Shown here one piece after another: positions 1 through 64,000 of a stretch of DNA of 64,000 nucleotides. The translations under genes and the position numbers were made by a program. The DNA is taken from assembly GCA_951406725.2 (NCBI GenBank), contig OX597817.1:121148001-121212000 (forward strand), in the 5' to 3' direction. This stretch comes from Octopus vulgaris. Its lineage: Eukaryota. The stretch's first letter is position 1. Each line of letters begins with the position of its first letter. The notes beneath the pieces were generated by a model, which had not been told where the DNA came from, did not search any database, and saw only the letters and a list, made by a program, of their open reading frames with translations.

Positions 1-624
1 TGTCTGTGTGAATATCTGTATGTGTTTGTGTGTGCTCTTGCCTAGACAACATGTGATGGTTGTAAATGAGCATCATTTTCATACAACCAATGTTGTTTCT
101 TTCCAGGTAAAAGCTGGTAACAGGAAGGGCATCTGGCCACAGAAAATCTGCCTCAACAAATTCTGTCTGAGCCATAAGTGTACTGCAACCGAAAAGAAAG
201 TTTGTGGAGGATTGATCTACATCATCATCATCATCATAATTTAACACCAGCTTTTCAACCTTTTTTATCACTTGTGGTACACTTATATTGTTTTCAAAAG
301 TTGGTGGCAGATCTGAGCTAAAAATATAACTAAAAGTATTGGGAAAAATTATACTTAAGTTACACTGCGGTAAACCTAGCATCATCTATATGGCATACTG
401 GTCATGGAGTACTGATGTAGATAAATATGCAACCACAATGCTTGGACATATAATTACGCACAACACAGAGAAAATAGCACTATTAGGCTCTGCATTTATA
501 TTATGTTAACACTTTCAGTACACTAGAAAATACAAATACTAAACCAAACACTGCATGCTTCTTAAGCACACAGAATTGCACACAGTAGTGTAATGAAAAC
601 CTACAATGAAAAGAAGAGTAATAA

Positions 625-835
625 TTGTTTCTAATTTAGGAATAAGGCCTGAGATTTGAGGGCATTCAGGTTTAATTGTTCCCAGTATTTGGATGGTATT
701 TTATTTCAATGAATCACAGCAGGATGAAATGCATCGTTGACCTCAGTTGAATTTGAACTCAGAATACACTGAGTTATAAGAAATATTGCAATGCATTATG
801 TTTGATAGTCTACTATTTCTGTGAAACCACTGCTC
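625..835 (-). mobile_element. Degenerate tRNA-derived SINE, family 'B' (reverse copy)
   Basis: Reverse complement of the family motif gagttcaaatt...ctttcatcct...taccag seen in + copies at 2813, 3738, 35993 and 51823. Confidence 0.6.
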
Positions 836-1047
836 TTATAACAACAACAACAACAACAACTCTGTTACACATGTAAATTTTTTCTCTTTTTCATTTTCTC
901 TTTTTTTCCTTATAATTTTACTTTGTAAATGAACAATCTGGTGTGTTTATTTTACGGCCCTATTAATCTATACAGTGAGTTTCTTTGCACTGGGTATCAG
1001 GAAGACACTTGGCAAGAAATGGAAACAAAACTGAAAGAAGAAAAACT

Positions 1048-1057
1048 AATAATGATG

Positions 1058-1133
<76 letters not shown>

Positions 1134-1148
1134 CAACAACAACAACAA
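1048..1148. repeat. (AAT)n/(AAC)n microsatellite
   Basis: Direct reading; source of the poly-I/N/L ORFs at 929-1237. Confidence 0.95.
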
Positions 1149-1149
1149 T

Positions 1150-1270
1150 GGTTTCAAATTCAGCCACTAGAGCAACTGGTACTTATTTTGTCGACCCTGA
1201 AAGGATGAAAGTTAAAATCAATCTCATCGGAATTTGAACTCATAATGTAGTGGCAGATGAATGCCACTTT
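1150..1270 (-). mobile_element. Partial SINE family B
   Basis: ctggtacttattttgtcgaccctgaaaggatgaaag...gaatttgaactc is the reverse of the family core. Confidence 0.7.
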
Positions 1271-1271
1271 A

Positions 1272-1312
<41 letters not shown>

Positions 1313-1324
1313 TAATAATAATAC

Positions 1325-1865
1325 CAGGCAGTGGTTCTCATGGCTTCTGATCTTAACTGATTGGAAGTGTTATCATGTACATTGTTTTGTCTTGGTATAA
1401 AAGATGGGCTACAGCAAATATTCTGCACAGTACCACAGAGTTGCTTGTCAGTTGTTTGATCTTAACCAGTTGAGCATGTTTCTTAGTGGCTGATGATATG
1501 TGCATCCCTGATCACAAGCTGATGTTGTGGGGGAGCATCATGACCATGTGTTGAGAGGAAGTCTTTGGGGTTTTGGATAATTAACCTTTGGAGATATGGG
1601 TGTTTCATTGAACATCCTTAAACAACTCTTATTCAGGGACCTTTTGAGTGGGATGGGCTACTCAACCTGAAGAAAATTCTAACTGGGCCCCACTGCAACG
1701 TCATGCACTGCCTATCTTGATATGAGATCGCCATGTCACGCACATATGGCTGTGATGCATGTGCCTGTTGTACCCTTATCAGAATGGGTAGTCATGATAG
1801 GTATATTGGGTTTCATATATTTTACTCCAGGGTCACTCTGATGGCATGCACTGCCCTCTCACTCG
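1325..1865 (+). mobile_element. ~540-bp non-coding interspersed repeat flanked by (AAT)n (family 'E')
   Basis: A second copy lies in reverse orientation at ~3045-3570 (e.g. ctcatggcttctga vs tcagaagccatgag); both adjoin AAT/ATT tracts. Confidence 0.75.
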
Positions 1866-1965
1866 ATAATAATAATAATAATAAAAATAATAATAATAAT
1901 ATTAATAATAATAATGATAAAAATAATAATAACAACAACAATAATATTAATAATAATAATAAATC

Positions 1966-1998
<33 letters not shown>

Positions 1999-2012
1999 GT
2001 AATAATAATAAT
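1866..2012. repeat. Imperfect (AAT)n microsatellite
   Basis: Direct reading. Confidence 0.95.
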
Positions 2013-2415
2013 GATTAGCAACAGAAAGTCTTGTAATCATAATTAAAACCTATAATTGGTTTTATTTCAATAGTTTGCCTTCATATAATATTTTACATTA
2101 TATGTTTGAAGGAAAACACTTGTTTTTCATCCAAATACAGACATTTAGTATCGTTAGAATTTAATTAATACTTATCTAAATAGTGTAAACATCAGCCTTT
2201 ATATGGCAAGTGATAAGAAGAAATAAAAGAAGAAAGAAGAGATTTAAGAGAGGAAGGAAAAGAATAAAAGTTGTCAAGACATGAAAAATAAATCTTTCAT
2301 TAATTTATTGTATGTAAAGAATTATTATTATTATTATCCTCATCATCATCATCGTCCGCCTCCTCCTCCTCCACCCCTTCACATCATCATAATAATAATA
2401 ATAATAATAATAATA

Positions 2416-2775
2416 ATTATTATTATTATTATTATTATTATTTCTATTAATATTTTTTGTCTTCTTGAACTTAGGATTGACCTTATTTCTGGTAGACATT
2501 ATGTGGGCAGTGGTTTACTACCTATAACCTTAGATATCCACTTGATTTCAATAGTGCTCAAAAACTTTCTGGTGATCTCCCCTGTTTCTAGGAGACTAAC
2601 CTTCTGTAGAAGCCCTACAGGATACTCAATTTCAGTCTCCTCTATCTCTTTGCCTGTTTCATCTTGCACAGTCCTTAACACACTGAACCTGAGGAAGACA
2701 GACAAAGTATTGAATTATTTTTCAATCCAATATACAGCGTCAATATTTTTCCTAAATTGTATCACACTCTTCTTT
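2416..2775 (-). mobile_element. 3' end of an R4/Dong-like (restriction-like endonuclease) non-LTR retrotransposon, decayed
   Basis: ORF 2499-2705(-) contains LQKVSLLETGEITRKFL, resembling the C-terminal 'QK..LLGT..I.R..L' motif of RLE elements; followed on the minus strand by a (TAA)n tail. Confidence 0.5.
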
Positions 2776-2812
2776 TCTTATCATCATCATCATCATCATC
2801 ATTATTATTATT

Positions 2813-3030
2813 AAGGTGGTGAGCTAGTAGAATCATTTACATGCTGGACAAAATACTTGGTGCCATTTTGTCTTTGTATTCTGAGTTCAAATTAGGTCAA
2901 GGTGGACTTTGCCTTTCACCCTTTTGGAGTTAATTAAATAAGTACTAGTTGAGCGCTGGGGTTGATGTAATCAACCTATTTCATCCCACTCAAATTACTA
3001 GCCTTGTGCCAAAAATTGGAACCGTTATTA
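2813..3030 (+). mobile_element. SINE family B
   Basis: ggtggtgagctagtagaa head, gagttcaaatt B-box-like motif, gactttgcctttcacccttttgg core, (TTA) tail. Confidence 0.8.
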
Positions 3031-3044
3031 TTAATATGATTATT

Positions 3045-3570
3045 GAGCAAAATAGCAGTGCATGTTATCAAAGTAACACTGGGGTACAAATATTTGAAAC
3101 CCAGTATATGCATCATGACTACCCATCTGATAAGGGTACATCAGATAAATGCATCACAACCATATGTGCATGGTGATTTCTTCTCAAGATAAACAGAGCA
3201 TGACCTTACAAAGAATACTCAAATTCTTCAGGTTGAGTGGTCCATCCCATTCAAAAGGTCTCTGAATAAGGATTGTTTAAGGATGATGAATGAAACTCTC
3301 ATGTTTCCAGAGGTGAATTATTCAAGCCCCAAAGCCTTCCTCTCAATACATGGGCATGATGCTTCCCCCATTGCTTGTGGGCAGTGATGCACATATCAGA
3401 TACTAAGGGAATACTCAATTGGTTATGATCAAGCAATTGAGTAGTAAATCTGTGGTAATGAGCTGAATATTTTACTGTTGCCCATTTTTTACACCAAGAC
3501 AAAACATTTACATGTTGACACTTCCAGTCATTTAAGCTCAGAAGCCATGAGAGCCACTGCTTGGCCATGA
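3045..3570 (-). mobile_element. Family E repeat, reverse copy
   Basis: Reverse-complement similarity to 1325-1865. Confidence 0.75.
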
Positions 3571-3737
3571 GAACAACAACCTTTATTATTTTTATTATTA
3601 TTATCATTATTATAATTATTATCATTATTAATATTATTATCATTATTATTATTATTAATATTATTATTATTATCCTTATTAATATTATTATTATTAATAT
3701 TATTATTAATATTATTATTATCATTATTTCTATTATT

Positions 3738-3950
3738 AAGGCGGTGAGCTGGCAAAATCATTATCAGACTGGATGAAATGCTTAGCGGTATTTTGCCTGT
3801 TGCTACATTACGAGTTCAAATTCCACCCAGGTCAACTTTGCCTTTCATCTTTTCGGGGTCGATAAATTAAGTACCAGTGAAACACTGGGGTCAGTGGAAT
3901 CGACTTAATCCTCTCCACTAAACTGCCCTAGTGGCAAAAATTTGAAATCA
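3738..3950 (+). mobile_element. SINE family B
   Basis: ggcggtgagctggcaaaa...gagttcaaattcc...ctttgcctttcatcttttcggggtcgataaattaagtaccag. Confidence 0.85.
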
Positions 3951-4029
3951 TCATCATCATCATCATCATTATCACTATTATCATTATTATTATTATTTTC
4001 CAACAGTAAAGCTTCTGAACAAGGCAGTA

Positions 4030-5930
4030 TTCTCATAGAAGTGTACAAGTTTGGTGGTAGTCATCTTGTAAGAAAGCTGTGCAAATTGATGATTTTGATC
4101 TGGGAAACTGGATCTGTTCAAATATGCATCTATAATGCACTTCCACAAAAACAAAGGGTGTATGTGATAAACACAGCAGAATAAGTTGCTTGTGCATAGT
4201 TGGAAAAATTATTGTGAGTGTGATTCTTAACCACATCAATAAGCATCTAAATAAATTGCATGTATTCTGAATCCCAATGTGAATTTCAGGCTGGGAAAAG
4301 CATGGCTGATATGATTTTTGCTCTTAGGCAAGTCCAAGAAAGAGCACTTGAGCAAAATACTGACTTGTACATGGCCTTTGTCAACTTGACCAAGGCATTT
4401 GATACAGAGAATTGAGAGGTGCTTTGGAAGATTTTGCCAAAAGTTGGTCTTCCTGATAAAATAATAAGAGTAACAGTATCTTTGTACAAAGGAACAGTGA
4501 TGTCTAAAAGTCAATGTTCAGAGGTATTTTCTGTTTCCCCTGGTACTAAGCAATGCTGTCTTTTAGCTTACTCTTTTACTTGTTTCAGTCATGTGACTGT
4601 GGCCATGCTGAAGCACCGCCTTTAGTCGAACAAATCGACCCCAGGACTTATTCTCTGTAAGCCCAGTACTTATTCTATCGGTCTCTTTTGTCGAACCACT
4701 AAGTTATGGGGACGTAAACACACCAGCATTGGTTGTCAAGCGATGTTGGGCGGGGACACACACACACATACATATATATACATATGTACGATGGGCTTCT
4801 TTCAGTTTCCGTCTACTAAATCTACTCACAAGGCTTTGGTGGCCCGAGACCATAGTAGAAGACACTTCCCCAAGGTGCCACACAGTGGGACTGAACCCAG
4901 AACCATGTGGTTGGCAAGCAAGCTACTTACCACACAGCAACTCCTGTGCCTATACTTTTTGCCACATTCTTTTCAATGATACTTCAACATGCTTTCAAGG
5001 ATTACCATGAAGGCGTAAAATTTCAGTTTTGTACAGATGGAGGTCAACTAAACCTAAATGGGCAAAACTATGGATCAAAGAATAAAAAAATGCTAGGGCA
5101 GAGATTCTATGCAATTTTGGATTATGCAACATCTGGATTATGAGACTGACACACTACCTACTCTGCTACCACAGCATCCGGTTTACTGATGATTGTACTT
5201 TGATTTCTCATACATTTGAATGAATTCAGGAAATAGTTGATAGGAAGCTTGTGCATTTGGACTGAAGGTTTATTCTAACCAAAGCCTGGGACAGAACATA
5301 CTCAAGATTTATTTGTGATGATTGACAATAAGCCACTCAAATGGATCAGGTCATTTAAATATCTTGGAAGTACACTAAACTGTAAGAGGACTCTTGATAA
5401 TAAAATCAATGTTAGAATATCTAAGGCTATAAATGCTTTTGGAAAACCATTCCATTGTTTGTGAGATGAACATGATGTCAGTTTGAAAAATAAAATAAGT
5501 GTATACAAATCTTATATTTTGAGCACACTTTTGTATGAAGTAAAAGCATGCACTCCCTACTACAGACATACAAAGAAACTTGGAACCTTTCACATACACT
5601 GTCTGTGTAATATCTGCAGCATAAATTGGTAGGACAAGATATGAAATGTCAAAAGTTTAGAAAAACGTGATATCTCCAGGATTGAAAGAATGCTGTAGAG
5701 AATTTAGTGCAGATGGGTAGGACATGTTTGAATCCAAGATGATTGCATTCCAAGAATATTTTAGTGTGGCTGACAAGTAGAGGGATTCCATGGTAAAAGA
5801 AAACCCCCTCCTAAGGTAAGCTGAAACAAACAAAAATTCCTACAGCTTAATTTAAAATGTTGGGTAAGCTATTGCTTAGATTGATCTAACTGGTGTAAAA
5901 TGCTTCATGATGCATCTAAACAATTTGATT
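4030..5930 (+). pseudogene. Decayed RTE-clade LINE reverse transcriptase, split by a SINE
   Basis: Translated motifs MIFALRQVQERALEQNTDLYMAFVNLTKAFD (~4311-4403), GTKQCCLLA|PILFATFFSMIL across the SINE, FKYLGSTL (~5354), RWVGHV (~5711); many stops and frameshifts. Confidence 0.85.
4568..4951 (-). mobile_element. tRNA-derived SINE family 'A' (internal CA/TA microsatellite) inserted in the RTE RT
   Basis: Minus-strand head with A-box-like ttgctgtgtggtaag and B-box-like ggttcagtccc, tail gactgaaacaagtaaaagag; interrupts the RT between CLLA and PILF. Confidence 0.9.
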
Positions 5931-6472
5931 TGAAGTAACAGAAAAATAAAAGAACTTTATCCTGTAATCAATAGAGATATTTAGCGAATCCCCGGCAAAA
6001 TCAAAATCATCATTGTTCTCTCATTATGATTAATCGTTTTCTTTTTTTTTTTAAATCCTTTATTTCAAACACTCATGCATCAGAATTTATGGGAGTGACC
6101 ATCACATTATTATCAGCATCATTATTAGAGGTAGTAGACTGGCAAAAATGGCAGTGTACAGACAAATGCCTTGTAGTATTTAGTGATGGCTCTATATTTT
6201 GATTATAAATCGACTGAGATAACAGTGTTGACATTCATCATTCTGGGATCAATGAAATATAAACCAGCAGAATTTTAAGGTGTATATCATTATCTATATT
6301 AAATTCCTCTCCCAAGAATGTTTGGCCTAGTGCCTATTTTAAAAATTAATTCTACTTACACTACAATCAAATCAACTACACCTGTTACTGCATTAAGTTC
6401 ACCACTTTGGGTTCAGAAACTTAACACTGTTATTTGCAGTATCATAAACATGAATCCACAAAGTATATTGTG

Positions 6473-6510
<38 letters not shown>

Positions 6511-6519
6511 CATACATAC

Positions 6520-6895
6520 ATACACACACTATGTGTGTTTGTGTGTATGTATGTGTTTCTCCCACTTTCAACACTTCTCAACTGGTGTTATTTTCTTTAA
6601 ATCCCCATGACTTAGTGATTCAACAAAGGAGATAAAATCAACTAAGTACTGAACTTAAAAAAATAAGCACTGGGGATGATTCGTTCATCAAAACATTTCA
6701 AGGCATTGCCCCAGTATGGTTGCAGTTTAGGTGAATAAATTACTTCCAGCATTTACTTTTTAAGATTGGTACTAATTTTATTGATCTCTTTTGGTGAACC
6801 ACTAAATTGTGGGGATGTAAACAAACTAACACTGGCTGTCAAGACCTGGAAGGATGAGAAACACTCACATACACACACCAAACTATAAAAGACCC

Positions 6896-6949
<54 letters not shown>

Positions 6950-7120
6950 TATACATATATATATATATATGTATACATACATACATATATATACATATAA
7001 TGGGTTTTGTACAGTTTCTCTCCACTATTTTTTGTCTAAAGGAGACAATAGTAAAGGCATGTACCTGTGGTGCTATACCCAAAACTATGTAGTTGAAAAG
7101 CAAGCTTCTTAACCACAATA
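6520..7120. mobile_element. Two degenerate SINE A fragments in opposite orientations with a (TA)n tract
   Basis: + tail fragment ~6520-6735 and - fragment ~6750-7120 share family motifs. Confidence 0.55.
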
Positions 7121-7951
7121 ACAATATTACAGTGTATGTGTATTTGTGTATTTTAAATGCCTAACATGACTCTACTTTGATGCTATAGTAAAATAATTCT
7201 TTAGCTAAAAGTAAGAGATTTCATTCATCTGTAAACATATCTGTTTTTAATGCAATGAACCATATGCTCCAACTTAATAACAGTTATCCTTCTGCTTAAG
7301 ATATCAATAAAGAAATAATTCCGAAAACAAAAAACAAAAACAGAAAAAAAAGACTAACTTCCCACCACCGCCACCAAAAGAAAAAAAAACCCTGTAAAAA
7401 TACAAAGAATAATTGGAAAGAACAGACTAAGAGAAAAAATAAATACAAATGGTAAATTTTAATGGGTATAGATTTTGTTAGTCCAGCTACAAAAAAGTAT
7501 ATTGATCTATTCCAATGTTTATCTTTAAATTTCTGTTTGTTGTTTCTCTTTAGCTTCATATTAGCCTGGCTCAAGCAGATCAATAGGGATTTAAAAAAAG
7601 GAGTTCTACATTATGACACAGTCAGAAGCAAAAATACTGTCCTGGGGTTTAACTATAATAATAACACTTTTATAATTGTAACACTGATCAACAACAGGCC
7701 AGTGAGGAAATCTTTACATGATCACTCAACTTATTAGAAATAATGGCCAAATCTTCTCAAAGTACATTCTACTGTCTTAGAAAAAAGAAGAGCTCATTAG
7801 TAAACGTAGTCCTAGCTACATTATGTCAGTAAAAAAAAGAGACGTGATGGTTATGACTGAAACATTTTTGATCATTGATCACCTGTAATGAAGAGTTGTA
7901 GTTCAAGAACAACATTGAATACCATAACATACATACATACATATCATCATC

Positions 7952-7989
<38 letters not shown>

Positions 7990-7994
<5 letters not shown>

Positions 7995-8503
7995 TTTAGC
8001 GTCTGCTTTCCATGCTGGCATGGGTTTGATAGCTTGACTGGAACTGGTAAACCAGAGAGCTGCACCAAATTCCAGTCTGATTTGACATGGTTTCTATGGC
8101 TGGATGCCCTTCCTACCAACATATATATGCACTAATCAGTTTCAGTCATTGAACTGTGACCATGCTGAATGGAATACTGTCTTGAAGGGTTTTTAGCTGA
8201 ACAAATCAAGCCCACTCCTTTATTCTATTGGTACTTATTCTATTGGTCTACTTTGCCAAACTGCTAATTTATAGGTGTGTAAACAAACCAACACCGCTTG
8301 CTAAGTGGTAATGGAAGACAGACACACATACATAGATATGCATGCATACACACACATACATGCATGCACGCACACACATCTATACATATATACACACACA
8401 CACAAATATATAAATATTGGTTGGCTTAAGGTTATAGTAGAAGACATTTGCCAAAGTGCTATGCATGGGACTGAAACCATGACCACATGGATTGGAAACA
8501 AAC

Positions 8504-8542
<39 letters not shown>

Positions 8543-9020
8543 TATCCTCATCATCATCATTTAACGTCCGTTTTCCATGCTGGTATGGGTTGGATGGTTT
8601 GGTAGGAGACTGGCAAGCCAGGAGGTGGAGCCAGGCTATAATCTGATCTGGCAAGGTTTCTACAACTAGATGTCCTTCCTAATGCCAACCACTCTGAGTG
8701 TGTAGTAGGTACTTTTTATATACCACCAGCATGGGGGCCAGTCAGGCAGCACTGATATTGATGATGTTCAGATGGTGCATTTTATGTGCCACCAGCACAG
8801 GAGCCAGTGAGCTGGCACTGGCATCAACCCATGTATAAAAGGCACTTATTGCATGTGACCAGCATGGGAGCCAGTCAAGGAGCACTGGCATCGGCCACAA
8901 CTGCAATTTCCATTTTGATTTCGATTTGATTAAGATTCTAATTGGGATTTTGATTTTACTCGACTCAATAGGTCTCCTCAGGCACAGCATGGCACCTGAC
9001 AATTCAAAGGTACTTTGCAA
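7990..9020 (-). mobile_element. Cluster of SINE family 'C' ((GAT)n-tailed) and SINE A fragments
   Basis: catcatcatttaacgtccgttttccatgc...ggatgcccttccta motifs at ~7990 and ~8550; SINE A remnant at 8130-8500. Confidence 0.7.
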
Positions 9021-9974
9021 GTCTGAATGCTTGCAACAGAGTAAACTCTACAGAGGGCACCCAAAATGTTGTGATGGTGTTTAAATGGCTAATATATTTA
9101 GTCTATCATCCATCATCCTCATGAAAATACTAGTTTTGCAAGAGAAAAGAGGAGAATGGAATATAATGACATACCTGCTACAGGGTTCTACTATTTTATT
9201 GGGCTTATGGGAACGAAAGGATTAAGTTTGCCTTTTAAGAGTTATAGATTTGAAACTTGTTAAGAATCATTATAGTCAACTAAATCAATGCTAGGATATA
9301 TGGTTTGTAAATTGAATGTAATTTATTTGAAGCATTATAGAAAACAAAGAAAGATTAATGAGAAAGTCACTACAATGCAGGTGAAAAAAATGGAAATAAA
9401 ACCAATGATTTATAATCTTGCTTTGTTTCAATATTTTCACCAGACAAAGCCCTGTTCATGAACAGAGGTTAGTAGAACCTTGTTCTGATATGCAGAGATG
9501 ATGGAGACAGGGTATGGTTTCAATGTGCAGATTGATAGTAATATGTTAACCAATAAGCACCTAGTGGATATTTTACCAACACTTGAAGAGATAAAACAAC
9601 AAAGTCAACTCCAACAAGATTTTCAAAAAAAATATGGTAAACTGTAAAAAAAAAAAAACTATTGTAAAGCATTTAGTCTAACATTTCTATTTCTGGTGTT
9701 CTGCTATTTTACAAAACAATTGATTAGAAAGCTGAAGACTAATCAACACTTTTTTTTATGGCTGCAGGCATGGCTATGTGGTTATGAAGATCTCTGTGGA
9801 ATCCATTTGTTCCATGTTCAGTCTCATCATATGGCATCTTGGGAAAATGTCTTACTGTTTTCTCAAGTTGATCAATACCTTTTGAGTGATAGTGGGCCAA
9901 CTATAACTTCAGAAAATTGATGTATACATGTGCACATAAATACACACACACACGTTTGTGTATATGTATGTTAA

Positions 9975-10260
9975 TGCTGAGAGCACGCTGGACTGGCTCC
10001 TGTGCAGATGGCACACAAAAAGCACCATTTGAGCGTGGCCGTTGCCAGTACCACCTGACTGACCCTCATGCCGGTGGCACGTAAAAGCACCCACTACACT
10101 CTTGGAGTGATTGGCGTTAGGAAGGGCATTTAGCTGTAGAAACTCTGCCAGATCAGATTGGAGTCTAGTGCAGCCATCTGGTTTGCCAGACCTCAGTCAA
10201 ATCGTCCAACCCATACTAGCATGGAAAGCGGACGTTAAACGATGAGGATGATGATGATGA
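9975..10260 (+). mobile_element. SINE family C 3' part with (GAT)n tail
   Basis: ggcgttaggaagggcat...gcatggaaagcggacgttaaacgatg; close copies at 46988 and 58277. Confidence 0.85.
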
Positions 10261-10549
10261 TAAACAAAATTTATGGCAGAAATGCCTTCTAAATTCATTA
10301 AGTTGACAGCATCACAACAATGCTAGGTTTCTTACAATTATAGCAACACCTGTAACAAATCTTTCTTTTACTCTCTCCTCTATGTATGAAATCACATACT
10401 TTGACTCCATACAGATAATTTTGTATTTCTTCTCCTATGATTAAAAAACTAAGCTTATGAAGACAATTACTTGGACCTTATTTGGACCTTACTGTTTTGT
10501 TAACCCTTTTGATAGCAACCTCTTGAAGATAACCCCTGTTTATATGCTT

Positions 10550-10810
10550 GTAGAGGCATGTAGTTTAGTGGTTAGGATGTTGAACTCATAATTATAAGAT
10601 TGTGGTTTCAATTCCTGGAACAGGTGATGCATTGTGTTCTTCAGCAAAACATGTCATTTCACATTGCTCCAATCCATTTAGATGGCAAAAATGAACAATC
10701 CTGTGACAGAACAGAATCCCATCCAGGCAGGGAATTTATACAACATGGAAGCCAGGAAACCAGCCCTTATGAGATGACATGACTTAAAAAGGTAAATTTA
10801 CCCTTACTTT
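10550..10810 (+). mobile_element. tRNA-derived SINE (family 'F' head, distinct tail), degenerate
   Basis: tagtttagtggttagg A-box, ggtttcaattcc B-box, ttgctccaatccatttag core shared with the 49730 copy. Confidence 0.6.
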
Positions 10811-10952
10811 ACTGTCTACATGCTAGAAAACCTTGAACATTAAAATGACAGGATTTAAACAAGAACTTTCTAATATAATATCATGTAAGAACATTTTGCT
10901 AATTTATGTTCTTAAAACAAAATTAATTGTGACAAAGTCTACAATTTTATTG

Positions 10953-11165
10953 CTTTCAAATTTTGGCTCAAGGCCAGCAATTTTTAAGGAGGTATAAGTT
11001 GATTATATTGATCCTAGTGCTGTGCAGGTACTTATTTTATCAACTCTAAAAGGGTGGATGGCAAAGTCAACCTTGGCAGAATTTGAACTCAGAAAGTAAA
11101 GACGAATGAAATGTCACTAAGCATTTTACCCAGCATGCTAATGATTCTCTTAGCTTGCCACCTTA
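10953..11165 (-). mobile_element. SINE family B
   Basis: Reverse copy; imperfect TSD-like aagtc..aattttatt on both sides. Confidence 0.8.
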
Positions 11166-12259
11166 ACCAAGTCAGTAATTTTATTAAATCCCATTAAATT
11201 CTTGATTATTTTCAAAGCTAATTGAAAGACATAGACAGTGTGCTTTATTAGAATTATGGGGAGATATTCACTTTTAACTCTGGCAAATTTTATATCAATA
11301 TTTTCTCAATAGCTTAGTTCTGTTAAAAATTCTCTTGAGAGTTAAAATAACATATATATCTACATATATTGATTTCTTTTGACTGCTGGAGATATTGATT
11401 TCTCTTTAATATATTTACATATTTAAAAACTACCCCTACTTCATGCACCCCAACCACATTGGAAAAAAAAATTAATAAAAATTTGTTGACCTTCATTTCT
11501 CACATAAAATCTACTTTTGATCTCATAGGAAGGCATCTATCTTGCATGAGAAAAATTTAAGGAGAATTAAATTTCACATCCTCTTTGCAATTGATTGATC
11601 TACTTGAAACAGCAACCAAATCTCCTTTGAATTCCAGCTTACTGTCTTAAAATAACAGGACATACTGGATAAAATAACGAACTTCATTATATGAAAAAAA
11701 GAGAAAAAATACATAACATTGTCATAGCTGGAAGGCCTTTCTTTGGTCATAGGTGTGCTTGATCACACCTGACTTTTATTCAGCTATTGTTGACCTACTG
11801 CTAGATGAAGCCTCAGCATACTATTAACTATGATGGTTGTAGGCCAACCTGTCCACTGACAGAATGTTTCCATGGCTGAACATTTAGCTCTGGTCATTGA
11901 TAGCATGTTGAAATTTGAATTCAAGATTCAAAGAACCAGAATAGATACCATAAGGCATCTCATCCACTGATCTAACATTTCTGCTGATCCACTGTCCTGT
12001 CATAGAATGGTACTTTATCTATTGAGCTTGGATAAAAGAAATGCAAAGTTGTCGTTGATAGGATTCAAACTCTGAGCACCGAGCAATTATTATCTGAGCA
12101 TGGCAAAATTAGAAGGGAAATCGCTTGCTACTATTTTCATTACTGTATAAGCCATTCTCATTCATTCCCATTGCATAAGTACATGAATAGATAGCAAGAA
12201 TCTCACAGCCACTCAAATTTTTTCCTACTTTTCTTTCAAATTATTATTTAGCCCTATAA

Positions 12260-12475
12260 AAGTGGCAAGCTAGCAGAATCATTAGCATGCTGGGCATAAT
12301 GCCTAGTGGCATTTCATCTGTCTTCATGTTCTGAGTTCAAATTCCACTGAGAGTTACTTTATCATTCATCCTTTCAGGGTTGATAAAATAAGTAGCAGTT
12401 GAACACTGGAGTCAATGCAATCAATTTAACTCATTCCCTGAAATTGCTGGCTTTGTGCCAAAATTTGAAACCATT
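12260..12475 (+). mobile_element. SINE family B
   Basis: Family motifs present. Confidence 0.8.
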
Positions 12476-12829
12476 ATTTAGCTGTAGGACAGGTTTGATC
12501 CTGTAGACCTGTAAGCAAAGGCATTCCGATTGTGGCCACCTTGTATTTTCTATGTAATATACTATATTGTTCATTATGCCGAGGTTTTTATTAAAATACA
12601 TAATGTATTTAAGGGAATTTGGTCATTATTTCTAGCAGACCAAGTGTCTCGGAAGAGGCTTCCTTACTGGTTCAGCATGAGGTGTTATATGTACATACAT
12701 ACAAAATCAATATAGAATTAAAGAGAATAAGTAATTACTTATTGTTTAGATTCTAAAAATGGAATCCTGTCATTAATAGTAGACTGATCATATATAAACA
12801 TATATATCTACATAAACACTCACAGACAT

Positions 12830-12831
12830 GT

Positions 12832-12867
<36 letters not shown>

Positions 12868-12929
12868 CTATCTATCTGTCCATTTATCTACCCATCTGTC
12901 TCTCTACGCAATTCATCCATCTATCTGTC

Positions 12930-12964
<35 letters not shown>

Positions 12965-13142
12965 CCTGTCTATCTATCTACCTGTCAATCTATCTATCTA
13001 CCTGTCTATCTACTTGATTGTCTACCTACCTGACTGTCTGTCTGTCTGTTTATCTGCCTATCCATCCATCCATCCATCCATCCATTCATCCATCCATCTA
13101 TCCATCCATCCATCCATCCATCATTCCATCCATCCATCCATC
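12830..13142. repeat. Compound (CA)n-(CTAT)n-(CTGT)n-(CATC)n microsatellite
   Basis: Direct reading. Confidence 0.9.
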
Positions 13143-14697
13143 AGATCGCCAGAAGGGAGGCCAGGAGACAGGTTTACTTAGACAGAGGGGATGCCAACAT
13201 TCTGCGATGTGAGGACCAGTGATTTGAAGTGTTTCAGATTGCAAAACAGCATGTGAGAGAGAATCGTGATGTCATAAGAGAGAAATGTGTCAGTATGGAT
13301 GATGGCTCACTTGCATTTGATGATACTGCAAAGAGAGAGACTTAGAGATGCCACAATGAAAGGTTACTGAATGAAGAGAATGAATGGGAGAAAGACGGTC
13401 TGTCAAATGTTGACCCAACTGAGGGACTAGCTAGATGAATTGACAGTACCTTGGTAGATAAAGCAATTAAGACAGGGAAAGCCCCTGGCCCATCAGGAAT
13501 TACTGCTGAGATGCTTAAAATATCTGGTGGTGTAAGCTACAGTCTAGTCACCCATATAATCAACCAGGTGATACATGAATGTGTCATACCCAGTGACTGA
13601 TGTAACAGCACCATGATCAACTGCTGCAATGGTAAAGGTGATACATTAGATACGAATAATTACAGAGGTATCAAATTGTTGGATCAGGTGATGAAAGTTA
13701 CGGAGAGGGTCATAGACCAACTAATTAGAGAGAGAGTTAGTCTACACGAGATGCAGTTTGGGTTTGTAACAAGGAGAAGCACCACTAATGCTATGTTTCT
13801 GGAAAGACAGCTGCAAGAGAAATTCCAAACCAAAGATAAAACTCTGTACTTGGCTTTTGTTGACATGGAGAAAGCCTTTGACTGGATCTGCTGATCCCTT
13901 ATCTGGTGGTCAATGCAGAAACTATGGATAGATGAGTGACTGGTGAGAGCCATACAAGCCATGTACATAGATGCTGCCAGTAAGGTGAGGATTGGCAATG
14001 AATATAGTGAAGACATCTGAATAGTAGTAGGGGTTCGTCAAGGATCAGTCCTCAGGCTCTTCTTATTCATTATAGTCCTCCAGGCAATTACAGAGGAATC
14101 CAAGACAGGATGCCCCTGTGAGCATCTATGCTGCTGACCTTGCTCTAATAGCTGTGTCACTATCAGAACTAGAGAAGAAGTTTCAGGTGTGGAAGCAAGG
14201 TCTAGAATCAAAGGGCCTTAGAGTCAATTTAGCAAAAACCAAGGTCTTAGTAAGTAAGAAGGCAGACAAATCACAAATCCCTTCAGATAGATGGCCTTGC
14301 TTGTTCTGTAGAAAAGGTATAGGTAGAAAATTCCATAAAATGTACCCAGTGTAAGCTATGGACACATAAGAGGTACAGCAGCATCAGAGGAAGGTTAACT
14401 GGGAAGATAATTTTTGTGTGTGGGATGCACAGGGGCAATAAACACTGAAGATATACAGAAAACAGATTCCATCACATGCCAAGGGTAGAAACTAGAAGTA
14501 GTTGATAGCTTCTATTTCCTGGGTGACCAAGTCAGTTGTGGGGGTGGATGCTCTGAGAGTATAGCTGCTAGAATAAGAATAGCCTGCGCATAGTTCAGAG
14601 AGCTCTACCTCTGCTGGTAACATAGGGCTTCTTAATCAGAGTGAAAGGTAGACTGTATGATGCATGTGTGTGAACAGCCATGCTACACCACAGTGAA
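13142..14697 (+). pseudogene. RTE-clade LINE RT fragment (truncated at both ends, with stops and frameshifts)
   Basis: NNYRGIKLL, MQFGF, LAFVDMEKAFD, GVRQGSVL, YAADLALIA (degenerate YADD), LRVNLAKTKVL in the ORF track and adjacent frames. Confidence 0.92.
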
Positions 14698-14779
14698 TCT
14701 TTTGGAGATATGCTGTACTTGAGAACACCAGGCAAGCCAAGTGAGATGGTAACTGTGGCCAATGCCAGTGCCACATAAC

Positions 14780-15066
14780 CCCAGGACTTATTCTTTGTAA
14801 GCCTAGTGCTTATTCTATCAGTCTCTCTTGCCAAACCGCTAGGTAACAGGGATGTAAACACACCAGCATCAGTTGTCAAGCGATGTTTGGGGGACAAACA
14901 CAGCCACACAAACATATGCATACGTCATATATATATATATATATATATATACGACGGGCTTCTTTCAGCTTCTGTCTACCAAATCCACTCACAAGGTTTT
15001 AGAAGGCTATAGAAGAAGACACTTGCCCAAGGTGCCACACAATGGGATTAAACCCGGAACCATGTG
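14780..15066 (-). mobile_element. SINE family A, partial
   Basis: ccccaggacttattctttgtaagcc...gacacttgcccaaggtgcc. Confidence 0.85.
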
Positions 15067-15184
15067 TGAGTGTGCATATATGTATATATATGTGTATGTA
15101 TGTGTGGCGGTGCCCCAGCATGGCCACAGCTCGTGAGCTGAAACTGGATGAAATGAAATATATATACATATATATATATGAAAC

Positions 15185-15325
15185 AAGGTTTGAAAACGCA
15201 ATTTTAAAAGATGTTTATTTATTTTACCGGTTTCACTCTTTGGAAAAAGATTGTGACAATTTTTTTCCAAAGAGTGAAACCGGTCAAGTAAATAAACACC
15301 TTTTAAAATTGCATTTTCAAATCTT
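15185..15325. repeat. ~140-bp near-perfect palindrome carrying the hammerhead 3' motif GAAACCGGTC
   Basis: Arms tttgaaaacgcaattttaaaag...ttgt / acaa...cttttaaaattgcattttcaaa centred on 15255. Confidence 0.9.
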
Positions 15326-15374
15326 CTTTGGTATATAATTCCACTCGTGCGGTACACTACAACTCCACTTTGTT

Positions 15375-15429
15375 ATACATATATATATATATATATGTAT
15401 ATATGTGTGTGTGTGTGTATATATATGTG

Positions 15430-15466
<37 letters not shown>

Positions 15467-15980
15467 ATATATATGTGTATGTGTACATATATATACATAT
15501 ATATATATATATACATGTATATATATATACATATATATATATATATACACATACACATATACACACACACATATACACAGCCAGACAGAGACACATATAA
15601 ACTTGCCTTTATTTTTATGTTCAAGTGTTTGTGTATATCTGTATAAATATATATGAGATGTAAAGAATATGTTGGAAAGAAGATTCCGCACAAAAGTCAC
15701 CAGACCATATACATATATATTAGAAGATATTAATTTCCAATGTCTCTAGATTTGAAGGATTGTGTTTATCAACCCTCATCGAATTAATATAAGTAAACCA
15801 TCACTTATGTCACCCAGAGAAAGTTTTGAGATTTGGCTTCGGCAAAAATCAGATCACTATTTCTTCAAACGAATGTTGCCTATTTAAACAAAATATATTT
15901 ATAGTAAATCAATTGAAACAAGGTACCTGAAACACAAAATATTACGTGATGTCTTTCACCACTTTTGCCTTTAAACATAT

Positions 15981-16019
<39 letters not shown>

Positions 16020-16214
16020 ATATTTTAAAAACTCATACAGTATATATGCAAATATATTTATATAAGTATGTATATGTGTATATATACATATAAGTATGTA
16101 TATGTGTATATATATAAATAAATATATATATATATATGCATTCATATATATATGTGTGTGTGTGTATATATGCATACATATATATGTATATATGCATATG
16201 TAAATATAGATGTA

Positions 16215-16254
<40 letters not shown>

Positions 16255-16308
16255 GCCTACATATGTGTCTATGAGAATTGTATATACATACACTCACACA
16301 AACAGATA

Positions 16309-16355
<47 letters not shown>
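15375..16355. repeat. (TA)n/(TG)n/(CA)n compound microsatellite block with a unique ~330-bp spacer
   Basis: Direct reading. Confidence 0.85.
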
Positions 16356-16739
16356 TAGCATTCTACCAGTTAAAAATGATGCTGCTTTTTCAGCCTCCTT
16401 TCAGCAATTCATAAAATTTCTTTACAGCTCTTTTGTCGGTTTTTCTATTTCATTTTGTCCTTTTACCATTAGATGCATCATACTTTCCTACACACTCTGC
16501 GATTAGTGCCACTCTCTATTTTCTCTTTTCTCTTTTACTTGACACAGTCATTTGACTGCAGCCATGCTAGAGCACCACCTTTAATCAATCAACTTCACCT
16601 CAGGACTTATTCTTTGTAAGCCCAGTACTTATTCTATTGGTCTCTTTTGCTGAACCGTTAAGTAACGGGGACATAAACACACCAGCATCGGTTGTCAAGC
16701 AATGCTTGGGGGACAAACACAGACACACAAACACACACA

Positions 16740-16781
<42 letters not shown>

Positions 16782-16821
16782 GATAAATCTCAGAGCGAGT
16801 TATAAACAGTAGCGGTAACAC

Positions 16822-17128
16822 ATCGTGATGCACATATGCCATTTGAATATGGCTAACCCATAAAAAGTATATGTATTTGTGAAGGGATCTGACTTCTCGT
16901 CGACAACCATGATTGTCACACGCTGATGAAAGGTAAACACCTTGAACCTCGGGTACGTGTGTATCATGTGTTGAAGACGGGTAGGATGACTCCCCTTCAC
17001 AAATACTGACAGGACACAGATAGTGTGTCTATGGCCAGCTGGAGGAGATATCTTCCTGGGGCTACAAACTACAGTAGCATCCACCCTTATGGGTTAGCCA
17101 TATTCTAATGGCATATGTGCATCACGAT
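16822..17128. mobile_element. Fold-back element with 42-bp inverted repeats (1 mismatch)
   Basis: 16822-16863 atcgtgatgcacatatgccatttgaatatggctaacccataa vs 17087-17128. Confidence 0.9.
16917..16961 (+). ncRNA. Type I hammerhead ribozyme motif (A15.1 appears changed to C)
   Basis: cacacg-CTGATGA-aaggt(aaac)acctt-GAAc-ctcgg-GTA-cgtgtg: perfect 6-bp helix I, 5-bp helix II, short near-palindromic helix III. Confidence 0.75.
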
Positions 17129-17372
17129 ATATATATATATATATATACATACATATATACGATGGGCTTCTTTGAGTCTCCGTCTACCAAATCCACTCTC
17201 AAGGCTTTGGTCTGCCCGAGGCTATAGTAGAAGACACTTGCCCAAGGTGCCACACAGTGGGACTGAACCCGGAACTATGTGGTTGGTAAACAAGATACTT
17301 ACCACACAGCCACTCCTGCGCTACCTCACATTCTTCATTAGCTTTCCTCTTTCTCTCTCTCCTTCTCTCTAT

Positions 17373-17409
<37 letters not shown>

Positions 17410-17979
17410 AAAATATATACATACATACATATCTTTTGCTTTCACCACTCACTCATTTCAGTCATTGGACTATGGCCATGCTTTCTCCAACATTCAAAAT
17501 CTGTCTCCATCTCTTCCCTTCCTTTCATACTGCCTCTTCCACCACTTCTATATCATATACAAATATCTTTGCCTCTGTCTCTCTCTCTCTCCCTATTATT
17601 CAAATTTCTGTTATATCAATGCCTTATAATCATAATTCCTCTCCCTTGTGAAGAGCTCTGTTTTTCCTCTTCTCACCTTATTTCTCTTCCTCATGGAATC
17701 TTTTTCCATCTCACACTTACTTCCAATCCATACTTTATTTCTCTTTCTGCTCACTTGATTGTTAGATGACAGTTAACTATTTCTTTTTCTTCTTCCATTC
17801 CAATCTGTCAATCTTTCACCTAACCATTTATTTATCAAATCTATTTTTCTTTATCGCAGTTCTACCTCTCGCAGCCCAGCTGCTGCTTTCTTCTGCCATG
17901 CAAGTGAGAGGAAACCCCCCAAAAATTAAATAAATAAAAATGGATATGTGACTTAGTTGGCATTTTAAATATGAAAAGT

Positions 17980-18414
17980 GTGTGTATATATTTATATTTA
18001 TATATATCTATATATATATAACACATATACACATTCATACACAAACATTTTCCATAAATTTATACGTATACAAACAAACATGTATTTATAAATAAATGTA
18101 TGTATATAATTATATACATATATATACACACACACACACATATATATATACGTACACACACATATATATACACATATACATACACACACATATATATACA
18201 TATGTACATATACATATATATATACACACACATATATATATATGTACACACATATATATATACACATACACACACATATATATACATATGTACATATACA
18301 TATATATACACATATATATACACACACACACGCATATATATATATATAAATATATCTATATATATATATATACATATATACACATATATATATACACACA
18401 CATGCATATATACA

Positions 18415-18456
<42 letters not shown>

Positions 18457-18460
18457 ATGT
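17980..18460. repeat. (TA)n/(CA)n compound microsatellite
   Basis: Direct reading. Confidence 0.9.
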
Positions 18461-18840
18461 ACATGAGATTCTACTCCATCCACATCTATTTCCTTAGTCA
18501 TAAAATATTAATATGTTAGCTTTACCTTCTGTCTTGGGACATCCATAACTTGCGAGGCTTATTCAGTCTTGGAATCAACCTGAAAATATTCAATTGAAAA
18601 CATTAAACATAACTTTCAGCCAACACAAAGTCAAATGAGGGAATTTAGAAATTTATTTATTTATGTATTTCATATAAATATATATAATGTCTTCTTGTAG
18701 AGATTGATTCATTCTCTTAATGTATTTCTGCAATAATACCGTTTCCCAGAATACAAAACTTCTAATGTGCAAGTTGCTATGAGGGAGAAAAAAACTTACA
18801 AAAATTAAGGCAGTCATCAAAGATGTGTGTGTGTATTTAT

Positions 18841-18873
<33 letters not shown>

Positions 18874-19509
18874 ATATTCTCTGTGCATGTATACTTGAAG
18901 ATGCATATGTGTTTATTATCGTTTTGGGAGGGGGAGTCTTTTTTTTTTTGAGATTTTAACATTGAATAGAGAAAATCTTTTCTCATCTCAATAGCATGGA
19001 AAGTAAAAGTAAATGAAGAAAAAATATGCACCAATTAAATAGATTCTAGATAATTCTATAAATAAAGGTAAAATTAAAAGCTTCTTAAATTATAAGCTTC
19101 TTTTTAAAAGCATCCCAAAGTTTATAATAAAATGTGTTGCCTAAAGACTTACAGAAATAAAAGAAAGCTGAGTGCCAGTATTTGCTGATTGCATCTGAGG
19201 AAGCTCATTGAATATGACAGAATAAAGAAAAAATATATTTTACTGCAAAGCTCAAGAGAACTCATTTTAGATTTGCAATACTCTTATATTAATTTAGATT
19301 CTTTTATTTAGAAAAAAAAAATACATGTTAGTTTCAAGAAAGGTTTAATTGAAGAATGCATTTTCCCAATTTAAAGAATACAGTGTACAGCCAAAATTGT
19401 ATAAAAGCAGATTGCTATTTAGAAATCAAATTCATATTTCCTTATTTCTTTGTTGATGCATTAGAACATGATACCAGTAAAGGGGTAAAATTGATGCAGA
19501 TGTTGCTTA

Positions 19510-19725
19510 AACTTTGTGCATTTAAACCAGCCCAAATATTGCATCTGTTTTATGTCCAGACCATCCAGATCCGACCTCTCACACATACTCCACAATGTTA
19601 TTCTAAAAATAAACAATTGCATCATCAAAATAAATCATAAAGCCATGAGAATATGTTCAATCAGTTCAAAATATTGTGAATAAATAAGTATAACATTTGA
19701 CAGATCTATTTGGGTGCTAAAGCAT
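19510..19725 (-). mobile_element. MITE-like repeat, reverse copy of 51337-51558
   Basis: gcatttaaaccagcccaaatatt...ctgttttatgtcca...ctctcacacatac matches the reverse of 51470-51558. Confidence 0.5.
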
Positions 19726-19851
19726 CAGCCTTTTTGATACAACTCTATCTAAGACCGACCCCGGTTTTATCATACAAATGTCATGTTTTAAAGTGATCCA
19801 AATTAATATCTTCCATCGAAATTTCATGTTAGTTTATGTTCCAATCAAGAT

Positions 19852-20068
19852 GGTAAGGTGGCAGAATGGTTAGCATGCCAGGTGAAATGCTCAGCAACAT
19901 TTCATCCATCTTTACATCCTGAGTTCAAGCTCTGGTTCTGCCATCGTTGACTTTGCTTTTCATCCTTTCAGCGTTGATAAAATAAGCACCAGTAAAACAC
20001 TGGGGTCAGTGAATTCAATTTATCTCCTTCCCTCAAAACTGCTGGCCTTCTATCAATATTTGAAAGCA
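19852..20068 (+). mobile_element. SINE family B with probable TSD
   Basis: Family motifs; flanked by tttatgttccaa / tttatgtttcaa. Confidence 0.8.
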
Positions 20069-20389
20069 ATTTATGTTTCAAACACAAGCTTAACAATGAC
20101 GAAGTTATTTTACTAAATTCTTTATTATTTAAAAAATTACTTGAAACAGAGAGGCAGTGTCTTTCAACAGAAATATATTACCAAATTGATGTATCCCAAA
20201 TTCTCTCTGATCTAGCATATCTATTTAATGAAAGCCATTCAAGCCATTAGCAACACTTGTTTTTAAGTAATATAGTCCTGTAATATTATCCAATGTCTTT
20301 TTTTTTTAAGATGGTATGATGTAGTTTGAGTGAGATTAAGCCATTATTTCTACCATGCTAAACAATCCATCTCTGGTTAGCTTATCGTT

Positions 20390-20945
20390 CATCTTTTACT
20401 TGTTTCAGTCACCAGACTGTAGCCATGCTGGGGCACTGCCTTAAAGAATTTTAGTCAAATGAATCAACACTAGTGCTTATTTTTTTAAAACTTGGTACTT
20501 ATTCTATCAGTCTCGTTTGCCAATCCACTAAGTTATGGGGATTTAAAGACACCAATACTGGTTGTCAAGCAGTATATGTATCAGTATCATTTAGTGTCCA
20601 TTTTCCATGCTGGCATGTGTTAGATGGTTTACCTGGAACTGGTGATCCAGAGGGCTGCACTAAGCTCTAGTCTGTTCTGGCTTGATTTCTATGGCTGGAT
20701 GCCCTTCAAAACAACAACCACTCCTCAGAGTGTACTAGATGCCGTTTATGTCTCACTGGCATGGGTACCTTTAATGTGTCACTGGCATGGGTGTCATTTA
20801 TGTGTCACTGACAATGAACTGCTTTCAGTTTCCATCTCCCAAATTCACTCACAAGGCTTTAATCAACTTGAGGTTATAGTGGAAGACACTTGCCAAAGGT
20901 GCCACACAAAGGGACTAACCCTGAAACCATGTAGTTATGAAGCAG
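20390..20945 (-). mobile_element. SINE A with a nested SINE C fragment
   Basis: SINE A tail 20390-20575, SINE C 20585-20815, SINE A head 20820-20945. Confidence 0.7.
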
Positions 20946-21296
20946 ACCTCAAAAACCTAACTTTGCATATATGCCCATGTATACCATTTATTTATATTTA
21001 CTTACAACTGCAGTTTAGGGAGTCAAATCCCTCATTATACAAAGAAATATGTATTTGTCCATCCCTAGCAACTATTATTTATTTATTCATGTATCTATTT
21101 ATTTATTTATTTTAATTTGCTAGATTGAAATACTAAAGAATATTTCAGGATTTCAAGCTGAGGATTAAAAAAATTGTGAATACCTGTAAAATAAAATTTC
21201 TTCTGAATGGCTTTTTGTCAAGAGAAAAATTTTATTTTCTTAAGTAATAGTAAAGAAGGAAAACAAAGATAGAAATAAACTATATATCATTTAAAA

Positions 21297-21502
21297 CAAT
21301 GGTTCTCAACCAAGGTCCATTTTGGCCTTGGGGGGTCCATATAAGATTTTGTTAAAATTTATCTGCAATAAATTAGTTATACTTCTACAATACAATAATT
21401 TAACAATTTTTTTATATAATTTCTAATAACATTTTAAATACTGAGGGGCCATCAAAATAAAATAAGAATCAAAACGGTCCATTGACAAAAAAAGAAATGG
21501 TT
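21297..21502. mobile_element. Possible hAT-like MITE remnant
   Basis: Begins caatggttctcaacc, similar to the hAT/Charlie terminus CAGTGGTTCTCAAC; right end degenerate. Confidence 0.35.
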
Positions 21503-21719
21503 TTTACCATCATCCACCAACAAACAAAAGCTATATCTGATTTATTACCATGTTTTGTCGATTTCCTTGTTATCTTGTTATGCCCTTAGTGGCACTATAA
21601 AATCATCAGTGAATATAATATTGATGTATCTTCTTACAACTAGTTTAACAATATAGCTACATAGGAGGTATGTTATGATCTCTGAATCAATGTTCTGAAC
21701 TGGTTATGGAACACTACAT

Positions 21720-22010
21720 CTGTATGTATGTATCTATGTATATATAAAGATATATATATATATATTTATGTATATATATGTATATATGTGTATATATATG
21801 TATATATATATGGATCTATACATACATATATATATATATATATATACACGTATATATACATATGTACATATGGATGCATATATATATGGACGTGTATATA
21901 TTTATAATGATATATATGCACCCATATGTACATATGTATATATCCATATATATATATATATGTATATATCCATATATATATATATGTGTGTGTGTATATG
22001 TGTGTGTGTT
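21720..22010. repeat. (TA)n-rich compound microsatellite
   Basis: Direct reading. Confidence 0.9.
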
Positions 22011-22574
22011 GGGGAAAAATAGAAGAATGAGGATGACTTGCAGTGAAGAACAAATGTGGAGATGAAGAGTAACAGAATAATAGTATGACCAGAATATGCA
22101 GAAGGCCTTCCTTGCTTTCTAAGATTAGTGAGGGTTGTTTGTTATAGCTTTGCTTATTTTCTATATACCAAATTTTGCTCACAAATTATTGGTTAACTCA
22201 AGGCTATAGTAGAAGATATTTGGCCAGAGCCTGTGCAGTGAAATTGAACCTAGAATCTGATAGTTAGTTGTGAAACATGTTTCTTAACTACACAATCATA
22301 CCTGCACCTATAAAAAGTGTGGTGTGTCAAACATTTTATTGGACACACACTGTCAGGAAATATAAGTTATAAACTTATGAACTGTGTTATCATGTGATAA
22401 ATATGAGATTCAGTATATATCAAACAGAAATCTTTTACAGCTCTTCTTAGATATTTGTAGATATTTGTATGCGTTTATTCATATTGACTGATACTTAGAA
22501 AGATGTATGTGTGCATGTAAACACATATATGTGCATGTAAACATGTGGGGAAGAGGACATTAAAGAATGAGGCT

Positions 22575-22650
22575 GATGATGATATATACATATATATATA
22601 TGATGTACATGATACATATATACACACATACACATACGTATGTATACGTG

Positions 22651-22682
<32 letters not shown>

Positions 22683-22962
22683 AGATATGGTATATATACG
22701 TATATATGTATGTGTGTGAGATGGTATATATAAGTATAAATGATGATGATGATATATATATATATCATCATTATTTATATTTATATATACTATATCACAC
22801 ACGATGATGATATATATATATGTTGTACATGATACATACATACACATATACACATTTGTATATATATGTATATATATATGTGTGTGACTGTGTGTGAGAT
22901 ATGGTACATGTACGTATACATGTGTGTGTGTGAGATGGTATATATAAATATAAATGATGATG

Positions 22963-22985
<23 letters not shown>
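22575..22985. repeat. Direct duplication of a ~190-bp compound microsatellite unit
   Basis: gatgatgatata...tgtacatgatacata...gagatatggt...gagatggtatatataa occurs at ~22575 and ~22803. Confidence 0.75.
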
Positions 22986-23008
<23 letters not shown>

Positions 23009-23959
23009 CCCGTCCAACCCATGCTAGCATGGAAAACGGACGTTAAACGATGATGATGATGATATATTCACAATCCATCTATCTATCTATCTATCTGTCT
23101 ATCTATCAATCAATCTATCTAACTTCTAAATTCACATGCTTGTTTTGCATGTATATTTATTGGGATATTTCTTCTTGACCAAATGAAGATAATTTGAGAG
23201 AAAGAATGGATATATATGAGTGTATATTTATGTATGTGTGTATGTGTGTGCATATGTGTACGTTTGAAAAAGAGATAAAAAGTAAAAAGAATGAGTGTGT
23301 ATAATGTATGTGCTTCTTCAAGAGGAGGATATGTGAATAACATCAGCTTCTCTAAGAAAGTGAAAATACAGAGAGAGAGAGAGAGAGAGAAACAGACAGG
23401 CAAAGACAGAGAGATAGAGAGAAGGGGAGACAGAGAAAGAAAGAATGAAAGAGAGAGTGGAGGAAGAGAGAGAGAAAGAAAGAAAGAGAGAGACGTTCTA
23501 CACTCCAGCTGAAAAATTTGATTCTTCTGTATTCATTTTATGATTTTTTTGTTTGTGAGTAAGGGTGTGCTATTTTTCTTAAATAAGAAAGAAATAGCTT
23601 ATTTTTACTTTATTATGAACCATAGTATTTATAATGTCAGAAATCTATTCGAACCAATGATTAATCATAGCAATAATTTGTGAAGGGTTTTCAAATTCAA
23701 GCTAAATAAAAAATAGACAAATAAATAAAATATATAACATAACTAATCTATCAAAAGTTAAAACAAAAACAAAACAAAAATACCTCCACAAATCCAAACC
23801 TGTTGAACCATAGTAACTTGTTGATCTAAAATACTAGATGCCATATCTACACTCCAATGATTTATTCTAAGAACAAGAAGAAATTTCTTCAGAATAAAAT
23901 ATAAAATATTATAAAATGTAATAAAACGAGTGGAAAAAATGGCAGTTTGAATTCATCTA

Positions 23960-24430
23960 ATTTATTTTGAAAAATTGTTATTTTGTCTTATATTTTTATT
24001 TTGACTTATTTTGATAGAGTATTAGTTATGTTTTCTATTTTATATACATTTTATATGTATTTTATGTATATTTTATATTTTAGCTTGTTTTGATAAAGTA
24101 GTGTTTTTTAATTTGTATTTTATATTTTAATATTTTGATGTAATTTTTCTATTTTCTATTTTATGTTTTGATTTATTTTGATAAAATCTTATTTTTAAAA
24201 TTTATTTTATATTTTTGAACTTATTTTCACAAATTTTTTGTTTTAATTTATATCTTATATTTTAACATATTTTGGTAAAATGCTATTTTTTCATTCATAT
24301 CTTATATTTTAAGATTTGAAAACATGCTATTTCTTGAAATATTTTTCACTTTACCTTATTTTAAGAAATGCTATTTAAAATAATTTTTAAAAATCATTTT
24401 AGTATCAGCTTTATATTTATTCAAATAATT
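23960..24430. repeat. T-rich low-complexity tract (degenerate ttttatatttt units)
   Basis: Direct reading. Confidence 0.7.
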
Positions 24431-25251
24431 ATCATTTTCCAATTAGTTTTTTTCTCTTTCTTCTCTTAAATTTAACATAAAGCTCAATGAATATAGACAT
24501 TCTTTTATTGTTTTGAACCATTATTTGTTATTTTTATTTGAGGAGGAAGGATTTTGCTTTTACTTTCAAATGGTGTTGTTTTCCAGCCTTCTCATTGGTT
24601 TAGATCAACTGGACCTGTGTTATATATATAAACATTAACCTCTCATAGTTAATTCACTTGCTTAGAGGAAGGAATTAACAACTTTTGTAAATAGCATTCA
24701 TAGGAATTACCAATTTCAGTTAAATTTCCTTCGCAAATTTTATTTCTAATTATACAAATTATACTAGCCAAAAATCATTTGTAACATTTTATCTGTACAA
24801 ATCTACATCAGCTGATCAACAAGCTTGAATAGACCAGCAGCTCACCCATTGATAAATGCCAATAAAAAACATATAAAATGAAAAAAAACATTAGCATAAT
24901 TTTTTGCTCCTTCCTTCATTATCAATGAGATGAGAAAAGATTTTTCATCCATATAATTATTTTTTCTTCCCCATGGTATTGGATAGCTTAAAACATTTTA
25001 AACTATTTAACTTTATTGAATATAGCAGTTTGTCAGCCTGAATTTTGACAAATTGGGGATTTTCATGAACAACGGTGTGTTAGACCAGTCAAGAGCAAGC
25101 TGCTGTCTACAGGACTCCCTGAATGGCACACCACCAAAAGATTATCTTGAATTCTTTTTTAATAATGCAGCCTGCCTGCTTATGCAACCTGCTTCCCAAA
25201 CAAGGTTGCTCACGCCTGTGTTGGACGTTACTATGTTGATGGGGTCTAATA

Positions 25252-25640
25252 TTCTTTTATTCTTTTACTTGTTTCAGTCATTTGACTGCAGCCATACTGG
25301 AGCACTGCCTTGAAGGGATTTAATTGAACAAATCGATCCTAGGACATTTCTTTAGTCTAGTACTTATTCTGTCAGTCTCCTTTGCTGAACCACAAGGTTA
25401 CAAGGATGTAAACATACCAACACTGGTTGTCAAGTGGTGATGGCAGCACAAACACACACACACACATACACACATGATGGTCTTCTTTCAGTTTCTGTCT
25501 ACCAAGTCCACTCACTAGGCTTTGGTTGGCATGAGGCTATACTAGAAGACACTTGCCCAAGATGCCATTCAGTGAGACTGAAACTGGAAACATGTGGTTG
25601 AGAAGCAAGCTTCTTACCACACAGCCACGCTTGCACCCAA
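25252..25640 (-). mobile_element. SINE family A, full length
   Basis: Head and tail motifs both present. Confidence 0.88.
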
Positions 25641-26030
25641 TAGGTCAAAATCTTTATATTGTTGTCCTGTGTGCAAACAATGACCAAACGTTTCTTCTCC
25701 TGATCATATTGATAATCAGTTGACCAGGTGCTCTGACATTTGACCAGTGTTCCAACCATACACTGTAATTTTTACTGTGCTGCATTTTGTCAATGATTAC
25801 ATTATCCAGTATATTCTTTATTCAAAAAATTGGTATGGTGAAATTTAACTGTTAATTCTATGGAGCCAAGTAAGTGCATAAATATTCCATCACCAGCTCC
25901 TTGTTGCTTTTGTGTAGACCGAGAGCAAGCAACTTGTATTGAAGAATTCTTTGTCCTGAGAGTAGATCCATCTTTCCTGTTAAACCAAGTTTCCACCTAA
26001 TTGAGAATCATACTGTTCAATCTAGCATGA
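25641..26030 (-). pseudogene. Very old LINE (RTE-like) 3' remnant
   Basis: Minus frame reads VWLEHWSNVRAPGQLIINMIRRRNVWS, loosely like the RTE C-terminal 'W....N..VR......I.RR.L.W' segment. Confidence 0.3.
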
Positions 26031-29000
26031 AGTGGTGAATTATATGGTGTAAGATATAATAATCTGGACATGCTGCATTCTCTTCATTGCCTCCACACTA
26101 GCTAGTAGTAGACCAAAGCCTACTACTAAAGATCAGCCTTATTCTCTCTCTAACGATGGAAGTGATTGTTAGTTCTCTCTTAAGATGGAATAAAATGCTA
26201 CTATATATACATAGTTTATTTTCATTTGAAGGGAAATACACCATATGCACATTTATTCTTGAAACAGCTGTAAGAGAGTATTTGCTCACCTTACTTTCTT
26301 TTTATCTGCTCTATTGTAACAACTCAGCAATTACATTTAAATACATAACTACTATAATCCAAACCGATGCCAATTGTTTGCCTGTTCATTCTTTCATTCT
26401 TCACTGTCCTGTGTATTTCTGTAAGCCCACAGATTTTGGTGTTAGTTGCCACAGAAATGAATAAAGTGATGATAGAGATATTAGTGTTATTGCTGCTGCG
26501 CAACATGCCAAATCTGCCTCTGATCAAACAATATGCTCTGATTAATCCTTTTGTTACCATATTTAAGTTGAAATACACTGTCATTGCTTAAATTAATATT
26601 GAAAATAATAGAAAAATAAAATAACAAATTAACATGAAATTTTGAGGGAAAGTTTTAATTTAGATCACTTAAAAACAAGGAATTTGTATTATAGAACCAA
26701 GCGGTATGTTGGTATCAAAAGGAACATTTCAGCTATGTGACCTCCTCATCTACTATCATTATTCAATTTGTTTTTACATTTTTTCTGACACTTGGGTGTG
26801 GTTTATTGGGCATTTAGCTAATGCAGTAATTTATCAAGTCAATCTACCAAATATGGTAAGGACGGGTATCACCTCCTTGCAGAAGAAATTATGCTGTCTT
26901 TCAATTTGAAATCACCCAATGAGAACGTTTTTAAAAATCTATAATAAAATGTGGTTTAAGCTTCAAGGCCAAAACAGCAATTTAATTATAAATAGCACGG
27001 CTAAGAATTTGTAACATTAAAGATTCACTATTTTTCTCATTAAAAATGCCAGTCCACAAGTTCCTCTGTACTTGTGATTCACTCTTGCTCTTTAAATATT
27101 TCTCACTCTCAACACAGAAACTCAAGAATTCCCTCAGTAACTAATACTCAGACTGATGTTTTTTAAAGTTCACAGAACAATCATGGTAAAGTTATTTCTA
27201 TTTTAAATGTTTCAACTTCATTTTCTTAAAAAAATTATCGTACTTAAGAATATCAATCAATTACTAAACAATTAATTACAAGATTTTCAATTAATGTTGG
27301 AAAAACAATTTTTTTTCCCTGTTTTACTTTCAGGCTAGCATGAGTAGAAAATGTTTTTAGAAGCATGGTTGCATGTTCTAACAACCAAGTACCCTTCCTA
27401 TTGCTAAATAATCATTTATAAAAGAGGAAAGAAGAGTTTGTTTTCTTAGACTGGTAAAATGAAGTACATACAAATCACTAGAAAACTGTTGTGGACAGCA
27501 TCAACAAGTATCAATCCAGCAAAAAGCAAACAACAAAATACACATGTATGCTGTTGCGTGGCAAAGAAATGTTTCCAATTAAAGGCTTTTGCTGAAAAAT
27601 GTTAGAGACATCCTCTCCTTAAGGTATGTTAACATGTTTTCATATTTTTGGTTTTTTCATGAAAGTGATACAAGCTGGACTAAGTGCACTGCTTACGGGC
27701 ACAACATGATGGTTTCAGTGAGGATTTGAATTCAATTAAATTAAATTCAGTGAAATTGCATAATTTGACAGATGCTTCACTGGCTGCTTGAAATGGCAAT
27801 AAAATTTCTGTCATGTTATAATTCTATTTTTATTTTGAATTTATTGATTTTTACTTTTTGTTTTTCGTTTTAATATTTTTAATATTTATTTACAAATGGA
27901 GAAATTACAAGCTTCTTCAAATTTTCTGTCAGCTATATGAAAAGACCTTAATTACTATATGGGTGCAGGAATGGCTGTTGTGAAAGTTTGCTCCATAATC
28001 AAATAGTTCCAAGTTCAACATCACTTCATACTGTATGTTTTTTGTCATTGGCCTCACCTTACTGCAGCAATATAAGACAAATTTGGGTAGACAGAAAGTG
28101 TGTGGAAGCCTCTCACCTAGAAAGTATGTGCTATTGTGTAATGGGCTTAATTGGTTGCTGAGATTAACTCCATATTAACTCTTTTTTAATTTGCTAGGTT
28201 TGAGGAAAGAGGCAGTGTCCATCACCTCACTGACTCTTCGAGACTGGTCAGTTTATGCCATTAATTTTCTGCTTTATCTGTTGCAATTTGACAGCAATAT
28301 GGAAAAACTTAAGCATGGATTGAATTCTAGAGAACCAACATTCTAGGAGGAAGGCCATGTGTAGCGGATACTGTGGGGCTTATATAGTAGATATGAAAAG
28401 AAGAGAGACAAGTGGCTCAGGAGCACCAGGGGAGATGTGACACAAGACCAAGAGCAGAGGCCAATATCTTAGTGGTGGGTCCTTTTAATAGACTTTATTC
28501 TGTTGCTGGTTTTCTCACCAAGTTTGAGGATAAGATAACCCAATTGCTTATGGAATACTCTTCCAACCTGTGGATCCTGGTTTCTTCCTAACTCATCCTA
28601 ACTAAAGCCAGGGACTCTGCAATAGGTTATTTATACTGCTCTTTCTTTTCTGACAAACCCATATACAAATACTTCCATTATTAGGAAACCATTTAGCTTA
28701 ATGAAGCAATTTTGGTCTTCAACCTCATTTTAACAATCTCACTTGCTTATGTATCAAATTAGAAGCATAATTAGTCAGTTTTGTATGTAGCTACATAGAC
28801 AATACATACTTGGCATATGTAATTATATACAAGAAGATAATTACCGTAAATATATCACTGCATCAAATAAATTTACCTTTGAAAATGTTGTCTTTGGCTA
28901 CTAATACCTAAATTTTTAAACTGCATATATTACATGTATACAGGTGCATGCATACTCACATACCCACCTGCATGTGTGGGAATATACATTCACACACATA

Positions 29001-30984
29001 CACAGAAATTTACATGTGAATTTTGTGTATGTCATTTTCATTCAACTGGGAATGGCTATTTATTTGATAGAAATAGCAGTTATAATATATATTACACACC
29101 TGGTTTTGATACTTAATGTTCATTTCTTCTGAAACTTAGCATTTTAATAAAATTCACACTCTACTTATACATGTAGATTGTATAGCAAAATAAAAGGATT
29201 CTAATATAAAATGCAACAGTTATGACAAATTTTTATCATATTTAAACAATATTCAAGACTAGAACTCTTACAAAATTGTCTCTATAATCATGCAATGTGC
29301 ACACTATAGCTGCTAAATCTTCATTAATATACTCCTGCGGTTTTAAATGAAAAACCACATATTTCACTATTCAAATTTTAAGACTGCTACCTCATTAAAA
29401 ATGATGATGTTGACAGCTAAAATAGCAATGAAGTTCAACAAGTCACATTAATAAATCTTCTAGGTGCTGCTTAAACAAAGCTTCAACTAACAACATTTTC
29501 TCACTTCACACACTACTGTCTTAAAGTATAGCCTACCCTCGAAAAAATGTATACAATAATTCAGTGTTACATTTACTAAAATGAAATAAAGATGTAATAG
29601 TTAGATCTGTATCACCTTTGATTATGGGACTATTTGATCAAGGTAGTCATGAGGTAAAATAAGAATGATGACTAACAATTGACTATGCCTGTATCATAGT
29701 AGAGATTAGCTTAAGGAAAGATCAGTGTTGGTGTACTTAATGTAGTAAACCAAGATGCTTTAATTAATAAATAAATAAATACACTGGTTGGATTAAGGAT
29801 CAATTATGGTCAAGAAAGGCAGGAGACATAACACCAAAATTTGAATTAATCAAAATATCAAAGTTAATTAAACAATATTTCAGAGTTGTATTTGACTGCC
29901 GAATGACTTAATCTGAGACTGTGTGTAGAAATTGAAGCAACATGGGAAAAGAGCCATTTTAACCATTTAAGAACTCATAAAAAGCTATTACATTAACTTT
30001 ACATTTATTTATTGAGGTATCAACACTTTTGTCATACCATTATACCAGTAAACAAGTAACAGTGGTATGACAAGAAGTTTGACATATACAGAAAAGATTT
30101 TGTGTATTTTTAGATAGCTTAAATAGATTTTCCACGATGTAATTACTTGTTAAAAGAGAATGTGGACCATGCATTAAAGAGTGTGTCTCACCTGTAGTAG
30201 AATGATATTTCCAGGCATGTCTGAATCTTATTAGATCTCCTCAGCAAAGAACAGTCTTTACTGACTCTACCAGACAAAGATTACTTTATAAGATATAGAG
30301 ATTGTTGTGAATAAATGCGGAGTGTCATGATAATTTAAGATAAGAACTAGGAAAATATTTGCTACATTCTGATAATATGGATAGGAATAGGAGCTTGAAT
30401 GTAGAAAATAGATTACAGACTAAAGCACCCCATCTAATTGATATATTAATCACTGGAACCTATTTCACCAACTTACAAAGTGACAAAGTTTAATTAACCT
30501 TGAGAAAAATTGAATATTGCAAACTCATTAAGAACAAATTAACGCTTGAAATATGATACATCTTCAATATAGAATTTCCATCATGTTTAAACATCTGTGG
30601 AGCAGAATGAAATCTTACAATAAATATGGAAATGTAAGATGCTGGATGCTAATTTCTAATTAAATTCTTATCATGTTCACTTTCTAATAATTATTTCCAT
30701 TCAATTAACATTTCTCAAAGATTTATTAAATCTGCTGTAGGACATCAAATGTGATCAGTGAACTTGACTTGTCATTAAAAACATGTCACTTGGTAGACAA
30801 TTCTGATAGTGGGATAGGAATCAGTAAAATTGAATTAAGGTTAATATTGATAAAATAATAGTTGCCATTGTTGTCGAATTGCCATGAACAAATTTTCTTG
30901 TGCGGACCTATTATAAAAAAATAGTTCACCAAATATTTAGAAGCAATTCATCATATGTTGTCATCATCATCATCACTGCCATCA

Positions 30985-31200
30985 TCATCATCATCATTTA
31001 ACGTCAGTTTTCAATGCTGGCATGAGTCAGATGGTTTAACTGAAAACTGGTGTACTGAGGAGCTGCACTAGGTTCCGATCTGATTTGGCAAGGTTTGTAT
31101 GGCTGGGTGGCCTTCCTAACTCCAACCATTCTGAGAGTGTAGTGGGTGTTTTCTTACGTGCCAGTGACACAAGTACTATTGATCTGACACCAACATTGGC
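30985..31200 (-). mobile_element. SINE family C
   Basis: (CAT)n-ttaacgtc...ccttcctaactccaacc. Confidence 0.75.
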
Positions 31201-31747
31201 CAACATTTTGTGTTCCAAAATTAAAATTTGAATAGTACTTCAGACAGTTTGTGTTTCCAGCTTGAGATTGATAGGATAGATTTATATTGCAATGTAGTTA
31301 GTTTACCTCCATTTTAATTTTGCAGTTTACCTCTATTTAAAAATTAAATATTTCTCTGATTAAAATATACTTATATTCTTGTAGCAGTGCATAATAGAAA
31401 CTAAGTGTATTTCATTATTATAGAATTTTTGACTTTCTTCTTAAAATTTTTCTTTCAGTTATGAAATTAATTACACCACTTTGCTTCCATTTTACTGACA
31501 TCCTACTGAATTTACCATCCATTATTCTTGTTAGATATATACATTAACTTCTCTCATAAGCTCAAGCTAAAAGATAATTGTCAACCATATCGGTTGTAGT
31601 AGTTAGCAGGTAATTATTCATTTAAGTTTCAGAAAGATGAAGGATAAAGTTAGCCTCAACAGGATTTGAACTTAGAATATAAAATACTATAACTAAACAT
31701 CAAAGACATGTTTGTCTGGCTGGTACTCTAGTAATTTTGCTGATTGT

Positions 31748-31800
<53 letters not shown>

Positions 31801-31801
<1 letters not shown>

Positions 31802-31976
31802 TCTTTAACTCTTTTACATGTTTCAGTCGAGCAATTCGACCCCAGGACTTATTCTTCGGAAGCGTAGTACTTATTATATCAGTCTTTTTTGCCAAACCGC
31901 TAAGTTATGGGGACATAAACACACCAGCATCGGTGGTCAAGCAATGTTGGGGGGACAAACACAGACACTCAAACAT

Positions 31977-32009
<33 letters not shown>

Positions 32010-32569
32010 GGTGAGAAAGTTGGTGTGTGAAAGCACGTGGTTGGATGTATAAAAAATAGAAAAGAGTGAAAAAAACTACAGAAGGCTTGTTTTATAAGGT
32101 TAAAGAATATATTTAAATCGTTATGTTAGAAAAATGTTAGAAAATTTTGTGTATAGTAACATAATTTTTGGAAAAAATAACCGGTTTCGTGTAAACTTTT
32201 CAAATTTCTCAAATTTCTTTACCTACATCATGTCATGTCTTCGTTATGAAGTCTAAAGAAGAGTTCCAGGCAGGGGGAGGTAATCAGGGATTTCTTCCGG
32301 TATAGGGGAGACAATCGCTTTATATTTTTTTCCTTTTTTTTCAATGAGATGAGTTTCTCTGCATGGAACTCTTCTTTACACTTTATAACGAAGACATGAC
32401 ACGATGTAGGTAAAGAAATTTGAGAAATTTGAAAAGTTTACACGAAACCGGTTATTTCTCCAAAAACTATGTTACTATACACAAAATTTTTCTAACATAA
32501 CAACTTAAATATATTCTTTAACCTTATAAAACAAGCCTTCTGTATTTTTTTTTTCACTTTTTCTATTTT

Positions 32570-32612
<43 letters not shown>

Positions 32613-32900
32613 TACGACTGGCTTCTTTCAGTTTCCATCTACCAAATCCACTCACAAGGCTTTGGTTGGCCCGAGGCTATAGTAGAAGACACTTGCCCAA
32701 GGTGCCCTGCAGGGGGAATGAACCCAGAACCTTGTAGTTAGTAAGCGAGCTACTTACCACACAGCCACTCCTGCACCTATATATATATATATATATATAT
32801 ACCACACAGCCACTCCTGCACCTATATATATATATATATATATATACCACACAGCCACTCCTGCACCTATATATATATACCACACAGCCACTCCTGTGCA
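31801..32900 (-). mobile_element. SINE family A interrupted by a ~565-bp palindromic insert; head tandemly amplified
   Basis: Tail half 31801-32009, head half ~32610-32780, then three extra copies of the 24-bp head end. Confidence 0.9.
32045..32575. repeat. Large inverted repeat, ~220-230-bp arms, ~85-bp spacer
   Basis: 32045-32273 is the near reverse complement of 32359-32575; each arm carries cgaaaccggtta. Confidence 0.92.
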
Positions 32901-33743
32901 TATATATATATGGTAACAGAAATGAAAATAGAAAATGCTTTCATATTCTTAAGGTTTTTGCTCTAATAATTAAAAACAAAAAGAAGAAATAACAGAAAAA
33001 AATTCAGAGAAACTCTCTAATAATAAATACGTAAAACATAGCATCACAAACAAACAAAACCCTCATGAAATATTCAGAGCAAAATGTTGTATCATATTGT
33101 TTTCATCGTCTGCCAAAATAACTCCTTTCAATATTCTTGACAAAGCTACTCTCATCAATATTAGTTGTTACCTGGACAACAGAGCACAGCTGAAATCTGT
33201 GAACCCCGCCTTCTATTTCCTTTACTTTCGGCCTTATTATCAGATCTTTCCGTCAATGTGAACCACTACAAACATGTTCAACAATTTCTCCTAACCCTTC
33301 CTTAGTCTCATTTTTGTTTTCATTTTATCCACCATCCTTCTTTTTTCTTTTCTCCTCCACTGCCATACTTGGATTCATATAGCTAGGCTAACCTTTTGAG
33401 ACCTTTTGTGGCACATCTTCGTGCAAATGCTGGCTGGTAGAACAATGGAACAAGAGAGCAATGGAATAATGGTCTGAGTGACAGCAAAGTGTATCTCCAC
33501 CCCCTGGCAATAATAAAATCAAGAGATTCGGTAAATAAACAAATGAATAAATAAATAAGTAAATAAAAGGAGGAGAAAATTAAAGGCTTTTCAAAAAGCA
33601 CTTGCTATAAATCTTTTATACAGTTACAAGCTGTTCAGAGAAGAAAAAAGAATAAAGAGAGAAACAAATAGCAAGATATTCAAAAGATAAAAATGGAAGA
33701 AAAGAAGCAAAAGAAATTGCAAGGGATACATAGAGCAGCAATA

Positions 33744-33784
<41 letters not shown>

Positions 33785-34314
33785 CATGTGTGAGTATGTG
33801 TGTGTATATATATATATATACATACATGTGTGTGTGTGTGTGAATGAATGTGTGTATGGGTGTGTGAGTGTGTATGAGGTGTATGCATGCATGTAAGTAT
33901 GCACATGCATACACACACTCACATACACATGTGCACATATACAAAAGAAGGAATGTATATAAATAATATATTTATATATTTTAATTTGTATGCTCTGTTT
34001 TATTTTCATATGTTATCAATTCCATATTGATATGTGTATGTGTGTTTGTGTGTGTATTTGTATGTGTGTTTGTGTGTGGAGAGTGAGAGAGATAAATAGG
34101 AAGTGGATAGATTGTGATGGAGTTGGCATTCTGTGTACTAGAATGACAAAAGAATGAAATGAGAGAACTCACAATGAAGAGAAAGAGTGGCTAACTATAA
34201 CCCACAAAATAAAAATTTGAAAAGTGAGCAAAAGCTTGTAAAAAAACCCTAGACAACCATACTGAAATTACAGCACTTATTTGCTTTTTTTTACTCTTTC
34301 AGAAATATTGAAGT

Positions 34315-34559
34315 TTAGCATCCTAAATTCCATTTGCAAATATCACAAAAAGATGCTTGTGTAACCTGTTTTGATGGTGTCAAGCAGACAACTGAAGCAT
34401 AGTTCCTCTAACATTAACCCTGATCATAATTTGAGGACCATCTTTGATTTTAAAGGAAGATTCTTCACCTCAGCATCATGTCTAATGAGAGTTTGTCTAG
34501 CTTCTTAAATATCTTTGCCTGGAAACTAGATAGCACATAATATTAATTTAGGATGCTAA
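34315..34559. mobile_element. 245-bp element bounded by perfect 15-bp inverted repeats
   Basis: ttagcatcctaaatt (34315-34329) / aatttaggatgctaa (34545-34559); inner imperfect pairing aagcagacaact / agtttgtctagctt. Confidence 0.5.
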
Positions 34560-34924
34560 TCTCTGAGATCTCCCTCCATCACATCTCTAACCTATACCCA
34601 GGGGCAATTACTGCCACTTTAAAGCCAGAGCATCTAATTTGACAACTCAAAACAATATAATAACTTTACAGCTCATAATAATAATACGACACCTACAGCA
34701 TATCTGTATGATTTTATGCACTTTTCAAGTTATTAGTCATAAAAATTAAAGATATTAAAACTGAATGTTAGTTGTCCATCATGCATTGAATGCCTGATAT
34801 TCATGGAGAGAACACCTATCCTATATCTGTTAGTGTAGGAAATGAATAAAAGCCCAAAATTTATTATGTTTATGTTTATGTTTTGCAAGATTCCTAATGT
34901 GAAATCCTGTATTGAAACTGATAG

Positions 34925-35286
34925 TGTTATATTTTGGGATGGTAATTTTTTTTTTTTGGCTTTTTATAATTAACCACATGCACTATATACTCATTCTTCA
35001 CCTCAGCTTTATCATTATTCATATTTTAGTGTCCTTTGTCTGAAACCTTCTGTCACACATCCTGCGACCTCTTCAGCAACCCTCCATCCCATGTGTCCAG
35101 TTTCGATTAAATAGGACAAGGGGAGACATGTGGGATGGAGAGTCACTGAAGAGGTCACAGGATGTGTGATAAATGATTTCAGACAAAGGACACTAAAATG
35201 AGGAAAATAATAAAACTGAGCTGAAGAGCATGTGGTTATTTGCCAAAAAAAAAAAAGAGAAAAAATGACCATCCCAAAATATAACA
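34925..35286. repeat. ~360-bp imperfect palindrome with a degenerate hammerhead motif in each arm
   Basis: tgttatattttgggatggt / accatcccaaaatataaca ends; attttagtgtcctttgtctgaaa / tttcagacaaaggacactaaaat; CTGAAGA-ggtcac-aggatgt-gtga at 35146(+) and its mirror at 35076(-). Confidence 0.85.
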
Positions 35287-35992
35287 ATACCAAAACTTAC
35301 TGGTTATCATTTAAGGGTAGTTATTATTAAGAAGATGGAGGTAGTCATAGTAAGTCCATTATTCACAGTAAGGTTACAGTAATGTTATAAGCAGAAGTTG
35401 ATTATTGCAGCAGTGAAGATAATCAGTAGTTTTGAATACATTATGCCTGTAAAACAAAAAATGATGGAAAAAATTTGATCATAGGTGTTTGGATTTGTGT
35501 TGACCTGGTACTGAATGGCAACAAAATCAAATATGGTGCTGGGTTTCTTTTAGTTCATTTATGCGAAAACTTTGGCATACATAGATATATGAATTATTTT
35601 TATCAAGGAATGATAATAAATAACAGATTATGTAGAGATTTTCTCATTGGCTTGTGTTGGATTTTGTTTTTAGTAGAGAATGCTTTTGTTAATGTTGTTA
35701 ACACAGGAATTGTGTTTTCTGCTAACAGGTACATAATCAAGAAACAAGTGTCTTCATATTTAATTAGTTAAAAAAATAATATTGAATTTTATAGATAATA
35801 TTCAACTGAAAATTTTTAATAATTTTTTTACGAGAAATTATTAAGTCTTATCTTGCAGAAAATATTAAATTAAGCAAAAGGAAACTGTTTTTGAAATAAA
35901 AAAAATATTAGGAAAGAAATTCTTATCTACAAATGAAAAGCTAATTTTTGAAATATTGGTGGAATTCAAAGGTAAGTTACACTGATAATCTG

Positions 35993-36225
35993 AAGGCGGT
36001 GAGCTGGCAGAAACGTTAGCAGGCCAGGCGAAATGCGTAGCCGTATTTCGTCTGTTGTTACGTTGTGAGTTCAAATTCTGCCAAGGTCAACTTTGCCTTT
36101 CATCCTTTCGAGGTCGATAAATAAAGTACCAGTTATGCACTGGGGTCGATGTAATCGACTTAATCCCTTTGTCTGTCCTTGTTTGTCCCCTCTATGTTTA
36201 GCCCCTTGTGGGCAATAAAGAAATA
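35993..36225 (+). mobile_element. SINE family B, well-preserved copy
   Basis: Closely similar to 51823-52055. Confidence 0.9.
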
Positions 36226-37519
36226 TATTATACACTTTTCTGTAATTGTAGTTTTTCTAAGGGTTTGAAAACTCCCTACTACACAGAATACTGATAATGA
36301 CTGACTGTGAGGAAAGTTCTGGTGAGGAAATGGTCCAATTCTCTTTGAGAAGTCACTGTCAAGGTTTACCTAATGATATGGGGAGAATTTTAGCTATGCC
36401 AGCTTATGCAGCAAATGAAAGGAATCAAATAATTTGTCACATTTTATCTCATTTGCTCTTTAGCCATGAGAAAAATTAATAAATTTCTCAGTCTACAAGA
36501 AATTAATATTTAACCTTGTTGGATAATAAGATATTATGAATCTAGCTCAGAAGAAAATATTTTCTGTCTCTTCATAGCTGGCAGCTAGGTAATCAAACTT
36601 AATATTATCAAATTTCTACTTAAAAATTCTAAAATATTAACTCATTGGTGCTAAATAATCAACTATCTGCCAAGATTCAATTCAATTTACAATTTTAACC
36701 ATATGTAGCCTAATTGTCTATTCTTTCCTTTGGTAAACATATTGAATAGCTAGTCTTATTTTACTTATTGTTGTGGTACTACTGTACATCATGGGCCCCA
36801 TCAATTTATTTTTCATTATTGATTAATCAAGTTCATTAAGGATTGAAATATGAAGATGCTTGCTGTCTTGATTGTACACTTTTTAATGGATGATAGACAG
36901 CTTACATTAGCAAAAAGCACTCTTCACAAAACCAATAAGTAAACAAGTGTCAACACAGGAATTTCTGTGTGATTGCTCTTTATTTAATGATCCTTCATAA
37001 CAATTATAGTCATCTATTTTTTTTTTTTCATAGTGTTATATAAAATAACTTACATATGATCAATAGAAAATCCAACAATATATTAGATTTGGTCGTTGTT
37101 TAGTACCATGTTGACACTGATCTAGAAAATGTATGATCAAAGTTATTCCAGACACACCTTCCTTGTTTTGTTCTTAAGACACTAATCTATCTAGAACTAC
37201 ATTACTATACAGTGTTCTTCCACATTTCTGAAGGTTGTAGTGTGTGACTTCAGGGGGGAGGGGCTGCCATTTCTTGCAAAATGAGTGACCATAAAGAAGG
37301 AAGTTTTTCTTCTTGGATTTTTCTTTTAGTCAGAATTGCTTCTATTAGCATTGACATGGTACCTTTAAGAGGTATAAAATCAAGAAGCAAGAGTCATTGT
37401 CTTTCTGTGTTTCAAGACCGAAAGTGTTTTGTAATGAAAGTATATAGATGGGATTAATGTTGTACAGTTTGTACCATACCAAAATTATATATATATATAT
37501 ATATATATAAATATATCTT

Positions 37520-37742
37520 TTATCATTTACTTGTTTCAATCGTTAGACTGTGGCCATGCTGTGGCACCGCCTTGAAGAATTTTTAGTCAAATGAATCGAC
37601 CCCAGTACTTTTGTTTTTAAAGCTTGGTATTTATTCTGTTGATCTCTCTTGCCAAACTGCTAAGTTATGGAGATGTAAACACGCTGACATTGGTTGTGAA
37701 ATGGTGATGGGGGACAAACATATACAAAGACACACACACATG

Positions 37743-37774
<32 letters not shown>

Positions 37775-37855
37775 CACACACACATGCATGCACATATATT
37801 TATACACACACATATGCATGCACATATATATATATATACACACACATGCATGCAC

Positions 37856-37886
<31 letters not shown>

Positions 37887-38025
37887 CACGCATGCACATA
37901 TACACTCACAAAGCTTTGGCCTAGGCCTATAATAGAAGACACTTGCCCAAGGTGCCATGCAGTGGGACTGAACCTGGAACCATGTGGTTGGGAAGCAAGC
38001 TTCTTGCCACACAGTCATACTTGTG
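37520..38025 (-). mobile_element. SINE family A with expanded internal microsatellite
   Basis: Head and tail motifs; a further degenerate head follows at ~38045-38185. Confidence 0.88.
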
Positions 38026-39073
38026 TACATACAACATACTTCTTTGAATTTCTGTCTGCTAAATCTACTCACAAAAGCTTTAGTTAACCTCATGCTATAG
38101 TAGAAAATACATTTTTGAGTTGCTGCACTGTGGGACTGAATCTGAAATGATTGCTAAGCAAACTTCTAAACTACACTATACCTGAACCTGATAGGAAACA
38201 TGTAACAAATTTGTAACAAGGATTTCACAAGAACACAGCTAAAATTGTATCCCAGGACTAGTCTTTCTCTTCAGGGCCAGAAAATATATTAGCTTCCATT
38301 AGTTGCTGACTCTATAGTTGCTGCTCTCCAAGATGCAGGAAGTTTTGAAGAACCAAGGGAATGTTGAACCAAGGGGGCAAAAATGGGGTACCCAAGTGGT
38401 GGGTGGTGGATGTAAAAACAACAAAATAATGGATTAATAAGGTTAACTTTTATTTGTGAAATATATTTGTTTTGAATTTGCTTCAGAAAGTGGTCTGTGT
38501 TTGTAATGGTGAGTGAGAGGAGGGACTAGGAATGTGGTCTGGGAGCCTAGTGGGTAGCAGTTTGAAAATGTTTGGGAATCACTGATGTAAAGTATAACAC
38601 AGACATTTGGTGCAGCTAATTCTATTTACTTTAGTCATGGTGCTCTATGCAGTGCATTGTCTGCATTCTTGATAACTATATTTTACGACTTCAGAAAATA
38701 CAAATTTATTATTGTATGCAAATATAACACTCTATGTGCTTAATTCGTAATTCATAAAAAAAAAAAAAAAATCACTTGAAATTTTATGAGGGTGAAAGAA
38801 AGTCTATTTCTTATATTTTTATTTGTTGAATTTTTTTTTTTTCATTTTTATATCTCAATATTTGAGATACTGTTGATGATAAAAATAGATGTGCTTCAAA
38901 TCATAATTTATTATCATTATTTGCTGTATCTCATTCTTCCCTTTCTACCTTACTTTTTCCACTCACCTCTCCACTATTTCCTATGTTTCTGTCAAAACTC
39001 TACTGTGTTAAACATTTTGATGACTATTACACTTTGGAACACACTGCTATGTGTTTATATTTGTTTATTATTA

Positions 39074-39107
<34 letters not shown>

Positions 39108-39604
39108 CATTATTATTTATGAAAAGCTATAAGCTCCAGCACACACATAGCTTCACATGTAACTTCAGTTGTTTTCACACTGGTCTTCACTACCGATTAG
39201 TTTTAATTTATTGGGAAGGTAGTGGAATGTGTCAATTATTTTGTCTGCTGTTTGTTTCTCAGCATCATTATATGGGTATTTTGAATTGTAAGTGGGTATG
39301 TGTGTGTGTGTGTGTGTATGTGAAACAGTATATGAATGTGTATGTGTGCATGTGTGTCTGTGTGTGAGTGAGTTTGTGTGTTTTTGTGCACATGCACTCA
39401 CTATTAAATGAAGGCACTAATTGGTTTAATTATATTTAAAGCCTACCTTTTCAACGAAATTCATAACACATAATGTGTTATTTATATTATTCTCTCCTTT
39501 CCCTACTAAATGTGAGTAACGAGGCAGCTCTACTATAAGAATTTACTCTGCTCTGCTCCTCATACCCTTCTTCCACCAACATAAAACTGACCACCCTCTT
39601 AGGG

Positions 39605-39838
39605 TTCGTAGTCTTGCAGGCTGTATGGTAACCTCACTGGTGCTGGTGCAAGAAAGCAAAAGCACCCAGTACACTCTGTAAAATGGTTGGTGTTAAGAAG
39701 GGCATTCAGCCATAGAAGCAATGCCAAATCAGACACTGGAGTATGATGCAGGCCTTAGATGCATTGGATCCTGTCAAAATGCCTAACCAATACCTGTATA
39801 GAACATGGATGTTAAATGATGATGATGATGATGATGAT
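39605..39838 (+). mobile_element. SINE family C
   Basis: ggttggtgttaagaagggcattcagc...gttaaatgatgatg. Confidence 0.75.
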
Positions 39839-40731
39839 TTTGATTATAAAAAGAAAACAATTCACAATAAGCATTAACAAAATTGTAAAAAAAAATGGTA
39901 AAATGTAAATAAAGATAAAGATGCACAAATATCAGTTTGAAGGGAATTAGCACTTATCCTGCTAGAAACAGAAGTAAATTTCCTGCAATTTACATCCATC
40001 TTAAAAATAGAAAGGATGCATTGATAATGTAGTCTCAAAGAAAAATACAAGGATGGTCAAAGTGCTAATGTCATTGATAATAGGTTTGTTTGACCAAGGC
40101 TGATGTGAGCTTTAGCAAATACATCAAAAATTTGTCTTCCTTCATTTGCCAATGAAAATAATATTAGCCAACACCACATGATTATTAATCTTTAAATACG
40201 TAACTGTTATTATGAGTTAAATAAATGAATTATATGTATGTGGCCACCCAGTATGATAGAATTAGCAATCAAGCTTCATTCAAATTTACGATATCATGCT
40301 AACCATTTTAGGAAAAAAAAAATGATAAATGAATTCTACATTCATATCGATTATATTTTTTATCACTTAATGTCCACTTTTCCATGCTTGCAAGGGTCAG
40401 ATGGAATTCATTGAGAAAGACTTTCTATAGCCAGCTGCCCATCCTGTTGCTAACCTCCATGCAAGATTATATTTTCATACAAGATTATATTTACTCATGG
40501 CCATATATGTTTTTTAAGGAAGACTAGAAATGAACATTGGTTGTATGACTGATGCTCATTTACAACCATGCCAAGACAAGGGTACACACAAACACATTTA
40601 CACACACACACACACGCATACATATGATATACATGCATATATACATATGAGTGTGTGGTGTGTGTATGTGTGTGTATGCAGATGTATACAAATGTATGCA
40701 TACATACATAAATGTATATATGAAGTTGATC

Positions 40732-40790
40732 CAGTCTTTACTGATGAGGCAATGGAAATTGTAGAAACTGGCATCAGTATAAGGAATTCT
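40732..40790 (+). ncRNA. Hammerhead-like motif, copy 1 of a direct pair
   Basis: CTGATGA(40741)-g-gcaat(ggaa)attgt-a-GAAA-ctggc-ATC. Confidence 0.5.
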
Positions 40791-41093
40791 TGATCTGTGT
40801 TTTTCAGGCAATTATAGTCCCTATCAGTATATATATCTACAATAATGTTCTTTGACAACAGCATTAAAGTATTTTAGCTTTTGTTTCTAACAATGTAAGT
40901 GTATCTAATACCCTAGTCATATTCAGTGACAATTATGGTTTTCCTTTTTGGGTAAACATTGCATACTGCTATTCTTATTTATTTTATGTATACACATGAG
41001 TGATATTAGCAATTTGCTAAATCATACATAAATTCTTATGGTGTGAAGATAAATACTGATAGAAAATTAAGTCTGGAATCTATCGAGTGAAGT

Positions 41094-41150
41094 CAGTCTT
41101 TACTGATGAGGCAAAGGAAATTGCTGAAACTGATGTCAGTATAAAGAATT
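41094..41150 (+). ncRNA. Hammerhead-like motif, copy 2 of a direct pair
   Basis: CTGATGA(41103)-g-gcaa(aggaaa)ttgc-t-GAAA-c(tgat)-GTC; distal helix I tcttta/taaaga. Confidence 0.55.
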
Positions 41151-43076
41151 TATCGATTGGTGTTTACAGGTGATTATTTGTTTTAGGTCTCTATGTTTGA
41201 TTTTGAAATCCCACCAAAGTCATCTTGGCCTTTCATTCTACCAGGGTCAATAAAAATGTACCAGAACTAATAAAGTACTGGAGGCAATTTAATCAACTAC
41301 TAAGTGTAGCACCTTGGGTATCTTTTACTGTAGTTCCAATCTGACCAATGCCATGTGAGGAAATTTGTTAGATGGAAGTTACAGGAAGTCTATAATATGT
41401 ATGTATGTGTGTATTCATATGTGAATGTGTATTGTTGCTTATATATTCCACACTTGCTACTACTATGGCAAGGCAGTGTTGATTTCAACATTATAATTAG
41501 TTGCTGTATGCTTTCAAAGACTTCTGGATTAAAGTAATCCTTTATTTGAAAAGCATGTGTGCGATGGCAACATGAAGTGCATCCAGCTATAAAATCTTGC
41601 CTTAAATAAATCACCATCCAGACCCATGTAAGCACAGCAAAGAGAAAAAAAATGACATTAAACAAATGAACAAAATCAATAGCTTGTGTCCCTAAAGCAG
41701 TCCAACATTGCCATTAATTTTATTCTGGCGATTCCTGTGAAGACACTGGTGCAAAGTTGCATCAGGAGTCAGCCTTCCGTTGAACAACATTGGTGACATA
41801 AGGAGGTTAGATATGTTGCATGAGTAAAGACTGGTCTTCCATGCTACATTTCTCAGGCTTGTGGCTTGGTAAGGACAATTCAATGTCACCTCACTGTGCT
41901 TGGCAAACACAAATTTGAGCAAGATTTTCCAGATGATAATTTATGGCTACACAAAATCTACAGATGCCAAAGAAGACAATGATTTTTAATGACTGAGATT
42001 TCATGATTGTTTTGATACACATTTTACCTAGCAACAAACAGCAAGAAGGATGTTAAACTATTCCTATCTGATAATGTATACAAACGTATGAATTCATGAT
42101 ATCTGCATCATTTGATCTTGTGAACAAAGATCATAAATTTGTAGTTTCAAAGGAAGATTAGCAGATAAGAAAACAAACTAAAAATTTTCTTTTTCCTTAC
42201 AATTGTATGTGACTCATAATAAAATTTCTTTCCAAATTGTAATTTTTAATTTCTGTTTATTTTAATTTTTCATTTGTGTTTCTTTAACAAATATACTAAA
42301 AAATCTTGATGTTTTATGCATCTATGTTCAAACATAAATTCAACACATCCAGTCTCTTACAGCACTGATACTATGGTAACATCTATTGCCAATTTAACAC
42401 TGGATGACAAAATTTCTTTAAGGAAGAATTCAAATTTAGTTTAAAAAACAAATAATAGATTAACAAAATATAAAACTTAGACCGTGCTCCTTCACCTGAA
42501 AGCAGTGAAAATTAGATTTATAATGTACCTATTTATAGCTCATTAAATTAGGTCACTGGTATATATATCTTTGCTAGGGATATAACACAACATTAGCAAC
42601 AAGCTATGAGCCATCAATGTTTCTGCCATGAGACTGATATTTGATCTCAAAGTTAAAACAACTGAACAACAGTAGAAGCTGTCAGTTAAACAGAATTACA
42701 CTGCAAATAGTGGCAATTTAGCTTTGAGCCATTATTCTGTCTGTTACATGGTGATATCCGTCACAAAAGGACGAAGAAGAAAATGAAAATTGAAGTTAAA
42801 ACCCTGGTGAAAAACCACTGAAGGTAAGTTGTAATGTTAACACATTACTGTAACACAAACTTTATTGATTCAGATATCATCTGATATTGACATGAAATTT
42901 GCATTTCTACAACATATTTGCTGGAGGTGTTAGGTATTTTCTCTCCTTTTCTCTCTGGAGATTGAATAGCGTTTCATTGATAAAAGCTCTCTTACAATAG
43001 AACTCTACCAAAAGAAAAAAAAAAGCACAAAGCAAAGAAGAAAAAAACCAAGAATGTTTATTTGCATTAATTCATC

Positions 43077-43128
<52 letters not shown>

Positions 43129-43183
43129 TACTAAAAGATAACAACTAGATCTCAGCTTAGTGTATGTGTATGTGTATGTATAT

Positions 43184-43249
<66 letters not shown>

Positions 43250-43250
43250 T

Positions 43251-43308
<58 letters not shown>

Positions 43309-43340
43309 CATATATACATATATGTATGCGTGTGCGTATA
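43077..43340. repeat. (ATT)n and (TA)n microsatellites
   Basis: Direct reading. Confidence 0.95.
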
Positions 43341-43812
43341 AAATAAAAAGAAAATAGCACAAGCAATTAAACAAATAATATAAAAAAAAAGGAAAGAAGA
43401 AAAACCAAGACAAGAACTGAAAGCAAATACTGAATTGAATCAACATAGAATCTATGAGTTTTCTATTGTTTGCAAATGTGTTTTTATTATCTCTCAAATC
43501 ATTCATTTGTTGTTTGCAAATAAAGTAATTACTTTGACAACCACAAAAATATTCGCCCCCAAGTAAGATGTCTACAGCTGGATAACCATTAATCAGAGGT
43601 AGGAGGAAATTATTGATTTATTTTCTATGGAAATATTTTTGAATTACAATGATTTATTCTCTGACTTCAATGCCTTTTCTCAATAGTTATTTTTATTTTT
43701 ATCTATTTAATTATTTTTTTTTTACTACTTCCTTTTCTTTTAAATTTCAGTTTACCTTCTTGTTCCCTAAACCTCTCATATATATATATGTTACTTGTAT
43801 ATATATATATAT

Positions 43813-43862
<50 letters not shown>

Positions 43863-45225
43863 GTATATGTGTATATGCATATATATGTCTGTGTGTATGT
43901 ATATTTATATTTATATATATATATATATATATATTTGTATGTGTGTGTGTGTAATCATCATTTTACAATATCAGTGTGCTCTGTATGTTCATTGTCATGC
44001 ATCAACATGCTAATTCTTTATATTTAAAATATTAAATGTGGATTTCATGCTTCTTGTTCTTGTAATGTACACCTAAACTCTTTTTGAACATGCATACAAT
44101 AGCAGCTTAAAGAAAATTAAGCTAAAATCTTCAGGCAGATTTATTGTGAGGACAAGCAAATATATTTCTGAAAAAAAAAGCTGTCTTTATAGAAACTTTA
44201 ACACACACACACACACACAGCACAAAAATGCCCACCACCATCATGAAAAAATATAGGGAAGTAGTTGATATATAATATTTTTTAGAAGATTTATGAATTC
44301 TTTATTTGTATTTCATACAACAAACTATATGAATGGACATATATATATTTGTATTTCTCTCTGTATCTTCAGTGCATTTGCTTTATATTTTAACAGATAG
44401 GTAGCTGTTTACAATAAAGAGATTGGAATTTTCACAATGTGGCCAAAAAGAAATAGTAACAACAACAAAAATGCATATTCAAGTGCAACTGTAATAATAC
44501 AGAGAGAAAGAGAGAGACTGACAGAGAGAGAAAAAATAACAAGCAAAATAAATAAAGAAACTATCTATTCTTTCAGATTAAATAATCCAAGAATATTCAC
44601 ACTGAAAATAATGTCCACAGCAATAACCAAACAAGTTTCTTCATAAATATCCTGCAACCTAGAAAAACAGTTTTCTGAACAAAGATATTTGAAAACTAAT
44701 TCCTTAAGTCAATGGCAAACTGCTTTGGTTGAAAAACAAATTATTGTCTTTTGTATATAAATACAAATAAGGAAAGAGATATTTCAAGAGTTTTTGTTGT
44801 TTTATTTTTTTTGGTGTTTTTTTTTGGTGTTTTTGTTTTTAATTTTTTCCTTTCATGATGCTTTATGAAATGAAGATTAATATTTTATATTTGATAAGTT
44901 CTTTTGTGTAAGTTAGTCATCGAGTTTCATTATCGCAGTAGGAGAAACATGGTAAATTGTCCCAGTGCTTAATGATAAATATATCATCATCATCATCATT
45001 ATTATTCATTTATTTCTGATATTGCGTTATAGCTAATGTTTTGTCTTTATAGCTATATGAATGCACAAATTGAAAATCAGAAAAAAAATGTGGTTAAAAA
45101 AGATAATTGCAAGAGAACTATGCAAAGAAAGACATGAATCCTTCCTTGCTGCTTATTTCTTATTTCTTATAAACACATAAAGGAGGGAGATTCTCATTTT
45201 CCATTTTTTTCCTTATTGAATTCAA

Positions 45226-46045
45226 AGAATCATTAGAGCAACATTGTAATATTTTGTCTGATTGTTTATGATCTGAGTTCAAATTTCACCAAAATCAACT
45301 TTCCCTTTCATCTTTCTGGGGTTGATGAAATAAAATATCAGTCAAGTAATGTGGTTAAAATTATCAACAGACCACTGCCCTCGAAATTTCAGGCCTTGTG
45401 CCAATGTAAGAAATTATTAAGGACAGTAGATTTGTAGAATGGTTCAGTGTCAGGAAAAAATATCTTATAGTATTTACGTTCTAAGTTCATATCCTGCTGA
45501 GGTAGATTTTGCCTTTCATCCTTTCAGGATCAATAAAATAAGTATGAGTTGAGCACTGGAGCTGATGCAATAAATTAGCCCCCATGCCCCAAAATTTGGG
45601 GCCTTTTGCTTATAGTAGAAAGGATTCTTATTATTAGGACAGCAAGCTGTCAGAATTGTCAGAGCTGAGTGGTATTCATTGTAGCACTTTACATTTTGAG
45701 TTCAAATCCTATCAAAGTGAACTTTGCTCTTCATCTCTCATGGTTTAATGAAAAATAGTACCAGTTTGGTACTGGGGTTGATGTGATCAACTAACTCACT
45801 CCCTTCAAAACTATAGGCTTTGTGTCTAAATTAGAATGAATTATTATTCTTAGAGCAGTTGATTGGCAAAATTATTAAAGTATTGGAGAGAATTCTTCCA
45901 GCTCTTTACATTCTTACCAGATCTTACCAATGTCAATTTTACCTTTCATGCCTCTGAGGTTAATAAAACAAAGTACCATTTAAATACTGGAGTCAATGTA
46001 TTTGATTAACCACATTACCCTCAAAATATAAGAAACATTATTATT
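45226..46045 (+). mobile_element. Head-to-tail array of four diverged SINE B copies
   Basis: Core ctttcatc...aataaaa..agtacc repeated about every 200-215 bp, units separated by ttatta. Confidence 0.8.
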
Positions 46046-46956
46046 AACCACAGACAGCAAGTAAAGGGATAAAATAAAGTTTCTGTAAATGTTAGATTTT
46101 GCTTTTGTGCTTTTGGTATATTTCTTTCTCATGTGAGCATATAGGTGCCACAGCATTGTAAAATATACAAGTCACCAAAGCTGCAAATGCTTTTAGTTAT
46201 AGTCTGCTCAGTCAAAGATAATTAGGGGCTACACAACAAAACAACAACACCTTACATGGGTAGGTTTTCTCACTCATTTACTAAATTCTGCAAACTGTGG
46301 CATGGCCTGCTTATGTTTACAAAGAGCATGAATAATGAAATCAACAGAATCAGTTTTCAAGTATATGAGTGTGTGTGTATTCATATGTGATTGATGAAAG
46401 AAACATTTATCCAAAATTTCAGACTTGACAATTTTTCAACAACAAATATTCACTACTTTGCCAGACAACAAAAAAATTTCAAATAAATAACTGTCACTTT
46501 TTGCATCAAAAGTTAAAAATTTTAAATAAGCAAAACAATTAGAAAATATCTATTTAAATGCTAGTATTTAGACAGATGTTTTCAAATAGTTTATTCATCT
46601 GAAATTTTTGATTTCTTCTAGAGAAATGATGATTTAAAAAAAAAATTCTTTTTATCTGAAACTTAAGCACACATATGCACATGTATAAACACATGCACGT
46701 GCACACAGACACACACACACACTCATTTAATAACAGTTTGATTCAGCTTCATATTAGTCAAGGCTTTTATGGACATAGAAGACATCCAGATCTGATGATG
46801 TTGGCACATTCTACAGCCACAGAACTTGAAGTAATGTGGAGCTGATTGAAGGATATTCAGTTATCATTAAATACATAAAAACATAATTAAATGTGCTGAG
46901 TGATACTGTCTTTCATTTGTCCACTCACTCATATGAACATAAATATATACATATCA

Positions 46957-46987
<31 letters not shown>

Positions 46988-47125
46988 GTTGGCATTAGGA
47001 AGTGCATCCAGCCATAGAAACACTGCCAGATCAGACTGGGCCTGAAGCAGCTTTCTGGCTTCACAGACCCCAGTTGAACTGTCCAACCCATGCTAGCATG
47101 GAAAGCGGACGTTAAATGATGATGA
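46988..47125 (+). mobile_element. SINE family C 3' fragment
   Basis: Closely similar to 58360-58505. Confidence 0.85.
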
Positions 47126-47373
47126 TATATGCATGTATGTGCACTTGTATATATGCATATATATCCTTTAATTTTGTTCGCAGGAAACGTTTTGAATATG
47201 CATATAAAAACTCCTATTCTGTTATGCTAGCTACAGCCTAACGATGCCAACTAGTGATACCAGTTTTTTGGGGCTGCACTGAGCTGTGCCCATATAATGT
47301 AGGATAAATATAGTTATAACAATGGTAATCCTTGAATTCCATCCAAGGATTATTATTGTTATTACTATATAGA

Positions 47374-48272
47374 CAGGGTGTGATGGGTAAATTGTTGCCA
47401 TTTTATATTTCTAATTTCATGCATGTGCATTGTTTGTCTTTGATTTTGTTGAGTGCACAGTATAGTAGGGTCAGTTGGGCACCGTCTGTGAGAAAAACAG
47501 CACCATGATGCAATTCACTTGCCAGAAAGTTGGAAGCATCATGCTGTACTGCTTGGCATTCACACTGGAAGCTCCAATATGAGCATTTCAGAGTGTTTGG
47601 GTGTCGATCTGAGGACAGTGCAATCTGATGACAGTGCAAGCTGAGGACATGTACTGAGAGTGATAACAATCAAACATCCAGTCAACGTCATGGTGTTAGA
47701 AGTGAACACTAGTGATGGTGATGTTATGCTACCATTCATCTCCTCACACGGCCTCAGCACTGGGGCCTACATCAAGAGCCTGGAGGAAATAGTGCTGCCC
47801 TGGGTGAAGTGAGTGGTTGCTGGAAGACCTTATGTCTAACAACAGGACTCTGCACCATGTCACACAAGCAGGAGAACCCAGTCATAGCTTTCAGACAATT
47901 TCTGAAGCTACACCACACCTAACATCTGACCATGTAACTCCCCAGACTGTAACTGCTTCGATTATTATGTGTGGGGCATACATTGAGTGAGAGACCAATA
48001 AAACAACTTGTAACACCAGAAATGAACTGAAGGCAAGGATTATAGCAGCATTCTCCAAATTAAATAAGGAAACCGTTCAGAAGAGTTGCAGGAGATTCTG
48101 AAATCGTCTTGAGGCCATAGTTTAAGCCAATGGCAATTTTGTTGAATAAATTTACCATTTAGCATTTCAAGATAATTTTATATAATTTTGGTAAACATAT
48201 CTGTTGAAATGAGGTGTCAGTGTTATTTTCATTTTTGCATAATTTAGATGACAGTTTATTCACTGCACCCTG
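47374..48272 (+). mobile_element. Internally deleted Tc1/mariner DD37D (maT-type) transposon with TIRs
   Basis: TIRs cagggtgtgatgggtaaattgt / acagtttattcactgcaccctg|ta; transposase relic QQDSAPCHTSRRTQS*LSDNF...NSPDCNCFDYYVWG with 37 residues between the last two catalytic D. Confidence 0.85.
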
Positions 48273-49170
48273 TATATATATGTATTATATCATTTGTGTA
48301 CATACAGATGTACAAATGTATTGTTATATTTACAACTCCAGGTAGACTACCATCATCTCGTTTGCTTCCAGTACAGTGGTTAAGGAACTACTATACTTAT
48401 TACTATTACTTGTTATGAACAGGCGGCAGAGGCATTTTGTCCATCTTTATGTTCTTAGTTCAAATTCTGCTGAAGCTGACTTTGCCCTTCATCCTTTTGG
48501 AATCAAAAAAATATGTACCAAGTGAGTACGTGGGGCCGATGTAATTGACCTACCCCCTCTCCCAAAATTGCTGGCCTTGTGCTAATATTTGAAGTTGATA
48601 TTATTTGTTATGATGATATATGGAGCAAATGAGCAAAAGAAAAAATGTTGGAGAAATGGTGAAATGCACATAGAGACAAATAACATAAACTTGTGTCTTA
48701 ATGTAATTTCTCTTAAATATATATATGTATGTGTAAGTGTGTGTGTGTGTGTATATTGTTGATGGTTCTTTTCCAAAATTTCAGTCTACTTAATCGACAT
48801 GTTAGGCTTTTGTCATGCTATGATTATGGAAGAAAACAAGGTAAAAATTCATCTACCGATGTGTCACGGGGTAGAATTGAACCTGGTTCTTTGTAATTGT
48901 AAAGTGAACTTTCTAACCCCACAGTCAACTCTACACCCCATGTATAAAATACTATAACAACATCATTCATATTGGTCAGTTGTCTTCTCTCATTGTAACT
49001 ATTACAGACAGACCAAATTAATCTGCTTTCCACTATGTTTGATACTGAAGAAAATATTGTTCAAATCTATGTGACTATTTATTCCAAGTAAGAGAACCAA
49101 TTGTGTTTATTATAAAAAGCAGAGGTGCTGGTGGTGGAGGTGCTATGGAGAATTTATTCATTTCCAGTGG

Positions 49171-49223
<53 letters not shown>

Positions 49224-49727
49224 CATCATCATCATCACCATCATTGTTGTTGTTGTTATTGTTAATGTTTTTATTCTCCTCATTCCCATCCACTTGTTCT
49301 AATCTCTGCTTTAGTTTGATATATATATATATATATATACGCATATACACACACATCTATATACTTTTATATATGTATATATATATACAAACACACACAC
49401 ACTCATATCCATATATGTGTATACACATACACACACACACACATATCAATATATGTATATATATAATATATATATAAAGTAAGATGAATAGAGATTTAGA
49501 TAGAATGAACAAGAAGATTATGAGATTATTTGAATTATTCATAAAAAGAGTAGAAAAAGCATCCTTTTATTTTCAAAAGAGACAGAAATTAGAGAATTTA
49601 TCTGAATTTTAGGATGGTGTTGGTAAACAGAATAGCAATGTTAATATTAAATGAATAAAATTATGAGAAACAAGAATAGAAAACCTGATCCTGGTATTGA
49701 TAATAATCATGAATATTATATTGCCTG

Positions 49728-50052
49728 TGAAGGTGCGTGGCTTAGTGGTTTGGGCATTCGGCTCACGATTGTAAGGTCGTGAGTTCGATTCCTGGCGACG
49801 TGTTGTATCCTTGAGCAAGACACTTTATTTCACGTTGCTCCAGTCCACTCAGCTGGCAAAAATGAGTTGTACCTGTATTTCAAAAGGGCCGGCCTTGTCA
49901 CACTTTGTGTCACGCTGAATCTCCCTGAGAACTACGTTAGGGGTATGTGTGTCTGTGGATTGCTCAGTCACTTGCATGTTAATTTCATGAGCAGGCTGTT
50001 CCATTGATCATATCAGCTGGGACCCTCGTTGTTGTAACCGACGGAGTGCTCC
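49728..50052 (+). mobile_element. tRNA-derived SINE family F, well preserved
   Basis: A-box tggcttagtgg, B-box gagttcgattcc, then tccttgagcaagacact...ttgctccagtccactcagctg core. Confidence 0.85.
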
Positions 50053-50279
50053 TTTATATATCCTAACAAATTTTAATGTTTTTTATTGGTTTCGTCTGAA
50101 GGAAGGTGCTGCACTCATCCATACCTTTTTAGCATGCCTTCCTAGATCAGTGAGGTTCAAGTGGTTAACGTTCTGCCAAAATTGTACCAATTTCACAGTT
50201 ACAAGAAAGTAATATGCAACATCATTGTTCTTCTCATTTAAAAGTCTTACATTAGGTGAACTGCTTACTGGTATTTCAT

Positions 50280-51215
50280 CCATCTTTATGTTCTGAGTTC
50301 AAATTCTACTGCGTTGACTTTGCCTTTCATCTTTTCAAGGTTGATAAAATCAGTGTCAGCTGAGCACTGGGGTTGATGTAATTGACTTACAACCTGTCTT
50401 GAAATTGCTGGCTTTGTGTCAAGATTTGAAACTAATATTTTTTTCTTCTCTTTCATATCAGTGCAGGCGTAGTTGTGTGGCAAAAATTATGCTTCCAATT
50501 ACATGGTTCTGGGTTCAGTCCCACTTCGTAGCACCTTGTGTAAGCATCTTCAATTATATCCCCAGAATGCTTAAATCCTTGTGAGTGCATTTGGGAGACA
50601 GAAACTGGAAGAAACCTGTTGTGTTTATGTATATAAATATGTGTGTGTGTGTGTGTGTGTCATTGTGCATGAATGTGTGTGTGTGTGTGTGTCATTGTGC
50701 ATGCATGTGTGTGTGTGTGTATCTATAAGGCAGTGTTCCAGCATGGTCACAGTTCAACGAGTAAAACAAATAAAAAAAAAGATAAAGGAGAGTTTCATAT
50801 AACCCATGCAAGCATAGAAGAGTGGATGTTAAAATGAAATGATATTGAATTCATAGGTACAAGCATGGCTGTGGTAAGAAGTTTGCTTTTCAGCCACATG
50901 GTTCCCGGTTCAGTCCCACTTCGTGGCACCTTGGGCAAGTGTCTTCTACTATAGCTTTGGGCCGATTTGTGAGTGGAATTGGTAGATAGAAACTGGAAGA
51001 AGCCTATCATATGTGTGTGTGTGTGTCCTCCCATCACTGCTTGACAACCGGTGTTGGTGTGTTTATGCCCCTGTAACTTAGCAGTTAAACAAAAGAGGCC
51101 AATAGAATAAGTACTAGGCTTAAAAAAATAAGTTCCAGAGTCAATTTGTCTGATTAAAACCCTTCAAAGCAGTACTCCAACATGGCCACAGTCAAATGAC
51201 TGAAATGAGTAAAGG
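50280..51215 (+). mobile_element. Cluster: SINE B fragment plus two SINE A copies
   Basis: B at 50280-50435; A at ~50463-50775 and ~50855-51215. Confidence 0.8.
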
Positions 51216-51336
51216 AAAGGAAGAAAGGAATAAAAAGACCAATAATTTCCATAAGTATAATTATTGGAGTAGCAAACAGGATCTCTAGCAGTAATTGTTC
51301 TGGCTTACTGAAGTCTGAAATCTTAGTAGATCATAA

Positions 51337-51558
51337 CCCTTTAGTATTTAGGTTATTCTATCAAGGGTAATGCATATTCTTTTTGCATTGATTTTAATTT
51401 ACTCTGTATTATCTTGTAGCTTTGTGATTTTGATTAAGTGACTGTATATGTTTTTAACTAACATTGTACGGTATGTGTGGGAGGCTGGGTCTGGTCAGTT
51501 TGGACATAAAACAGGAATAATATTTTGGCCGGATATGGTTGGATTAAATGTTAAAGGG
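51337..51558. mobile_element. piggyBac-like MITE
   Basis: Ends ccctttagtattta / taaatgttaaaggg with TTAA-like flanks (ataa / tcaa). Confidence 0.5.
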
Positions 51559-51822
51559 TCAAACCCTTGTCTAGTTTACCACCACTAACTAGTCTTTGGG
51601 AGCTTTTAAATTAGGTCTATTCTCTTGCAAGCATTTGAGCTAGGTCTCTGGTTTATGAATAACTTTTTCCCAACAATTTCAGAAACACAGAAAAGAAATA
51701 AAATCCCTCTTTAATGGTCAAAAAAAAAAAGTGCGAAACGCTGTGAGAAGTGAAGAAGCTAACATCTTGGACTGGGCCCTTACAATTTATCTGAAAATGA
51801 GGATGATAGAAACAGATAGAAA

Positions 51823-52055
51823 AAGGTGGCAAGCTGGCAGAAATGTTAGTGCACCAGGCAAAATGCTAAGTGATATTTCGTCTGCCGTTACATTCTGAGT
51901 TCAAATTCCGCCAAGGTCGACTTTGCCTTTCATCCTTTTGGGGTTGATAAATAAAGTACCAGTTATGCATGTGGTCGATGCAGTCGACTTAATCTCTTTG
52001 TCTGTCCTTGTTTGTCCCCTCTATGTTTAGCCCTTTGTGGGCAATAAAGAAATAA
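51823..52055 (+). mobile_element. SINE family B
   Basis: Closely similar to 35993-36225. Confidence 0.9.
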
Positions 52056-53199
52056 GAAACAGTGGATTTTTTGCAACTTACGACCAAAATAACAACATCA
52101 CTGTTACTCTCTTCTTCATTCTCAAAGAGTGAGGGTCCTAAATGTTAGATATTTCTTCACCCATTATTAATTCAAACGAAATGTTAACAGACTTCTTCTA
52201 TTAGTAGTATTAATGTTGTTGTACCACTCGTTATTTGTAACTGAGCATACCTATGATTAAAATAATTTGTGAGAGACTTGGCTGCTATTTCTGCTGAATT
52301 AAATGAGTACATACAGGCTCTCTTTCATTGTTATTTAGGCTCAAGTATAACTCTGATGAAAGGCATTCCACCCATGACCACCCCATTGTATCTATTTAAG
52401 ACTACATTGTTGGTGTTAGGAAGAGCATCCAGTAGTAGAAACCATGCCATAGCAGAAATTGGAATATGCTGCAGTCCTTCACTCATTGTATCCTTGTCAA
52501 ACCATCCAACCCATGTTACCATGGATATTAGATGATGATGATGATAATGGTGGTGGTGGTGGTGATGAGGATGATGATGATGATGATATTACCCAATATA
52601 ACTTTCCCCCCACCTTTTTTTTTAAGACAGTTAGGTCTTGATTCAAGATATATTTCACTGCTATTTCTTGCAGGACAAGCATGAGCTAATGAACGACTGT
52701 GTACATGACCACTCAACCTCATAAAAGTAACAACCAAATTTCTCACAAATCACTTTGATCATAGGTCTGTGCAATCAAAGACGACAGGAGGCTAAGCAAA
52801 CATAGCAGCACCGAGAAAAGTCTATTAACATTGGTTTTGAATCCATGCTGATAGAATGCATAGCGTGAAGAATGGCGAAGCGAAAATGAGAACAAGACAG
52901 GGGTTCCCAAGAGATCTAGTTCTCAAGAAGAAGGAGTGAATATTTGATTTTAGTACAGAGCAAAATTTTATTATTTTTTAATGTACTCTTAGGTTAAGAT
53001 TATTCTAATATATGTAACCATTTTTCATTTATTCCATAATTTATTCTGAGGATTTTGTCTTCATCATTCTCATTCGTTTGAACTGTTTCAAATTTCTGTG
53101 CTAACTTTCCTCCATCCACACAAATAATAAACACACTTAAAATACACTTTGAACCTGGTTCAAAATTTTGAATTGATTTTAAACAAAAAAGAAACAATC

Positions 53200-53230
53200 A
53201 AATAATAATAATCATGATAATAAAAATAAA

Positions 53231-53264
<34 letters not shown>

Positions 53265-53885
53265 TGATGATGATGATGATGATGATGATGAATAAATGTA
53301 TGAGATAGTGCATGGAAAGGGGAGAAATTTGATATATTTTAATCTATTTAGAATAAAAAAAACTATAAATTTGAGGCCTTGAAATTTGAAAAAAAAATAT
53401 ATATATAAATAAAAGGAAATTATATATAAAAGAAAACCAGAAAGAAATAAAACCTTGGAAACATATCATCTAGTTCTATCCAATTCTGTAGCTCTTTATT
53501 GATATAATTGATTTATTGGTTTGCTGAAGTGAGGAATATGCGAAGGAAAGTTGTGGGAGCAATGCTGAAATTCATCACGAATATATATATATATTATATA
53601 TATTATAAGTTATATATATATATACACATATATATGCATGTATGTATGTATAAACATATATTTATACATACATATATATGCATGTATGTATGTATAAATA
53701 TATATATAGATACATACATATATATGCATGTATAAATATATATATATATACACACATATGACCAGACACATGTATGTATTAACCATATATATCTATATAA
53801 ATATATATATACATTTATATCTATTTCTATCAGTGTATCTATCTATATCTATCTATCCATCTACTTATCTATCTATCTATTGATC

Positions 53886-53930
<45 letters not shown>

Positions 53931-54100
53931 ATATTATGTATGTATGTGTGCATGTATATATATATATACACACACACATATATACATGCACATATATATA
54001 TATATATATATATATCTATTTATTTGTGTGTGCGTATGTTAGCATTTATGTATAATGTGAATATAAACACCTACACGTACAAATATATATACACATACTT
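53200..54100. repeat. (AAT)n/(GAT)n and (TA)n/(CTAT)n/(GTAT)n microsatellite field
   Basis: Direct reading. Confidence 0.85.
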
Positions 54101-54832
54101 CTAGAGATATACTTGTACACTCTCACTCACACTTAGATTAAATGTTTTGACCTATCTAACCTGAATTAATGCTGTTTGTATTTTTTGTTTTTTCTTGCAT
54201 GTGGTGTGTGTATGTGTATATGTAAGGTGGGGGGTAGTTTTTGCATTTTATTTCATTCCATATTTTGACAGATTTGATCTTGGATGTCTATATAATTAAA
54301 TCGTTCTTGAAAATGGATTTTTTTTCCCCTTTTCTCTTCCAACAAAGATTTCTTTAATCCATTATCTTCTCCACCCACCCTTATATATTTAACAAAAAAC
54401 AAAAATGAAAAACAAAGCTAAAACACCAAACAGACACATATACGAATGAACACACACACATATAGAAATGTATACACATTATATGAAATTGCAAAAGATA
54501 GAAATAAACAAAACTTTTTGTTACAAATTGTTGCTGTTGTTGTTGTTGTTGTTGTGTAATGTGTATTTCCATATGTTGGTCATAAAACAGAAAGAAACAA
54601 ACACTCCCCTAAGAATATGCAAAAAGCAAATAAAAAACAAATAATTCATGCTCACAACAAATTCTTGATGTTGTTTTTGCTTGTTGTTGCTGTTATTTTT
54701 GTTGTTGCTGCTGTTGTTGTTAATGTTGTTGTTTGCGTTGTTGTTGCGTAATATGTTTTATTAATTTTTTTTTTTCTTTCCATACATTGGTCTTGAAAAT
54801 GAAAAAGAATCCAGAAAAAGAACAAGAGAGAA

Positions 54833-54873
<41 letters not shown>

Positions 54874-55584
54874 CAATAAAGAAACTTAATCCCCCCCACC
54901 CCCGCGAAAAAAGAAGAAAGAAAAAAAAAGCAAGAAAGAAAGAAAGAAAAATAAAGAAAGGCAAAAAGAAAGAAAGAAAGAAAGAAAAATTAATATTCAG
55001 AAAATTAGCTAACTCAAAAAAGAAATAGTTTTTTTAAGATATATTCAATCTTTTAATTTTGGAGACTGACATATCATTAAAATTCAAAAGGAACATATAT
55101 ATGTGTGTGTGTGTGTATAAGTGATAAGATGTTTAAATGTATCTCTCAGTGCCCAGTACATGTGTCAGTGTGCATATAGTGTAGTTACTTTTATGAAAGG
55201 TTGTAAGTGAAAGACACAAATTGATTGATAAGAATGGTTTTTTTTTTATTTCTTGAATACTAAATAATAATCTAACGCCTTTCACCAAACGGAAAGTAAA
55301 AACAAAAAACAAAAAAAACACTCAATAAATTTCAGCTTTCGTCCAACTTACAAAAAAGTGTAGATTTCTGTAATTGCCTTTGTAATTCCATTGTTTGCTT
55401 GGTGTTTTTTTAAAAGATTTTCTTTTTGATTTTATTCAGAAATGTTTGTATAGTTGCTTTTAATTTATTAATTTTATTTAAAGTTCATGTGAGCAAAGGT
55501 CAAGAAGAAATGGTGGTGGTAATATATATATATATATACATATATATACATGTTGGCAGATTATCTATCTATCTGTTGTATACA

Positions 55585-55738
55585 GACAGCTGTATGATAA
55601 GAAGCTTACTTCCCAACCACATGGTACCAGGTTCAGTCCCACTGCATGGCACCTCAGGCAAGTATATTCTACTATAGCCTAGGGCCGACGAAAGCCTTGT
55701 GATTGAGTTTAATTGATGGAAAGTGAAAGAAGCCCATC

Positions 55739-55769
<31 letters not shown>

Positions 55770-56290
55770 ATGTGTCTTTATTCACCCCTCATCGCCACTT
55801 GACAACTTGTGTTGGTGTGTTTACATTCCCATAACTTAGCACTTCGGGAAAAGAAACTGATACAATAAGTACTAGGCTTAAAAAATAAGTTCTGGGGTTA
55901 ATTTATTTGACTAAAAAAATCTTCAATGTGGTGCTCCAGCATTGCCACAGTCAAATGACTGAAACAAGTAAAAGAATATATATAACAACATCATCGTTTA
56001 ATGTCTGCCTTACATGCTGGTATGGGTTGGACAGATTGATGGGAGCTGGTAAGCCAGGGGACTGTGCCATGCTACACTGTCTGCTTTTGCATGTTTTTTT
56101 TTTATGCTGGATGCCTTTCCTAATGTCAACTACTTTACAAAGTGGACTGGGTACTTTTTATGTGGCACCAGTATTGGCATGTCTTTTATGGCTGGATACC
56201 TTTCCAAACACCAACCAATTTATAGAGTGGACTGAGTACTTCTTACATGTCACCAACACCGATGAAGTCATCAAGTAACTTGCAATACAA
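55585..56290. mobile_element. SINE A (+) abutting SINE C (-)
   Basis: A at 55585-55976; C at ~55988-56290. Confidence 0.8.
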
Positions 56291-57089
56291 AGATCCCTCA
56301 AATGAATGGGTGAGTGATGTTGATGGAGGCAGCTTTATGCCAGGTTATGAGAAAGTTAGAGTATTACAGAGGGTGAGAAACAGGTGTCTTGCTGCTGAGG
56401 AGATACATGTTTACCTGAGAGCAAGAGAGATGGTGGTGGTGTGCCAGGATATATTCTTAGGGTATGAGGATGTGAATATAAATGGAATGATTGAAGATTG
56501 CCCAAGGTATTCCCAACCATATGGTTTCCGGTTCAGTCCCACTGCATGGCACCTTGATGGCACCTTGGGCAAATCTCTTCCACTATTGCTCTAGGCTGAC
56601 CAAAGCCTTGTGAATGAATTTGGTTGACAGAAACTTAAAGAAATCTGTCATATATACACATAAGTATATATATGCCTGTGTCTGTGCTATTGTTTACTGT
56701 AACATCACATCATGTATAATAGTTGTAAATGAATATCATCTTCTGTGAAAACATGTCTGGATATGGGCAAATATTACCATACATAGAAACTGAAGAGGAT
56801 TGGTGACAGGAAGAGCATCCAACCACAAATAAATTAACCTCAACATGTTCTGCATCTCCTTTACACTTCTTTAGAGATGCTATTGCAAAACTTCAATTGT
56901 ATCAATAAGGTAAGGATAGTCATATGTTAGGTAATCATTTTCTGTGTATACAGTAGATGTACAATGAAACAACTGTCTTTGAATTCTTAAACAATATGGT
57001 CCCTTTCCTTCAGGTGCAGTAATTTTTGCATCAAATGAAACAGAGGAGCATGTGCAATTAGAATTTTAAATATTTTTCCTAAAATTATA

Positions 57090-57415
57090 AGGTAAAGTAA
57101 AGAGCCACTTTGGTCATGAATGAACATGGGATTGTACATAGAAAGTTACTCTCTGCTGCACAAGTCTGGGCAAGATTGTTTATGGAAGACCAGCAGTTGC
57201 CCATGCATACTATCCGTGCCACCGATGTTATCTAAGAGAAAGGCAACGGCCAATACAGCTTGGCACCAGTGATATCACAACTCCTTTCTACAGCTGAGTG
57301 AACTGGAGCAACGCGAGACAAAGTATGTCGTGCTATAACACAGAACCTGGTCTGAGAATTGAACTCAATACCTCATAATTGTGAGCCCAACATTCTAATC
57401 TCAGAGCCATGCTTC
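57090..57415 (-). mobile_element. SINE with family F head and a third type of tail
   Basis: cagctgagtgaactggagcaa and gaattgaactc are the reverse of the F core and B-box. Confidence 0.6.
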
Positions 57416-57759
57416 ATTATTATTCATATTAATGAGTATTTTGAGTGCATTAGACAAGACTGCAGCAGAGGAAATCACATTCACCATTATAGCAATAGTT
57501 GAGTGGCTCATTTTTGACTCTCAGAGTTTTACAATGAGGACAGAATTTTACCATTTCTCTGATGTAAGGCTCACCTGCACCTTCTTCATTCTGATGATAT
57601 GTCATAGATCTACCATATCATTTCTGACATGATCATATTTTCTAAACTTGCTCAAGTTTAACATATTTTCATACAGTTCTTGAAATTCATCTTCATTTCT
57701 ACCCACTACTCCTAATGTTTTTTTTATATCTGTTTCAATCATTAAACTGTGGCCACACT

Positions 57760-58580
57760 GGGGCATCACAGTGTTTGGAGTGATCACTAGTGATGGTGAT
57801 GTTATTCCTCCATTCATCTTCCCATGCAGCCTCAGACTCAACATGGAAGCCTACGTCGAGTGCCTGGATGTGGTAGTGCTGTCCTGGGTGAAGAGGGTGG
57901 CTGTTGGAAGACCCTATGTCTGGAAACAGGACTCTGCACTTTGCTCCACAAGCCAAAGAACCCAGTCATGGCTGTCGGACAATTTCTGTGACCATATCTC
58001 CCCAGACTGTAACCCCCTTGATTATTATGCAACCCCTTCGATTATTATGTGTGGAATACAGTTGAGTGAGAAACCAACAAAATTCCTTTATAACAGCAAA
58101 GATGAACTGACGGCAAGGATTATGGCAGCATTCTCCAACTTAAACAAGGATATCATCCAGAAGAGTTGCAGGAGATTCTGAAGTCGTCTGGAGGCTGTAG
58201 TTGAAGCCAATTGCGATTCTATTGAATAAATTTACTGTTTAGTATTTCAAGATATTTTTATATAATTTTGGTAAATCATTCAATCGTGGCCGTTTGCCAG
58301 CCTCGTCTGGCACCTGTGCCGGTGGCACATAAAAAGCACCCACTACACTCACGGAGTGGTTGACGTTAGGAAGGGCATCCAGCTGTAGAAACACTGCCAG
58401 ATCAGACTGGGCCTGGTGCAGCCTTCTGGCTTCCCAGACCCCAGTTGCACTGTCCAAACTATGCTAACATGGAAAGCAGACGTTAAACGATGATGATGAT
58501 GATGATATTTGTTAAAATGAGATGTCAGTGTTATTTTCATTTTCACATAATTTAGATGACAATATATTAACCACTCCCTA
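57760..58580 (+). mobile_element. Second maT-type transposon fragment (3' half), interrupted by SINE C at 58277-58505
   Basis: ORF 57771-58181: FGVITSDGDV..., WKQDSALC..., SPDCNPLDYY; colinear with 47690-48272. Confidence 0.85.
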
Positions 58581-58607
58581 GATAAAGATAGTTATGGCTG
58601 GTTTATG

Positions 58608-58668
58608 GAGTTACCCTGGATTTCACGTCCATAAAGCACTTAGCTTTATGGCATTTCTTCAGACCTTA
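58608..58668 (-). ncRNA. Minimal type I hammerhead ribozyme with intact core
   Basis: Minus strand reads ggt-CTGAAGA-aatg-ccataaagc(taagt)gctttatgg-acgt-GAAA-tccagg-GTA-act. Confidence 0.65.
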
Positions 58669-59062
58669 ACACACATACACACACATGTATATATTATGAG
58701 CAATCAGCTGAAATACTTATTCATTTTCTTAAAGATCTTTTGACCCTATCTCTGTTCTTTAAATAGATATCAGAGCCTTTTTTTCTTTTTGGTCATCGGG
58801 TGTAAGATTTGAACTCAGCATATCTAGAACTAAAACAAATTCCACAATGCATCATCTTGTACAATGCTTTAACATTCTGTCAATCCACTACCTTAGACTA
58901 GATTATCATACCCCTAGGAAGATAAGCATAGTTGTTGTGGGTGGAATTTGAACTCAGGAGTACAGAGAACTGGAATAAATATGTGTATACATATACGCGT
59001 AACTACCTACATATATATAAATTTCTCTCTCAATCTCTCTATATACATGTATATATATATAT

Positions 59063-59095
<33 letters not shown>

Positions 59096-60737
59096 CATGA
59101 GTGTGTGGAAGTATGTGTACATTGTTTTACTTTGAGTAACAGATTGAGGTAGGGAAAACAAAGAGAAAATTTTCTATGAATCTTTGAAATTTTTCCATCT
59201 AATATACAGTTTAGAAACAATTCCTTATGAATAGTGAAAAATGTAAAAATAAAAAAAAGAATTATTGAAAGAAAAGGAGAAAAAAAAAGAAATGAGAATA
59301 AAAATAGTTAAAAGAAAGATAAAAGTAAAACAAAAGAAATGTTAAATAATTATTTACTGAACCATATTTCTTCCCTTTGAATAAAAGCGAGAAAGCCAGA
59401 GAGAGAGAGGGGGGGAGGAGAGGGAGAGAGGAGGTAGAAGAGAAAGGGGAAAAATATCTTTTGAAAATATAGTTGAATTAAGAAATAATTTGATAATGTG
59501 CTTGAATGACCATGTACACCGATGTTAATTAACTGAATTGCGCCTATAGTAGTAAGTCTAGTCAAACATAATACTTTGGAATATGTGTGTGTATGTACAT
59601 ACTTATATACACATATATATAAACGTGTATATATATATATATGTATGTATGTATTTGTTTGTATGCATGTATGTAAGTGTATGTATTACTAATGTTATCT
59701 TAAACTATTGTTTCTAATACAGATAAAGTAAAAGAGATTAAAAAAATATTGAATATAAAAATAAAGATGGATATTAAAGAGAAATCATTACTTAATGAGA
59801 ACTATTAAGAAGTTGGTGGTGGAAGCAAAACTGGTAAAATCAGCAGAGCACTGAATATAATTCTCTGCGGTATCTAGTGACAGGCTTCTTTATATTTCTT
59901 AATGCCAATCCAATTTTATTTCACATCTATCAATAGGAAATGGGATGAGGTGTAAAATAATGTATCAATTAATATAATAGGGTTGATTGAGATGAGGGTG
60001 GGATTGGGCTGTATTTAACTGAAAGTTCTTTCCTTCAAAATTTGAAAGCTCTTTCCTACTTCTTTACCCAAAATGTTTGCTGTGAGACAAGATTGTATGA
60101 ATAATGAATACCTTTCGTTTTGGGGTTGGATTGGAAACAGTGTCACTGTCTAACCTGCCTCAAGTCAGTAGATAGAAAAATAGTAGCTAGAAATTCTCAC
60201 AGTTACTGGCACCGCTTTGGTCAGTCTGATTCAGATAGTGTGGCAGCTCCTATTCAAAAAAGTATAGATTTAGAGGTAAAGACTATCGTTCTGGATCCAT
60301 TTGCAAAGTTGGTGGTCCTAAACTTGAACAACAGCGAATTTTGATGCCTTGACTTGAGCAATGTATTTGTATGTCTTCAGGTATCTGGAAACATTCTTTG
60401 AAACATTTTACTTATTAATGTTTAGTGGTTAAATAGAATAGCATCTTAAACACATGCTGGGATTATGTAAGAGCAAACCAGTTAGAGGGGAATGTGTAAA
60501 CATTCCTGAAACATGAACCTGCTCAGGTTGTATCTAGAAAGAATTTTTGTGTGGTCAGCTGATAAACATAGCTTAGAGGGCCCACAATTTCAGGTTGTTG
60601 CTAACACAAAATTACAAAGCAATGATTTACATTGTCCAGTTCAATATGATATATATATATATATATATATATATATCGCTATGATAGATCGGTAGCCACT
60701 ACACATTTTTTTTCTCTCCTTGTTTTTCTCTGTGTCC

Positions 60738-60773
60738 CTTTCTGTAGAAGAGCGTAGGCTCGAAACGTAAAAG
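60738..60773 (+). ncRNA. Minimal hammerhead motif (Penelope type; A6 changed to U)
   Basis: cttt-CTGtAGA-a-gagc(gtag)gctc-GAAA-c-GTA-aaag; loopless palindromic helix III (ACGT). Confidence 0.6.
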
Positions 60774-60804
60774 ACTTTTTCTATTCCTGAGCGTTATACT
60801 AATA

Positions 60805-61260
60805 TATGACCACAGTTTCTAAAAGTGTAATGTGTTATTTCTTGCATGCAAAATCTACAGCAACCAGATAGATTAACATGTTTGTTATGTGGGAGTTGAT
60901 GGGACGATCAATAATTGGTTGTGGGTCTCTCTGAATAAAGCTACAGAAGAAGAACTGATAGGATTTAGTAAGAGATCAGTGTTAGAAGAAAACAAATTAG
61001 AGTAGATGTTGATAAGAAGATTAAAAGAAGTGATTAGGAATGGTATTACAACCAAAATGCTTGTAGGAAAGAAGGGGTTCAACAATTTTTTTAAACATAA
61101 AACACGACGGAGCTAAGGCATGTGTTTTCTTTATATGTGAGGGAGTGGAAGCGTTTGATGGGCATTTGTGTGCTGTTTTTACCAATACTTTCCATGACTC
61201 AGGGAGGTGTGGTAGAGCAGAGACGGTGGACATTGGTGCCTATCTCAGTAATCTCTCATT
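60805..61260 (-). pseudogene. Probable Penelope-like element remnant (RT C-terminus, linker, start of GIY-YIG)
   Basis: Across frameshifts: KQHTNAHQ / PSHIKK, VALFRETHNQL, then MLIYL / CRFC in the expected order; heavily decayed. Confidence 0.35.
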
Positions 61261-61350
61261 AGAGTGGCTAGAATGCTGTAAAAAGCCAAAAAGCAGCTGA
61301 AATGTGAGATACACTAAGTAGTCATGCAAAAGGCATACCATACAAGCTAT

Positions 61351-61466
61351 CATCATCATTGTTCGACCGTGGTCAAGACAATGGAATTTACCATGCTACG
61401 CCAGACTTCACGGTCCATCATGGCATTACGGAGGTCCTGTTGCTGGATGCCTGTATCCCTGGAGAT
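61351..61466 (-). mobile_element. 5'-truncated RTE-like 3' end with (TGA)n tail and 10-bp TSD
   Basis: Minus frame ISRDTGIQQQDLRNAMMDREVWRSMVNSIVLTTVEQ*; TSD tacaagctat at 61341-61350 and 61467-61476. Confidence 0.85.
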
Positions 61467-62490
61467 TACAAGCTATACATATTCATAGAAAGTTTTGCTG
61501 AGGTCTTGGCAGACATCTACAACAGCTATCAGTAGAATGGAAAATTTTTCAGCTCTGTGAGTAAAAAAAAAATGGTAATACTGCTAAGGAAAAATGCAAA
61601 CAAAATATATAGTGTTAATAATTTCAGGCCCATAACTCTGTTGACTGCAAAGTTTAAGATTTAGGCCAATGTGCTTGAGAAGACATTGGCATTTGCCATT
61701 GGTAGTCTGTTCTGTAAAGATCTATATGATTCCTGGCAGATCAATCGACGAAAACTTCTATTTTATGCAATAGCACAGAGATAGGGTAGGAACAACCCTC
61801 CTATTGTTAGAGTTCTGATTAATTTGGATTACCTGAAAGCTTTTGACAGGGATAACTATCAGAACTTAGCAACTGTGTTCAGTGTAGCTGGTTGGGACCC
61901 TGTATTCAGAGACTGTAACATTGTCATATACAGTAGCAACTGCACATGCTCACTTTAAGTGACCACCTATCGGAACCATTTTGAATCTCATACTCAATCT
62001 ATCAAGTATATCCTTTTTATTAATTTTTTTATGGTTTTTACACTAGAATTACTCTTGAAGTTGTTAAGGGGCATCCAGCTTTAATTAGGAGACAGAGAAG
62101 TTGTATTGGCTAATAAATGTTATCCCCATAATGATATCAGACACCAGGAAAATTGAGATAGCTGGTACCATACTGAAGGAATATGAGATGGAATTAAGAA
62201 GACACTTAACCAAGACTAATAAGTGTGTTTATATCTCAAACTTGCAGTAGAAGAAAATGATATTTCCAGAAATGAACATAGACTTTCACACTGTTATACA
62301 TACAAGTGAGTAGTGATAATAAAAATTGTTATAATGTAGCCAATAGCATTAGTTTTGCCAGTGTTGCACACCAAAGGGGGCATTGGATATGAGCCTGTTC
62401 CAGAGAAGAGATATGGGAGAGATATATGAAAAATGTCTGTGCCTCCTCGCCTTCTGATTACACTGAGGAACTTTCAAGGAGCATTGACAT

Positions 62491-63160
62491 AAGGTGGTGA
62501 GCTGTCAGAATCATTATGCCAGGCAAAATGCTTAATGGCATTTCATTGTTTTTTATGTTCTGAGTTCAAATTCTGCCAAGGTTGATTTTACCTTTCATCC
62601 TTTTAGGGTTGATGAAATAACTACCATTTGAGCACTGGGTTAATAGAACTTAGTTTCAGGTTTTGTGCCTATTCTTATTCTTTTACTTGTTTCAGTCATT
62701 TGACTGTGGTCATGATGGAGCACTGCCTTTAGTCAAGCAAATTGACTTATTCTTTGTAAGCGTAGTTCTATCGGTCGCTTTTGCTGAACCGCTAAGTTAT
62801 GGGGATGCAAACACACCAGCATCGGTTGTCATGTGATGTTGAGGGCACAAACACAGACACACACATATATATATGTACATATATATGACGGGTTTCTTTC
62901 AGTTTCCATCTACCAAATCCACTCACAAGGCTATAGTAGAAGACACTTCTGAACCCAGAACCATGTGGTTGGTAAGCAAGCTACTTACCACACAGCCACT
63001 CCTGCACCTGTGAATTATGTTCAAATTCTGCCAAGGTGATCTTTGCATTTTATCTTTTAGGGTTTAGCAAAATGTGTATTGGTTAAGTACTGGAGTTATT
63101 ATAATCAACTATTTACTTCCTCTAGATATCTGGATTTGTGCTTGTCTTAGAAATCTTTAT
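62491..63160. mobile_element. SINE B (+), SINE A (-), SINE B fragment
   Basis: B at 62491-62665; A at 62672-63010; B at ~63015-63160. Confidence 0.8.
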
Positions 63161-63443
63161 CATTAAAGAGAGAGAGAGAGAGAGAGACAGGTACTTAGAC
63201 AGAAAAAGAGAAAGAGAGAGTGAGAGAGAGAGAAAGGAAAGGGTGGCAAAAATATGATGGATAGAAAATTTTGAAAAGAAAATAAACAATGTAAATATAA
63301 AAATCTATTGGTTAAATATATAATGTTTTTTTCTTTTTTCCTTTCCTGACTGCTACTGTTTCATTTGGTCAATTTTACAATGACCTTTTTCATCATCATC
63401 ATCGTCATTGTTGCCATCAGCATCATTGTTATTGCTGTTACTA

Positions 63444-63502
<59 letters not shown>

Positions 63503-64000
63503 ATCTCTTTTGTTTGTATTTTTAATCATAACAATACATTAGATATCATAAATTTGTGTTGACCTCTTTGCTGATGACCTTTCTGAGGTTAATATTAGTG
63601 TAAAGTAAAAGAATTAAAGAGGGTCATGATTTCTATGTGTCTGTACATGCCTGTATGTATGGAAGTGTACGTATTTGTATACATGTATATATGTATTATA
63701 TATATGCTTGAGTGTATAAATATATATATATATATTCATATATATGTCTATATATGTATATATATATAAACATAGACATGTATATGTGAATCTATTATCT
63801 TTACAATAACACAGACACCAATGTTTTTGAATACCATTGAACTCATATATATACACACCCACATAAACCCATACAAGCATAAATATATATTCAGTTTAAA
63901 CGAAGTAACCACACAACACACATATAGATGTATATAAATCCATACACACATGTGTGTATATATATATATATATATAATTTAAATATAGGATAAAATCTTT

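Follow-up and report, generated by a model that had tools for sequence, protein, structure and literature searches.

The 64,000-nt stretch of Octopus vulgaris DNA analyzed here (hereafter, the window) carries at 16779..17128 an insertion which, with a probability of about 0.82, represents a truncated and probably dead two-armed copy of a 353-nt hammerhead retrozyme, likely PLE-pasted into a (TA)n tract. Positions are those of the window; u numbers refer to the retrozyme unit (u1-u353), u1 being the first base 3' of the predicted GUA cleavage site. The following features were delineated:

16545..17321, minus strand: host interspersed repeat, SINE-like, cut at its internal microsatellite (approximate boundaries)
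16743..16778, no strand: left portion of the (TA)n target tract; the right portion is 17129-17146
16779..17128, no strand: whole two-armed retrozyme insertion, with (TA)n on either side
16779..16863, minus strand: inverted 5'-truncated arm, u132-u216, stopping at fixed site B
16779..16821, minus strand: 43-nt "tail", u174-u216, confined to the inverted arm, a PLE-type asymmetry (tail concept: PMC8557442, PMC11167929)
16822..16863, minus strand: duplicated u132-u173, forming the 5' strand of a 42-bp outer stem, an insertion by-product
16862..17128, plus strand: sense arm u260-u353-u1-u173, spanning the predicted cleavage site and stopping at fixed site A
16897..16916, plus strand: unoccupied target site (u295-u314) of an L1/Tx1-type LINE, containing the putative transcription start (~u297)
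16917..16961, plus strand: type I hammerhead, a candidate by motif and covariation
16947, plus strand: private core substitution A15.1C

The inverted arm comprises 85 nt and the sense arm 267 nt; u217-u259 are absent, and the copy itself is shorter than one unit. The flanks of the host repeat are contiguous without an insert in other copies within the window (e.g., 4586-4949 and 14778-15066), which bears out the nesting in a SINE described by the initial annotation of this DNA. The host repeat has a B-box-like motif on the minus strand (17269-17260) and an A-box-like TGGCTGTGTGG (17312-17302, picked out by eye). Further copies of it lie at 25275-25634, 31839-32774, 51202-50870, 55961-55589 and 62693-63005, and the one at 31839-32774 has ~630 bp additional at its microsatellite.

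The initial annotation also took the 42-bp outer stem (16822-16863/17087-17128) for a part of the retrozyme RNA. This inverted repeat is present, with 1 mismatch, but its length varies from locus to locus (the inverted part ranges from ~20 to >700 nt), and it is therefore an insertion by-product. Judging from the sequence of the arms, it is a locus-specific overlap of the short arm on the long arm and lies outside the RNA monomer. The 361-nt region folds with -160.6 kcal/mol (z = -13.0), a value equaled by 0/100 shuffles, and the 267-nt sense arm folded by itself gave z = -6.7. The hammerhead and inner rod described previously stand, and the ~310-nt size gives way to a monomer of 353 nt. We regard it as very improbable that this rod, with the 42-bp stem closing it, is a functional RNA, either hairpin or circle, at this locus: the fold is indeed very stable and read-through transcription would make such a rod, yet the stem is locus-specific, the single ribozyme of the copy is broken and its ATCAG motif (a putative promoter) is missing, the paralogues contradict this reading, and a contig of run X2 reaching 16863 goes on as the normal unit and not over the arm junction of the window copy.

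The inner stems read earlier were recovered in place, as were helix I CACACG/CGTGTG (16917-16922/16956-16961), CTGATGA (CUGAUGA in RNA, 16923-16929), GAAC (16944-16947) and GTA (16953-16955), with cleavage predicted after 16955; helix II occupies 16930-16943, and the short helix III has a near-palindromic loop. Four natural monomers folded as circles gave z values from -6.4 to -11.2, and the hammerhead was present in these folds. The gctac/gtagc side hairpin proposed earlier was absent from these circular folds, its strand pairing with u182-188 instead in 4/4 monomers.

Searches of the source 2.8-Gb assembly revealed a dispersed family. BLAST with 16781-17128 gave at least 157 matches (40 scored of 2523 candidates), and an exact 33-nt core pattern had 128 genome matches, with 0 for the control. 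Head-to-tail 353-nt units, within the 150-450-bp size range of retrozymes, occur at L009, L024, L025, L086 and L100. Arrays are short, reaching at most ~2.3 units among 83 insertions, and 5/83 insertions have an arm bearing two predicted cleavage sites. In the family, each unit carries a single type I hammerhead whose core is intact, in contrast to the window copy with its A15.1C. The RT + GIY-YIG ORF of an autonomous PLE is lacking in the unit: its six-frame translation gives short frames only, and no long ORF follows its 45-codon ATG frame in 150 scored matches, where the longest was 186 aa. This frame, which runs through both fixed ends (u153-u287; partly at window 17108-17128 and 16779-16842), is probably due to chance. 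By its testable sequence features, the family is a dispersed non-coding non-LTR retrozyme. The class named by the initial annotation is upheld by the multi-copy family, the tandem multimers, the GAAA intact in paralogues and the compensatory changes in covarying helices (see below); BLAST and covariation, two of the checks it had proposed, yielded neither a single copy nor a family without GAAA. Older subfamilies of the retrozyme (70-80% identity) were found beside young insertions, sharing their TA tracts, at L002:1896-2212 and L134:4691-4792.

In an alignment of 15 representatives, hand-chosen over the subfamilies, 93.7% of the cells were paired and double changes were found at 9/19 pairs, counts of a kind that kinship inflates; 0/500 shuffles matched this result, and slid controls reached 23-54%. 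Helix III was palindromic or nearly so (CTCGGG, CTCGAG, CTGCAG, CCGCGG, CCCGGG), and a short palindromic helix III has been linked to dimeric activity in metazoan hammerheads (PMC4209133). The conservation of the core is inflated by the choice of most loci via the exact core pattern. A relaxed core pattern missed 37/125 distinct core regions and the closing pair of helix II was open in 7/15 representatives, so many relatives may not cut. In Xenopus, 8/9 predicted retrozyme dimers were reported to be uncleaved in vitro (bioRxiv 10.64898/2026.07.22.740005). None of the 137 Rfam matches in the window segment 14000-20000 (E ≤ 5) was to a hammerhead model, and 0 hammerheads reached the gathering score in 3 loci; hence, the ribozyme call depends on motif and covariation. 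The miRNA matches from Rfam were rejected as TA-repeat noise.

The window copy has 3 private changes in 352 nt (16947, 16982, 17106). The first of these places C at position 15.1, which occurs in 0/36 cores from loci found without the core filter, and changes at 15.1/16.1 of the hammerhead lead to a loss of at least 10-fold (PMC3088659). In the contigs of four runs, which prove presence and not absence, neither C16947 (among those listed over this position) nor the arm junction of the window copy was found. The copy has a single predicted cleavage site, no ATCAG motif and no second ribozyme; where the active-retrozyme criterion of Li et al. calls for two consecutive complete hammerheads, it has one broken ribozyme. 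The lone cleavage site makes the release of a unit-length circle impossible and, together with the few private changes and the absence of ATCAG, argues that the copy is young and probably dead. It is a truncated, probably dead insertion, by itself an ordinary one. The suspicion raised initially that the GAAC copy may be inactive has been strengthened by the private A15.1C, the single ribozyme and the missing ATCAG.

The ends of the family members point to the mode of insertion. From the 100 loci mapped, 17 duplicates were removed (among them L007, which is nearly identical to its neighbour L006), so that 83 insertions remained, 47 of them two-armed and 36 of other shapes. The 3' ends of the segments fell at site A (u164-179, mostly u173; 65 ends) or site B (u209-225, mostly u216-219; 63 ends) in 128 of 138 cases; the spacing of the two sites is 43-46 nt, and (AT)4 came after 110/128 of these ends. 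Both fixed ends recur in ~85%-identical subfamilies. Head-to-head junctions combined A with B in 41/48 cases and A+A or B+B in 0/48, the other 7 having an off-site end (at least 2 of them being LINE interruptions). The inner breakpoints were scattered all around the unit and did not cluster at u1 or u295.

Inverted ends and a TA target would also be expected of a MITE or DNA transposon with terminal inverted repeats, bearing a hammerhead by chance. This explanation is refuted and has only the slightest probability, as the units stand head-to-tail, the ribozyme helices covary, and the inverted part is variable and asymmetric at its ends, in place of fixed symmetric terminal inverted repeats. 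The family shows PLE-type signs, namely a 5' arm that is inverted and 5'-truncated, and a one-sided tail between the fixed ends. Insertions of PLEs have been described as an inverted 5'-truncated copy plus a one-sided tail of 30-40 bp (PMC8557442), the same pattern is known for the Penelopes of Adineta (PMC3846280), and in vitro the counterpart of the PLE tail is a pair of internal RT start sites, nicking and extension taking place on both strands (PMC11167929). We consider the two-armed shape likely to be the mark of insertion by a Penelope-type enzyme.

According to the mechanism that we propose, rare long copies would be transcribed from an internal snRNA-type promoter. Two hammerheads, probably dimerised via the palindromic helix III, would excise the monomer, and a host ligase would circularise it. 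A PLE protein would nick both strands of (TA)n, with RT primed from site A on one of them and from site B on the other, and the two cDNAs would be linked at an inner position that varies, which leaves the arms head-to-head. In the window copy, a 42-nt overlap of the short arm with the long arm would make the outer stem.

The predicted cleavage site is spanned by 96/123 arms; 33 arms are longer than one unit and 2 start at most 5 nt from the site. Because the arms cross the cleavage site and few begin there, the template was not a cut linear monomer; as far as the arms indicate, it is a circle or an uncut multimer, and the crossing arms fit both equally. Within a single insertion, the arms disagree at 125/7106 shared sites (1.8%), compared with a mean of 4.0% to other loci (39 insertions), which is consistent with the arms of one insertion deriving from a single source; in L024, L027 and L075 the two arms were no more alike than background. 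We consider it possible, though the less probable course, that no circle is formed and that a linear multimer left uncut, or else a pLTR-like piece of a PLE, serves as template, the hammerhead being slow or protein-assisted. In vitro, uncut RNA was the dominant PLE substrate and ribozyme cleavage was not required for insertion (PMC11167929); the short arrays noted above would accord with this, and contigs of runs presumed to be RNA, none of which is recorded as such, cover the unit with u353 joined to u1 in 4/4 runs, a join that fits tandem or circle, and DNA or RNA, equally well and is silent on strand and level. However, inner breakpoints occur round the whole unit, none of them piled at u1 or u295; 5' truncation would presumably shorten long arms unless an endless template restores them; the monomer folds as a closed circle, with a long stem pairing across the cleavage junction; and no long ORF continues the 45-codon frame in the 150 scored matches. 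In the proposed mechanism, the template would be an excised circle. At L025:1757, a contig of run X2 (presumed RNA) has a loose end with an A-run just past site A, which could reflect polyadenylation or a genomic A tract. A reading of the rare variants common to both arms (A>G 7/22, T>C 0) as RNA editing was set aside and is not established, given the whole spectrum of 34 versus 26.

A candidate helper is present in the same genome. A young PLE-type family (L185:3206-5902 and L134; dozens of copies at 99-100% identity), the one family examined in this respect, has an 899-aa frame, carries a hammerhead within the terminal repeat and stops in (TA)n at two fixed ends. These ends lie ~66 and ~220 nt past the cleavage site, giving a tail of ~155 nt versus 43-46 nt in the retrozyme; the distal end is comparable in position to site B, near which the family has a weak likeness to the unit (score 32 versus 24.5±2.8, reached by 2% of 300 shuffles). 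Neither Pfam nor the PDB gave a significant match to the 899-aa element, which is therefore labelled a PLE from its anatomy and from motifs picked out by eye, namely RWL, DKT (Hydra-like), YRDD and a C-terminal VY-x-YVG. Thus, PLE-type machinery appears to be present in the genome, and its role as a partner of the retrozyme is that of a candidate.

A foreign junction at u295 common to four loci represents the 3' end of a LINE of 5.24 kb, whose 1146-aa ORF2 has the domains APE-RT-zf-RVT and L1 ORF2 as its best solved match. A full-length copy with an open 1146-aa ORF2 (L133:1544-4981, minus strand) and a 20-bp duplication at u295 was found at L133 (G000:C11:53233800-53243600). A LINE-only query returned 30 loci, and the retrozyme followed at the homologous site after 27/30 LINE 3' ends, or 22/25 once five retrozyme-derived loci were removed. 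Of the remaining ends, that at L127 is followed by a distant hammerhead tandem repeat (CCGAUGA core, ATCAG at -60) and two by neither. The insertion point lies ~20 nt ahead of the ribozyme. A target duplication of ~14-20 bp accompanies 20/25 copies, often with common local variants, and is missing from 5/25. By its domains and its likeness to L1, the element is apparently an L1/Tx1-type LINE target-specific for the retrozyme, with a fixed, duplicated target that is empty in the window copy.

This association could be turned around, with the retrozyme as a passenger of the LINE, SINE-like or 3'-transduced and inserted by L1-style twin priming. The retrozyme after 27/30 LINE ends, the 5/25 copies without duplication, and the target copies differing in subfamily variants round the LINE at L143, L145, L150, L152 and L153 (for which recombination or 3'-flank carry-over is possible) may speak for it. 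Yet 20/25 LINE copies are flanked by the retrozyme on both sides, with a duplication, and local variants are common to both duplication copies at L131, L136, L139 and L148, from which it follows that the LINE inserted second. Moreover, the retrozyme ends in (TA)n, without poly(A) or a LINE tail. In L1 twin priming the second priming site is variable; both retrozyme priming sites are fixed. We consider the passenger role improbable and treat the LINE as the later arrival. At L146 and L078, a 5'-truncated LINE is fused to a retrozyme arm without duplication, and the composite may sometimes be copied whole.

A 14-nt pattern of the LINE end was useless as a count of LINEs (196 matches versus 235 for the control). 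Of the 20 loci drawn from this pattern, 8 lacked a LINE upstream, 4 belonged to a ~71%-identical sister family that forms tandem arrays and has a different target, and the other 8 were more closely related, the retrozyme following in 7 of these. The tandem sister LINE is represented by L209-L212 (e.g., G000:C5:29184009-29205128, period ~5277). At L234:2-1200, another sister LINE, with 83% identity, ends immediately before +1 of a U2 snRNA gene. Within the window, a LINE RT fragment (61458-61937) has 34% identity to ORF2 of the nested LINE.

The putative promoter was recognized by comparison with U2 genes. ATCAG stands at -57 to -61 in 11/12 of these genes, the twelfth having the 83%-identical sister LINE directly before U2 +1, and at -57 to -60 from u297 in 11/12 retrozyme rows over subfamilies, the exception being an inverted junction. 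The start at u297 was picked by analogy with U2, ATCAG has just five letters, and a PWM built from unaligned U2 upstream regions placed the expected site third in one of the segments scanned and below fourth in two others; for these reasons the snRNA-type promoter stays inferred. ATCAG precedes two predicted cleavage sites in 4/83 insertions (L009, L024, L025 and L086), which we regard as candidate source loci. A broader scheme, offered tentatively and at somewhat less than even odds, would have three tiers: a promoter-bearing hammerhead circle, its writing by a PLE into (TA)n from both strands at two fixed sites, and a Tx1-type LINE that would target the transcription start of the retrozyme to borrow its promoter, as the sister LINE abutting U2 +1 may suggest.

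The family resembles the metazoan non-LTR retrozymes (Cervera and de la Pena 2020, PMC7229834; Li, Clavereau and Pollet, bioRxiv 10.64898/2026.07.22.740005) in its non-coding tandem unit (150-450 bp; 353 here), one type I hammerhead per unit, GC below 50%, stable circular fold, dispersed monomers with short multimers, and proposed PLE dependence. In contrast to the published retrozymes, most copies here are two-armed, head-to-head, with two fixed ends in (TA)n; the words "inverted" and "microsatellite" do not occur in the available text of PMC7229834, and the bioRxiv study, in the portions available, argues for the PLE link via co-occurrence and pLTR homology, not via insertion anatomy. Expression and circles have been demonstrated for the published retrozymes, whereas the present family is known from sequence. 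With EN+ PLEs (Poseidon_Ac, PMC11167929; Adineta, PMC3846280; Naiad/Hydra/Neptune, PMC8557442) it has in common the inverted 5'-truncated arm, the one-sided tail, a microsatellite target and a hammerhead upstream of the RT start sites; it differs in having no ORF and a tail of 43-46 nt as opposed to the published 30-40 bp. Furthermore, no start-site difference between strands was seen in PMC11167929, whereas the two retrozyme arms always use different sites.

Like the target-specific LINEs of the Tx1 clade (Tx1L in Tx1D, Keno in U2, Tx1-Mar, Kibi/Koshi; PMC4494074), the nested LINE inserts at a fixed target that belongs to another repeat and is flanked by a long duplication, and its flanks surpass the >20% level that defines target specificity in that paper; its target, a hammerhead retrozyme, is different from theirs. 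The tree legend of PMC4494074 names "satellites" among Tx1 targets, which could reduce the novelty of this target. No published LINE with a hammerhead-retrozyme target was found in the literature searched, and neither were descriptions of the two-end footprint, LINE targeting or promoter for retrozymes; most subscription papers and Repbase were outside the scope of these searches. The available text of the octopus repeat annotation (PMC13282606) mentions neither hammerheads nor ribozymes.

The transcription and re-insertion of animal retrozymes have been called unresolved (bioRxiv 10.64898/2026.07.22.740005). The present family provides exact predictions, namely RT starts at u173 and u216-219, the candidate promoter motif and start, the four candidate source loci and the target of the LINE endonuclease, and an in vitro PLE assay for such predictions exists (PMC11167929). 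Elsewhere in the window, similar CTGATGA...GAAAC motifs occur at 40741 and 41103, 362 bp apart, and may represent a second hammerhead repeat.
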